From contig JBHLRO010000013.1 of NCBI GenBank assembly GCA_048882505.1, positions 30,001 through 62,000 of the forward strand: a DNA stretch of 32,000 nt, in the 5' to 3' direction. Below the pieces are notes generated by a model. That model searched no databases and was not told where the DNA came from. It saw only the letters and a program-made list of their open reading frames with translations. The stretch comes from Candidatus Thorarchaeota archaeon. Lineage in GTDB: Archaea > Asgardarchaeota > Heimdallarchaeia > Hodarchaeales > Hodarchaeaceae. Below, one piece after another: positions 1 to 32,000 of this stretch. The translations under genes and the position numbers were made by a program. Positions within the stretch are counted from its first letter, which is position 1, and the number at the start of each line of letters is the position of its first letter.

Positions 1-412
1 GAGGTGCTCTTACGGTCACTATCGTATCATTCCAATAATCAAAGGCAAGCTCCTCTCCGTCTATGAAATAAGAAACGGTGCCATTACGATGGTGTTCTTG
101 GATCCTGTGGATTTCTTGTGGTTCAAAGAATTTCGTTTCCCCACTTAGAACAGTTACCGCTAAATTATCCTCCTCAAATGTTATTGTTACGTCATCTAAA
201 GGGTCGCCAGATGTTGGATCCCAAAAAGTTAGGGACTCAAGTGGACCCAAATCCTCGCGAAGATTTACAGCTGTTGGAGTAACTACCGAATAAAATCCAG
301 GGCTATCTGGCAGAACTTCTGCTGTCGCGATAAAAACTGCTCCCAGAATGGCAAAAAAGGCGGAGAACACCCATATAATTATGAAAAAAACCAGTTTTGT
401 TTTCCTTGACAT
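1..412 (-). CDS. Membrane-anchored or secreted hypothetical protein, truncated at the window edge
   Basis: Not in the ORF track. Manual translation from ATG at 412: MSRKTKLVFFIIIWVFSAFFAILGAVFIATAEVLPDSPGFYSVVTP...AFDYWNDTIVTVRAP, open to position 1. Basic N-terminus followed by a hydrophobic segment of about 22 aa. Confidence 0.75.
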   Translation of the reverse strand, partial: MSRKTKLVFFIIIWVFSAFFAILGAVFIATAEVLPDSPGFYSVVTPTAVNLREDLGPLESLTFWDPTSGDPLDDVTITFEEDNLAVTVLSGETKFFEPQEIHRIQEHHRNGTVSYFIDGEELAFDYWNDTIVTVRAP

Positions 413-455
413 AGGAGTTAATCGATATACCATCTGATTGACCTTCTTCTCATCA

Positions 456-520
456 TTAGCGACAATATTCGCTAAAATAATAGAATAGGTATGATCCAGA
501 ATATTGGATTTTTTAACCTA
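456..520. repeat. Two adjacent inverted repeats sharing an AATATT core (terminator or operator candidates)
   Basis: TTAGCGA-caatat-TCGCTAA at 456-475; ATCCA-gaatat-TGGAT at 494-509 enclosed by TAGGT (486-490) / ACCTA (516-520). Lies between the dinB stop and the next start. Confidence 0.35.
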
Positions 521-561
521 TGCTTAAGATACCAGAAAAGAAATCCCTTACTCTAATGCGG

Positions 562-1680
562 TTAACTAAAGAAGCTCTCTAGCGAGGTTTTTCCAGCACT
601 ACTCTTGAGAGAAGAAACCTTTACTCCAACAAGCCGGACAGGTTTTGCAAATTCCGCGCCTTGTTCGGTAGTGAATTCTTGGAGCAGGTTTAAGGCAGTT
701 TCATAAATTGTTTTCTCGTCCGCAATGTGGGTTCTTAGTGAATGACTCCGCGTGAAGGTTTGAAATCCCTGGAACCTAATTTTGATGGAAATTGTCTTCG
801 ATACCAGCTTCCTGTCTGTTAATCGCTTTGACAGATTTGTTGTTATCTGAGCCACTTTTTCCCTGATAATATCCCATTCATCTTGGTCTGTTCCAAAAGT
901 TCGTTCAGAGCTTATAGATTTGCGTTGTACTCTGGAATTGCCCACCTCTTTGAAATTTTTTCCTTCCACAACTTTTTTCAGGTGCAATCCCCATTCTCCT
1001 ATCAGAAGAAAAACCCTCTCTCGCGATAGTTCCGCTATATCACCGATACTTCTTAATCCTTTATTATGTAGGTGTACCTCGGTCTTTTTTCCTACGCCAA
1101 CGATCTTGCGCACAGGGAGATGATATAGTTTTCGAGGGATTTCGGAATTCGGAATTAAGGTAATTCCGCCTGGTTTATCGAGGTCAGACGCGATTTTAGC
1201 AATGGATTTGGATTCTGCGACACCTAATGAGACTGAAAGGCCAACTTCCTCCTTAATGGTTGTTTGTATTTGTTCGGCGATATCACGAGGGGATTCTCCA
1301 AATTCACGCCAAATCCTGGTTACATCAAGGTAAGCTTCGTCCATACCTGCATATTGAAAAATCGATGAGAATTCACGAACGATGTCCATTACTTTTTGTG
1401 ATTCCGTCACGTATTCCGGGAATGAAATCTGTTCCCGAGAGCAGATATATACTCCATCTGGACATAACTGATATGCTTTTGATATTGGCATTCCAGAGTG
1501 CAGCCCAAACCTTCGTGCTTCATATGAGCAGGTCGAAATGACTCCGCGTCCTGTTCCGCCCCGAGGATCCGACCCTATGATGACAGGACGCCCCATCAAA
1601 AAGGGGTTGTGTTTAATATGCACCGCTGCAAAAAAGCAGTCTAAATCGATGTGAATTATTACATGATGCCAATCTTTCAT
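562..1680 (-). CDS. dinB: DNA polymerase IV (Y-family, DinB/Dpo4)
   Basis: HIDLDCFFAAV, STCSYEARRFGLHSGMP, AGMDEAYLD, SIAKIASDLDKPGG, HhH GVGKKT, little finger KSISSERTF ... VRLVGVKVS; C-terminal PIP-like KTSLESFF. Confidence 0.97.
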   Translation of the reverse strand: MKDWHHVIIHIDLDCFFAAVHIKHNPFLMGRPVIIGSDPRGGTGRGVISTCSYEARRFGLHSGMPISKAYQLCPDGVYICSREQISFPEYVTESQKVMDIVREFSSIFQYAGMDEAYLDVTRIWREFGESPRDIAEQIQTTIKEEVGLSVSLGVAESKSIAKIASDLDKPGGITLIPNSEIPRKLYHLPVRKIVGVGKKTEVHLHNKGLRSIGDIAELSRERVFLLIGEWGLHLKKVVEGKNFKEVGNSRVQRKSISSERTFGTDQDEWDIIREKVAQITTNLSKRLTDRKLVSKTISIKIRFQGFQTFTRSHSLRTHIADEKTIYETALNLLQEFTTEQGAEFAKPVRLVGVKVSSLKSSAGKTSLESFFS

Positions 1681-1770
1681 GTAACTTCAAAAATCATGTA
1701 ACTCCAGGTAAATAAAAAGTCTTGGTTTACCTAATTCCAAACTTAACTACTCCTGGAGCGGTGAGTTACA
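1677..1770. promoter_or_regulatory. Candidate operator repeats over the dinB start
   Basis: TCATGTAACT(T/C)CA direct repeat at 1677-1689 and 1694-1706; inverted partial copy GAGTTACA at 1763-1770. Confidence 0.25.
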
Positions 1771-1843
1771 AATCTCTCAAACTAATTAAACCGAGAGGGA
1801 AATTTCTGTGTATGAGAATCTCAATCCTAAACAGATAAGGCAA

Positions 1844-2578
1844 TTAAGATTCCTTGGGAGCTTGAAAGGGAACTAAATCCAAAACATTAAGCTCAAATCT
1901 CTCTATCGGATCAAAATGGCACCGTACTGGGTACACCCTTACTCCAGCACGAATAGCGCTAAGTAATGCAGTAGAGAATCTTGGATCCATTGAATTGTTG
2001 GGTTGAAATGCTGTGGCGTCACTGCGTTTAATAAAAAAGACCACTGCCGCTTCGTAACCATCTTCAATTGCCCTCTCCAGTTCGTGGATATGCCTGGTAC
2101 CTCGTACAGTGGGGGCATCAGGGAATAGAGCCAGATTGTCCTCGACCAAAGTGACGCCCTTAATCTCAATCAAAGTTTTTTTTCCATTCGGATTCTCCAT
2201 TAGAAAATCAAAACGACTCCTGTGATATGTGAATTCAGAGCGAATTATCTTATAGCCCTCTAAACCAGGAATTGCTCTAAAATCTACCCGAAACAATCTA
2301 TTAGGAATCTGAGAATCTACATTTACCCAGACATCATGATAAAGTACTCCAATTAAAGAATATCTAGTTTTACGGTGAGGATTATTACTTTCTCTTAGGA
2401 TTACCTTTGCGTTTGGCAATAATAACTCCCTTAATCGTCCTGGGTCGGGTAGATGCGTCTCTGCTATTGATTTTTCGCGACTTCCCTCAATATTTCCGTC
2501 ATCCAATCTAACCCGTGCCAAAAATCGATTTGGTCGTTCAATGAATCTTGCATGAAAATATGAACCGCTCAATCTCAT
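1844..2578 (-). CDS. sfsA: SfsA-family nuclease (N-terminal OB domain + PD-(D/E)XK domain)
   Basis: RFIERPNRF, HLPDPGRLRELL, SRFDFL, IEIKGVTLV, FPDAPTVRGTRHIHEL, GVRV..VRC. Confidence 0.95.
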   Translation of the reverse strand: MRLSGSYFHARFIERPNRFLARVRLDDGNIEGSREKSIAETHLPDPGRLRELLLPNAKVILRESNNPHRKTRYSLIGVLYHDVWVNVDSQIPNRLFRVDFRAIPGLEGYKIIRSEFTYHRSRFDFLMENPNGKKTLIEIKGVTLVEDNLALFPDAPTVRGTRHIHELERAIEDGYEAAVVFFIKRSDATAFQPNNSMDPRFSTALLSAIRAGVRVYPVRCHFDPIERFELNVLDLVPFQAPKES

Positions 2579-2826
2579 AATTAACCCAATGTTTCGATTT
2601 AACCTACTATCAAGTAAAACAAGGTGCTAATTCAAATTTTGGTCTAATTGGGACTTGATGAGATAAAAACGGAAAATAAGATAAAAATATAAGAGATGCC
2701 AACCAACTATGTACAATCAAGCAGGAAACTCAGGATATACCATCAAAGCACATACGTGATGCAACTTAGGTATTCGCAGAGATAATTTCCAGTATAAACT
2801 AGAAAAAAAGTATGGAGGCGCTCTAG

Positions 2827-3432
2827 TTGGGTAAAAAAAGAAATGGCGACCCGAAATCACTTGATCCTGAGGTTCTTGGCGAATATAAATCCTTCTTAAG
2901 GCAGATCGGGGCCCTAGATCAAGATGGGGCGTACGATCAAGCGATAACTTTGGTAATAAAAAAGCTAAAGGAAGCAGAGAGACTAGATTTTGTCCAGCCA
3001 GAGGTGGATCTGAGAAATCACTTAGGAATTCTTCATTGGAAAAACAATGCTTTTGAAACGTTTCTGGAAGAAACTGCATCTGCCTTGGCTCTTGCCCGTG
3101 TACATAACTATAAACGAGGAGTAGCAGAAGCCCTTCTAAATCTGGCATGGGTTCTTGCTATGGAAAGAAAGGATTTTATGAAAGCTTTTGATTTCACGGA
3201 AGAAGCTTTAGGAATAACTGAAGAGATAGGTTATGTAAAAGGAATGGCTACAAGCATGTACATCATTGCTACGGCCTATAGATATAAAAAGATGCAAAAA
3301 AAAGCTGATTATTATCTCGAAAAATCGCTTCAGCTGTCTATGAGTCTTGCTGAAGAAACTGACCTTCTTATGCCCACCCAGCTTTCAGAGGAAGAGAAAG
3401 ATCAGCTCAAAGGAGCTCTTGATTTACTCTGA
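2827..3432 (+). CDS. TPR-repeat protein
   Basis: Helical repeats with TPR consensus: LRNHLGILHWKNNAFE, AEALLNLAWVLA..KDFMKAFDFTEEAL, ATSMYIIATAYRY..KKADYYLEKSL. TTG start is uncertain. Confidence 0.8.
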   Translation: MGKKRNGDPKSLDPEVLGEYKSFLRQIGALDQDGAYDQAITLVIKKLKEAERLDFVQPEVDLRNHLGILHWKNNAFETFLEETASALALARVHNYKRGVAEALLNLAWVLAMERKDFMKAFDFTEEALGITEEIGYVKGMATSMYIIATAYRYKKMQKKADYYLEKSLQLSMSLAEETDLLMPTQLSEEEKDQLKGALDLL

Positions 3433-3563
3433 ATGAACTGCGACCCTTTGGAACTTTTTTGAAATATCTCCTGCCTTGGCAGGACTAGAGCACGGGAATT
3501 TTTATTTCTGAACCAAATCTATATATGGTCGAGCCGCATATACGCGTTAAAATGTGACAATAA

Positions 3564-4676
3564 ATGAAAGGAGAATCTCTCTCTTTATCTATAAACGAGA
3601 AACGAGTTCTAATTGGAATTTGTAGCTTTCCTTATTCATCTGATAGTGAAATTGCAGAAGTTGTGAACACAAAACGAAGCACTTTCGGAAATATAAAAAA
3701 GCGATTGTTTGATGACTTTCAAGCCGTTCAGCCCCTTAACGTTCCGAACTTTCAGGCCCTGGGTGCAGAGCTTTTTATGTTTGGGTTAACTTTGATGAAT
3801 CCGAATAGGATTGAAAGTTTGGACAGACAGGAGATCCTAGGTAGACTTAATGCATTTCCAAATATCATTTACTCTGCCTCGGATTTGAACGTTGGTTTCG
3901 CGTATGTAGTCAGTAAATCATTTACCGATTTATCTATTGCTCACAATTCAATTGCTAGTTTTTATATCGAGGAGAATTTGACTTATCCAGAAGATGTTTA
4001 TCGTTCGATCATTCCCTTGGAAAAACCCTACGGAATTATTCGGTTTTTAGAGTTCGGAAGGATTCTACAGAAGATATGGGATGTCTCTATCCATTCCCCC
4101 ACCAACTTACCGCCGCTTTCGTCCCCTCTACAGGAAAGTTCACTCCAGATTTCTCCCCTAGGATGGGAAATTCTCAGAAATCTAGTAAAATATTCCAATT
4201 TCTCGATTATTGAACATGCTCAGGCGTTGAATCGATCCAGGAACACTATATCCCGTTGGATAAGAAAATTTACTGGTATTCACCTGTATCATCCTCGATT
4301 CATCCCGAATCTCCGCCTTTTGGGATTCAATCTGCGTGTAATCGGTTCATTTTCCTTGGAAGGACTAAAACAAACCCAACAGCTAGAATTCTTGGAACTA
4401 GTAGACACTTTCTTATTGCCCGACTCCCTTTTTCTAAGTTTCAGAGAAATCGTGTTTTCTGCAGTTTACCCTGACTACACCACCTTTCGTTCGCGCGAGA
4501 ATCAGCTTTTGACAGCGTTAGGCAAAAGGAATCTCCCTTTGATTGTGAAATTCAAAACTGAAATGACGCTAGATCGGCTTATCGTAGCAAAGAACTTTTC
4601 ATTTTCATCACTAATTGACTATCTTAAGACACCAAAGGAACGAATTTTGGCCTCTTTTGGCGAAACTAAAAGCTAA
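3564..4676 (+). CDS. Transcriptional regulator with duplicated Lrp/AsnC-like (wHTH + effector domain) units, paralog 1
   Basis: HTH1 NEKRVLIGICSFPYSSDSEIAEVVNTKRSTFGNIKKRL then PNFQALG; HTH2 LGWEILRNLVKYSNFSIIEHAQALNRSRNTISRWIRKF then PNLRLLG. Confidence 0.75.
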   Translation: MKGESLSLSINEKRVLIGICSFPYSSDSEIAEVVNTKRSTFGNIKKRLFDDFQAVQPLNVPNFQALGAELFMFGLTLMNPNRIESLDRQEILGRLNAFPNIIYSASDLNVGFAYVVSKSFTDLSIAHNSIASFYIEENLTYPEDVYRSIIPLEKPYGIIRFLEFGRILQKIWDVSIHSPTNLPPLSSPLQESSLQISPLGWEILRNLVKYSNFSIIEHAQALNRSRNTISRWIRKFTGIHLYHPRFIPNLRLLGFNLRVIGSFSLEGLKQTQQLEFLELVDTFLLPDSLFLSFREIVFSAVYPDYTTFRSRENQLLTALGKRNLPLIVKFKTEMTLDRLIVAKNFSFSSLIDYLKTPKERILASFGETKS

Positions 4677-4812
4677 GAATGAAATAGGAACCGTTTAATC
4701 TGTTGAACCTACCTGAAGAAGGCAATCAGTTGTACTTAGATATACCAACTAAGGCAAACCAACCTTGAGGTCCCTCTTCAGCTAATAAATCGGTGATAAT
4801 GAGTGCTGATAG

Positions 4813-5889
4813 ATGAAAGGAGTAAATATGGACCTTTCTCTTAATGAACGTCGTGTATTGACGGGCCTATGTCAATTTCCGACATTTTCAGATAGCAAAA
4901 TAGCCAATAGAATCGGAATTAACCATTCTACTTTCGCAACGGTAAAAAACCGTTTACAACAAAACGAATTATTCAGTAGGTATCGTTTGCCAAATTTATC
5001 GGCGCTTGGTGTCGAAATATTATCCGTCTTAATAAAGAACTTACGGAAAAATCCATCAGTTACACCTCATAATCTCGCGAGAATAAATTCATCCATAAGT
5101 TCACCAAATATACTCTTTTCCTTCACTGAAACAAATTTCTCATTATTAACTGTCGCACACAAAAATTTTACAGAACTAGGAGAGTTTTTATCTAAGTACG
5201 ACCGATTAACTTCTGCGGGTCAGCATATTGGCAATGAATCCAAACTGGAAATCCATTTTCCTCTTTTTTTTTCATTTATACCACGATTTCTTGATTTTTC
5301 TCGTTCTCTTCCTGTGCATCTTGGCGTGACGCCGTCCTCAGCTCCACCGAGAACCATATTCTCCAAGGTAGACTATTCAGAAGTTAAAATTACAAAACTT
5401 GGTTGGCGAATCTTCTTAGCATTCCTAGAATTTCCAGAATATACTTTAAAACAGATTACTCAGGTCGTAAATAAACCTCGAACAACCGTTTCTCGCTGGC
5501 TCCGATTATTAACTCAAACAAAGCTCATTTCCCCTATAATCATTCCCAATTTGCAAAAAATCCGTTACCAGTTATTTTTGATTAGCAATATTGCTGTAAG
5601 ATCTTCAAACAAGAAGATTTTTTCTCAAGTGTTAAGCGTTTGCGATGAGTCGATCCGTCCCATAGTTCTTATGCAGACGGATCACGATATTTTCTACTTG
5701 TCTCCCTTCTCTTCATTGGAAGAGGCTCAAAAGGCTGAATTCGAATTTATTCAAAAAATGAATGACGCCCGGATTGGATTTCGACGTGTATTTCGGAGTC
5801 TTGTTTCGATTCCCCATTCTACCTTCGCGCTTCAACTAGATTCCGGATTCCTAGAATTTACCCAGAGTTTAGGGAAATCCACACTGTAG
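4813..5889 (+). CDS. Transcriptional regulator with duplicated Lrp/AsnC-like units, paralog 2
   Basis: HTH1 NERRVLTGLCQFPTFSDSKIANRIGINHSTFATVKNRL then PNLSALG; HTH2 LGWRIFLAFLEFPEYTLKQITQVVNKPRTTVSRWLRLL then PNLQKIR. Visibly alignable with 3564-4676. Confidence 0.75.
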   Translation: MKGVNMDLSLNERRVLTGLCQFPTFSDSKIANRIGINHSTFATVKNRLQQNELFSRYRLPNLSALGVEILSVLIKNLRKNPSVTPHNLARINSSISSPNILFSFTETNFSLLTVAHKNFTELGEFLSKYDRLTSAGQHIGNESKLEIHFPLFFSFIPRFLDFSRSLPVHLGVTPSSAPPRTIFSKVDYSEVKITKLGWRIFLAFLEFPEYTLKQITQVVNKPRTTVSRWLRLLTQTKLISPIIIPNLQKIRYQLFLISNIAVRSSNKKIFSQVLSVCDESIRPIVLMQTDHDIFYLSPFSSLEEAQKAEFEFIQKMNDARIGFRRVFRSLVSIPHSTFALQLDSGFLEFTQSLGKSTL

Positions 5890-6058
5890 TTCAAGCCGAT
5901 TTGATTTCATCTTTTATATGAATGTTAAAAAAGGAGGGGGTTTCAGTTCTGAATAGTTAATAAACCTCGATTTTGATGAACATTAAACGTCTTTTTCCCA
6001 TGGAATTAGAAGTTTTAGCTGGTTCAGACACCTTCAAAGCAAAGGTAGAATTGATAAA

Positions 6059-6454
6059 ATGGCAAGAATCCTCCTCGTCGATGATGAACGAGACCTAATT
6101 CTAATTTATACAAAATTATTGCTTATGGAGGGCCATGATGTCATTGGATCCGCCGCAAACGGCAAGGAGGCTGTTGAAAAATTCGCCCAATTACCGATCA
6201 AACCTGATATCATTGTAATGGACTATAGAATGCCAGTCCAGGATGGTCTGGTCGCCATGAAAGAAATTTTGAAGAAAAATCCGGAGGCAAAGGTACTTTT
6301 TGTAAGCGCAGAAAAGCGGGTAGAGAAGGAAGCGCTCGAGGCGGGAGCGATTGGATTTTTCACTAAACCCACAAGCATCCGTACCCTTCTTGATGAAATT
6401 GACCGAATTCAAGAATTACAGATCGAAAAGCTACAGCAGGCACGAACGTGTTAG
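6059..6454 (+). CDS. Single-domain response regulator (CheY-like receiver)
   Basis: ILLVDDE, phosphoacceptor in IVMDYRMP, FVSA, FTKP; no output domain. Confidence 0.93.
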   Translation: MARILLVDDERDLILIYTKLLLMEGHDVIGSAANGKEAVEKFAQLPIKPDIIVMDYRMPVQDGLVAMKEILKKNPEAKVLFVSAEKRVEKEALEAGAIGFFTKPTSIRTLLDEIDRIQELQIEKLQQARTC

Positions 6455-7536
6455 GGCTGAAAGTACGAAGCTAGGCTTTTAGTAGACTTTGTCCGTTTTT
6501 TTATTTGATACCTCTTATGTTCTTCTTGGAGATGTGTTTCCCACGACTTTGTTATTTTTTCCGGGAATTTTTTGCGGAGCACCTGAATCACTTCGCCTAA
6601 ACCAGGTTTTGCTGAGGGATCCTTCCCGAGGATTTCGTATACGATTTCTAGGATCTGGTAAAAATCGAATGTTCCAAACGTCTTATACTGACTCTGAATG
6701 CGTGGAGGTTTCCAGTCATCCAGGATTCTGGATTGTATTAGCTTTTTATAGCTCGAATTGATCTCATATCCTATCCCTCGTCTTCCAGTAAGACGACAGA
6801 CCTTTAAAGTTGTTCCAGACCCTAAAAAGGGATCAAGAACAGTTTCTCCTCGCACAGAATGCATCCTGATTAGCCGATATGGGACATCCTCCGGAAATGG
6901 TGCTGAATGACCGAATTTATTTTCGCCACGATGGTTGATCTTAAATACAGGGGAAATATCATCCCATATACAGCGAACGGCCCAGTGACGCCACTCTTCT
7001 TTCGTCAAAAGGCTTTTTTGCATTGCTGCTTTGTCAACTTTCCGGGTTTTTCCTGGTTTAACCCATACGAAGATCTGTTCAAATCCCGTGTTGGATGCAA
7101 TATTCGTGGGTCTAGGATAAGACCCCCAAGAAACGTTAGACACATATTCCGCCTTATCCCAATAATGCATACCTGAGAGGAAAACCCCTTGTGCCTGCAA
7201 ATATTTCTGTATGTCAAACATAATATTCTTGATGATTCGACGCCCAAATCCCGATGTGTGCCGATCAATGGGAAGGGGTTGTATATTAATCGCAATTTTT
7301 CCATTAGGTTGAAGGACACGTATACATTCGGCCCAAACACGGTTTAAAGAACTAATATAATCGTTATATGCTTGACCGAATCCAATCTGATCGCTTCCAT
7401 AATCTCGTACAGACCAATAAGGTGGAGAAGTCACAACCAAAGTTACCGACTCGTCGGGAACCTCTTCCATCTTTTCTGCAGACTTAAAGAAGATCGTTTG
7501 GCTCTCAATGACAAGTTTTTCCCCTAGAGTTATCAT
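6451..7536 (-). CDS. Orphan beta-class amino DNA methyltransferase (probably N4-cytosine) with a C-terminal extension
   Basis: Motif IV VTSPPY near the N-terminus, HSAPFP, motif I VLDPFLGSGTT, IGYEIN. This order defines the beta class; SPPY is typical of m4C enzymes. About 100 extra C-terminal aa end in TKSLASYFQP. Confidence 0.92.
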   Translation of the reverse strand: MITLGEKLVIESQTIFFKSAEKMEEVPDESVTLVVTSPPYWSVRDYGSDQIGFGQAYNDYISSLNRVWAECIRVLQPNGKIAINIQPLPIDRHTSGFGRRIIKNIMFDIQKYLQAQGVFLSGMHYWDKAEYVSNVSWGSYPRPTNIASNTGFEQIFVWVKPGKTRKVDKAAMQKSLLTKEEWRHWAVRCIWDDISPVFKINHRGENKFGHSAPFPEDVPYRLIRMHSVRGETVLDPFLGSGTTLKVCRLTGRRGIGYEINSSYKKLIQSRILDDWKPPRIQSQYKTFGTFDFYQILEIVYEILGKDPSAKPGLGEVIQVLRKKFPEKITKSWETHLQEEHKRYQIKKRTKSTKSLASYFQP

Positions 7537-7602
7537 TCCATGAGGACTCCTGTTCTTGGAAATATAAAAGATAATAGAGAGTTTGTTTTGATTCTAGATG
7601 TT

Positions 7603-8484
7603 TCAACTTAAAAAAGCCCTGAGACGCTTTAAAAGAGATATATTGACTTCATCTCCCTTATCACAGTCTTTTGGGGTCTCAAGAATCATTGGAAGCTCTT
7701 TGAATCTCCTATTTTGCATTAGTTCACGGAAGCACTCAATTCCTATTTCTCCCTGTCCAATATGTTCATGATAATCAATACCAGAACCAAGAGATCCCTT
7801 GGAATCGTTGAGATGAACTAGCTTCACCTTGTTTTTACCGATCTGTGATTCGATTATATCGAATACTTCATGCAATCCTTCTGGCACGGAAATATCATAC
7901 CCTGCCGAGAAGGCATGAGCAGTATCGAAACAAACTCCGACTTTTTCTGATCTTGTAACCAATTTCAAAATTTTTTCAATATCTTCCGTCCTTTTGCCCC
8001 AAGATTTCTGTTTTGATGTTGAATTTTCCAACAAGATCATTTGTTTTTCATCTAAATTTTCCACAACGTGGTTTAAAGCATTAGCTACCCGTTTTGCGGC
8101 AAATCCACTGTCACGGTCCTTTGGGCTACCCATATGAGATACCAAATAGAGACCATTCAAAGATTTAAGCGTCTGGACTTCTTCTTCTAGGACCTTCAAA
8201 GACCGAGCGTAAATCCCATCATCAGGAGAAGCTAGATTAGGTAGATACGGCATATGAACTGCCAAGTCATAATATCCAGCTTGTGCAGCCTTCTCAATGA
8301 ATAATGAAACCGAACCAGGATTAAGTGTGTTTTTCCCCGCAGCCCACCTTCGTGGAGGCCGTGTAAAGATTTGCAGGCATTCACAGGAACTTTTAATCCC
8401 CCTGTCAACGGCCAGATCAATGGACTCGGCGATTGATTTGTGGGCGCCTATCCGCGGTAGTTCGAGCTTTTTGTTGGATTTCAC
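7603..8484 (-). CDS. nfo: Endonuclease IV (AP endonuclease)
   Basis: IGAHKSI, LQIFTRPPRRW, AVHMPYLPNLASPD, SHMGS, ILLENS, VCFDTAHAFSAGYDI, HLNDSK..GSGIDYHEHIGQG, ILETPK (Zn ligands present). Confidence 0.96.
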   Translation of the reverse strand: MKSNKKLELPRIGAHKSIAESIDLAVDRGIKSSCECLQIFTRPPRRWAAGKNTLNPGSVSLFIEKAAQAGYYDLAVHMPYLPNLASPDDGIYARSLKVLEEEVQTLKSLNGLYLVSHMGSPKDRDSGFAAKRVANALNHVVENLDEKQMILLENSTSKQKSWGKRTEDIEKILKLVTRSEKVGVCFDTAHAFSAGYDISVPEGLHEVFDIIESQIGKNKVKLVHLNDSKGSLGSGIDYHEHIGQGEIGIECFRELMQNRRFKELPMILETPKDCDKGDEVNISLLKRLRAFLS

Positions 8485-8604
8485 GGATCAATAATCCTGT
8501 AATATTTTTGTTTCTTATCAGATAGATATTTGAAGGTATGGAAAAGTTTCACACAAAGAATTGCTCTATGAAGGTCATTTATCGTTCCTTCAAATCTAGA
8601 GGTA

Positions 8605-9546
8605 TTGCAGCTTTATCGATGGACTCTAATGCCACCTAACACTCACGGTTCGTTTCATCAAGGCCATCTTTCAATAATTATCGCTACGTTTGCGGTCTCT
8701 ACCGCTTCAATAATGATTCGCATTGCTCAATCCCCAGCGATAGTGATTGCTTTTTGGAGAGTAACTCTCTCCGCAGGGTTGCTACTGCCTTTTATGTTTA
8801 GGAAATCTGTACGTACTCAGTTTCAGTTGGTAATATCGAATCCGCCGATAATGGGTTGGCAATTTGTGGCTGGTTTTTTTTTGTCTCTCCACTTTTGGTC
8901 ATGGTTTCAAAGCGTAAAATATTCTCCCATTGCAGTATCAGTACTTTTAGCCAATTCGTCCCCTATTTGGGTCTTACTCATATCTACTTTATTTTTGAAG
9001 AAAAAGATAGCCATCCCCCAACTGGCTGGCGTAATCTTGGGCATTTTAGGTATGTTCATAATAAGTGTTTTACAAACGCCATTATATTTCGCGGACACAT
9101 TTAACGAAGGAGTTATTTTGGCCCTGATAGGAGCGTTAATGATAGCTGGGTACTTTTTGGTCGGCCAAGAGGTCAGAATCAAACAAATACCCAACATACC
9201 TTGGGTCTTTTTTATCAATACCTCCTGTAGTGGATTTCTTCTTTTTTATTCGTGGTTGCTTGGTTTGAACGTTGCCATATTTCCATTGGAAGACTTAATC
9301 TGGTTTATCGCATTAGCCATAGGTCCGAGCTTGGCCGGTCATGCCTTGTATATTTATGCGATGAAATTTTTTTCAGCCCAGACTGTATCTATGGCGGTAA
9401 TCGGTGAGGCAGTTGGAGCTTCTCTTCTTGCTATCTTTATCTTCAATGAAAACCTCCCTATGTCAACCATTATCGGTGGTTTGTTGGTTTTTCTAGCGAT
9501 ATTTCTCAATATTAAGTATGATAAAGGGTTACCAAAACCCAAATGA
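8605..9546 (+). CDS. EamA/DMT-family transporter
   Basis: About 10 hydrophobic segments in two repeats; IAFWRV, FLSLHFWSWF.S, AVLLANSSPIW, SLAGHALY, GEAVGASLLA. Alternative ATG start at 8629. Confidence 0.92.
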   Translation: MQLYRWTLMPPNTHGSFHQGHLSIIIATFAVSTASIMIRIAQSPAIVIAFWRVTLSAGLLLPFMFRKSVRTQFQLVISNPPIMGWQFVAGFFLSLHFWSWFQSVKYSPIAVSVLLANSSPIWVLLISTLFLKKKIAIPQLAGVILGILGMFIISVLQTPLYFADTFNEGVILALIGALMIAGYFLVGQEVRIKQIPNIPWVFFINTSCSGFLLFYSWLLGLNVAIFPLEDLIWFIALAIGPSLAGHALYIYAMKFFSAQTVSMAVIGEAVGASLLAIFIFNENLPMSTIIGGLLVFLAIFLNIKYDKGLPKPK

Positions 9547-9589
9547 GAATAAATTTTATTTGGTCGATTGAATGCTGTGTTTGAATCAC

Positions 9590-11941
9590 TTAACGCTTCT
9601 TACGGATTATTCCGAAGTAAATATAGGAAACACACAGGATTCCCAAAGCAAAGGCGGAAATAAGAAGACCAGTCTCGATTAGGGGAAATTTGGGGAGAGC
9701 ACTTGAACTTGATGTAGTTATAAAGGATGAGTTGTTAGGGAAAGAGAAGAAGATTAAGGTGTTGTTAAGAAGAAGGCGTAAAATAGATTTTGGTACCATT
9801 TCAGGTTGAAACATATAGTTTACCAGTTTATAAACACCTGAGTCAACATAATATCCCTTGATGTCATAATTAGGAAATTCAGGATTTTCATCGCGTAGAA
9901 TAGGCAGAGCTCCGAACATAAGATCAGCTACTTCTCCATCACTTCCCCGTGTTTCACGGAGGGTATCATTTTTGCCTAGCTCGAACATTGGAAGATCACC
10001 TAAGAAATTGTTACCAATTATTCGAGAGGTTGGTGCTCGGAAATTTTTTGGGCTGGAAGCTCTAAAAACCTCAATTATTTCCTCCCGATAGGCAGTTTCT
10101 TGAAAACTAAAATCAAATAATGTATAACTACACATTACCATAATTCGGGGAGGATTTTTACTCTCCGATTGGGTCAAATACTCCTTTATTTCTTTGAATT
10201 CTAGATAATTAATGTGTGAGCCACTTAATGGCGTAATAGCAGGATTTCCAATCCATAAAATGGCTTTATAGTCTTTTAAACTATTTGAGGACACCGCTGA
10301 TCCAGATAACGAGGAACTCTGGATAACTTCATATTCACCCCTTAATCCTAATGAATCCAAGGCCTCCAGTACTGGAGTCTCCGATGTTCTGCCCAAATCA
10401 TCGTCTACAACTAATATAGATCCGTTTTTATTGTCAACATCCACGATAATGAAGTTTGAATACCCTCTGTATGGAATGGTGGCGTCATCGAGTGCTCTGG
10501 CACGAACAATGTGTGTTCCTTCCCTTTCTTCTTTGGTATTCCAATCATAGGAGTACAGACTCGAATTTGACGCATTACACGACAACCATGGACCGTTATC
10601 TATGGAGATATCAACACTGGTGATCGATCTACCTTGGGTTCCGTTAGCCTGTACCCAGAGCGTCGAAATACCAGATAAGGACTGAAGCGGTTTGATTGGT
10701 ACAACTTGAGGGACATTGCTTGAGTTTGTTACTCGAATCCAGTAAGAAAGGTTTGAATACCGTTCTATTATTTGAATAGCCCAGTTCTCACCAAATTGGG
10801 AGGCACTAAATCCTCCAATACTACCCAATTTTGGATCAAGAGTAAATGCTGCGTCATCTAAGTTTTCAGAACTTTCAGGATGGGCATCGATCACTTCAAA
10901 AGCTGGGTAATAGGGATCTGAGATCTGAACTTGGGAGCGAGGATAAACCTGTGTATTTGCGATAATAATTCCCTGGTTCGGAAGAAATTGATCATAATCG
11001 AGATTTTCTCTGTTGGTGATGGTCCAGCCACGGCCATAGTTCTCATTGGCGAATCCAGAAGAATTCCAACCTAATTCGATCCACATAATACCTTTTGGCG
11101 TTTCGATACCAAAGGGGTTTAGCGTGACAAATGTATCAGAACTAACATTGCTAATCTGTAATCGATAGGACTCATTCATGAACTGGGGAGATTCACCCCA
11201 TGATACATGACTGTAATACTTACTCCAAATCGAAAAATGTCCCGCCCCACCGGCCATCATTCCATAAGGACCAACATATTCATGTGTAAAATCATTCTTC
11301 CAGTCGTACAAGTCGGGAAATTTCAATGCATGCCCGATTTCATGTGAAGGGGTCTCATAGTTGACATATTCGTGTATCATCAAGTATGGCAGGTCTGGCC
11401 CGCCTTCAAATTGTTGAATAAACCATTGATGAGACCATATATCATCAGAATTTCCTGAAAACTCCTGGCCGTCTCCCGAGTGTATTACAATAAGGAAATC
11501 GTAATCTCTTACGTTTTTATTCTCTTCTTTAGCCTTATTGGCCGCCTCTATTGCCAGTTCATCTGGCCGAGTATCTTGCCCATTGGGGATACGATTACCT
11601 GCTCCGTAATAAGAAAGCCCCTCTGCGGCCGTGTACCATCCAATTACGTCTCCCTCCAGGTTGAACGTTCCATAAGAGTTATTATAATAATACTGACGAA
11701 TTGAAAAACTTGCATTGCCGAAAAATAATTCATTATAGTGATTAACGGTGTGTGTATCATGATGAGGATCGTCATATAATTCCATCAAGACAACAAGAAC
11801 TGTCCATGAAATTGTAGCAGTGAGAGAGGGTTTTGGTGAAAGCCTATGGATCTCCGACCGGGTGTCAACCTGTATAACGGGGAAAATTGTAGGAAAAACC
11901 GATATTGAAAGAAGAATGACCGCCAAAATTCCAGTTTTCAT
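9590..11941 (-). CDS. Secreted, membrane-anchored M6-family (immune inhibitor A-like) metalloprotease
   Basis: Signal peptide; SIRQYY..NSYGTFNLEG; IVIHSGDGQE..DIWSH; HEIGHALKFPDLYD; Ig-like domain (VDISIDNG..YSYDWNT..GTHIVRARALD); S/T linker, PKF, C-terminal TM helix, RKKR. Confidence 0.9.
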   Translation of the reverse strand: MKTGILAVILLSISVFPTIFPVIQVDTRSEIHRLSPKPSLTATISWTVLVVLMELYDDPHHDTHTVNHYNELFFGNASFSIRQYYYNNSYGTFNLEGDVIGWYTAAEGLSYYGAGNRIPNGQDTRPDELAIEAANKAKEENKNVRDYDFLIVIHSGDGQEFSGNSDDIWSHQWFIQQFEGGPDLPYLMIHEYVNYETPSHEIGHALKFPDLYDWKNDFTHEYVGPYGMMAGGAGHFSIWSKYYSHVSWGESPQFMNESYRLQISNVSSDTFVTLNPFGIETPKGIMWIELGWNSSGFANENYGRGWTITNRENLDYDQFLPNQGIIIANTQVYPRSQVQISDPYYPAFEVIDAHPESSENLDDAAFTLDPKLGSIGGFSASQFGENWAIQIIERYSNLSYWIRVTNSSNVPQVVPIKPLQSLSGISTLWVQANGTQGRSITSVDISIDNGPWLSCNASNSSLYSYDWNTKEEREGTHIVRARALDDATIPYRGYSNFIIVDVDNKNGSILVVDDDLGRTSETPVLEALDSLGLRGEYEVIQSSSLSGSAVSSNSLKDYKAILWIGNPAITPLSGSHINYLEFKEIKEYLTQSESKNPPRIMVMCSYTLFDFSFQETAYREEIIEVFRASSPKNFRAPTSRIIGNNFLGDLPMFELGKNDTLRETRGSDGEVADLMFGALPILRDENPEFPNYDIKGYYVDSGVYKLVNYMFQPEMVPKSILRLLLNNTLIFFSFPNNSSFITTSSSSALPKFPLIETGLLISAFALGILCVSYIYFGIIRKKR

Positions 11942-12076
11942 CGTAGTATAAACCCCAGGACGTACGTTATTCTACTTCATAGGCCTATTTGAATACCATT
12001 CTATAAACTTAATAGTGCCCCTTAATGAGTGGAATATAGATTTTTCAACGCATAAGTCACAGGAAATGATCATGGA

Positions 12077-13090
12077 ATGGTGGATAAAGAAACGATCAGA
12101 GAAATAGTTGACCTACTTCTCCAGAAAATAGAAATAAAGGATCAAGAGGTTGGACGTCTCCTGATTTTGGATCCGTTTGACAAATTCGACGAAAGGTTAG
12201 ACCTCTGGGCAATTCGAAAGAACGTGTTGGATTTGAAAGAAACCACGATAACAGACCTGGATGAAATTCGTGACAAAGAAATCAAACTCACGTTTGCCCC
12301 GCCAACGTTCTTTTCTCACGTGATTGAAGGACGAAACGTGCCCTATTGGCAAATTGCCACGGTTTCGCGTTTGTTACACCATGGTAATATTGTTTATGAT
12401 CCGTACGGTCAAATCCAGGAGTGGGTTGATAATGTACAGCGAATTGAATGGAATCCTGAAGTAATAAATCTCAAACGAAAAACGGCCCAAATGCTTCTTG
12501 AGAGGATGAGAAACCGCATTCGTGAAGACATGCTCGCAGATGCTTATATCTGGCTAATCAAATCAGCTGAGGAGGCATTCTGTGTTCCCTTGATGGAAAA
12601 CAAAGCTTTCAACGTTGGAACCGCCTCGCTCATGTTGGATACTCTACGTCAAGGTGACCCGTATCTTTATGGTTTTTTCCACAAATTGCTTCGTGTTCCC
12701 TCCTTCACTGTTGAAAGACTGGAACGAGCGCGATCTGAATTGGAACGATTGGCCGACCATTTATACCAACAAAATATTAAAACAGATCGAGAAATGTGGA
12801 TCCTCTCAGCCTTTGTATCTATCAATGAGTCCGAACGAAGGTTAGTCCAGTATAAACGGGCAGTAAAAGCTGGACGAGATTCTCAAGAGACAAGGGCACT
12901 GTTTGATACTGCAGTAGGAGAACTTTGGCAAGCCTATTTTCTTGTAGCGCAACATCCACGGTCAAAATTTAAGCTAGATCCGTACGTTGTGAGTTCTTTT
13001 TGGAATTGGTTTGGTTTTGAGGATTTAAACGAGGAATGGTTGGTCAATCAGGGGAAGGAATTACTTTCGATGGTTGGGACGCCAGAATAA
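12077..13090 (+). CDS. Hypothetical protein; possible degenerate nucleotidyltransferase fold plus helical (HEPN-like) domain
   Basis: RLDLWAI in the position of the DxD strand and GNIVYDPYG resembling the G.ILYD..G motif of Pol-beta-superfamily NTases; no GS motif. C-terminal half is helical. Confidence 0.45.
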   Translation: MVDKETIREIVDLLLQKIEIKDQEVGRLLILDPFDKFDERLDLWAIRKNVLDLKETTITDLDEIRDKEIKLTFAPPTFFSHVIEGRNVPYWQIATVSRLLHHGNIVYDPYGQIQEWVDNVQRIEWNPEVINLKRKTAQMLLERMRNRIREDMLADAYIWLIKSAEEAFCVPLMENKAFNVGTASLMLDTLRQGDPYLYGFFHKLLRVPSFTVERLERARSELERLADHLYQQNIKTDREMWILSAFVSINESERRLVQYKRAVKAGRDSQETRALFDTAVGELWQAYFLVAQHPRSKFKLDPYVVSSFWNWFGFEDLNEEWLVNQGKELLSMVGTPE

Positions 13091-13105
13091 CTCCTTCACC
13101 TAGGA

Positions 13106-14062
13106 TCAAAGGGATTTGAACCAATTCCAGGTCTTTTCAATTCCATTATGAAGACCTGTCTTAGGTGTCCAGGCAAGTAACCGTAAGGCCTTTCTTGAAT
13201 CCAGCGCAATATGATGGATGTCTCCCGGTCTAGGGGGGCAGAATTGTTTATGTGCTTTAAGTCCCGTTACCTTCTCAATAATATTTATCAAATCTAACAC
13301 ACTTGTTTGTTGCCCAGTTCCACCGTTAAAAACCTCATTCATGGATCCATCCATCACTCTGACGCATAAATCTACTATATCATCCACGTATACATAGTCT
13401 CTTGTATCAAACCCGTTTCCAAAGATTTTTAATGGTTGATTTTGTCTCAGACGGTCTAGAAAAATGGAAATAACACCTGCTTCTCCGAGGGGATCTTGTC
13501 GTGGACCAAAGATGTTAGCAGGGCGTATTATCCCATAAGAAAGCCCGTATTGCTTGTGGTACCATTCAACATATCTCTCACCGCTGAGTTTACTGAGACC
13601 ATAGGGGGACTCTGGAGACTCTTTCATCGATTCAGATGCAGGAATTGACTTTGGTTCGCCATATATAGCACCTCCAGTCGAGGTAAAGACCACTCGTGAG
13701 ATCTCATATTTACAAGCTGCGTCTAGAATATTTAAGATCCCATTGATATTGACACTAGCATCATACAACGGTTCGCGAACGGAACGACTTACTGAAATTT
13801 GAGCCCCAAGATGGTAAATTGCGTCTACCTCCTTGGTAAGAGATTGGATCGTCTCCCTATCCCTCAGGTCACCAGAAACAACCTCAATTTGGTTTATAAA
13901 TGATTGAAGGTTCTTTTTCTTGCCCGTACTAAAATCATCCAAACAGACGATAGAATGGCCATGGTGTAGGAGGGCTTCAATCAGGTGACTTCCTAGAAAT
14001 CCTGCACCTCCTGTTACTAAATATCGCATTGAAACACCATTAAACTCTGAAACGTTGTGCAA
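13106..14062 (-). CDS. NAD-dependent epimerase/dehydratase (UDP-glucose 4-epimerase-like extended SDR)
   Basis: LVTGGAGFLGS, YHLGAQISV..SVREP, STGGAIYG, YGLSK, RPANIFGPRQ, RDYVYVDD. Likely start is the ATG at 14029 (MRYLV). Confidence 0.95.
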   Translation of the reverse strand: MHNVSEFNGVSMRYLVTGGAGFLGSHLIEALLHHGHSIVCLDDFSTGKKKNLQSFINQIEVVSGDLRDRETIQSLTKEVDAIYHLGAQISVSRSVREPLYDASVNINGILNILDAACKYEISRVVFTSTGGAIYGEPKSIPASESMKESPESPYGLSKLSGERYVEWYHKQYGLSYGIIRPANIFGPRQDPLGEAGVISIFLDRLRQNQPLKIFGNGFDTRDYVYVDDIVDLCVRVMDGSMNEVFNGGTGQQTSVLDLINIIEKVTGLKAHKQFCPPRPGDIHHIALDSRKALRLLAWTPKTGLHNGIEKTWNWFKSL

Positions 14063-14171
14063 TCTGTAATATAAGCGGAAATAGAAGCGTGTTAAAGAAG
14101 TTTATTCATAGCAAGGAGACTGATAGGAACTACTAAAAGCCTGGAAACCTTGTCAGAGTTGGTGGTTAACC

Positions 14172-14969
14172 GTGAAACTAGGCATCTCGGACGGGGTTCT
14201 AATTGCAGCCGACTTTGATATCATTAATAAATATCCTCAGATACCGGATATTCAACGTGTGATCCGCGATATCACTTCCTTGGATCGAGAAAATGCTGTA
14301 AGAATAGATAAATTACCGAAGCTGGATCTTCCTCAATGTTTCCCATCGAAGATCATCTGTTTGGCAAAAAATTATGCTGAACATGCTCGAGAGATGGGGG
14401 TTCGGCCAACAGACCTACCCAAACAACCTTCAATATTCTTAAAACCCCCTTCTGCTCTGGTTGGGCCAGGGAAAAACATAGTGATCCCTCCCCAGACGCA
14501 GGAGGTTCATCATGAAGTCGAGCTTGCTGTGGTCATAGGTAAACGGGTAAAGGAAATTCCAGTCGAGGCTGCCATGGGCGCTATCTTTGGCTATTCGATC
14601 CTTCTTGACATTACTGCTCGAGATCTTCAATCCGTTGCAAAGCAAACAGGAAGACCTTGGTTTGTTAGCAAGGGTTTTGACACTTTTGCTCCTATGGGCC
14701 CTTTTATCGTTACGACAGAAGAGATTAAAGATCCCCATGATCTTGACCTAGAATTAAAGGTCAATGGAGTCACTAAACAGAAAGGAAACACTAGAGACAT
14801 GATTTTTAAGATCGAACAGATCCTTTCATATTGCAGTACAATTACAACCCTAGAACCTGGCGATATAATTGCGACAGGTACCCCCGAAGGTGTTGGAAGA
14901 TTTCATAGAGGAGACCAACTTGCGGCAACCATTAGTTCCATTGGGGAGCTTCGGCTAGGAGTGGTTTGA
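14172..14969 (+). CDS. Fumarylacetoacetate hydrolase family protein
   Basis: KIICLAKNYAEH, IFLKPPSAL, HHEVELAVVIG, DITARDLQ, SKGFDTFAPMGP, LEPGDIIATGTPEGVG. Confidence 0.95.
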   Translation: MKLGISDGVLIAADFDIINKYPQIPDIQRVIRDITSLDRENAVRIDKLPKLDLPQCFPSKIICLAKNYAEHAREMGVRPTDLPKQPSIFLKPPSALVGPGKNIVIPPQTQEVHHEVELAVVIGKRVKEIPVEAAMGAIFGYSILLDITARDLQSVAKQTGRPWFVSKGFDTFAPMGPFIVTTEEIKDPHDLDLELKVNGVTKQKGNTRDMIFKIEQILSYCSTITTLEPGDIIATGTPEGVGRFHRGDQLAATISSIGELRLGVV

Positions 14970-15311
14970 ATGACATTTCTGGATCAATTACTATCCCTAT
15001 GTTCCTCAGAGGGCCAGCCGCAATCTGCGTATCAAATTTCGCCCTATCATTCAGTTTTTTACTTCCGAGAGACAGAGTTCATTAAATTTCTCGAAGATAT
15101 CAGCGATTTTTTGGAAAATGCGGAGTTTGCTGAAGCGAGAACTTTCGGATCTCTGGATATCCATTTCGGGATCGAATTAAACGGTAATCATTCCAGAGTC
15201 ACATGTAGGATCCATAATCCATCTTCTTCTCTCTTTCATTGGATTGAGGCTGAATTTCCATCCTTGGCCATTTTTACGAGAGAAATTTCCTGGAATCACG
15301 CAAAAGGTTGA
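14970..15311 (+). CDS. Hypothetical protein (113 aa)
   Basis: ATG directly follows the FAH stop (TGA-ATG); no recognisable motif. Confidence 0.6.
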   Translation: MTFLDQLLSLCSSEGQPQSAYQISPYHSVFYFRETEFIKFLEDISDFLENAEFAEARTFGSLDIHFGIELNGNHSRVTCRIHNPSSSLFHWIEAEFPSLAIFTREISWNHAKG

Positions 15312-15497
15312 TTCGTTGTGAAGTAATTTCTTCGACAAGTGGCATTACCAAGTTCACGACTCCGTGAATGAATTCATTCGAAGCAAATCTAGCTGAATTT
15401 AGAACTCTGGAACAAGATAAATCTGATATCTCATAATAATGATTAGCCTATAAAGCCAATCAAACCTCAGGACGCATTGAGGTGAATGAGTAGCAGC

Positions 15498-15893
15498 CTA
15501 TTGATCACGTGAACGAGTGATATGAGTGCGTATAAGAGATAATAGATCATCAGCGCTGAATGGCTTGTTAATATAATCATCAGCCCCTGCCTCTTCACCT
15601 GCAATCCTATCTTTTTTTCCCACTTTGGCTGTAAATAGTAAAACTGGAATCTTTTTCAGATTAGGTTGGGATTTGATCCATCGACAAACCTCAAGTCCGT
15701 CAACTTTGGGCATTAAAACATCTAAGAGGACAAGATCTGGTTTAATATCCGAGGTTTTTAAGAAATTGATAGCCTCGCTTCCATTACTGGCTGAAAACAC
15801 ATTATAATTTTCATATTCGAGGACCATCCTTGCTAGTTCGACAGTATCTTCTTCGTCATCTACGACCAAGATAGTGCCCTTGTACTCTTCCAT
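15498..15893 (-). CDS. Single-domain response regulator (receiver)
   Basis: ILVVDDE, VLLDVLMPKVDGLEV, LLFTA, GADDYINKPF; no output domain. Confidence 0.95.
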   Translation of the reverse strand: MEEYKGTILVVDDEEDTVELARMVLEYENYNVFSASNGSEAINFLKTSDIKPDLVLLDVLMPKVDGLEVCRWIKSQPNLKKIPVLLFTAKVGKKDRIAGEEAGADDYINKPFSADDLLSLIRTHITRSRDQ

Positions 15894-16439
15894 TCTCCAT
15901 ACACCACTATTTTCTCAGTTGTTTCATCAAAAAGGAAGTATCTTGGAGTGATCAAATCCCTCTATTCGGTTGTCCAAGTTCCTGCCCATGCGCTGTGATT
16001 CCCTAGGAATGATATCTTACCTGTCGATTATCTATTTGTCCTCACTTATAAAGGTTAGAAAACGATTTCGACCCAAATCGAAGAATCATTTAAGGAAATT
16101 ACGTTATTGCCAGGATTGTAGGAAGCAGGAACGTACCCAACAAGGCATATGACGGTGACCTCTGGGTATCTTATATTGGAACATTTGGAAGTCATCAATT
16201 TGCCAACATCTACAGCGGGCGCCTTTCACACCTCTTGAAGTGAAAAAGCTGAACTATCCATATTTCGATGTAATAAGTAGACTCCCCTCTATATTGTACA
16301 ACCAGACCTTCGTTGGCAATGTTGGTCTGTTACAATTCTAAAAGGATTTGAATTTTGTCTTATTCAAACTATACAGTATATACCGGAATTTGGCCTCTAA
16401 CCTAAAAGGCTTTCAAAGTTAGCTACGTCACAATACTAA

Positions 16440-17690
16440 ATGGGCATCTCAGAGATTTTTGGCACATCTGGACAAGGATTGAAGGGGAAGCGGATATTAA
16501 TTGGTGTTACAGGTTCCATTGCAGCTATCGAAGTGCCTCACCTAGTTAGAGAAATCTTAAGACATTCTGGAGATCCCATAGTAGTTCTTTCTGAAGCTGC
16601 TTCCCGTTTTGTGGCAAAAGATGCGCTAACTTGGTGTATGGATAAAGAGCCATACACTCAAATTTCGGGGGTTTCTGAACATATTCAATGGACATCTAAT
16701 CCCCAATCAAAGGTCGCCCTTTTTGTCATCTGCCCCGCAACCGCCAATACGATAAATAAAATCGCTCATGGCATTGCTGATGGTCCTGTCACATTAACAG
16801 CGTTAGCCATCATTGGCGCAAAAATCCCCCTGATTATTGTACCCGCTGCTCATTCCGTTTTACTTGATAATCCAATAACAAAGGAAAACACTAAGTCTCT
16901 TAGAAAGAAAGGAATTATTGTCTATTCGGCCCCAGAAGAAGAAGATAAATACAAATTTCCTCCCCTTAAAGAGTTAATAGATCTAATTATTGAAAAAACT
17001 ACATTACAAGCTAAATTGGAAAGTAAAAGATATTTAGTCACTGGGGGAGCGACACGAGAGTATATTGATGACGTTCGATTTATTTCAAATCCATCAACGG
17101 GTAATACAGCGTTCTTTATTGCTGAGGCATTGAAAAGAAGGGGTGCCAACGTATTACTTGTCTTGGGGGAAGGAAATGCTGTATCAAAAGAGACTTCTTT
17201 CATTCCATCCCGTGTTGTCAGTTCTGCCAAAGACATGTATGAAACCGTTACGAATGAACTTTCAACTGGCCGTTATGATGCGTTTATTTCGGTTGCAGCC
17301 GTTTCAGACTATCAACCGACTCGAACCAACGGTAAAATTCCATCTAACAAGAAAAACTTATCATTGGATTTGGTCCCGACCGTCAAAATCCTCAGCTCGG
17401 TCAGGGATCAATATCCGGAATTATTTATAGTTGGATTCAAAGCAGAAGTAGGAGTCTCCCGTGAAGAGCTTTTACAGCGGGCTACCACATCATTGAGAAA
17501 AAATAGGCTAAATTTGGTGTGCGCCAATTGGGTTGGGGAACCTAACAAGGGATTTGCCTCACCAACAAATGACCTATTTGTTATAGGCCCAGAAAAAGCT
17601 CCCATCTTTCTGAGAGGCTCAAAACGAGAACTGGGAGAAAAACTCGCTGATATAATAACCAGTGCCATGACCCAAGGGAGGATGAATTGA
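16440..17690 (+). CDS. coaBC: Bifunctional phosphopantothenoylcysteine decarboxylase/synthetase
   Basis: LIGVTGSIAA, PATANTINKIAHGIAD, LVTGGATREYIDDVRFISNPSTG, AAVSDY, VGFKAE, LVCAN. Confidence 0.96.
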   Translation: MGISEIFGTSGQGLKGKRILIGVTGSIAAIEVPHLVREILRHSGDPIVVLSEAASRFVAKDALTWCMDKEPYTQISGVSEHIQWTSNPQSKVALFVICPATANTINKIAHGIADGPVTLTALAIIGAKIPLIIVPAAHSVLLDNPITKENTKSLRKKGIIVYSAPEEEDKYKFPPLKELIDLIIEKTTLQAKLESKRYLVTGGATREYIDDVRFISNPSTGNTAFFIAEALKRRGANVLLVLGEGNAVSKETSFIPSRVVSSAKDMYETVTNELSTGRYDAFISVAAVSDYQPTRTNGKIPSNKKNLSLDLVPTVKILSSVRDQYPELFIVGFKAEVGVSREELLQRATTSLRKNRLNLVCANWVGEPNKGFASPTNDLFVIGPEKAPIFLRGSKRELGEKLADIITSAMTQGRMN

Positions 17691-18598
17691 TGCAAATAAC
17701 AATATTCGGAGCAGGAAGCATAGGCTCATTGTTTGCTGGCCGCCTGGCTTTTTCTGGATTTGATTCATCCGTCATTGGACGTCCTCGCCATATCGCTGAG
17801 ATTCGAAAGAGTGGTTTAAGAGTAATTAATGGAAAAAGTCAGATACTATCTCATCTGCCAGCTCATACGCATTTTCAACCTGATCTGATTAAACCTGATG
17901 TCCTGTTTATCACAACCAAGGCGTATGATAATGCCCAGGTAGCGACAATACTCCGAAGACAATTAAACCCTGGAGTTCCTCTTGTTCTTATCCAAAACGG
18001 AATGGGGAATGAAGCAGCCTTTATAGAATCCTTGCCGAGCCACCCAATCTTTCGAGCAATAACCACCGAAGCTGCGGAGTTAATCACCCCTGGTATCGTT
18101 AAACATGTAGCTTTTGGTAGAACATCCTTCAATGGCATTACTGGTGATGAAAATGGTTTTAAATCAGAGATTAAAACCATCTTGGAAAGGTCAGGGTTCC
18201 AATCTCAAATTGCACGGAATATTCACGTTACTATGTGGCGAAAACTGCTCACTAATGCCACCATTTGCCCCTTGGCAGCCCTTCTCCGAGTACCAAATGG
18301 ATTAATCTTAGAAAAGCCTTCCAATCAGAGGATATTCGATGCACTACTAGCGGAAGGTCTTCGGTTAGCTCAGCGGAATGTCCCTGACGCAGATTTTTCT
18401 CAAACGCGTCAATTTATCTTGAAAGTCATCAAAAAAACAGCAGATAATAAGTGTAGCATGTTACAAGACATTGAACGTGGGCGTAGAACAGAGATTGATT
18501 TTCTTAATGGTTTCATAGCGCAAGAGAGTGAACGATGGGGGTTAAATGCTCCCGTTAATGCCGCGGTGACAGATCTTGTTCACCAGCTGGAACCTTGA
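17687..18598 (+). CDS. panE: 2-dehydropantoate 2-reductase (ketopantoate reductase)
   Basis: IFGAGSIG, TTKAYD, IQNGMG, WRKLLTN, SMLQDIERGRRTEIDFLNG; 4-nt overlap with coaBC. Confidence 0.95.
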   Translation: MMQITIFGAGSIGSLFAGRLAFSGFDSSVIGRPRHIAEIRKSGLRVINGKSQILSHLPAHTHFQPDLIKPDVLFITTKAYDNAQVATILRRQLNPGVPLVLIQNGMGNEAAFIESLPSHPIFRAITTEAAELITPGIVKHVAFGRTSFNGITGDENGFKSEIKTILERSGFQSQIARNIHVTMWRKLLTNATICPLAALLRVPNGLILEKPSNQRIFDALLAEGLRLAQRNVPDADFSQTRQFILKVIKKTADNKCSMLQDIERGRRTEIDFLNGFIAQESERWGLNAPVNAAVTDLVHQLEP

Positions 18599-18619
18599 CA
18601 TGGTTATAGAGGTATACTG

Positions 18620-19522
18620 GTGGGTACTTCGGCCTCATATTGGGTAGCATCCCATTTGACCGGACTATTCGCAATCAAGGATGGAAGCGATGAAATACTC
18701 TCCAGAGGGTCCATAGGAGCAGGGGTTTGCATAGATCGAGGTACCGTAACCACCGTTACAAAACAAGACCATTCGTCATTGGAAATTTACTTTAATGGTG
18801 TGAAAACTCCATTATCTACTGCTACCGTAACCAAGCGAGTTTTGGATCTATTGTTCGAGAGGAATTTCCGACATGGAATTCAGGTTGACCATAATTTTGG
18901 AATTCCAATTTCATCCGGATTTGGAGCATCGGCAGCTGGAGCTCTAGGAACCGCTTTTGCAGCCAATGAGGTCTATGACTTGGGTTTTTCTAGGATTAAA
19001 CTCTTTCAGATTGCACATTTAGCCGAAATATATTCTAATACAGGACTTGGAGATGTCATCGGCCTTTATCAGGGAGGTGCGGAAGTACGAACCAAACCGG
19101 GAGCGCCAGGAGTCGGACAAACCATTACAATGACGAATAGAGATAATTGGAGGATGGCAACCATTCATATTGGTCATTTGGTTACCCCAAAAATCTTGGC
19201 TGATCAGGATAAAAGGAAGGCCATTAACCTAGCAGGAGAACAACTGATTGAAAATTTAATTTCTGACCCTGATTTTGGAAATTTCGTTAGCCTAGCATCT
19301 CAATTTTCGAGAACATTAAATCTGTGGTCCAGAACCCTCATTGGAATCTCTGAAATGGTTCCTCCTGACGTAGTTACTGCTCAAATCATGCTAGGCGATG
19401 CACTATTCCTGTTTTACAAACCAGGGATCGATATTAAGATATTATCGGACCTGGATCCCTCCTTTAAAAAGGAAACAATCTGTTACCAGACCGTAGTTAG
19501 GCGTGAAAGCGATGCGAATTGA
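18620..19522 (+). CDS. Pantoate kinase (archaeal PoK, GHMP family)
   Basis: GSIGAGV, PISSGFGASAAG, AHLAEI..TGLGDV, GG.EVRTKPGAPG; sits inside a CoA operon. Confidence 0.93.
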   Translation: MGTSASYWVASHLTGLFAIKDGSDEILSRGSIGAGVCIDRGTVTTVTKQDHSSLEIYFNGVKTPLSTATVTKRVLDLLFERNFRHGIQVDHNFGIPISSGFGASAAGALGTAFAANEVYDLGFSRIKLFQIAHLAEIYSNTGLGDVIGLYQGGAEVRTKPGAPGVGQTITMTNRDNWRMATIHIGHLVTPKILADQDKRKAINLAGEQLIENLISDPDFGNFVSLASQFSRTLNLWSRTLIGISEMVPPDVVTAQIMLGDALFLFYKPGIDIKILSDLDPSFKKETICYQTVVRRESDAN

Positions 19523-20306
19523 AATACCTTTAGATCACCCACGTTATGAATCTTTAGTGGTTCGGGAGCGAATTATTGAAGGGATGCATAATAACATAGT
19601 TGCTGAAGCTGGTCTAATCGCCCACGGACGAGGAGAAGCATTTGATTATATATTAGGTGAATCAACCCCCAGTATAGTTCTAGAACAGGAAAGATTGGCA
19701 GTTATAACAATGTTATTGGCGAAGTCGCCCATCATTTCTGTCAATGGAAACGTGGCGGCCCTTTGCGCTCATGGCATTGTCAAACTCGGTAGGGCTATAC
19801 ATGCCCCTTTGGAGGTAAATTTGTTTTATCGATCAAATGAAAGGTTGCAGGCGATCGAAAAAACGCTTTTCGATGCAGGAGCTGGTGAGATCTATGGGAC
19901 AAATCCTACGTATCAGACAACCATCTCTGAAATCACCCATAAACGTCGTATTGTGGATTCTCGTGGGATTAAAAGATCAGATTGCATTCTTGTACCCCTG
20001 GAGGATGGAGATCGTACAGAAGCCTTGAGACGAATGGGAAAAACGGTGGTAACTGTAGACTTGAATCCTTTATCGAGAACTTCATTGGCGGCTTCTGTAA
20101 CAATAACCAACAATATAATAAGAGCAGTAGAAGAAATGACAGATATGGCGTTAGAATATTGTGACAAAAGCCAACTAGAGTTGCAAGAATTAAAATCAAC
20201 CTTCAACAATAAAAATCTCTTACAAAAGGTGCTAAAATTTATGTCAAACAGATTGTATGCAATTGCAGAAGAAGCGAAACCCCTTACGACTCCCGAGGTG
20301 AAATAA
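19503..20306 (+). CDS. 4-phosphopantoate--beta-alanine ligase (archaeal phosphopantothenate synthetase, PPS)
   Basis: HPRYESL, LIAHGRGEAFDYILGE, ISVNGN, EVNLFYR, VPLEDGDR, VDLNPLSRT. Alternative ATG start at 19512. Confidence 0.95.
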   Translation: MKAMRIEIPLDHPRYESLVVRERIIEGMHNNIVAEAGLIAHGRGEAFDYILGESTPSIVLEQERLAVITMLLAKSPIISVNGNVAALCAHGIVKLGRAIHAPLEVNLFYRSNERLQAIEKTLFDAGAGEIYGTNPTYQTTISEITHKRRIVDSRGIKRSDCILVPLEDGDRTEALRRMGKTVVTVDLNPLSRTSLAASVTITNNIIRAVEEMTDMALEYCDKSQLELQELKSTFNNKNLLQKVLKFMSNRLYAIAEEAKPLTTPEVK

Positions 20307-21106
20307 TGGCAAAGAAGACGGTTTTGGATATCCTTGGGATGCTAAACGAAGGTCAGAAGATAACAATGTTGACAGCGTATGATTTTGTTATATCTTCAAT
20401 ACTGGATGAAGCAGGAACGGATATTCTTCTTGTTGGAGATACTATGGGGATGGTTGTTTACGGAAATCCCACGACATTGTCCGTATCCATTGAAGACTCA
20501 ATTCGTCACACGCAGGCGGTTGCTCGTGGTGCAAAAACAGCAATGGTTGTTGGAGACCTTCCTTTTGGAACCTTTCAAGTGTCAGCAGAGGAAGCGGTGA
20601 GAAATGCGATTCAGCTGGTTCAACTAGGGACTGCTGAGGCCATTAAACTCGAAGGCGGTAGCGAGCGTGTCGAAGCAATCGAGAGAATTTTAGATGCAGG
20701 GATACCAGTCATGGGACATCTTGGATTGACCCCCCAATCATTTTATAAATTCGGAGGTTTTAAAGTTCAAGGAAGGACCGAAGATGCGGCTGAATTTTTA
20801 GTAAAGGAAGCATTAGCTCTAGAAAAAGCCGGTGTATTTTCTTTGGTTCTTGAGGCAATTCCATGGAAAGTGGCGAAGAAAATTACAGAAAAACTAACCA
20901 CGTGCGCCACTATCGGGATAGGTGCGGGTCCGTACTGCGATGGACAAGTCCTTGTTACCTACGACATGTTAGGTTATTTCGACTTCAAGGCAAAGTTTGT
21001 TAAACGTTTTGTAAATCTGAAAAGTCAAATACTGGAAGCTGGCCAAAAGTACAACGATGAAGTTCGGAAGGGCATATTTCCTGATCTTGATTATAGCTAT
21101 GAATAG
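20306..21106 (+). CDS. panB: 3-methyl-2-oxobutanoate hydroxymethyltransferase
   Basis: ITMLTAYD, ILLVGDTMGM, VVGDLPFGTF, IKLEGG, VMGHLGLTPQS, IGIGAGPYCDGQVLV. Confidence 0.97.
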   Translation: MAKKTVLDILGMLNEGQKITMLTAYDFVISSILDEAGTDILLVGDTMGMVVYGNPTTLSVSIEDSIRHTQAVARGAKTAMVVGDLPFGTFQVSAEEAVRNAIQLVQLGTAEAIKLEGGSERVEAIERILDAGIPVMGHLGLTPQSFYKFGGFKVQGRTEDAAEFLVKEALALEKAGVFSLVLEAIPWKVAKKITEKLTTCATIGIGAGPYCDGQVLVTYDMLGYFDFKAKFVKRFVNLKSQILEAGQKYNDEVRKGIFPDLDYSYE

Positions 21107-21165
21107 GAACCCGTCATATTCGTCATTTTCATACTCCTCTCACTCTTTTGAATATTTAAACTCTC

Positions 21166-21513
21166 ATGGATAGCCTTATTAAGGTAAAAAGGCCCTCACT
21201 CCATTGTTTCCTAATGCAAGCCGACCAAAAGAGATTAGTGGGGCCCGAAGTTCGAAAAGGGTTTTCTCTTAAGCATTATCTTCTTAGAGAACTCGGTAAC
21301 GCTAAAAAACGAATTTATATGAATTTGGAGACCCCTCATCCATATTGTGAGCTTGACTGTCCCTGGCTTTCTATTTGCAGGCAATCTTTGCCACCTGCTT
21401 GTATTCTTCCAGATCTTCTGGACTCTAACACTTGGATGGTGTTAACTCAGACTGAAAATCATCAAACAGAAGCTTTTGGAAAACCGAATTTCACCGAATA
21501 TAATGAGCTTTAA
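21166..21513 (+). CDS. Hypothetical protein with Cys cluster
   Basis: 115-aa ATG ORF filling the gap between panB and xpf; contains CELDCPWLSIC. Confidence 0.5.
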   Translation: MDSLIKVKRPSLHCFLMQADQKRLVGPEVRKGFSLKHYLLRELGNAKKRIYMNLETPHPYCELDCPWLSICRQSLPPACILPDLLDSNTWMVLTQTENHQTEAFGKPNFTEYNEL

Positions 21514-21545
21514 ACTTCATCGGGAGCAAAAAACGAAACTGGGCC

Positions 21546-22259
21546 TTATGACGCCTTTTTTGAGCTATTAAGTAATTTCTGATTCTTTAAAACGTATTTT
21601 GGCCCAAAGCCTTCCAGATTAGCAAGAGGCCCCTCTAAACCTTTCGGATTTCCCGTTTTTGTATACGTTATCTGAGTATCCAGAATTCCCCTAAAAACTT
21701 CAGATGGGCTATCATTAAACTTTAGTAACAATTGTTCCGCTTTTTTGACTCCAGTATTATGTAAGCCTTGGATAAGAAACAACTGTTGATCCCGAAGGCT
21801 TCTCTTTTTTGGGGCTGACCTAATGATTATTGGATCCGTTTTTTCCTCTTGTACCCAGGAAGCAATTCGGTTCAGACAGATTGTAGATTCCCCCATGCTA
21901 GCGGTTGGTATCACGGGAACCTGACGTTTAAGAAAAATATAGGTCAATGCGCCATAGACATGTTTCTTTCGTTTTTTCCATTCTGTACGTACGAATGCAG
22001 AGGGAAGATCTTCCAATAGTAATAGGGGTTGCTCGTAGGCTTCAATTAAGCGATCGATCTGTTCAAACAACCTGTTATCCATTAGAGAGGATATTAAATC
22101 GCCACCTGTCTTCCGCTCACAAACCACCTGTTCTGAGAAAACATAATCTCCAATATCAAGTTGACGTTCTTCAATTACCATTCCGAATCTCTCGGATAGA
22201 GCCTTTTTGATTCGGAGCGGTTCTCTATGATCTACTATCAAACGCAATCTGGTGTTCAT
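21546..22259 (-). CDS. xpf: Short-form XPF/ERCC4 structure-specific endonuclease (nuclease + 2 HhH, no helicase domain)
   Basis: IVDHRE, LDIGDY, VCERKT..DLISSL.DNRLFEQ, LLLLE; HhH-like GLHNTGVKKA and LEGFGPKY. Confidence 0.92.
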   Translation of the reverse strand: MNTRLRLIVDHREPLRIKKALSERFGMVIEERQLDIGDYVFSEQVVCERKTGGDLISSLMDNRLFEQIDRLIEAYEQPLLLLEDLPSAFVRTEWKKRKKHVYGALTYIFLKRQVPVIPTASMGESTICLNRIASWVQEEKTDPIIIRSAPKKRSLRDQQLFLIQGLHNTGVKKAEQLLLKFNDSPSEVFRGILDTQITYTKTGNPKGLEGPLANLEGFGPKYVLKNQKLLNSSKKAS

Positions 22260-22278
22260 TTAAACTCCAACGTATCAT

Positions 22279-24675
22279 TCATTTTGGATGATACCCAGAC
22301 TTGTTCAAAGAACCAGGTAACATATTATTCTGCACCATCGATGTTACCATTCGCTGAATGAGATCTGGGGGAATATTTAGCATAGAAAAATCCCCCCATC
22401 GAATAGTTTTTTTCGCTTGTTGTTCGGGGCGGTTAATAAAGTACAGAATCCTCCCCGCAGCATTTTTTAGAGTTAAAATCCTTTCATCAGTTGTACGAAC
22501 AAGCTTCTCATTTTCGTCTATTAATTTATGGAAAAAATCCAATTGGTTTTGGTTAATATCTACGTCCAGAATTTCCCCCAGTTCCGAAAGTGCCAGTTCT
22601 TGCCGATATTCAATGATTCCTTTAATTTCCTGTTGTATTCCTTTCTCTGTGATAAACTCTCCAACTGAATTCGTTATTCCTGAAAGCTGGAGGATCTCAT
22701 GCACGATAATCCTTAGGATAAAGTCTGGTAGTTCTAATTTGAAGGCCAGCACGTCAAAATTGATACGGGGATGCGTACTGATCTCATTTTGAACTCGTGT
22801 GAGGAGGTGCTCTTGTATAAAATATCTACCTTCTTTATCTTGTCTACTCACGTACTCTTGAAGAAGAAATTCGGATATTTGACGTTGTATCTCAGTGTTG
22901 AGTCCGTTAAACCCAGATTCCTTGATAAACTGTTCCATATGCAAGTAACCATAGGTATCATAGTAATCTTTCACCTGGTCCAGAATGTTTTTTATTGAGG
23001 AAACCTTCCCAGAATCAACTCGAACGACTTGAACATTTATGGATTTTACAAGACTGTCAAGAAAAACAGAAAAATCAATTCCGATAACTGCTAGTAGATG
23101 TTCTACTTCGGTTTCACCTAAATTGTTAATATCGTGTTCTATTTTAGCCAGTTCAGAATGGTCAATGAAAACCTGTAACCCTTCCAACCATCGTCCAGGA
23201 TGGGTCCCGTTGATAAACTCCATAAATTCCCGAAATTCGATTTGTGGGTTACCTAATTCTTGTACAAATCTATTGAATTCCTGTATCTTGTATTGGGCCA
23301 AATTCGTTTTCCACTTTTCCTTCACAAAGCGCTGTGTAATGAAGACCTCTTCCGAATTTAACCAACCATCTGTAGGGTGATGTATTTTAGGAAGAATAAC
23401 CTCTCTTATTCGTTCTGAATCAACATTCGTTTGTTTGCTGAGATCTAATAGAGAAAGGTATCCTATATTTTGAATATCGTCAGATATCTTTGATAACAAC
23501 GCCTCAGTGATATAAATTTCAGGGGAAAGCCTGCTGGTACCCGAAATCTCAGATATTACAGTTTCAAGGATATCCTTTCCAATCTGATCAAAAGGGTAGC
23601 GTTGTAGTAAAGCGGGGAGCTGAATTACGTTAAATTGCTCAAATTCAGCCCTAACTAGCTGTTTCAGTCCGCTATCTGTAAAAATCGTTCCATCTGAAAG
23701 CGGATACAGCTGCAGTTTCAGCATCTCCTCGATGAGAATCTTGATTGCTAGTTCGGTCAATTGAAGTTCATTTGATAGTTCAGAGTATTGGAACTGAACT
23801 TTATTAGATACTCGATTTCGTAAATCTTCAATAGCAAAAGTCATCTGAGTTTGCAAAGCAGAAACTGCTGTATCGAAATTCTGTTTCGTGGTTCTGGTTC
23901 CAAGATGAAGTAAAGCCAGCAAGTCAAGTTTACCTTGTTCAATAACGGTTTTTATTACTTCAGATTCACTCTTCTTAAGAAAAGCCGCTGCGGTTTCACG
24001 TACGTAGTCGTTTGAGTCGGATAAATTCTCAATAAAGGAAATTAAAACTTCTGGGCTAGCTTTTTCCTCCATGCGTTCGAGGGCAGAACCTGCCTGGTTA
24101 CGCGTCAAATCATCGAATTCTGGATTACGCATGATCTCAATTAAAACTCCAATAGCCCGTGGCGTTTTTAGCTTACCTAAGGCATAAATTACAGTACGTC
24201 GAAGTCCACCTGTCTCAGTCTCTAGTAATCGTAAGAGAATTGGTTCTACTCCCTTGATCTGATGTTTTATAACAATATTTAGTGCAGTATTCAAAACTGC
24301 CTTACTGGGATCTTTTAATGCCTTCATGGTAAAATCTGGTAACTTAGAATGTCCCTTTTCTGATAACCACTCCAAAGCATATGAGCGAATGCCTGGATTT
24401 GGATCTTGGGGATCGGTAAGAATTGAAAAAACTAGAGGAGCAACTAGTTTTGGAGTTTCTCTAGCTGTTCCGATGAGTGTGATGATCGTTGCCTCCCTTA
24501 CTTGGTCATTCTCATCTTTTGTCAGCGTTTGCAGAGATTTTCTGACCATTCGTTCACGAAATTCTTCTGGATTAGATTCCAAGAATCTCCTAAGGTTGAT
24601 TACAGCAAAAAGACGAACTTCATGATTTGTGGCTTTCAGGTTTCTTAAATCAGTGACTACTGAGGATTCTGACAT
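22279..24675 (-). CDS. HEAT-repeat + multi-winged-helix repeat protein (UFL1-like repeats)
   Basis: aa 1-240 hold about 7 HEAT repeats (DENDQVREAT, DPNPGIRSYA, DPSKAVLNTA, GGLRRTVIYALG, DSNDYVRETAA). aa ~285-790 hold about 9 repeats of ~55 aa with pattern G.[FY]IT...L...I...G.L.L..L...L.[VL]D. Confidence 0.8.
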   Translation of the reverse strand: MSESSVVTDLRNLKATNHEVRLFAVINLRRFLESNPEEFRERMVRKSLQTLTKDENDQVREATIITLIGTARETPKLVAPLVFSILTDPQDPNPGIRSYALEWLSEKGHSKLPDFTMKALKDPSKAVLNTALNIVIKHQIKGVEPILLRLLETETGGLRRTVIYALGKLKTPRAIGVLIEIMRNPEFDDLTRNQAGSALERMEEKASPEVLISFIENLSDSNDYVRETAAAFLKKSESEVIKTVIEQGKLDLLALLHLGTRTTKQNFDTAVSALQTQMTFAIEDLRNRVSNKVQFQYSELSNELQLTELAIKILIEEMLKLQLYPLSDGTIFTDSGLKQLVRAEFEQFNVIQLPALLQRYPFDQIGKDILETVISEISGTSRLSPEIYITEALLSKISDDIQNIGYLSLLDLSKQTNVDSERIREVILPKIHHPTDGWLNSEEVFITQRFVKEKWKTNLAQYKIQEFNRFVQELGNPQIEFREFMEFINGTHPGRWLEGLQVFIDHSELAKIEHDINNLGETEVEHLLAVIGIDFSVFLDSLVKSINVQVVRVDSGKVSSIKNILDQVKDYYDTYGYLHMEQFIKESGFNGLNTEIQRQISEFLLQEYVSRQDKEGRYFIQEHLLTRVQNEISTHPRINFDVLAFKLELPDFILRIIVHEILQLSGITNSVGEFITEKGIQQEIKGIIEYRQELALSELGEILDVDINQNQLDFFHKLIDENEKLVRTTDERILTLKNAAGRILYFINRPEQQAKKTIRWGDFSMLNIPPDLIQRMVTSMVQNNMLPGSLNKSGYHPK

Positions 24676-24702
24676 GGATTTACCTCGATATTTTATTTCC
24701 TT

Positions 24703-25167
24703 TTAATCAGATACCCAATCTTTAAGGATGAAACTAGCGTCCCAACCAGACTTGGCTTGTACCACTTTTCCCTTGGATCCCAATAGCGACAAGAAACCCA
24801 GATAATTCTTTACAGTATTGATATCGATATTTGATAAGGCCTCCGCAATTTCATCCTCCGGTTTTCCTGTGGTTGATAAACTTTTCAAGATTTCCGCCGC
24901 ATCTTCAATAAGTTTATACCGATAGGGCTTGTTCGTTCTAGGTTCCCCGATCGGATCGAGCAGCCATTCATTATTCTTTTTGATTGCCCGACCGTACGAG
25001 TGAAGATATGCCAAGAAAGACAATGAATAATACGTATCACTCAGACATAGGTCAGTACCAGGTGAAACCTCATACGGGGTCACTTCATCAGCTAAATATT
25101 CCAGCTTCTCTATAACTTGCATGAAAGTGCTAAATGGGAATCCATTAAAGGGGGGGATCTCTAACAA
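24703..25167 (-). CDS. Hypothetical protein with two tandem winged-helix-like units
   Basis: Internal repeat YSLSFLAYLHSYGRAIKKNNEW versus NYLGFLSLLGSKGKVVQAKSGW. TTG start is uncertain. Confidence 0.65.
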   Translation of the reverse strand: MLEIPPFNGFPFSTFMQVIEKLEYLADEVTPYEVSPGTDLCLSDTYYSLSFLAYLHSYGRAIKKNNEWLLDPIGEPRTNKPYRYKLIEDAAEILKSLSTTGKPEDEIAEALSNIDINTVKNYLGFLSLLGSKGKVVQAKSGWDASFILKDWVSD

Positions 25168-25214
25168 GGATTAAACATCCGGGTTTATATCAGAAGGAGG
25201 GTACTCAAAAAATC

Positions 25215-25754
25215 TCATATCCGTCTATTAACTTTTTCGATTTCTTGTGCACGGATGTGACCTGATAGAATAAAGATTTTTTCTCCCAATACTGTTTTTT
25301 CCCCCGTTTGAGTGTATCCTTGTTTTTCATAAAAGGTTTTCAAGTAAGGAGTTTTTTCATAAATTTCTAACTCTATGGTCTTTATCTTAGAATTTCGTCT
25401 CGTTAATACGCGAGAAACTTCCTGAACTACCCATTTTCCGTAGCCCTGCCTTTGGTAACGTGGCGAGATTGAAAAGTGATACATCTTATATGTCTCTTCG
25501 TCCTGCTCTTTTAGCGACACAGTACCAATAATACGATTAGCAAGAGTGACAATAAAAAGTTCATGATTATCGAAAGTTTCCTTAATTTTTTTATCTGTAT
25601 TACTTAATACCCCAGGGGGGCGTGATAACGCCTGTAGAACGGGTAGATATGCCTCACGGATAATGGCCTCTATTTGTGGGAGGTGCTCTATTTTCGCTCT
25701 CTGTAATTCTAATTTTTGCACGAATGAACCCCGTTTATGATACTTTGTCATCAA
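25215..25754 (-). CDS. GNAT-family N-acetyltransferase
   Basis: IIGTVSL, FSISPRYQRQGYG (motif A), FYEKQGY; start overlaps the upstream stop (ATGA). Confidence 0.92.
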   Translation of the reverse strand: MMTKYHKRGSFVQKLELQRAKIEHLPQIEAIIREAYLPVLQALSRPPGVLSNTDKKIKETFDNHELFIVTLANRIIGTVSLKEQDEETYKMYHFSISPRYQRQGYGKWVVQEVSRVLTRRNSKIKTIELEIYEKTPYLKTFYEKQGYTQTGEKTVLGEKIFILSGHIRAQEIEKVNRRI

Positions 25755-26518
25755 TGGGGAATAATCTCTTTGATCTGGGCCACGGTATCTGAAATTTTTA
25801 CTACAAGGCTCTCGAGTTTGGTTTCGGGATTGCCATCAATGCAGAGTATCAATCCTTCAGATATCTTATATGCAACAAGATGAGTTGCCTCAGATGAAGC
25901 AATCAGATAGCGCAAATTTCGCATATGAGAGGAAACCGTTAGGATAGTGATGAAGGTGGACATTCTATCTCTGTCCATTTGGAATTCAACAACTGGCTCA
26001 CCCGTAAATGAAACAATCATGGCACCTCGTATACCGACATCCTCATTTTTGACGAGTTTTCGTAGATAAAAAAGAGCCGCCTCTTTCGAGGAAGAGAGTA
26101 ACTCACGTGTTTCTCCTTTAAAAACTGCATCCACCTGCATTGAAAAATTTCTGAACATTTCTGTGTCGATTAATTGAATATCCTTATGGTTGGGGTGCTC
26201 AGATAAAAATAAACTGGAGATCGTTTTAAGTTTAAATTGCAAATCCATAGTAGAGACTAGCGGGGAGGCCAAAACCGCGAATACCAAGCCATCTTTTTCT
26301 ATGAAAGAAAAACGGACGTCCTCCATATCCACCACCCGGAGATCACTTAATGCTGAGGATTCCGCAAAGGAAAACATTGCTGTCAAAAAAGCAACCACCA
26401 AATGTGGATCGGGCGCTTGTCTATTAATTTCCTCATAAGATCTAGTTATTAAAGTATCCCCACTTTCTCGTCGGAAGATAAAGAACGCCTTAATGTCTTT
26501 AAACGCATGCAATGACAA
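25751..26518 (-). CDS. Longin-like domain + roadblock/LC7-like domain fusion
   Basis: N-terminal half FFIFRRESGDTLITRSY..DPHLVVAFLTAMFSFA..LRVVDMEDVRFSFIEKDGLVFAV (longin pattern). C-terminal half GIRGAMIVSFTGEPVV..LRYLIASSE..HLVAYKISEGLILCI (roadblock pattern). Confidence 0.75.
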   Translation of the reverse strand: MSLHAFKDIKAFFIFRRESGDTLITRSYEEINRQAPDPHLVVAFLTAMFSFAESSALSDLRVVDMEDVRFSFIEKDGLVFAVLASPLVSTMDLQFKLKTISSLFLSEHPNHKDIQLIDTEMFRNFSMQVDAVFKGETRELLSSSKEAALFYLRKLVKNEDVGIRGAMIVSFTGEPVVEFQMDRDRMSTFITILTVSSHMRNLRYLIASSEATHLVAYKISEGLILCIDGNPETKLESLVVKISDTVAQIKEIIPH

Positions 26519-26530
26519 TGAAAAGTCACC

Positions 26531-27085
26531 TCATAAGAACTCTTTTGCCCTCACATTGAGGATATTCGTCGTCATGGTCTGGAATGCTTCATTTACATTC
26601 TTACCTGTTTTGGCGCTTGTTGTGATATAATCAATGACATGCATACTGTCTTTTGCCTTTTTTACTTCTGCCTGTGTAATGCCCGGTTTTAGGTCTACTT
26701 TATTTCCTATTAGGAGGGACAACGAATTTGGCGCAACACGGAGAACCTGGGCCTGCCAACGTTCCTGAATATGGATCAAGGTGTCTGCACGAGTTAAATC
26801 AAAAACATAGAACGCTCCTAAGGCCCCTTTTAAGTATAAATGAGAATAAGAAACATGTCGAGCTTGACCCGCGATATCCCATAACTGGAGGCTAACGTGG
26901 CGGATAGTATCTTGGGTATCTATAAAACGAATTGTTTTGGTTAAAAAATCTACCCCCAACGACATTGAATAATCTTCTTTGAATTTATTCTCAATAAACC
27001 GCAAAATTAAGCTTGTTTTCCCTACAGCCCCATCTCCCATCAAAAGCAATTTCAGAACATGTTTTATTTCTTTCATTTTGGGCAT
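26531..27085 (-). CDS. Rab-like small GTPase (Ras superfamily)
   Basis: G1 GDGAVGKT, G2 region SLGVDF, G3 WDIAGQ, G4 NKVD, G5 SAK; RabF-like LGVDF, SLQLW, YLKGA, YVFDLT; AGGAG upstream on the minus strand; no C-terminal Cys. Confidence 0.95.
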   Translation of the reverse strand: MPKMKEIKHVLKLLLMGDGAVGKTSLILRFIENKFKEDYSMSLGVDFLTKTIRFIDTQDTIRHVSLQLWDIAGQARHVSYSHLYLKGALGAFYVFDLTRADTLIHIQERWQAQVLRVAPNSLSLLIGNKVDLKPGITQAEVKKAKDSMHVIDYITTSAKTGKNVNEAFQTMTTNILNVRAKEFL

Positions 27086-27366
27086 AAATTTGTCTCCTTA
27101 CATTGGTCAGTTTTTGGTCACGTTTTTTTTCGTAACTCAGACAGTATGGTAGTTTTATTTGAAACCCACGAAAACGTCTGCTTCGCTCTAAGAATAAATG
27201 GGCCGTAGAGAATCTATTTTTTTTTTAAAGAGTTCTTTAATATGTCAAAAATCTGCCGATTTGAGACGGTTAAAAAACCTTTACACCAAGAGACCGCGCA
27301 TGAGTAGGTTGATTCGCTCCAGAACTGTAAAGTGATGAATGTAATCCCGCGATTGTATATTGATAG

Positions 27367-27606
27367 GTGCCCTTGAATATGGAAGACGATTACCTGGGAA
27401 CAGAAATGTGGATTAAGGTCGTTCTAAAGGATTTAGGTGAAGCAACCACTCAGGAGATAATTGATCACGTTAAGATATACAACCAAGAATGTGCAGATCG
27501 AATTCCAATGGCATTGGCTCAAATGCGAACCAACGGGAAGGTATATTACAAGATTCGGGCATCGCAAGATGAAAAAAGAAAGAACATGGTGTGGAAATTG
27601 ATATAA
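27367..27606 (+). CDS. Small winged-helix protein
   Basis: VVLKDLGEATTQEIIDHV..RIPMALAQMRTNGKVYY..VWKL fits three helices plus a wing. Alternative ATG start at 27379. Confidence 0.7.
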   Translation: MPLNMEDDYLGTEMWIKVVLKDLGEATTQEIIDHVKIYNQECADRIPMALAQMRTNGKVYYKIRASQDEKRKNMVWKLI

Positions 27607-27610
27607 GAGG

Positions 27611-29329
27611 TCAAATCTTAATTTCTTGACCTTCCAAGGGAATAATAATGTCCGGGCTCATCCTATGGATTTCAACCACGTATTCTCTTGTTTCATCCCC
27701 AAGATGCGTCAATACGAGCCGCTTGGTATATTCGGTTAGTTTTTTTGCTTGGAAATAATTTAGGTGGACTCCTGCGAGTTCACGACGAAAGAAATTGCAC
27801 TCTACCACTGCCAGATCTGTGTTTCTGACAAGTTCAATGAGATTGTCTGTCCATCCTGTATCCCCTGAATAAGCTAACTTCATGAATGGGGTTTCTATTC
27901 GATAACCCTGCGCTTCTGGTGTGTGTGCCATGGCAATAGGGATTATCTGTATCCCATTGCTAGCAAAAGGCTTTTTATGAGTTATTTCAACGTAATAGCA
28001 CGGATGGGGGAGTTCGATTTTTGGTATATTTCCATAAAACAGGTGAAACAATTCACTAATTCGGTTTTTGAGTAGAGGAGGCCCAAGGATCGTGAGAGGT
28101 TTGGTGCGTGATGGGTGAAGATACATCAATTCCAAAAGGAGGAAGGGCATGCCAGCCAGATGATCTCCATGAAAATGGGTGATAAGAATCATATCGAGAT
28201 CATCGGTACTTCTCCCCGTTGCCTTCAATGCCTGAAGAGCATGGGGTCCGCAATCCAAGAGAATTCCCTTATGCTGAAATTCTAAAAAAATACCTGCACT
28301 CTTAAAGCCAGCCGCAGCAAAAGCATCTCCTGTTCCTAAAAAAACTAAATTCCCATGAGGTTTATTTTTTGAAAGTATCCGAGTTCCTACTGATCTGCTA
28401 TTATTCAAAACATAAGGAAAATCTTCTACACCAGTAACCACACAATCTACATACCCTCTCGCGAGCTGAACAATATTTTCCAATTTTCCCTGCATAGCAC
28501 CCGTCACATCGTGTCCTCCGCTGGTTTCCCCGCTTTCGAATTCCAATAAAGCGTTTTTCTCTCCATAGCATAGATAACGGTCAGGAAAAACTTCTATTCT
28601 GTTAATATATTTTGCTCCGTTTAAAAATGGATCCTTGGTATATATTCCAACCTTTTTTCCTGAGACTTGTGTAATAAAGATTGCCCTGGTCAAGTTAAGC
28701 CCTGAAATACGATCCATGAGTGCAGATGGAATAATATCCCCTGAAAACACTCGCCATCCATCGTGAGTGTAACCCATATCTCCAAAAAACATAGGTATTA
28801 CATTCGTATTGCTAATTAAATCCTCCAGTACGTCAAGATTGGGCGCGGTTACCTTTTTTGCCGCTTTTTCTGTAGTAGGATCTCCTCTCAAGATCTGATG
28901 CGAAGTAATGGAAACGGTCGGTAGTCCCGCCTGGATCCCTGTCGCGACAAGAATCTGGTTCTGAATTCCGACTGCTAGCTTGATAACGGGGGAAATTTCC
29001 TGGAGGGTTTTTACATCCTCTGCAAGCGTGGCAACAAGGGGATGACCAATAGAGCCAGCACCATGCAATAGGATTATCTTTTCATGGGGAGTCTGCCTAA
29101 GATGACCACGTATGGTCGTGAAAATTTTATTGGCTTGTTGCAGATCAAGAAGATTGAAGATAGTGGTCTGCAAATCAGACAAATTGGCAGAAGAGTCCAT
29201 AAAACTCTCGATCGAAGTCAAGTATTCATGAATCCTGTCATTATCATGCTTTCGTGTGATTACGTTTCCTCCCAGTTTAACTAGCGTAAGATCCTGCTTT
29301 TTCATTACTTTAATCCCAGCATAGCTCAC
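27611..29329 (-). CDS. Isopentenyl phosphate kinase (amino-acid-kinase fold) fused to an MBL-fold metallohydrolase
   Basis: aa ~14-319: LVKLGGNVIT, HGAGSIGH, FGD, FSGD, DVTGAMQGKL. aa ~326-572: FLGTG, LLDCG, THFHGDH, YSGDT, VVEC, HLN, LTHL. Likely ATG start at 29305. Confidence 0.88.
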   Translation of the reverse strand: MSYAGIKVMKKQDLTLVKLGGNVITRKHDNDRIHEYLTSIESFMDSSANLSDLQTTIFNLLDLQQANKIFTTIRGHLRQTPHEKIILLHGAGSIGHPLVATLAEDVKTLQEISPVIKLAVGIQNQILVATGIQAGLPTVSITSHQILRGDPTTEKAAKKVTAPNLDVLEDLISNTNVIPMFFGDMGYTHDGWRVFSGDIIPSALMDRISGLNLTRAIFITQVSGKKVGIYTKDPFLNGAKYINRIEVFPDRYLCYGEKNALLEFESGETSGGHDVTGAMQGKLENIVQLARGYVDCVVTGVEDFPYVLNNSRSVGTRILSKNKPHGNLVFLGTGDAFAAAGFKSAGIFLEFQHKGILLDCGPHALQALKATGRSTDDLDMILITHFHGDHLAGMPFLLLELMYLHPSRTKPLTILGPPLLKNRISELFHLFYGNIPKIELPHPCYYVEITHKKPFASNGIQIIPIAMAHTPEAQGYRIETPFMKLAYSGDTGWTDNLIELVRNTDLAVVECNFFRRELAGVHLNYFQAKKLTEYTKRLVLTHLGDETREYVVEIHRMSPDIIIPLEGQEIKI

Positions 29330-29353
29330 AATTTTGCCAGATTTTCGTAAAAG

Positions 29354-30403
29354 CTATGGTTTATTAATTTCGTTAAGAACTGCTGCAACCAGAAGATCTA
29401 ATGTAGCTTGAATATCGTTCATACGGACAGTTTCAAAATCAGTATGGGTATACCGGGTTGGTACAGCTACCATTACCGTGGGATGGCCTCTTTGGAAAAA
29501 ATGCATTCCATCTGTGTTGAAATTTCTGAAAACTGCTTTTTGCATAGGTACCTCGAAATTCTGGGCACTTTTTTCCAAGAGCTTAATGTTATCTATGGAA
29601 TAGTGGATTGAAAAGTCTTTATAGACGATTATTGGCCCCGCTCCTAGTTTTGTAGGTAAGAAATCTTGTTCAGATGAAGGAATATCACCTACCAGACCAA
29701 CATCAATAATAATTACCAAATCATACCTATCATGAAGTGCAGCAGCAGCGGCTCCTTTCATTCCGATTTCTTCTTGCACAGTTGAGACCAATGTTAGATT
29801 TGGAGAGGTTTTTCTTCCTAAAACCTCATCCACTAAAAGACACTGAAGAGTCAAAGCCACTCGATTATCCATACTTGGACCCACGATGTTTCGCTGCCTA
29901 TGTACCACACTGGATGCAAAAACAGCTGGTGTTCCAATATCTATCCCTAGCGCATGGACTTCTTGATCTGAATCGACGCCAAGGTCAATGAAAATCTCTG
30001 GAAAGAGCACGGGTTTTTTTTTACCCTCGATTCCCGCCAGATGGCCGCTACGCAGTCCAATGTAACCTTCGACAGTCCCTGTATCTGTAAGAAACCTTAA
30101 GGGAACTCCCGATAGGAACCGTGCATCCGGAGTGGTAGCTGCTGTGTTAAAAGCAACCTTTAAAAATCCGTTGGGAAGAATTCGCTCAACCAGGAACCCT
30201 ATCGTATCTGCATGCCCTACAATAGCGATATGTTTTCCTTCCCCTTCCAGGCGACCGAACAAATTGCCGACCTTGTCTTCCGACGTTTTTAACCCCATTC
30301 CCTTCCAATTGTTTCTGAGAAAGTGTTGAACAGCCCCTTCTCGACCTACGGGTCCAGGTATTTCTGCTAGTTGCTTCAACAATCCAAAAATATCATGATC
30401 CAT
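29354..30403 (-). CDS. M42-family metallopeptidase (TET-like aminopeptidase)
   Basis: GPVGRE, DKVGNL, GHADTIG, FIDLG, SMDNR, TVQEEIGMKGA, IDV, TDG, VPTRYTH. Confidence 0.95.
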   Translation of the reverse strand: MDHDIFGLLKQLAEIPGPVGREGAVQHFLRNNWKGMGLKTSEDKVGNLFGRLEGEGKHIAIVGHADTIGFLVERILPNGFLKVAFNTAATTPDARFLSGVPLRFLTDTGTVEGYIGLRSGHLAGIEGKKKPVLFPEIFIDLGVDSDQEVHALGIDIGTPAVFASSVVHRQRNIVGPSMDNRVALTLQCLLVDEVLGRKTSPNLTLVSTVQEEIGMKGAAAAALHDRYDLVIIIDVGLVGDIPSSEQDFLPTKLGAGPIIVYKDFSIHYSIDNIKLLEKSAQNFEVPMQKAVFRNFNTDGMHFFQRGHPTVMVAVPTRYTHTDFETVRMNDIQATLDLLVAAVLNEINKP

Positions 30404-30882
30404 TTTTATCCAGTCCGAATTAAATGATTGAACTTGTACTTAATAAGAGACCATTTAGAAAACCAATATCTAATCCGCTTAACTCGAAATTGAAAATCTG
30501 TCCTTAGCAATTTATTTCATTATTCATAAGGGAACGAAGGGTTTTAGCATCATGGTACCAAAAGAGAGATCATTAGAAACCCAGTCTAATGCTAAGGTTC
30601 CCCTGTGACTTAATAATGCGAAGTATACAAGATTCGGCCTGATAATATCAATCCTTAATGGTTTGTGTTTATCCTGTTCCTCATTCTTCAAATCTGAGAT
30701 CCTATAACTCCTCTAAGAGGCTCGTTAAAGCTCTTGCTCTTCCTGAAAACTTACACTGTCTAATCAAGATTTTTTTAGATCTTGAAGGAATATCTTATTA
30801 ATAATTCCCCGTGGCTAGTAGCCTGCATATACCAAATTCAGATAGACTTGATATACCGTCAGAAAGCTGTGATGAGGTACTG

Positions 30883-32000
30883 ATGAATAAACGAGAACTA
30901 GTGATGGTTATTTTACCAACAAGTTACCTTTGGCTACTTACTAGTCTTTTCCTCCTTTTATATGCCTTTGATATTCTGGAAATCGTCTTTGAAACACAAA
31001 CCCAGCTTGAAATTCTGAATCCTGGCATAGTAATCCTTTTCACAACTGCTTGTTTAGCTACCGCAGCTCTTTTTCTTTCTGGATATATTATTGACAAAGC
31101 GCCTCAGCTTACTAAGACTACTATTCTCGTTTCGTTGTTTATGAGCTCTATATCGCTGTCAGGAATTGCATTGGGGATCTCCTTTCCGTTTTTGCTAATT
31201 ATTGCACTTCCATTACTCGGAATCTTTCTTGGAACCTTGGCATCTGCTTCAGGGGCCGCATTTGCAGCTTATTCCGATGTAAGTTTACGAGGACGAATAT
31301 ATGCGCTCTCTATATTCTTGAGTGCAGTCATCGCGCTTTTTATACTACTATCTAGTTCCATTATGTCACTACTCCCAAGCTATCCACTCGTGATAATTTC
31401 CGCTATTGGATTTCTCTGTTTCATTTTTGTGTCTTTGAGCTCTAAAACAATCTTTCCGTGGAAAAATGACCCTTTTCCCACTTCAATTCTAAAAATTATC
31501 AATCGTAGATCTGTTCAAGCTTATCTTACTGCTCAATTCTTTATATATCTCATGCTTGGAATCGTATTTGTCACAATACCTCAGATTGGAAGCTATCGTC
31601 ACCCGATGGTATCTATAGGTGGGTTTTCGCTCGATCAGCGGATAGTATTCTGGGGTTTAGTTTTCTTGGGTGATTTGATTGCTGTCATCCCTGCTGGAAT
31701 AATAGCTGATCGGGTTGGACGTAAGAACCTGATAGTGGTTGGGGCATACCTCATCGTTGTCTCAACCTTGAATCTTGGGCTTAGCGAGGATATGTGGATG
31801 TTTTTGTTTTCTGCTTACATACTGGGTATTAGTTTTGGTCTAATCCATCCTGCTGCGAGTGTTTGGTGTGATTTAAGTCCACTGGATTCGATTGGACGTT
31901 ATATGGCGTTAAATTATGTCAGTTTATTACAGGGAGTCGGCGTCGGACTATTTTTTGGCTTATTTGTCGTATCAGGAAATAATGCCAGTACCATTAGCTA
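30883..32000 (+). CDS. MFS transporter, truncated at the window end
   Basis: Not in the ORF track (no stop inside the window). ATG at 30883 preceded by GAGGT; MNKRELVMVILP...; many hydrophobic segments; MFS motif A GIIADRVGRK; RGRIYA and IGRYMA motifs. Confidence 0.9.
   Translation, partial: MNKRELVMVILPTSYLWLLTSLFLLLYAFDILEIVFETQTQLEILNPGIVILFTTACLATAALFLSGYIIDKAPQLTKTTILVSLFMSSISLSGIALGISFPFLLIIALPLLGIFLGTLASASGAAFAAYSDVSLRGRIYALSIFLSAVIALFILLSSSIMSLLPSYPLVIISAIGFLCFIFVSLSSKTIFPWKNDPFPTSILKIINRRSVQAYLTAQFFIYLMLGIVFVTIPQIGSYRHPMVSIGGFSLDQRIVFWGLVFLGDLIAVIPAGIIADRVGRKNLIVVGAYLIVVSTLNLGLSEDMWMFLFSAYILGISFGLIHPAASVWCDLSPLDSIGRYMALNYVSLLQGVGVGLFFGLFVVSGNNASTIS

Follow-up and report, generated by a model that had tools for sequence, protein, structure and literature searches.

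The window analysed here, a stretch of 32,000 nucleotides (C13:30001-62000) from a 4.3-Mb genome that is 94.5% complete, encodes proteins whose best matches lie in Asgard archaea of the Heimdall/Hodarchaeales type. On its reverse strand we identified a gene for a solitary DNA methyltransferase with a C-terminal extension (Table 1). The gene for an endonuclease IV-type AP endonuclease (nfo) precedes it, with a gap of 66 nt, and a response-regulator receiver gene converges on its 3' end. Other neighbours in the window encode an EamA transporter and HTH proteins.

Table 1. Features of the methyltransferase locus, and C-terminal motifs of PCNA clients encoded in the window and elsewhere in the same genome
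Feature	Position in the window	Strand	Description	Basis
Beta-class DNA methyltransferase, solitary	6451..7536	(-)	Complete CDS, 361 aa, ATG start	ORF list and PF01555
Catalytic motif IV	7417..7428	(-)	SPPY, residues 37-40	Read from sequence
SAM-binding motif I	6808..6834	(-)	DPFLGSGTT, residues 235-243	Read from sequence
TATA-box-like element	7561..7568	(-)	TTTATATT, centre about 28 nt upstream of the methyltransferase ATG	Read from sequence
Family-specific C-terminal helical domain	6490..6720	(-)	Residues 273-349: three helices preceded by a conserved stretch, WxPPxIExQYKTxGT	
Basic stretch	6484..6516	(-)	KRYQIKKRTKS, residues 341-351; sequence and length vary among orthologues	
PIP-box-like motif	6460..6483	(-)	TKSLASYF, residues 352-359, then QP and the stop codon	
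nfo, endonuclease IV-type AP endonuclease	7603..8484	(-)	Upstream of and co-directional with the methyltransferase; kept neighbour in Heimdall/Hod orthologous loci	
Response-regulator receiver	6059..6454	(+)	Convergent with the methyltransferase, 4-nt overlap	
DinB, Y-family polymerase	562..1680	(-)	Ends KTSLESFFS and stop codon, motif at 568-591; in-window reference PIP box	
RFC large subunit, this genome			C-terminal motif EKSLTDFF	
Fen1, this genome			C-terminal motif RQSLDQFF	
PolB, two copies, this genome			C-terminal motifs RQNLNQFF and QINLMEFF	
UDG, this genome			C-terminal motif KKGLDRFL	
HhH-GPD glycosylase, this genome			C-terminal motif PLESFF	
SRAP, this genome			C-terminal motif KTTLSEFF	
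Nre, this genome			C-terminal motif QKRLTDFF	

A preliminary description of this DNA had recognised a complete beta-class SPPY methyltransferase at this position, and profile searches agree. The N6_N4_Mtase family of Pfam (PF01555) matches residues 31-268 with an E-value of 2.4e-39 (136 bits; cut-off 26.7), the protein aligns with positions 1-220 of the 221 in the profile, and an orthologue of 90% identity (P0001) covers 99% of the coding sequence. Motif IV precedes motif I, which is the order typical of the beta class, and both are intact. The residues S37, P38, P39 and Y40 of motif IV are invariant among 51 homologues, as are D235-T242 of motif I. The nearest solved fold for the catalytic core is that of TTHA0409 from Thermus (phmmer E 5e-35; Foldseek E 7e-21), and the next structural relatives are rotifer N4CMT, CcrM, M.MboIIA, M.BceJIV, M.RsrI, and M.PvuII. 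Matches to the adenine methylase and CcrM models of NCBIfam fall below threshold only, so specificity is not assignable from that source. The serine in the first position of motif IV presumably points, by the general rule for beta-class enzymes, to N4-cytosine rather than N6-adenine, and the names of homologue records read 'cytosine-N4-specific'. Both observations suggest m4C as the predicted modification. The gene product is probably an active beta-class DNA amino-methyltransferase without a restriction partner, and is predicted to be N4-cytosine-specific.

The TATA-box-like element upstream of the start codon suggests that the gene has its own promoter and that its mRNA may be leaderless or nearly so. 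A scan for sigma-70 promoters and terminators was uninformative, the host being an archaeon.

The gene had also been described as an orphan with no flanking restriction endonuclease, and this description extends beyond the window. No restriction enzyme was found beside the methyltransferase in the window, where the neighbours are all assigned to other families by Pfam. Likewise, a linked cognate endonuclease was sought in six orthologous loci from four Asgard lineages and none was seen adjacent to the methyltransferase; the only adjacent nuclease is nfo. In one orthologous locus of the Hel lineage, a self-contained enzyme of the MmeI type lies two genes away. The order EamA/nfo/(flavin reductase)/methyltransferase/response regulator/HTH proteins/SfsA/DinB is kept in three of the orthologous loci, where the methyltransferases are 90%, 66%, and 62% identical to the one in the window. 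The orthologues from Loki, Hel, and a further Asgard archaeon are surrounded by unrelated housekeeping genes. Of 21 genomes in the same genus-level group, 17 have the methyltransferase, each with one copy (62-89% identity). The four genomes without a match comprise three of 70-83% completeness and one of 93%. The methyltransferase was not found at E 1e-80 in the two genomes of the sister family. Because the gene is single-copy in these 17 genomes, its synteny is kept, and no restriction enzyme adjoins it in six loci, it is, as judged from these genome comparisons, a persistent, vertically inherited, near-core chromosomal orphan in Asgard archaea of the Hodarchaeales/Heimdall type, with orthologues across Asgard lineages. 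The near-core status and the neighbourhood of nfo and DinB hint at a housekeeping role for the methylation mark.

The preliminary description had drawn attention to an extra C-terminal part made up of helices, the basic stretch, and the terminal motif. This part amounts to 93 residues past the Pfam domain. In an AlphaFold2 model of the whole protein (mean pLDDT 77) the catalytic core extends to about residue 272 and is followed by three well-predicted helices at residues 289-305, 313-323, and 330-349. Folded by itself, the extension has a pLDDT of 85. We found no Pfam family for the helical domain and no Foldseek match to it in the PDB below E 0.9. The best Foldseek rows are three-helix DNA-binding folds (HMG box and homeodomains), whose scores are non-significant and which we note as a lead only. 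The three-helix domain probably adds DNA contacts that serve in holding or reading DNA, as an analogy with the CcrM C-terminal domain suggests. Confidence falls over the last 20 residues of the protein, with pLDDT values of 59 and then 47 in the final two blocks, and LASYF (residues 355-359) is modelled as a single helical turn within this low-confidence end. TKSLASYF is thus located in a flexible terminal segment, flanked by basic residues and two residues from the C-terminus.

Compared with the PIP-box consensus Q-x-x-[LIM]-x-x-[FYW]-[FYWL], TKSLASYF has its L, Y, and F in place and a Thr where Gln is canonical. Many of the bona fide clients encoded locally are also without the Gln, examples being KTSLESFF, EKSLTDFF, and KTTLSEFF. 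The clients of this genome end in the consensus [KRQ]x[ST]L[DES]xF[FL]. The methyltransferase has Ala/Ser/Tyr at the sites where these clients have Asp/x/Phe. A spacing shared with the KTSLESFF of DinB had been reported previously and is found on re-examination, the DinB motif standing directly before a Ser and the stop codon. On comparison of these endings, the tail motif of the methyltransferase appears to match the genome's own PIP consensus. Most of the client families concerned are established archaeal PCNA partners (MacNeill 2016, PMC4929162). The end of endonuclease IV, LRAFLS, was considered as a further PIP box and rejected, since an orthologue ends in LRKLRSQN.

Short patterns of this kind are common at the ends of proteins. 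The pattern [LIMV]xx[FY][FYL], ending at most 4 aa from the C-terminus, is present in 90 of the 3425 ORFs of the genome (2.6%) and a looser form in 238 (6.9%); the ORF set is crude and the motif is defined by a regular expression, which makes all enrichment figures derived from them approximate. When ORF ends were ranked with a position matrix trained on 9 bona fide client sequences, the methyltransferase tail came 53rd of 3425, in a zone consisting mostly of false positives such as NadA and ABC transporters, although a matrix of 9 sequences that all have Phe at position 7 is too small to judge the Tyr variant in TKSLASYF. Given the frequency of the pattern at 2.6-7% of ORF ends and the matrix rank of 53, the single TKSLASYF sequence is not beyond chance, and it is the comparative evidence that carries the case.

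We assembled a family set of the query and 120 homologues (n=121; 54-90% identity, nearly all from Asgard archaea) and defined a tail as at least 14 aa past the last conserved helix. Tails are present in 58 of the 121 members. The motif h-x-x-[FYW]-h lies within 8 aa of the C-terminus in 51 of these 58 tails, versus a mean of 2.6 and a maximum of 10 in 2000 trials with composition-preserving shuffles of each tail; the homologues counted are kin, so that the counts overstate their independence. Typical endings are QKTVLDNFFE, RKMILDKFFD, NKSLDKFLKID, FKQLDSYF, KSFDEFL, SLLKFIK, and TLLDFV. The linker preceding the motif is 15-34 aa long in the tailed homologues and has no conserved sequence. 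The expectation that a terminal LxxYF/FF would be kept while the linker diverges is therefore borne out by the alignment. In a tree of catalytic-core sequences only, motif-bearing tails are distributed over at least five separated clades, and at least 15 gains or losses of the tail are needed to account for this distribution, four of them on well-supported branches. Among 17 orthologues from related genomes, 12 have the tail and five, all in one clade, stop right after the last helix. One related-genome orthologue is cut by a contig end. This pattern suggests that the tail is in effect no more than a vehicle for the motif, and it argues strongly that the tail is under selection. The tail is common yet dispensable, about half of the family being without it, and clamp docking is thus not needed for the basic function of the enzyme.

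In addition, similar endings are found on other methyltransferases of the genome, which has about 50 methyltransferase ORFs in total. The loose motif ends 8 of the 17 small methyltransferases, defined as ORFs of less than 400 aa with PF01555, PF02086, or PF00145, whereas it ends 238 of all 3425 ORFs (Fisher p=6.8e-6); one of the eight resembles a hydrophobic strand, and several of the other nine are fragments. The clearest endings are RKTSLDQFL, RVKLSEFL, RKGLDSFME, RNLPYFLDSH, and GTLIEYMSKSQ. Most of the PIP-tailed methyltransferases stand among housekeeping genes. A second, unrelated PF01555 family is represented by a 258-aa enzyme at C4:187120-187896, all 59 of whose closest orthologues (63-92% identity) have ends of the type KQSTLExFL, with boxes that include the canonical Gln. 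Relatives of this enzyme in Sigyn, Loki, and Hel retain variants such as KKSSLDAFM, and remoter homologues, with the ending WDxPVERRGL, are without the box. In the broad PF01555 background the motif is found in 8 of 150 representatives (5%), a sample that came from the search with a third methyltransferase family and has no taxonomy attached. The recurrence of the motif in these families suggests that the repertoire of PIP clients extends to amino-methyltransferases.

The genome encodes one clear PCNA (L001:1489-2361), with PCNA_N and PCNA_C domains plus a long acidic tail. It also has a divergent, PCNA-like paralogue (L002:970-1812; PF00705 E 4e-5). A complex of PCNA residues 1-262 with methyltransferase residues 318-361 was modelled with an ipSAE of 0.42 (three runs, 0.40-0.42), which is weak support. 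Controls in which the partner or the PCNA was swapped (n=3) scored 0.00-0.01. The pLDDT of the partner is at least 50, and the runs share at least 64% of contacts. In calibration the mark was reached by 58 of 80 solved complexes and by 2 of 110 mismatched pairs, and a score of 0.60 or below is wrong in more cases than it is right, except where the pairing was likely beforehand. Moreover, solved complexes of PIP peptides with PCNA exist, and the model may remember them. The model is consistent with PCNA binding and is not evidence of it. From the comparisons of sequence, we consider it most likely that the TKSLASYF tail binds the hydrophobic pocket of PCNA.

The tail might instead be a selected short linear motif for a partner other than the replicative PCNA. 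The divergent PCNA-like paralogue, another protein of the replisome or of repair, or the enzyme's own surface, in autoinhibition or dimerisation, are candidates for that partner. Selection on the motif says nothing of the identity of what it binds, the genome does have the second PCNA-like gene, and the support from the complex model is weak. However, the identical type of peptide ends PolB, Fen1, the RFC large subunit, DinB, UDG, and Nre in this genome, families which are textbook PCNA clients (PMC4929162), and the partner-swap and PCNA-swap controls remain at 0.00-0.01. We consider a partner other than PCNA unlikely.

It is somewhat less likely still that the methyltransferase belongs, as the modifying component, to a restriction-modification or other defence system with a nuclease that is encoded elsewhere or escapes recognition; the tail, should it bind the clamp, would then only speed the protection of new DNA. 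The abundance of methyltransferase ORFs in the genome would agree with this idea, and some other PIP-tailed methyltransferases stand beside genes of no assigned family that could encode nucleases. Yet the six orthologous loci from four Asgard lineages have no adjacent nuclease except nfo, and vertical, single-copy, syntenic inheritance at 62-90% identity differs from the patchy distribution of restriction systems (Fullmer et al. 2019, PMC6471742). A chance resemblance without function, on a neutral tail, is disfavoured and seems to us very improbable: such patterns do end 2.6-7% of ORFs, the window's own TKSLASYF does score low, and the tail has been lost repeatedly in the family, but these points are set against a motif in 51 of 58 tails where 2.6 are expected, its replication in 59 of 59 members of a second methyltransferase family, and a frequency of 5% in the broad PF01555 background.

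We favour, with moderate confidence, the prediction that the solitary methyltransferase docks by its tail on the PCNA of fresh DNA and methylates that DNA soon after synthesis. The PIP-box-like C-terminal peptide would bind the hydrophobic pocket of PCNA, and the enzyme would be concentrated on clamps that stay on nascent DNA, at the fork and perhaps at repair patches as well, while the three-helix domain would help to hold or read the DNA. Hemimethylated sites would in this way become fully methylated soon after synthesis. The neighbours nfo and DinB both act in repair, and DinB too is a PIP client. The term 'maintenance' would fit the predicted activity in the sense of timing only.

A role in strand discrimination had also been proposed for the methyltransferase, and this part of the earlier proposal we reject, by logic rather than by proof. 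Methyl-directed repair needs a period of hemimethylation, which tethering to the clamp would shorten, and such a role is therefore unlikely. Neither MutH nor NucS was found in the 94.5%-complete genome, and MutS is present. MutS-type repair in such organisms can take strand choice from the clamp itself.

In eukaryotes DNMT1, the enzyme of replication-coupled maintenance methylation, has a PCNA-binding (PIP) domain, as reported by Chuang et al. in 1997. Both DNMT1 and, by our prediction, the Asgard enzyme are DNA methyltransferases in which a PIP-type peptide would place the enzyme on the sliding clamp in the wake of the fork. In contrast, DNMT1 acts on cytosine C5 and has an unrelated architecture, with an N-terminal PIP motif, further targeting domains (RFTS and a link to UHRF1), and a demonstrated preference for hemimethylated DNA, whereas in the Asgard enzyme, a small beta-class amino-methyltransferase, the motif is C-terminal. 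The similarity is one of analogy, not homology. The archaeal clients with C-terminal PIP motifs (PolB, Fen1, RFC-large, DinB/Dpo4, UDG, and NreA/B) are similar to the methyltransferase in carrying a motif of the consensus type within the last ten or so residues and in a flexible basic context. They differ in that the canonical Gln is missing from the TKSLASYF of the window. No DNA methyltransferase is among the archaeal PCNA partners reviewed in PMC4929162. The nearest hint in it concerns P. abyssi, from which a putative adenine methyltransferase was purified together with NucS, PCNA, and RFC (PMC4929162).

The orphan CTAG (m4C) methyltransferase of Halobacteria, the HVO_0794 family, resembles the Asgard enzyme in its wide vertical conservation without a cognate restriction enzyme (PMC6471742; PMC5867850). 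However, no link to PCNA is described for that family, which we compared with the Asgard enzyme by its published description. TTHA0409 of Thermus thermophilus (PDB 2ZIE/2ZIF/2ZIG) is similar in its catalytic core and is without the 90-aa extension of the Asgard enzyme. CcrM (PDB 6PBD), also solitary and of the beta class, has an additional domain at its C-terminus as well, one that binds DNA. The Asgard enzyme differs from both in having a helical domain with no significant structural match and a PIP-like end. Bacteria use the beta clamp rather than PCNA.

Full-text literature searches found no paper on an archaeal methyltransferase that docks on PCNA. Should the tail bind PCNA, the enzyme would be, as far as the literature searched extends, the first prokaryotic amino-methyltransferase described as coupled to the clamp. 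DNA methylation would join the transactions that PCNA coordinates in archaea, and the marking of new DNA in organisms with dozens of methylases would be explained. Such an enzyme would also provide a simple model for replication-coupled epigenetic inheritance, in which the enzyme is small, the clamp is a homotrimer, and the knockout involves two residues.

More tentatively, and with rather less confidence than we place in the docking of this one enzyme, the endings described above may mean that Asgard archaea routinely tether solitary amino-methyltransferases to PCNA, using several unrelated families per genome, among them the near-core one linked to nfo and DinB. Asgard archaea are the closest prokaryotic relatives of eukaryotes. 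If such tethering is real, the rewriting of DNA marks on the clamp, coupled to replication and repair, would be an archaeal invention, in an arrangement that parallels the association of DNMT1 with PCNA and may predate it. These genomes would then hold stable epigenetic patterns unrelated to restriction, and the purpose of the conserved orphan methylases of archaea would become a testable question.

Family matches across the whole 4.3-Mb genome gave about 50 methyltransferase ORFs (24 of PF01555, 23 of PF02384, two Dam-like and one C5), a load that is very high for a genome of this size, and an obvious nuclease partner is missing for many of them. One Dam-like methylase carries KLLEAFL, a motif resembling the PIP box, the peptide that docks clients on the sliding clamp PCNA, eleven residues ahead of its C-terminus. 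The motif filters covered only the last 6–8 residues and missed it, so the enrichment count for PIP-like ends among small methyltransferases may be conservative.

The two tandem paralogues near the solitary beta-class methylase each contain two helix-turn-helix regions, and they adjoin the methylase and response-regulator pair in orthologous loci as well. The response-regulator gene runs convergently, and its 3' end shares 4 nucleotides with the stop-codon end of the methylase gene (window 6451-6454); no terminator-like hairpin separates the two genes.

The C-terminal tail of the main PCNA is approximately 35 residues long, strongly acidic, and also found in the orthologue consensus. The weak PCNA_N match of the second, divergent gene is its only one.

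Features discussed, by position in the window or in the contigs (C) of its source genome
Feature	Location	Strand	Match or C-terminus
Main PCNA	L001:1489-2361 (C67)		acidic tail …EEHEEEGSYDDDDDEEWEDYEDENEDEE
PCNA-like gene	L002:970-1812 (C11)		PCNA_N, E 4e-5
Example methyltransferase loci	C1:138418-140517; C3:87731-88708; C4:122918-125326; C19:29276-37735		
Dam-like methylase	C1:344295-345221	+	PF02086
Tandem paralogues (~360 aa each)	window 3564-4676; 4813-5889	both +	MarR/HTH_23
Endonuclease IV	window 7603-8484	-	…LLKRLRAFLS
Class-I Trp/Tyr-tRNA-synthetase-family protein	C4:38171-39310	-	NKLDKFLVSD
DUF72 protein	C6:146106-146939		QYGLSEFFG
DUF4130 protein	C8:98039-98638		FASLDAFF
120-aa protein	C5:193063-193425		QRQLDEFF
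117-aa protein	C6:128430-128783		STLDEYF
482-aa protein	C1:435126-436574		DASLSKFF…
TPR protein (655 aa)	C12:70597-72564		FTQIDQFF

The C-terminus of endonuclease IV matches the loose PIP pattern. However, a PIP box is unlikely here because an orthologue ends …LLRKLRSQN, and the match probably reflects no more than the helix that closes the TIM barrel. The tRNA-synthetase-family protein belongs to a class in which a PIP-like end is not expected; its end may be fortuitous.

The PIP-like tails of six proteins with no assigned function (DUF72, DUF4130, TPR and three others) score high and rank amid the known clients. Judged by these tails, the six are candidate new PCNA partners.

Follow-up and report, generated by a model that had tools for sequence, protein, structure and literature searches.

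A putative Rab-like GTPase and longin-roadblock pair in a probable composite gene neighbourhood of one Hodarchaeales genus

Six consecutive minus-strand genes, A to F (Table 1), lie in the 32,000-nucleotide stretch of DNA that we analysed (the window). We consider it probable that they form a composite neighbourhood of one Hodarchaeales (Asgard) genus and not one functional operon. Two units would meet here. The first would be a cognate switch pair of a Rab-like GTPase (A), which has the full set of G motifs but lacks a lipidation site, and its partner B. The second would be E and F, a fast-evolving, genus-restricted scaffold with HEAT and UFL1-like winged-helix (wH) parts encoded immediately ahead of a short XPF nuclease that is widely conserved. 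The GNAT gene C, together with a hexapeptide acyltransferase found in relatives, would be a facultative passenger coupled to the first unit.

Table 1. Genes A to F and the adjoining intergenic region, in positions of the window.
Feature	Coordinates	Strand	Remarks
A: Rab/Ras-like small GTPase, 184 aa	26531-27085	-	SD-like AAGGAG 5' of ATG
B: single-chain longin (~9-107) + roadblock (~142-252), 255 aa; putative regulator of A	25751-26518	-	
C: GNAT N-acetyltransferase, 179 aa	25215-25754	-	overlaps B stop (TTGA / TGATG)
D: 154 aa, genus-restricted, probably winged-helix-like	24703-25167	-	TTG start
E: 798 aa; HEAT solenoid (~1-250) + UFL1-like wH core (~284-482) + uncharacterised C-terminal region of ~310 aa	22279-24675	-	
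F: short-form XPF/ERCC4 nuclease, 237 aa	21546-22259	-	T-rich stretch 3' of gene
Divergent intergenic region separating A (-) from a conserved 79-aa gene (+)	27086-27366	.	GC 36.7%

The first-pass annotation had described six co-oriented genes with successive spacings of 12, -4, 47, 27 and 19 bp, and the ORF call agrees exactly. In a crude genome-wide ORF call, we counted 109 co-directional runs of at least six genes (23% of genes), but just 14 in which all gaps are 50 bp or less (2.6% of genes); the packing of A to F is therefore uncommon for this genome. SD-like motifs precede most of the six genes (GGAG in the case of F), and a T6 run lies 3' of the F stop. Since all spacers are 47 bp or shorter, these motifs are mostly present and such runs are rare, co-transcription of all six genes in the source species is quite possible. 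A second T6 run directly after the C stop and an ATATAAA about 20 nt before D are hints, though not proof, of an internal transcript boundary. Although genes come and go, every congener has those of the cluster in a single orientation, which could reflect selection for co-expression. Upstream of A, the region that had been called AT-rich does have a lower GC content than the window (36.7% vs 40.7%), but the bias is mild and the region is divergent: a 79-aa gene on its far side (27367-27606, plus strand; 49-96% conserved in the genus) points away from A in every case. Tight packing, SD-like motifs, the rarity of equally tight runs and the constant co-orientation all favour the earlier proposal of one GTPase-switched module, in which B gates A, and A controls an E/D scaffold that recruits the acetyltransferase and XPF. 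HEAT solenoids are, in addition, common small-GTPase effectors.

Of the six genes, only A and B behave like a conserved unit. A is a well-supported small GTPase (Pfam Ras, 2.8e-39, 134.7 bits, cut-off 21.6; Roc, 6.6e-28; TIGR00231 small_GTP, 1.4e-21), 71-99% identical within the genus. Its G1 (GDGAVGKTS), G3 (WDIAGQ), G4 (GNKVD) and G5 (TSAK) motifs are invariant in the 13 aligned orthologues and paralogues, and its tail (ending ...RAKEFL) has none of the C-terminal Cys prenylation motif of eukaryotic Rabs. B gave little at the sequence level: Pfam Fuz_longin_1 scored 18.9 bits (E 0.0018; cut-off 26.1), and a profile search against PDB sequences returned nothing significant (best, an SRX domain at E 0.13). 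Its AF2 model (pLDDT 76.3) has the topology bbabbba + abbabbba, and the best Foldseek hits are Mon1, Ccz1, Fuzzy, Inturned and HPS (E 7e-9 to 3e-7, ~280 columns). The C-terminal half resembles the Asgard Roadblock3 9jue, MglB and LAMTOR (TMt 0.70-0.76). The third longin-type domain (LD3) is absent from B, whose 255-aa model stops after domain two. In its modelled build, B resembles domains one and two of the tri-longin proteins that activate Rabs in eukaryotes (Mon1, Ccz1, Fuzzy, Inturned, HPS1/4).

A and B are adjacent in every congener, with a gap of at most 20 bp (or an overlap) in 16 congeneric loci. Elsewhere in the same genome (G000:C5), a paralogous GTPase (44% identity) overlaps a B-like gene (28%); such paralogous pairs also occur in G009 and G015, and in sister family f2 a GTPase gene is followed by two tandem B-like genes. 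A search for related loci with the closer B alignment retrieved the genus and a single family-f2 genome, and nothing else. In MK-D1, small-GTPase genes generally lie outside operons with roadblock or longin genes (PMC10933270), so the fixed A-B pair is informative. A complex prediction for two copies of B with A scored 0.55, against 0.02 for the best control; its runs share at least 0% of contacts, with a partner pLDDT of 77 or more. Among solved complexes 58 of 80 reached the mark, as did 2 of 110 mismatched pairs, but the part of its range at or below 0.60 holds just 7 of the 80 complexes and both passing mismatches, so we take this pass as weak support. Because complexes of like kind have been solved (Mon1-Ccz1-Rab7, MglA-MglB), the pass may also reflect structures that the predictor already knew. 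Adjacency in every congener, recurrence as a paralogous pair and this weak pass support the proposal that the GTPase comes with its own regulator. We regard A and B as one good putative cognate GTPase-regulator pair. Gene order, folds and distributions are observed here, while binding, transcript structure and GEF/GAP activity are inferred. B, probably dimeric, would control the nucleotide state of A by presenting a longin/roadblock platform to the A switch regions. Exchange factor for A is the somewhat favoured role for B; an MglB-like GAP is a doubtful second, and a passive platform or effector comes last.

None of the paralogous pairs, nor the f2 pair, has GNAT, HEAT or XPF neighbours, and although a B orthologue exists in family f2, E was not found there. 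These distributions speak against the module of six. Within the genus, conserved order carries little weight: 19 congeneric loci are colinear throughout, including flanks with IPK-MBL, M42, ketopantoate hydroxymethyltransferase, phosphopantothenate synthetase and GHMP-kinase genes. Since these housekeeping flanks are colinear too, synteny within the genus tells little about a module. Outside the genus, homologues of XPF and of the UFL1-like protein have other neighbours.

The expectation that relatives would preserve both the tight spacing and the order of all six genes failed, as only A-B and E-F remain tight. The middle of the cluster varies. Of 16 congeneric loci, 5 lack C in the cluster, 8 lack D, and 15 have an M42 aminopeptidase paralogue; relatives also carry zero to two additional genes, one for a Hexapep acyltransferase and one for an unknown 255-aa protein. 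The latter, which lies between B and D in some relatives, was considered as a B paralogue and ruled out. Spacers of ~100-150 bp lie 5' of the M42 gene and 5' of E in relatives, and the TATA-like motif 'aaatacccttatatg' recurs upstream of E in several of them. With variable middle genes, an interposed peptidase and acyltransferase, and promoter-like motifs in the spacers before E, a module of all six products is very improbable, and the acetyltransferase, the wH protein, the HEAT/UFL1-like scaffold and XPF are better detached from the GTPase. The competing suggestion of a chance run of co-directional genes comes near the mark where the connection of the two halves is concerned. The source species and its closest relative lack the M42 gene and have short spacers, while most congeners have the M42 gene and 100-150 bp spacers between the units; the six-gene operon look would stem from this difference. 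The M42 gene may have been lost in the source species or gained in the other clades.

Of the two middle genes present in the window, C matches Acetyltransf_10 (47.0 bits, cut-off 23.6), Acetyltransf_7 (45.9, cut-off 27) and Acetyltransf_1 (44.7, cut-off 20.7), with E values of 3e-12 to 2e-11. It reached no NCBIfam equivalog, the nearest being rimI, far under its cut-off. D has no match in Pfam or NCBIfam, and its profile found nothing meaningful among PDB sequences. Its AF2 model is poor (pLDDT 53.5, too poor for a fold search), with the pattern HH-bb then HHH-bb; its structural neighbours in the Atlas are all wH proteins, every one at TM <0.5. The secondary-structure pattern would fit a tandem wH architecture. 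D occurs in 21 of 21 genomes of the genus and in 0 of 62 others from the class. One clade has it at a different locus, beside a Fuz_longin_1-like 156-aa longin gene. Because it there adjoins another Mon1/Fuzzy-type longin gene, D may belong with a longin network, an association drawn from two genomic contexts. A 148-aa gene upstream of XPF in family f2 was examined as a D homologue and ruled out, being a PIN-domain protein. Among the domain calls of the first-pass annotation, GTPase, longin/roadblock (from the model), GNAT, HEAT and short XPF stand; the UFL1-like call is marginal and the tandem wH call suggestive.

E begins with a HEAT solenoid (HEAT_2, 7e-20). Like D, it is found in 21 of 21 genomes of the genus and in 0 of 62 elsewhere in the class; relatives at 1e-30 or better number just 8 representatives among 1.84 billion, and the C-terminal part is found in this genus only. 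Searched against PDB sequences, the full E profile matched nothing but designed HEAT repeats, and even at E 10 there was no match for the C-terminal part. F is an ERCC4 nuclease (6e-22, 78.5 bits, cut-off 24) with the GDY...ERK...D residues of the GDxnERKx3D catalytic signature. In NCBIfam it matches the Hef nuclease (3.6e-35) and Arch_Xpf (1.7e-30), both under the equivalog cut-offs (NF040956, 106.3 bits, cut-off 300). Its tail past residue 223 (the last 14 residues) is unconserved among orthologues, in which we saw no conserved C-terminal PCNA-binding motif. Besides F, the genome encodes a Hef-like protein of 751 aa and has three weaker ERCC4 genes.

E and F could be a functional pair apart from the GTPase, with E as a lineage-specific scaffold or targeting subunit of a short XPF homodimer, by analogy with ERCC1/SLX4-type partners or with PCNA for crenarchaeal XPF. 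The two genes overlap or lie 8-36 bp apart in each of the 14 congeneric loci with both, though E diverges to 35% identity; the adjacency is invariant wherever E occurs, and an SD-like GGAG precedes F. An apparently truncated XPF beside an intact E in G015, which might have indicated that E is independent of F, was an artefact of a run of N in the assembly. Against a dedicated pair, the adjacency holds within one genus only, where the entire region is colinear. XPF is far older than E and stands alone elsewhere: F is 63-91% identical within the genus, and its orthologues in other families (41-57% identity) have unrelated neighbours. E also evolves much faster (35-43% identity) than F (63-72%). 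On balance we think such a pairing unlikely.

The UFL1-like core raises the further idea that E is a true UFL1 orthologue in a UFM1-like conjugation system, the locus with its GNAT forming a protein-modification cassette. Pfam E3_UFM1_ligase (PF09743) lies marginally above its cut-off (24.1 vs 23.2 bits, residues 322-454), and hhalign ties residues 284-482 to an Asgard PCI/DDRGK/UFL1-like family (probability 96%, E 2e-9, ~200 residues) whose ~790-aa members match PCI (2e-26), DDRGK (1e-17) and E3_UFM1_ligase (2e-16) strongly. UFL1 and DDRGK1 have also been traced to Asgard archaea (PMC10183829). However, only 2 of 18 orthologues match PF09743 at E 0.01, and the C-terminal part lacks any PDB sequence match. 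In this 94.5%-complete genome neither Ufm1 (PF03671) nor UFC1 (PF08694) was matched, the UFC1 negative being weak as its control was positive in no control genome. The same study found UFM1 and UFC1 only in eukaryotes and suggested a UFM1-independent role for the archaeal proteins (PMC10183829). In other Asgard families, the genes for the distant ~790-aa UFL1/PCI/DDRGK-like proteins neighbour DsbD-like, GT87, NikR and ferredoxin genes, and no XPF or GTPase was found near them. We judge a conjugation cassette highly improbable.

A more speculative variant starts from the composite neighbourhood itself. In the source species and its nearest relative, the absence of the M42 gene and the contraction of the spacers might have fused two older units into one transcript, with A and B co-expressed and physically coupled with E and XPF, for instance through A-GTP docked on the HEAT solenoid. 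We give this scenario very little credence. If true, it would be a GTPase-gated structure-specific nuclease module, for which we know of no described archaeal counterpart.

The composite reading matters for two reasons. Asgard genomes encode small GTPases by the dozen, along with numerous longin and roadblock proteins, and gene order mostly does not tell which regulator serves which GTPase (PMC10933270). Here the GTPase is always followed by a two-domain partner of Mon1/Ccz1-like type and has been duplicated with it as a pair, which offers a matched couple for biochemical work on how Rab activation arose in eukaryotes. Conversely, reading the six-gene "eukaryote-signature operon" as mostly an accident of local packing guards against over-interpreting the nuclease, acetyltransferase and UFL1-like scaffold as GTPase effectors.

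F shares with the crenarchaeal-type short XPF and the Hef nuclease domain the ERCC4 fold with GDxnERKx3D, then a helix-hairpin-helix-like tail, at ~235 aa; unlike archaeal short XPF, it falls far under the NCBIfam equivalog (106 vs 300 bits for Arch_Xpf) and shows no conserved PCNA-binding motif. E residues ~284-482 are homologous to the wH-repeat core of the ~790-aa Asgard homologues of the UFL1/DDRGK1 wH (PCI-like) scaffolds (PMC10183829). Those proteins have a Cys-rich N-terminus and a VPS28-like C-terminus, whereas E has an N-terminal HEAT solenoid, lacks the VPS28-like end, is limited to one genus, and comes from a genome with no detected UFM1 or UFC1 (UFC1 control silent).

For B, the C-terminal half superposes on MglB of the MglA-MglB system and on Asgard roadblocks (9jue, Roadblock3 of Prometheoarchaeum; 7f8m, Thorarchaeota; TMt 0.70-0.76; PMC10933270). 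Like MglB, B would be a prokaryotic small-GTPase partner encoded beside its GTPase, but it has an additional N-terminal longin domain in the same chain; and the GTPase on which MglB acts as a GAP has an intrinsic arginine, while A is Rab-like and carries the DxxGQ glutamine. The tri-longin Rab GEF subunits (Mon1-Ccz1, Fuzzy-Inturned/CPLANE, HPS1-HPS4/BLOC-3) differ from B in having three domains (~400-570 aa) where B has two (255 aa), in forming a heterodimer where B is a single gene here and two tandem copies in family f2, and in sequence (9-15% identity, with the Pfam score under its cut-off). Yet they are B's best Foldseek hits over its whole length, they include its only Pfam lead, Fuz_longin_1, and they have the same order of a longin followed by a roadblock-type domain; B, a putative GEF, is encoded beside a Rab-like GTPase.

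Six minus-strand genes of a Hodarchaeales (Heimdallarchaeia, Asgard) genome, here called A to F from the most upstream onward, had been proposed in the first-pass annotation to form one GTPase-switched operon. An ORF listing of the window returned the same coordinates for the six co-oriented ORFs, with spacings of 12, -4, 47, 27, and 19 bp, and the fold assignments made at that stage proved largely right, based on Pfam and NCBIfam matches, an AF2 model of B, and the winged-helix-compatible D. The packing is unusual, as a crude ORF call over the whole genome yielded only 14 runs of at least six genes with all gaps ≤50 bp vs 109 co-directional runs of at least six genes. The ORFs of B and C overlap, SD-like motifs are found upstream of A, B, E, and F, and a T-rich stretch lies 3' of F. 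A T6 run directly follows the stop of C, and ATATAAA occurs ~20 nt 5' of D. The mildly AT-rich region upstream of A (GC 36.7% vs 40.7% window-wide) is common to A and a conserved, divergent gene. The product of this gene (79 aa) is without a family match and shares 49-96% identity across the genus, where the gene is always divergent from the GTPase gene.

For 19 genomes of the genus, we compared a ~18-kb region surrounding the orthologue of E, using tblastn with the six cluster products and seven flanking products, plus ORF maps. The entire region is colinear across congeners, including the housekeeping flanks (an IPK-MBL fusion, M42 aminopeptidase, ketopantoate hydroxymethyltransferase, phosphopantothenate synthetase, and GHMP kinase), and thus gene order within the genus says little about an operon. 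The fusion, of isopentenyl-phosphate-kinase-like and metallo-beta-lactamase parts, is full-length throughout the genus (43-90% identity). The interval from B to E differs between congeners, with zero to two extra genes: a hexapeptide-repeat acyltransferase of ~240 aa and an unknown 255-aa gene, which was considered as a B paralogue and rejected. The acyltransferase (LbH) gene lies between B and the GNAT gene in many congeners, often with a 4-bp overlap with the GNAT start, and its product has weak sub-threshold matches to the eIF2B-epsilon LbH and dynactin-5 families. C is absent from 5 of 16 congeneric loci, and D from the cluster in 8 of 16. A second M42 aminopeptidase gene (1.8e-93) is found immediately upstream of E in 15/16 loci; the exception is the closest relative of the window, which itself also lacks the gene.

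The clearest result of the comparison is the gap table. In every congeneric locus, A and B are separated by ≤20 bp or overlap and E and F by ≤36 bp, but spacers of ~100-150 bp precede the M42 peptidase gene and of ~100 bp precede E, so the compaction of all six genes is particular to the window species and its nearest relative. A TATA-like motif, aaatacccttatatg, in the spacer 5' of E is common to several relatives. Given the variable content between B and E, these wide spacers, and paralogous A-B pairs that occur without C-F, a single six-gene module is not supported. Within the genus, synteny holds, as it does for the flanks; the A-B paralogues and, in other families, the F orthologues and UFL1-like homologues have other neighbors. 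The locus is best read as two units. One is A-B, together with facultative passengers and perhaps D, and the other is E-F; they may have been brought into apparent operon contact in the lineage of the window.

Features of the cluster, its flanks, and related loci (L numbers, fetched loci; G numbers, genomes, G000 being that of the window, which lies on its contig 13)
Feature	Coordinates (strand)	Description
Six-gene cluster	window 21546-27085 (-)	A to F
A	window 26531-27085 (-)	Ras/Rab-like GTPase; Pfam Ras 2.8e-39
B		255 aa; only match Fuz_longin_1, sub-threshold
C		GNAT
D		154 aa
E		798 aa; HEAT repeats 7e-20; E3_UFM1_ligase 24.1 bits, barely above cut-off of 23.2
F	window 21546-22259 (-)	short ERCC4/XPF nuclease; ERCC4 6e-22; Hef 3.6e-35 and Arch_Xpf 1.7e-30, both under equivalog cut-offs
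AT-rich region	window 27086-27366	upstream of A
Divergent gene	window 27367-27606 (+)	79 aa
IPK-MBL fusion	window 27611-29329 (-)	
Second M42 glutamyl-aminopeptidase	L022:6794-7876 (+) and equivalents	27-31% identity to window gene at 29354-30403
Hexapeptide-repeat acyltransferase	L023:12195-12917 (-), L025:5388-6065 (+), L036:5294-6058 (+)	examples
XPF gene of G015	L023:7206-8030 (-)	apparent truncation at an N run
Other ERCC4-domain loci	G000:C2:314558-314938 and three more (L040, L042-L044)	
~790-aa family	L127:8405-10771 (-) and 10 similar loci (L126-L139)	
D at second locus	L169:5437-6444 (+), L170:2155-3204 (+), L171:5293-6459 (-)	beside 156-aa Fuz_longin_1-like longin gene
D paralogue	L175:5627-6094 (+), L176:5607-6071 (-)	L175 on G000 contig 1
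Paralogous GTPase/B-like pair	L098:6105-7443 (-)	G000 contig 5; also in G009 (L101) and G015 (L102)
Further Ras-like GTPase	L098:1791-2375	32% identity
GTPase and two B-like genes	L100:639-2807 (-)	G022, sister family f2

E appears confined to the genus: in a single-sequence search its C-terminal 544 residues were found in all 21 genomes of the genus but in none of 62 others of the class, and only 8 of 1.84 billion representatives reach 1e-30 or better. It also diverges fast, at 35-43% identity between congeners vs 63-77% for A, B, and F. With a profile of its C-terminal part, ~790-aa proteins are retrieved in other Asgard families (in one, 97/135 genomes, with E-values down to 1e-14). They match PCI, DDRGK, and E3_UFM1_ligase strongly and have a C-terminus resembling VPS28, HEAT repeats being absent; by hhalign, the homology is confined to residues 284-482 of E (probability 96%, E-value 2e-9). 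These proteins, widespread in another Asgard family, have a Cys-rich N-terminus and PCI/DDRGK/UFL1-like winged helices. Conserved neighbors of their genes encode a DsbD-like membrane protein, a GT87 glycosyltransferase, a NikR-like regulator, a ferredoxin, and a parvulin PPIase; no XPF or GTPase genes were found nearby. The origin of UFL1 and DDRGK1 has been placed in Asgard archaea, before UFM1, and a UFM1-independent role was suggested (Picchianti et al., PMC10183829). In agreement with this, searches of the genome of the window gave no match to Ufm1 or UFC1.

Wherever E exists, its adjacency to F is invariant. Orthologues of F with 41-57% identity occur in five other families of the class next to unrelated genes (in the sister family, a PIN-domain gene and an MFS fragment), and the E-F adjacency is thus as young as E. 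A functional link between the two is possible but unsupported. The genome of the window holds five ERCC4-domain genes, namely F, a 751-aa Hef-like gene, and three weaker ones of ~220 aa. In one congener, an apparent truncation of the XPF gene was rejected as a gene loss, as an N run interrupts the assembly there.

The family search gave no match for D. Its structural model is poor, with a predicted secondary structure compatible with one partial and one canonical winged helix, and its neighbors in the structure atlas are winged-helix proteins with TM below 0.5. A profile search recovered D in every one of the 21 genomes of the genus and in none of 62 others of the class. The clade whose cluster lacks D carries an orthologue at another locus, and in six of its genomes this gene adjoins or is within ~1 kb of one for a 156-aa protein that matches the longin half of B and Fuz_longin_1 (E-value 3.8e-4). 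D is thus found near longin genes of the Mon1/Fuzzy type in two contexts, which hints modestly at a place in the GTPase-longin network rather than in E-F. Peroxiredoxin and flavodiiron-type genes are adjacent to this second locus. A paralogue of D (profile E-value ~1e-13) is found beside a ~779-aa protein with an AAA_16/BrxC-like ATPase N-terminus.

The valuable part of the locus is the A-B pair. AF2 modeling of B with 18 homologues (pLDDT 76.3) gave a longin topology in the N-terminal half and a roadblock topology in the C-terminal half. Foldseek searches of the PDB with the whole chain rank Mon1, Ccz1, Fuzzy, Inturned, and HPS subunits first (E-values 7e-9 to 3e-7), and the C-terminal half retrieves Asgard Roadblock3, MglB, and LAMTOR (TMt 0.70-0.76). 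In a class-wide search, B orthologues were identified in each of the 21 remaining genomes of the genus and once in the sister family f2 (44% identity); most genomes of the genus have a second full-length paralogue (25-30% identity), and elsewhere in the class only partial, longin-sized matches occur. By alignment, A has a complete set of G motifs with the DxxGQ glutamine and lacks a C-terminal cysteine. A predicted complex of two B and one A scored 0.55 (best control, 0.02), with partner pLDDT of at least 77 and contact agreement between runs of at least 0%. The mark applied is reached by 58/80 solved complexes and 2/110 mismatched pairs, and passing scores ≤0.60 comprise only 7 of those 80 and both mismatches, so the prediction is weak support; as Mon1-Ccz1-Rab7 and MglA-MglB are already solved, the pass may also reflect likeness.

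Elsewhere in the genome of the window, a B paralogue (28% identity) overlaps a paralogous GTPase gene (44% identity to A), and the pair recurs in two relatives. A further Ras-like GTPase is encoded at the same locus. None of the paralogous or f2 loci has a GNAT, HEAT, or XPF gene, which argues that A-B was duplicated and retained as a pair, independently of C-F. In MK-D1, GTPase genes generally lie outside operons with roadblock or longin genes, making matching hard (Tran et al., PMC10933270), and the literature searched yielded no description of Asgard Mon1/Ccz1-like proteins. In f2, two longin-roadblock genes (29 and 22% identity to B) lie in tandem after a GTPase gene, a layout that recalls a heterodimeric Mon1-Ccz1-type pair. 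The A-B pair represents a new form of a known theme, that of GTPases and their longin/roadblock regulators.

Follow-up and report, generated by a model that had tools for sequence, protein, structure and literature searches.

To our knowledge, UFL1/DDRGK1 is the only scaffold-type E3 made of winged helices (wH). The locus described here lies in a 32,000-nucleotide stretch of a Heimdall-group archaeal contig (hereafter the window) and encodes a protein, P0001, in which HEAT repeats are fused to a long run of wH domains resembling those of UFL1. It raises the question of whether such a protein is an archaeal UFM1 ligase or a scaffold of another kind. An earlier note, written from the sequence alone, took it for an archaeal UFL1/PCI-type wH scaffold in which HEAT repeats replace a membrane anchor. 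Of that reading the kinship with UFL1 stands (Foldseek, Swiss-Prot models and the Pfam family PF09743), while the replaced anchor, and any role in UFMylation, are not supported.

A HEAT solenoid followed by nine winged helices

The 798 residues of P0001 are encoded by a single unbroken ORF (Table 1), and an N-terminal motif, MSExSV..DL, is kept among the orthologues. The protein consists of about seven to eight PBS-type HEAT hairpins (aa 1-250) followed by nine wH units with an H-b-H-H-b-b layout (aa 279-797).

Table 1. Features of the P0001 gene and its neighbors (positions in the window)
Feature	Residues	Position	Strand	Basis and remarks
XPF/ERCC4 nuclease, short, 237 aa		21546..22259	-	19 nt after the P0001 stop; own GGAG motif
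P0001, whole gene	1-798	22279..24675	-	ATG start; Shine-Dalgarno-like GAGGT 7 nt 5' of start
PBS-lyase-type HEAT solenoid	1-250	23926..24675	-	Pfam, alphaRep matches, AF2 helices
Linker, two helices, HEAT to wH	251-278	23842..23925	-	AF2 model
wH unit 0	279-333	23677..23841	-	AF2, pLDDT ~90; predicted complete in one chain
wH unit 1	334-390	23506..23676	-	AF2; inside the PF09743 match, aa 322-454
wH unit 2	391-447	23335..23505	-	AF2; like units 5 and 6 (hhalign 85-92%)
wH unit 3	448-505	23161..23334	-	AF2
wH unit 4	506-560	22996..23160	-	AF2; atypical, first strand missing
wH unit 5	561-621	22813..22995	-	AF2
wH unit 6	622-676	22648..22812	-	AF2; conserved motifs RINFDVLAFKL, GFTNxxGEFIT
wH unit 7	677-735	22471..22647	-	AF2; most acidic unit, net -7
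wH unit 8	736-798	22282..22470	-	AF2; sole basic unit, pI 10.4
154-aa protein, family unassigned, possibly wH-like		24703..25167	-	Upstream neighbor
GNAT acetyltransferase		25215-25754	-	Upstream
Longin-like protein		25751-26518	-	Upstream
Ras-family small GTPase		26531-27085	-	Upstream

The N-terminal part matches Pfam HEAT_2 (E 7e-20; 71.5 bits, cut-off 27.7), with further matches to HEAT, HEAT_EZ and HEAT_PBS across aa ~12-246, and in the PDB phmmer picks up alphaRep designs of the PBS-HEAT kind (E 1.5e-16). The AF2 model places 15 helices at aa 3-246, which corresponds to about seven to eight hairpins and agrees with the approximately seven HEAT repeats counted earlier. P0001 thus combines a match above the Pfam cut-off with an alpha-solenoid fold, the two properties by which PBS-lyase-type HEAT proteins (PF13646/PF03130) were recognized. 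The net charge of this part is 0.

The C-terminal part (aa 250-798) was modeled with AF2 on a 27-sequence alignment, giving a mean pLDDT of 89.8 and no residue below 50; this model supersedes an initial one based on four sequences, in which the C-terminal half reached a pLDDT of 61.5. The modeled array spans nt 23841-22282, close to the nt ~23830-22282 over which about nine wH repeats had been proposed earlier, and the three repeat peptides quoted at that time are all found in P0001 (aa 386-419, 616-650 and 672-706). The array is acidic overall (net charge -23, pI 5.1), eight of its nine units being acidic or neutral. Units 4 and 6 are jointly the best conserved, and unit 4 has the most conserved columns (12 columns at ≥90%).

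Profile comparison of the two array halves (aa 265-560 and aa 561-798) yields an hhalign probability of 96% (E 4.7e-9, 155 columns), and a second register reaches 95%; the repetition of the wH units is therefore beyond chance. Between single units in local mode, probabilities above 80% are confined to the pairs w2/w6, w2/w5 and w0/w6, and every pairing of w1, w4 or w7 stays within 30%; unit 4 is without sequence likeness to the rest. Unit-against-unit values in global mode are mostly below 5%, so that the repeat signal is visible in local and half-against-half comparisons, global mode being insufficient. A clean block duplication (units 0-3 equivalent to units 5-8) was considered and is unsupported, as the two registers score equally.

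No transmembrane (TM) segment is present in P0001, as the earlier note had observed: the highest Kyte-Doolittle mean over 19 residues is 1.64 and lies within a wH helix. Membrane anchoring was rejected, a TM-like segment being found in no orthologue. The proposal that HEAT repeats replace a membrane anchor is unsupported on two counts, since the eukaryotic anchor sits on DDRGK1/UFBP1 and not on UFL1 (PMC9627666), and since the archaeal relatives examined are also devoid of TM segments.

UFL1 is the nearest characterized relative of the array

In a Foldseek search of the PDB, the five best matches to the wH model are all UFL1 or a UFL1-DDRGK1 chimera (E 2.1e-9 to 3.8e-8); the sixth is at 1.3e-3, and SelB, RPC82, cullins and CSN appear at 1e-3 or above. 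The worry that the repeats might score no better against UFL1 than against generic wH families is thus allayed (2e-9 to 4e-8 against at least 1e-3). Among Swiss-Prot models, the best 30 matches are all UFL1, aligned on UFL1 residues ~1-420. The best VIA-align match is 8b9x_A (Z 12.7, 234 of 256 residues aligned), and a shape search of the ESM Atlas leads to a Promethearchaeota DDRGK/UFL1/PCI cluster as well as to eukaryotic UFL1. Eukaryotic PF09743 clusters are also indicated by language-model features, which is taken as a lead only. Two uncharacterized AFDB clusters are better matches than UFL1 (E 4e-18 and 3e-16). TM-scores against UFL1 are low (0.2-0.3), as expected of flexible multi-domain arrays, yet they are not decisive.

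At the sequence level the relationship is faint, with 11-15% identity between P0001 and UFL1. Of the Pfam families matching the wH region, E3_UFM1_ligase (PF09743) ranks first, passing its cut-off marginally (24.1 bits against 23.2, E 3.2e-5, aa 322-454), and PCI (PF01399) ranks second, below its cut-off (14.9 bits against 22, E 0.032); both comparisons had been suggested in the earlier note. At E ≤ 1, four of 11 family representatives match PF09743, and at E ≤ 0.001 the match is seen in four of the 21 other genomes that make up the genus sample; for PCI, four of 11 family members match at E ≤ 1, the best at 5e-4. A phmmer search of the PDB with aa 250-798 returned nothing at E ≤ 10, and an 11-sequence family HMM gave only SRP54 at chance level (E 0.2) and, up to E 10, no UFL1. 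The human UFL1 peptide cited in the earlier note as having the same pattern appears with identical letters in the HMMER alignment to 8b9x_A, a DDRGK1-UFL1 chimera.

Eukaryotic UFL1 (PDB 8qfc, 8ohd, 8b9x, 8c0d) shares with P0001 a core made of a tandem array of PCI-like winged helices and a common sequence pattern of wing-strand, helix 1, strand and helix 2. The two differ at both ends. At its N-terminus UFL1 has a UFC1-binding helix (aa 1-25) and then a partial wH, which DDRGK1/UFBP1 completes (PMC9627666, PMC10702826); five further wH come after it. P0001 carries HEAT repeats in place of this helix, and its nine wH, the first included, are predicted to be complete within one chain. P0001 also lacks the C-terminal helical region (CTR/CTD) of UFL1, ending one residue past the last strand of unit 8. 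Because the E2-binding N-terminal helix, the partial wH and the C-terminal region are all missing, P0001 is not a UFL1 orthologue.

PCI proteins (Rpn, CSN, eIF3) resemble P0001 in the order of their parts, a solenoid of helical repeats and then a winged helix, and the best single-domain matches of unit 8 are the PCI wH of proteasome-lid Rpn/CSN subunits (VIA-align Z ~9, rmsd 1.2-1.4 A). In PCI proteins, however, a single wH packs against the solenoid and the subunits line up side by side, whereas the nine wH of P0001 belong to one polypeptide and are set off from its solenoid by a linker of two helices; P0001 falls outside the PCI class. The C-terminal wH1-4 of SelB are likewise arranged in tandem (VIA-align Z 10.5 over 115 residues), but in Foldseek SelB trails UFL1 by a factor of about 2 million in E-value (4e-3 against 2e-9), and SelB uses its array to bind SECIS RNA, whereas that of P0001 is acidic overall. 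The evidence supports the view that the P0001 repeats are winged helices of the PCI/UFL1 type, with UFL1 as their nearest characterized relative, ahead of generic wH families.

Relationship to other Asgard winged-helix arrays

The sequence link to UFL1 is transitive, running from the P0001 family to Loki-type (Promethearchaeota) proteins and from these to human DDRGK1-UFL1. The Loki-type proteins, about 790 aa long, carry PF09743 at 58-67 bits together with DDRGK and PCI; a description of these proteins was given by Liu et al. (bioRxiv 10.1101/2020.10.19.343400). The P0001 family profile matches them with hhalign probabilities of 95.6% and 95.1% (E 1.2e-8), both halves of the P0001 array aligning on aa ~140-465 of the Loki-type proteins, and the Loki-type profile in turn matches a human DDRGK1-UFL1 chimera at E 2.5e-9. 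The two-helix linker of P0001 aligns weakly by hhalign with their DDRGK1-like WH1' region. The P0001-family HMM has matches (1e-13 to 1e-4) in 64 of 135 genomes of the family in which the Loki-type proteins occur. As a control, the 154-aa neighbor, possibly wH-like according to ESM Atlas matches, gives less than 3% against both wH-array profiles; it was accordingly rejected as a DDRGK1-like partner.

Both kinds of protein have a homologous single-chain wH array without TM segments, and both are Asgard-specific. They differ in the domains attached to it: Loki-type proteins have a Cys-rich/Zn-ribbon N-terminus and a C-terminal Vps28-like domain, both missing in P0001, and lack the HEAT repeats of the latter. 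Their wH run is also shorter, at about 320 aa. The Loki-type protein is found in 118 of 135 genomes of its family, whereas the P0001 family occurs in a single genus.

These comparisons bear on whether the likeness to UFL1 could be convergent or generic, P0001 being simply a long wH run unrelated to the UFL1/DDRGK1 lineage. The direct sequence signal is marginal (24 bits), bacterial HTH arrays named 'sigma-70 region 4' match the wH model at 6e-9 to 1e-6, and single units match many wH families in VIA-align (Z 7-9). Nevertheless, UFL1 is separated from the other wH arrays of the PDB by four to five orders of magnitude in E-value, it fills the whole top of the Swiss-Prot ranking, and the link to the Asgard PF09743/DDRGK/PCI proteins reaches 95.6% where the 154-aa control stays below 3%, making convergence very improbable.

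UFM1-like systems in the genome

A Pfam search of the genome, which is 94.5% complete, did not detect UFC1, DDRGK1 (DDRGK) or CDK5RAP3. The Pfam Ufm1 model has no match there either, but it passes its cut-off in none of 400 Asgard genomes; because Ufm1 homologues have been reported for nine Asgard clades (PMC12962969), absence of Ufm1 cannot be concluded from this model. A second weak PF09743 match in the genome, on contig 7, is ScpB and unrelated. A search for ubiquitin-like (Ubl) systems, as proposed in the earlier note, found three Ub/E1/E2 clusters. The genome as a whole encodes four E2s of the UBC type, three ubiquitin-like genes and five E1s of the ThiF type, which are not specific to UBA5. 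The clusters leave room for a Ubl-related role, and none of them shares a contig with the P0001 gene.

P0001 might then be a true scaffold-type E3, or a subunit of one, for an archaeal Ubl (a divergent Ufm1 or a ubiquitin-like protein), with the HEAT solenoid doing the substrate or adaptor job of DDRGK1/CDK5RAP3. Human UFL1/UFBP1 activates its E2 with just three tandem wH (PMC9627666), UFL1 is the nearest structural relative of the array, Ufm1 homologues, to which the Pfam model is blind, have been reported for Asgard clades, and the E1, E2 and Ubl genes listed above are at hand. A UFC1-type E2 is nevertheless undetected, P0001 is devoid of the free N-terminal helix and partial wH that bind UFC1 (PMC10702826, PMC9627666), the Ub/E1/E2 clusters all lie on other contigs, and a one-genus range combined with fast evolution would be unusual for a core conjugation enzyme. 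We regard this explanation as unlikely. Less likely again is a proto-UFMylation or Ubl E3-like scaffold of the Heimdall lineage whose array activates an unrecognized E2~Ubl (an Asgard Ufm1-like beta-grasp) while the HEAT part selects a substrate, for example the ribosome or XPF; if true, it would show a scaffold-type E3 working before UFL1 and DDRGK1 split into separate proteins.

A role in UFMylation is not supported, with UFC1, DDRGK1 and CDK5RAP3 undetected and the N-terminal helix, partial wH and C-terminal region of UFL1 missing. Given in addition the acidic character of the array (pI 5.1) and the missing C-terminal region through which UFL1 binds ribosomes, we infer that P0001 is not a UFM1 ligase.

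Distribution and gene neighborhood

The P0001 family is limited to one GTDB genus, where it is present in all 21 genomes. An exhaustive HMM search recovered only nine representatives at 50% identity, an alignment-based homologue search only the same four close relatives, and a related-locus search with a 4-row alignment a single locus. The family evolves fast, with 35-42% identity against 65-75% for neighboring genes.

The XPF gene lies directly downstream of the P0001 gene, on the same strand and at a distance of 19-45 nt, in 12 of 12 genus genomes inspected; each of the two genes carries its own Shine-Dalgarno-like motif. P0001 could be an XPF cofactor that serves DNA repair as a scaffold, recruiting or regulating the nuclease and possibly touching DNA through unit 8. 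Winged-helix domains are present in MUS81, a eukaryotic XPF-family partner, and unit 8 is basic (pI 10.4), its structural matches including the nucleic-acid-binding Z-alpha domain, which scores below the PCI wH. However, the conserved synteny covers the whole block, unrelated pantothenate genes included, and was seen within one genus only, which gives the adjacency little weight; the eight wH units other than unit 8 are acidic or neutral; and XPF is 63-72% identical across the genus where P0001 is 35-42%, which is not a pattern of tight co-evolution. When full-length P0001 and XPF residues 1-200 (alignments of 17 and 12 rows, respectively) were modeled as a complex, the score was 0.00 in both runs, which is evidence neither way. 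On balance, such a cofactor function seems rather improbable.

Six genes from the GTPase to XPF lie on the same strand in the window, separated by 12 nt, a 4-nt overlap, 47, 27 and 19 nt, and the GTPase and longin genes belong to the block in 12 of 12 genus genomes inspected. This arrangement would suit a scaffold acting as effector or regulator of the Ras-family GTPase/longin pair, the solenoid binding the GTPase as importin-beta-type HEAT repeats bind Ran; a weak Pfam IBN_N match (aa 16-64), whose 17 bits fall short of the required 21, points the same way. In 12 of 12 other genus genomes inspected, however, an M42 peptidase gene intervenes between the P0001 gene and the upstream genes, and the GNAT and 154-aa genes are variably present, the latter in about half of the genus and without detectable likeness to the wH array. 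There is accordingly little chance that P0001 serves the GTPase. A functional link to the GTPase module or XPF, whose adjacency the earlier note found intriguing, comes down to synteny inside one genus and is not supported.

A probable UFM1-independent scaffold

The analysis directly shows the architecture of P0001, its internal repeats, its homology and structural kinship, its one-genus range and the synteny. We consider it probable, at roughly 60%, that P0001 is a soluble, non-enzymatic scaffold made of a HEAT solenoid and nine PCI-like winged helices and acting as a UFM1-independent adaptor. The role of scaffold is one that we infer from fold and composition, and it is preferred to that of a nucleic-acid binder because the array has a net charge of -23. 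The HEAT solenoid would provide a protein-binding platform that holds a client, and the wH rod may contact a large partner along its length, so that P0001 would bridge the two. Conserved units 4 and 6-7 form the likely docking surface, and basic unit 8 is a possible nucleic-acid contact. Homology links the array to the other single-chain arrays of Asgard archaea and, by way of these, to the wH backbone formed by eukaryotic DDRGK1/UFBP1 and UFL1. That Asgard UFL1/DDRGK1 homologues predate UFM1 and work independently of it has already been proposed (PMC10183829).

UFL1/DDRGK1-like proteins of Asgard archaea have been published before (PMC10183829; bioRxiv 10.1101/2020.10.19.343400), so that the novelty claimed in the earlier note was overstated, and the origin of UFL1/DDRGK1 has been traced to these archaea (PMC10183829). 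The HEAT-(wH)9 protein is a lineage-specific architecture of this known Asgard-eukaryote module. Its value is limited by the narrow distribution and fast divergence of the family; as a soluble and tractable protein, it is suited to probing what wH rods bind. A Heimdall-group genus thus has the same wH module in another form, a longer, self-contained nine-unit rod with a HEAT platform, and this supports an origin of the wH rod as a general-purpose scaffold, independent of UFM1, to which differing heads were joined, HEAT in P0001 and Zn-ribbon/Vps28 in the Loki type.

HEAT repeats and nine winged-helix units

The N-terminal 250 residues of P0001, the 798-aa HEAT-wH protein, match Pfam HEAT_2 (E 7e-20) as well as HEAT, HEAT_EZ and HEAT_PBS, and designed alphaRep proteins in the PDB match this part at E 1.5e-16; in the predicted model it comprises 15 helices, or about 7-8 hairpins. 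A whole-protein model from 4 sequences is poor in its C-terminal part (pLDDT 61.5). With 27 aligned sequences (orthologues of 21 genomes of the same GTDB genus plus nine representatives from an exhaustive HMM search), AF2 predicts aa 250-798 at pLDDT 89.8, with nine consecutive helix-strand-helix-helix-strand-strand units (Table). The earlier note had reported HEAT repeats followed by about nine UFL1-like winged-helix (wH) repeats; this observation is confirmed, the number and coordinates agreeing with the AF2 units, while its interpretation as a UFL1/PCI-type scaffold with HEAT repeats in place of a membrane anchor is borne out in part. As it had also stated, no TM segment is found.

The first and second halves of the array align at 96% in hhalign (E 4.7e-9; 95% in a second register), and the repeats are real in a statistical sense; single units are strongly diverged, with few pairs above 80%. 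The array carries a net charge of -23 (pI 5.1) and is acidic except for its last unit (pI 10.4); its most conserved columns lie in units 4 and 6, with fewer in unit 7.

Features in the window, in P0001 and in other genomes (wH units from AF2)
Feature	Location	Strand
115-aa Cys-containing ORF	window 21166-21513	+
Short ERCC4/XPF nuclease	window 21546-22259	-
P0001, 798 aa	window 22279-24675	-
154-aa protein, no known family	window 24703-25167	-
GNAT acetyltransferase	window 25215-25754	-
Longin-like protein	window 25751-26518	-
Ras-family small GTPase	window 26531-27085	-
Kinase/metallo-beta-lactamase ORF	window 27611-29329	-
M42 peptidase	window 29354-30403	
wH unit 0	aa 279-333	
wH unit 1	aa 334-390	
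wH unit 2	aa 391-447	
wH unit 3	aa 448-505	
wH unit 4	aa 506-560	
wH unit 5	aa 561-621	
wH unit 6	aa 622-676	
wH unit 7	aa 677-735	
wH unit 8	aa 736-797	
Ubiquitin cluster, source genome (G000)	C11 19244-37497	
Ubiquitin cluster, G000	C9 36145-38719	
Ubiquitin cluster, G000	C18 2410-5463	
Loki-type	L025:901-3270	+
Loki-type	L026:862-3228	+
Loki-type	L029:808-3156	+
Loki-type	L028:358-2730	-
Loki-type	L032:409-2760	-
f4 short protein (example)	G041:C66:6706-7077	
f4 short protein (example)	G022:C43:7407-7829	

Relationship to UFL1

The wH array is UFL1-like, and four lines of evidence concur, one of them being the link to other Asgard proteins given in the next section. The best non-HEAT Pfam family is E3_UFM1_ligase (PF09743), barely above its gathering score (24.1 vs 23.2 bits), and PCI ranks second across the orthologues. 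In Foldseek searches of the PDB with the 27-sequence model, the top five entries are all UFL1 (best 8qfc_B, 2.1e-9; also 8ohd_A, the DDRGK1-UFL1 chimera 8b9x and 9gy4_E); the next match has 1.3e-3, and SelB, RPC82, cullins and CSN lie further down. VIA-align ranks 8b9x_A first (Z 12.7, 234/256 residues). The 30 best Swiss-Prot models are without exception UFL1 orthologues (animals, plants, Dictyostelium, Trichoplax), aligned at their residues ~1-420. The same two groups, Asgard DDRGK/UFL1/PCI proteins and eukaryotic UFL1, come up when the ESM Atlas is searched by shape and, as a lead only, among language-model features. As a specificity control, the 154-aa neighbour, itself possibly wH-like to judge from its ESM Atlas matches, scores <3% against both wH-array profiles in hhalign. 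A generic wH array unrelated to UFL1 is highly improbable.

Human UFL1 consists of a UFC1-binding N-terminal helix, a partial wH completed by DDRGK1 (UFBP1), five wH and a C-terminal helical region (PMC9627666). In P0001, by contrast, HEAT repeats precede the array, the first unit is complete within one chain in the AF2 model, the units number nine and the chain stops at the last wing. This differing architecture, together with Pfam searches that detect no UFC1, DDRGK or CDK5RAP3 in the genome (94.5% complete), rules out P0001 as a UFL1 orthologue. The negative Pfam search for Ufm1 is uninformative because the model exceeds its cut-off in 0/400 Asgard genomes, although structure-guided searches have reported Ufm1 homologues from nine Asgard clades (PMC12962969). 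Three separate ubiquitin/E1/E2 clusters are present in the genome, all on other contigs than P0001 and none near it; in each, a ubiquitin-like gene is accompanied by an E1 of the ThiF type and an E2 of the UBC type. A role as a real Ubl E3 is unlikely.

Relatives in other Asgard archaea

PF09743-like arrays are common in Asgard archaea (172/400 genomes over cut-off). The HMM of the P0001 family repeatedly but weakly matches ~790-aa proteins from a different Asgard family, the Loki-type single-chain proteins of Promethearchaeota; in hhalign the two families match at 95.6%. Loki-type proteins match PF09743 (58-67 bits), DDRGK (45-65 bits) and PCI (up to 93 bits), and have a Vps28-like C-terminus and a Cys-rich (Zn-ribbon-like) N-terminus; this fusion has been described by Liu et al. 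(bioRxiv 10.1101/2020.10.19.343400). Their profile aligns with the human DDRGK1-UFL1 chimera (8b9x_A) at E 2.5e-9 in one continuous alignment spanning the engineered junction (Loki-type aa 142-300), in which the human UFL1 peptide quoted in the earlier note is present. Thus, the Loki-type protein corresponds to the DDRGK1+UFL1 composite in a naturally single-chain form. This suggests that the eukaryotic DDRGK1/UFL1 pair arose by the splitting of one wH array inside a wH domain.

Two uncharacterised AFDB clusters with long wH arrays, A0A524E910 (644 aa, E 3.9e-18) and A0A850MAI2 (724 aa, 'PCI domain-containing protein', 2.8e-16), match the P0001 model better than any UFL1 and may be further archaeal wH-rod members with other N-terminal domains. 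A sister family of the same class (f4, G011-G041) has 250-285-aa proteins matching PF09743 positions ~115-266 (E 1e-8 to 1e-4) in 18/31 genomes; these are a third version, and a short one, of the UFL1-like wH module among Heimdall-group archaea. The 402-aa metagenomic representative P0016 opens with 45 residues that match the beginning of a TIR domain (TIR_2, 30 bits, covering only profile positions 1-34); after some 65 unrelated residues come the five last wH units of the P0001 family. A gene rearrangement or a chimeric assembly may lie behind it.

Gene neighbourhood, distribution and evolutionary rate

Six minus-strand genes form a tight run in the window (G+C ~40%), spaced from the GTPase to XPF by 12 nt, a 4-nt overlap, 47, 27 and 19 nt, with a Shine-Dalgarno-like GAGG/GGAG motif ahead of both the P0001 and XPF genes. 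Upstream of the GTPase, a single ORF conserved in the genus combines an amino-acid-kinase-family (isopentenyl-phosphate-kinase-like) domain and a metallo-beta-lactamase domain. Convergent to XPF lies a conserved 115-aa ORF without a Pfam family, found in 11 of 12 inspected genomes (32-53% identity).

The order GTPase - longin - (GNAT) - (154-aa gene) - M42 peptidase - HEAT-wH - XPF is conserved in 12/12 genomes. The window lacks an M42 gene between the 154-aa and HEAT-wH genes; in all 12 other genomes inspected (L033-L044) an M42 paralogue only 25-31% identical to the window's M42 lies directly upstream of HEAT-wH. XPF directly follows HEAT-wH in every genome inspected (n=12), and the GTPase belongs to the same conserved order; synteny, however, says little about function, because unrelated pantothenate genes are kept in the same block. 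P0001 is quite unlikely to be an XPF cofactor, and no more likely to be an effector of the GTPase module.

The full-length family is present in 21/21 genomes of one GTDB genus; apart from weak cross-family matches, the remaining 378 Asgard genomes searched yielded no member. The exhaustive HMM search of 1.8 billion representatives returned only nine clusters. The nearest public relative (85% identity), from a Candidatus Heimdallarchaeota MAG, is annotated merely as 'HEAT repeat domain-containing protein'. HEAT-wH, with 35-42% identity across the genus, is the fastest-evolving gene in the block; identity is 71-77% in the GTPase, 63-68% in longin, 63-72% in XPF, and 63-80% when PanB is counted with these three.

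Possible role

UFL1-type wH arrays act as protein scaffolds (PMC9627666). Together with this role, the charge, the conserved columns and the PCI-like unit fold suggest that P0001 is a UFM1-independent adaptor, a reading to which we give a probability of about 0.6. In this reading one partner would sit on the HEAT platform, and the wH rod would dock onto a second. Such an adaptor fits the published suggestion that the UFL1/DDRGK1 homologues of Asgard archaea are older than UFM1 (PMC10183829). Both the wH module and its link between Asgard archaea and eukaryotes are already known; new are the HEAT-(wH)9 architecture, which has a self-contained first unit and lacks the UFL1-specific ends, and the fast evolution of the protein within a single genus.

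Follow-up and report, generated by a model that had tools for sequence, protein, structure and literature searches.

A lineage-specific fusion of an isopentenyl phosphate kinase-like domain with an arm-less RNase Z-like domain in Hodarchaeales: a candidate bifunctional enzyme

Background

Archaeal isopentenyl phosphate kinases (IPK, EC 2.7.4.26) are enzymes of the amino-acid-kinase fold, represented by the equivalog model NF040647 and by structures such as 8u0k, 3k4o, 3ll9 and 7lnu. Four positions of their alkyl pocket, R1 to R4, have been defined, and in the characterised enzymes these are occupied by Y/F/A/S, I/V/T, I/V/T and I/V, respectively (PMC8500459).

The short form of RNase Z (TIGR02651; structures 1y44, 2fk6 and 2cbn) is an MBL-fold enzyme of ~300-320 aa in which an HxHxDH motif is followed by GxPxLL, and it carries a flexible arm, the exosite for pre-tRNA. 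The same fold and a binuclear metal site are found without the arm in YhfI, BA1088 and phage Apyc1 (6kns, 1zkp and 7u2r, respectively), of which YhfI and Apyc1 hydrolyse cyclic mononucleotides (PMC9117128). None of these proteins is fused to a kinase.

Two described systems bring an MBL-fold protein and a kinase together. In phosphonate catabolism PhnP and then PhnN act on the route from a cyclic phosphate through ribose 1,5-bisphosphate to PRPP; the two are separate proteins, and PhnN belongs to the P-loop kinases and does not have the amino-acid-kinase fold. In H. volcanii the exosite-less tRNase Z-like MBL protein NZ (HVO_2763, arCOG00500) is encoded by a separate gene that adjoins the IPK gene HVO_2762; NZ has no conserved neighbourhood and showed no activity on RNA or on model substrates (PMC3296008). 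By its description NZ resembles the protein studied here in being an arm-less MBL protein beside an IPK, and differs from it in being unfused.

Hodarchaeales are the closest archaeal relatives of eukaryotes known at present, and there is debate about their isoprenoid metabolism. Mevalonate genes of archaeal as well as of eukaryote type have been reported for the order (PMC11052028). Here we describe a gene from this lineage in which an IPK-family kinase domain and an arm-less RNase Z-like domain share one reading frame. The initial annotation of the DNA had not recognised this fusion as a described one, and no published description of an IPK-MBL fusion was found in the literature either.

Results and discussion

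The fusion gene and its distribution

The stretch of DNA analysed (the window) comprises 32,000 nucleotides of contig JBHLRO010000013.1 (assembly GCA_048882505.1). The ORF list and the translation bear out the single unbroken frame that had been reported at positions 27611-29329 with its strand unstated; it lies on the minus strand. The mechanical ORF reaches back to a GTG at 29329, which gives a product of 572 aa (P0001, the residue numbers of which are used below). The database copy P0002 and the relatives use the ATG at 29305 (MKK), and this is likely to be the start of the fusion, so that the gene would occupy 27611-29305 (minus strand, stop codon at 27611-27613) and encode 564 aa. On the same strand the protein consists of an IPK-family amino-acid-kinase domain (28376-29290, residues ~14-318), a linker of ~9 residues (28349-28375), which in the family alignment joins the kinase C-terminus (GTRI) to the first MBL strand (VFLGTGDAF), and an MBL domain of the arm-less RNase Z-like or class II phosphodiesterase-like type (27614-28348, residues 328-572).

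A frame of this kind could result from an assembly error or from loss of the stop codon between two neighbouring genes. The chance of this is practically nil. The same architecture was found in ~55 full-length relatives from separate, independent assemblies, with contigs as long as 3.2 and 4.9 Mb among them, and these relatives share only 41-51% identity. Contig X2, which comes from an independent metagenome study, covers positions 28056-28769 with zero differences and bridges the junction at ~28372 without an indel. The nine residues of the linker are conserved in the family alignment. Apart from a TGA within the match of one relative (G125), nothing was found in favour of an artefact, and this reading, which the initial annotation had named as the way in which the fusion might fail, is already refuted by the relatives and by the X2 contig.

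The fusion was present in 10 of 10 genomes of the window's own GTDB genus and, among 201 Asgard genomes, in that genus alone; the fusion enzyme is restricted to Hodarchaeales. In the genomes that have it, the fused copy is the only copy of its MBL subfamily. The AlphaFold model of the fusion has a pLDDT of 89.8 and a pTM of 0.88, with pLDDT values of at least 78 along the linker, and suggests that the two domains form a fixed body. Most likely, the fusion is a lineage-specific bifunctional enzyme.

The kinase domain

Residues 14-299 matched Pfam AA_kinase with 61.2 bits (cut-off 24.9). The PDB sequence matches of the kinase half were IPKs only (best 8u0k, 3k4o and 3ll9), Foldseek aligned it to the IPK structures 8u0k, 3ll9 and 7lnv with TM scores of 0.76-0.84 (0.81 to 8u0k), and a feature search of the ESM Atlas returned generic AA_kinase and IPK clusters only. 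In an IPK tree rooted with UMP kinase the fusion kinases formed a clade with a support of 100, which was nested among the IPKs and adjoined three stand-alone kinases with a long insert (P0195, P0199 and P0303), the first two of which are labelled Asgard. A stand-alone orthologue of the fusion kinase was not found with this query in genomes of sister Heimdall families (G091, G026, G073, G105 and G176), where it matched only the canonical IPK, and this weakly.

The motifs of the kinase half are K18-x-GG, H89GAGSIGH96 (the HGAGSIGH loop, 29042-29065, minus strand), G183-D184, S196-G-D198, D274VT..M..K282 and G315-T316. In an alignment of 55 sequences G20, G21, K27, H96, G183-D184, S196-G-D198, D274 and K282 were invariant, and K18 and H89, invariant in a set of 26 sequences, were conserved in at least 90% of the 55. 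Alignment to 3k4o places H96 opposite the catalytic His60 of the M. jannaschii IPK. Translation, Pfam and alignment thus agree with the earlier assignment of an IPK-family domain with the catalytic His of HGAGSIGH and a DVTGAM..K motif. By these criteria the kinase half retains the complete catalytic apparatus for passing the gamma-phosphate from ATP to a phosphate monoester.

Two insertions set this domain apart from archaeal IPKs within their common fold and motifs. One is of 2-3 residues, in the TDVDG motif. The other is an insert after the first Gly loop, which had been described as a helical segment of ~35-40 aa following VKLGG. The insert is real and helical, three helices being assigned to the region by DSSP of the AlphaFold model, but its size had been overestimated: the spacing between KLGG and HGAGS is 71 residues in the fusion versus ~43 in typical IPKs, which amounts to ~28 extra residues (29090-29242, minus strand, residues ~30-80 of the kinase N-lobe). 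The insert is partly common to the stand-alone kinases P0195 and P0199.

The acceptor pocket and the stand-alone IPK

Positions R1 to R4, as defined in PMC8500459, were mapped by sequence alignment, and 16 rows of the fusion family were compared with 125 canonical IPK representatives. R1 (Y/F in the family, Ser in the window protein) and R2 (I/V) lie within the range of the characterised enzymes, and a hydrophobic R1/R2 is a feature common to the fusion and archaeal IPKs. R3 and R4 fall outside that range. All 16 fusion rows have Gly at R3, a residue absent from the 125 canonical rows (V/I/A/L/C), and 15 of the 16 have Phe at R4, which is not among the five commonest residues of the 125 canonical rows at this position (L/V/I/C/A). 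The family is uniform (16/16) at three further positions: Gln at residue 123, where 120 of the 125 canonical IPKs have Leu, Lys/Arg at residue 193, where these mostly have Ser/Thr/Ala, and Trp at residue 192, where they mostly have Phe/Cys/Tyr. At R3, R4, 123 and 193 the stand-alone IPK of genome G000 retains the standard residues V, L, L and S, respectively. As judged from the alignment, the alkyl pocket of the fusion is remodelled at four positions, namely R3 (Gly), R4 (Phe), 123 (Leu to Gln) and 193 (Ser/Thr to Lys). Because the pocket departs in this way from the 125 canonical IPKs, IP and DMAP would at most be possible substrates; since R1 and R2 are IPK-like and the changes to Gly at R3 and Phe at R4 possibly compensate each other, the kinase may still use one of them.

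The existence of a second, stand-alone IPK was a point raised in the initial annotation. Such an enzyme was found in each of the five tested genomes of this genus (G000, where it lies at C8:9332-10123, and four others); it scored 154-168 bits with NF040647 (cut-off 120). In the same five genomes the fusion kinase scored 68-85 bits (68.6 for the fusion of the window, 75-85 for the relatives). With a separate IPK above the cut-off and the fusion kinase below it, the fusion is to be regarded as a diverged paralogue and not as the IPK of the pathway. G000 also has adjacent genes for AcnX and a UbiD-like decarboxylase, the enzymes by which IP is made in the archaeal mevalonate pathway; the UbiD-like decarboxylase requires prenyl-FMN. 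The TIGR01240 model detected no eukaryote-type diphosphomevalonate decarboxylase in G000, which is 94.5% complete. As the same genomes hold a separate and more canonical mevalonate IPK, the fusion would represent an added function, probably a second task, carried out in two steps on some small phosphate ester, besides that of the ordinary IPK.

An alternative is that the kinase half is a working IPK isoenzyme and that the MBL half opposes or tunes it by hydrolysing its products, IPP or DMAPP, to the monophosphates IP or DMAP, thereby buffering the IP:IPP pool or supplying DMAP for prenyl-FMN synthesis. In plants, IPK and Nudix hydrolases form a comparable kinase/diphosphatase pair. The catalytic residues of IPK type, the R1 and R2 residues and the IP-making pathway with its prenyl-FMN-dependent enzyme all fit this alternative, as does the promiscuity of IPKs as a class (PMC8500459). 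It is weakened by the score of the kinase, far under the equivalog cut-off, by the better IPK elsewhere in each tested genome, and by Gly186, Phe195, Gln123, Lys193 and Trp192, which are outside the common range of the 125 canonical IPKs. Other archaea with the same pathway do without the fusion. We regard a buffering isoenzyme as possible, though rather unlikely.

The MBL domain

Residues 356-542 matched Pfam Lactamase_B_2 with 73.5 bits (cut-off 27). The HxHxDH/D/H metal site that had been read from the sequence is complete: the metal-binding motif HFHGDH (28160-28177, minus strand) is invariant in 55 sequences, and so are D359, H385, H387, D389, H390, H469, D490, H522 and H542. The domain shares several traits with RNase Z: the MBL fold, GxPxLL behind the HxHxDH motif, a GYR segment that comes after the His of motif III, SGDT as motif IV, E-C-N-F ... 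H-L-N instead of the HEAT/HST loops, and the final His ligand.

The domain differs from RNase Z in the arm. When the MBL half is aligned to 1y44, the RNase Z of B. subtilis, its residues 155-159 stand opposite residues 151-205 of the chain, and this jump means that the flexible arm of ~50 residues is absent. The domain is also shorter (~245 aa versus ~300-320). The RNase_Z model TIGR02651 matched in two stretches that flank the arm gap (105.9 bits, cut-off 292.95). Both observations uphold the earlier statement that the tRNA-binding arm is missing, and a domain without it should act on a small molecule. Elsewhere in the genome there is a second RNase Z-like ORF (C14:567-1364), which covers the arm region of the model.

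The PDB matches of the MBL half were RNase Z, Apyc1, YhfI, BA1088 and PhnP. The best Foldseek matches were BA1088 (1zkp, TM 0.84), YhfI (6kns, 0.78-0.84) and Apyc1 (7u2r, 0.79), and the RNase Z structures 1y44, 2fk6 and 4gcw gave TM scores of 0.69-0.79. YhfI, BA1088 and Apyc1 share with the fused domain its size, the arm-less MBL fold and the binuclear site, at an identity of 20-22%. PhnP (3g1p) is a detectable but weak relative (44.1 bits with TIGR03307, cut-off 272). Taken together, these likenesses place the MBL half in the RNase Z / YhfI / Apyc1 / PhnP group, as a phosphodiesterase with a binuclear metal site that is probably of the small-molecule type. For a buffering IPK isoenzyme the comparison cuts both ways: one of the Foldseek matches, 6b9v, is an MBL protein of the PhnP family that was solved as a diphosphatase, whereas the nearest characterised relatives are diesterases.

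The nearest solved folds also raise the possibility of a nucleotide enzyme, in which the MBL half would be a cyclic-nucleotide phosphodiesterase like YhfI and Apyc1 and the kinase half would convert the NMP to the diphosphate, thus ending or recycling a cyclic-nucleotide signal. Gly at R3 would enlarge the pocket, and Trp192, Phe195, Gln123, Lys193 and His144 could stack on or hydrogen-bond to base and ribose; UMP kinase is proof that the amino-acid-kinase fold can accommodate a nucleotide. The matches to the cyclic-nucleotide phosphodiesterase models NF041851 (75.6 bits, cut-off 400) and PF23023 (Anti-Pycsar_Apyc1; 30.3, cut-off 50) exist, yet they are far below threshold, and in the tree the kinase falls within the IPKs, distant from UMP kinase. 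In the window and in four relatives the conserved neighbourhood contains no cyclase or effector gene, and no phn (C-P lyase) genes either. A role in cyclic-nucleotide signalling is very improbable.

Linkage of IPK and MBL genes

The adjacency of HVO_2762 and HVO_2763 could be taken as a Rosetta-stone hint that an MBL protein is a general partner of archaeal IPKs. Flanks of up to 4 kb were taken around 80 IPK loci, most of them from archaea and a few on contigs labelled bacterial, and 1665 ORFs were searched with an HMM of the fused MBL family at E ≤1e-3, the positive controls scoring 294-349 bits. None of the 80 loci had a member of the family within 4 kb. In Asgard genomes with an IPK and a fused-family MBL gene on one contig, the two were at least 44 kb apart. 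The idea of a general partnership was rejected on these grounds, and the result also speaks against a buffering IPK isoenzyme. Stand-alone MBL relatives (P0088, P0115 and P0078) had no consistent neighbour: helicase, Nudix, HAD, pseudouridine synthase and transporter genes were found next to them.

That the linkage is not seen outside the genus would suit a different explanation, namely that the two domains are functionally unrelated, or that the MBL half serves mainly in oligomerisation or regulation, the fusion being a neutral lineage-specific accident that became fixed. NZ of H. volcanii, an MBL protein beside an IPK with no isoprenoid link and no conserved neighbourhood (PMC3296008), would be a parallel. 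Such an accident is hard to reconcile with the conservation of both active sites across 41-51% identity, with the short linker and the confident, compact model, and with the fact that no other copy of the MBL subfamily accompanies the fused one. We consider it improbable.

Proposed function

Phosphomonoesters are the products of phosphodiesterases and also the substrate class of IPK-family kinases. Our tentative proposal, which we find plausible, is that the two halves act in sequence on one metabolite, from a diester or cyclic phosphate through a monoester to a diphosphate. The MBL domain would open a phosphodiester or cyclic phosphate to yield a phosphomonoester, and the kinase domain would then phosphorylate this to the diphosphate. 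The fusion would be a soluble bifunctional enzyme, and its substrate would be an isopentenyl-like alkyl phosphate or a somewhat larger or more polar one. The succession of PhnP and PhnN (see Background) may be seen as a precedent for the pairing, with the same chemical logic, and is used here as a working analogy only. The coupling of the two steps and the kind of substrate are proposals; the architecture, the two conserved active sites, the paralogy, the restricted occurrence and the altered pocket were observed.

A further-reaching version of the sequential model must be called doubtful. In it the fusion would by itself take an archaeal metabolite, as yet unrecognised, through both steps, regenerating an energised diphosphate from a small alkyl or prenyl phosphodiester or cyclic phosphate. 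If true, it would add a new salvage or repair branch to the phosphate-ester (possibly isoprenoid) metabolism of the archaea nearest to eukaryotes. A second enzyme of the IPK family, conserved and joined to a phosphodiesterase, would imply that a recycled or regulated pool of small phosphate esters is missing from current pathway maps. IPKs serve as biocatalysts for non-natural alkyl diphosphates (PMC8500459), and a natural pocket remodelled with Gly and Phe, together with a built-in diesterase, could extend this toolbox.

The initial annotation had proposed a role in salvaging or balancing prenyl phosphates for ether lipids. This found no direct support: in the window and the four relatives the conserved neighbourhood contains no isoprenoid, lipid or diester-substrate gene, and IPK-MBL linkage was lacking (see above). 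Two other candidates are unlikely. Healing of RNA 2',3'-cyclic phosphates by a kinase and a CPDase, as in tRNA ligase, is disfavoured because amino-acid-kinase enzymes phosphorylate acidic oxygens and not hydroxyls. Membrane-lipid head groups and dolichyl phosphate are disfavoured as substrates by the AlphaFold model and the family matches, which indicate no membrane segment.

Fused domains could also oppose each other or be unrelated, and the neighbourhood gives no pointer to a diester substrate.

Neighbouring genes

Besides an M42 peptidase gene and genes for MFS transporters, the conserved neighbourhood includes a small wH-like ORF and a gene for a Rab-like GTPase with a longin partner. The M42-family peptidase gene (29354-30403, minus strand; Pfam Peptidase_M42, 198.6 bits) lies directly upstream of the fusion gene in the same orientation, and 48 nt separate it from the ATG. 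The two genes are adjacent in three of the four relatives examined as well, with gaps of 20-44 nt or an overlap of 8 nt, and not in L004; from this arrangement, co-transcription of the peptidase gene with the fusion gene is probable. On the other side an ORF of 79 aa (27367-27606, plus strand) is convergent with the fusion gene and occupies the same position in 4 of 4 relatives, at 46-58% identity. It had no Pfam match and no family match, and its sequence suggests a winged-helix fold.

The fusion gene and its two domains

Translation of the window bore out the single uninterrupted ORF at 27611-29329 described in the initial annotation, the frame running on the minus strand, and both motifs quoted there, HGAGSIGH (29042-29065) and HFHGDH (28160-28177), were found in it on the same strand. 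Counted from its GTG, the ORF has a length of 572 aa. Since P0002, the copy in the database, and every relative start at the ATG at 29305 (MKK...), the length of the protein is most likely 564 aa. Pfam assigned residues 14-299 to AA_kinase and residues 356-542 to Lactamase_B_2, both above cut-off, with a linker of about 9 residues between the two halves. The top NCBIfam family was isopentenyl phosphate kinase (IPK) for the N-half (68.6 bits, cut-off 120) and RNase Z for the C-half (105.9 bits, cut-off 293, with the match split in two stretches). The MBL half had been thought to lack the flexible arm of RNase Z, and this was confirmed, because the alignment jumps over residues 152-204 of the B. 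subtilis RNase Z chain. The helical insert claimed for the kinase half exists, but comprises about 28 residues rather than 35-40: the spacing between KLGG and HGAGS is 71 residues in the fusion versus approximately 43 in typical IPKs. In the AlphaFold2 model the insert region consists of three helices.

Conservation was measured over 55 sequences with identities of only 41-51%. Invariant in all of them were the kinase residues G20-G21, K27, H96, G183-D184, S196-G-D198, D274 and K282, and the MBL metal-site residues D359, H385, H387, D389, H390, H469, D490, H522 and H542; K18 and H89 of the kinase were invariant in a second, 26-sequence alignment and nearly so (at least 90%) in the 55. The AlphaFold2 model built on the family alignment had a pLDDT of 89.8 and a pTM of 0.88, so the protein is predicted to form a compact two-domain body. 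Foldseek matched the N-half to the IPK structures 8u0k, 3ll9 and 7lnv (TM 0.76-0.84), and the C-half to BA1088 (TM 0.84), YhfI, RNase Z, Apyc1 and PhnP-family enzymes.

Distribution of the fusion

Full-length proteins of this two-domain architecture numbered about 55 in a search of 5.8 billion proteins (41-51% identity). All have Asgard labels (Hodarchaeales, Heimdallarchaeota, Promethearchaeota and one Thorarchaeota), and several are encoded on contigs of 0.6-4.9 Mb. Support across the kinase/MBL junction came from a 714-nt public contig of an independent study, which matches 28056-28769 with zero differences and bridges the site near 28372; the probability that the fusion is an artefact is negligible. 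In a set of 201 Asgard genomes with each GTDB species represented once, the full-length fusion was confined to the genus/family of the window (10 of 10 genomes, including the window's own), and all matches elsewhere were stand-alone MBL or IPK genes. One same-genus orthologue (G125:C11:151037-152713) carries a single in-frame TGA within the match, which could be a sequencing error or indicate a broken copy. The searchable literature, among it a 2024 survey of archaeal mevalonate genes in which Hodarchaeales are covered, yielded no published description of the kinase-MBL architecture. The fusion joins two known enzyme families in a combination of domains that is new and limited to one lineage.

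Origin of the two halves

The window's genome (G000) was found to possess a second, stand-alone IPK-family gene (C8:9332-10123), which scored 165.7 bits as a genomic match and 167.9 bits as an ORF, above the cut-off of 120. The four further genomes of the genus that were tested agreed, each having one stand-alone IPK (154-163 bits) and one fusion (75-85 bits). The kinase half of the fusion is a paralogue, distinct from the pathway IPK. AcnX and a UbiD-like decarboxylase carry out the archaeal-type mevalonate steps that yield isopentenyl phosphate (IP); G000 encodes an AcnX of the phosphomevalonate dehydratase type (477 bits) side by side with a UbiD-like decarboxylase gene (183 bits) at C2:58338-60671, and TIGR01240 detected no diphosphomevalonate decarboxylase in this genome (94.5% complete). 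The stand-alone IPK of G000 (L001:1468-2316, minus strand) has TGVGSPGH in place of HG(A/G)GS(F/Y)GH; it retains the catalytic second His and lacks the first as well as the aromatic residue, the score still being 168 bits.

An exhaustive HMMER search with the fusion kinase (1.84 billion representatives) gave just 183 matches at E <= 1e-3, namely the fusion family, a few stand-alone kinases of 320-340 aa and ordinary IPKs of about 260 aa. The longer stand-alone kinases (P0195, P0199 and P0207) have part of the insert. In a maximum-likelihood tree rooted with the UMP kinase of G000 the fusion kinases formed one clade (support 100) nested within the IPKs and neighboured by P0195, P0199 and P0303 (support 77, then 94), and the stand-alone IPK of G000 fell in a separate IPK clade. 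P0195 and P0199, both with Asgard labels (Hodarchaeales for the P0199 cluster), are the nearest unfused relatives; no stand-alone orthologue of the fusion's kinase was found among five sister-family genomes. HAD-family phosphatase genes lie beside these two kinases (L008:434-1084 and 7098-7769, L010:6975-7742, L011:4267-5034), which may hint at a kinase/phosphatase pairing or be due to chance. In the Asgard families f24 and f13, a canonical IPK (200-290 bits) shares one frame of 632-645 aa with an FMN_dh-type domain (L015:1459-3393, L031:1468-3387, L044:403-2313). These look like fusions of IPK to type 2 IPP isomerase, the next pathway enzyme. In family f16, IPK lies within frames of about 450 aa that have an extra part.

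Stand-alone proteins of about 247 aa matched the MBL half at 36-44% identity; the named ones were bacterial (Acidobacteriota, Cytophagaceae, Binatia, Limnocylindria), and none reached any NCBIfam equivalog. The fused MBLs formed one clade (support 94), placed in a subfamily together with those proteins and stand-alone MBLs from sister Heimdall families, and a separate branch held the MBLs of more distant sampled Asgard families together with proteins labelled RNase Z. In the fusion-bearing genus the fused copy was the sole match to the MBL query at E <= 1e-10. A separate RNase Z-like ORF of G000 (C14:567-1364) covers the arm region of the RNase Z model and is a candidate for tRNA 3' processing.

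Substrate pocket and possible reaction

The four positions R1-R4 that define the alkyl pocket of characterised IPKs (PMC8500459) were mapped onto the fusion through an alignment with M. jannaschii IPK (3k4o), and 16 fusion kinases were compared with 125 canonical IPK representatives. R1 (Tyr/Phe, Ser in the window protein) and R2 (Ile/Val) are in the IPK-like range. R3 is Gly in 16 of 16 fusion kinases versus V/I/A/L/C, and Gly in none, of the canonical IPKs; R4 is Phe in 15 of 16, a residue not among the commonest canonical ones (L/V/I/C/A). Gln123 (16/16) replaces Leu (120/125), Lys/Arg193 replaces mostly Ser/Thr/Ala, and Trp192 (16/16) replaces mostly Phe/Cys/Tyr. The stand-alone IPK of G000 has Val, Leu, Leu and Ser at R3, R4, 123 and 193. 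Judged by these departures in sequence, the pocket appears to have been rebuilt under strong constraint. Gly at R3 and Phe at R4 could compensate for each other in a pocket that still fits IP or DMAP; alternatively, the pocket could now fit a larger or more polar monoester. That the two halves of the fusion act as kinase and diphosphatase, a pair buffering IP and IPP, is possible, if rather doubtful.

RNase Z-type MBLs without the arm cleave phosphodiester bonds of small molecules and set free phosphomonoesters (the substrate of PhnP is a cyclic ribosyl phosphate), and IPK-family kinases add a phosphate onto a phosphomonoester. The product class of the MBL half is the substrate class of the kinase half, and sequential action is therefore favoured, tentatively, as the most likely reading: the MBL half would hydrolyse a diester or cyclic phosphate to a monoester, which the kinase half would phosphorylate to a diphosphate. 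PhnP and PhnN, acting in that order, offer a working precedent for such a succession of phosphodiesterase and kinase. The fusion keeps two intact active sites fixed together over a deep clade, in genomes with an IPK besides; functional independence of the domains seems unlikely. Cyclic nucleotides are the substrates of YhfI and Apyc1 (PMC9117128), and a route from cyclic nucleotide to NDP is a distinctly unlikely role for the fusion.

Gene neighbourhood

The loci of four relatives (41-48% identity) have one gene order in common: MFS transporter(s) (opposite strand), M42 peptidase, fusion, small convergent ORF, Ras-like GTPase, 256-aa partner, GNAT and hexapeptide transferases, second M42 peptidase, HEAT protein and ERCC4. 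In the window the M42 gene (29354-30403, minus strand) precedes the fusion with a gap of 48 nt. It is immediately upstream on the same strand in four of five loci, with an 8-nt overlap in L006, and is not at that position in L004. In relatives L005-L007 another M42 paralogue is found a few genes further downstream. The convergent 79-aa ORF (27367-27606, plus strand) was present at this position in each of the four relatives examined, and its conservation (46-58% identity) exceeds that of the fusion; it had no Pfam match, and its pattern (TTxEIIxRV ... CADRIPMVLTQMRxEGKV ... W) is suggestive of a small winged-helix protein. No gene of this neighbourhood, in the window or the four relatives, hints at isoprenoids or at any particular diester.

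In Haloferax an NZ MBL gene adjoins the IPK gene (PMC3296008). This adjacency looks coincidental, or at least not general, because the MBL family of the fusion occurred within 4 kb in none of 80 IPK loci (positive controls 294-349 bits). Six IPK loci of Methanobacteria (L061, L070, L091, L099, L106, L123) have ORFs of about 450 aa some 1-2 kb downstream of IPK, with a faint signal to the fusion-MBL HMM (E 0.3-3.4). They belong to a different MBL family and may be beta-CASP RNase J-type genes, a type that is known to neighbour isoprenoid genes in Euryarchaeota.
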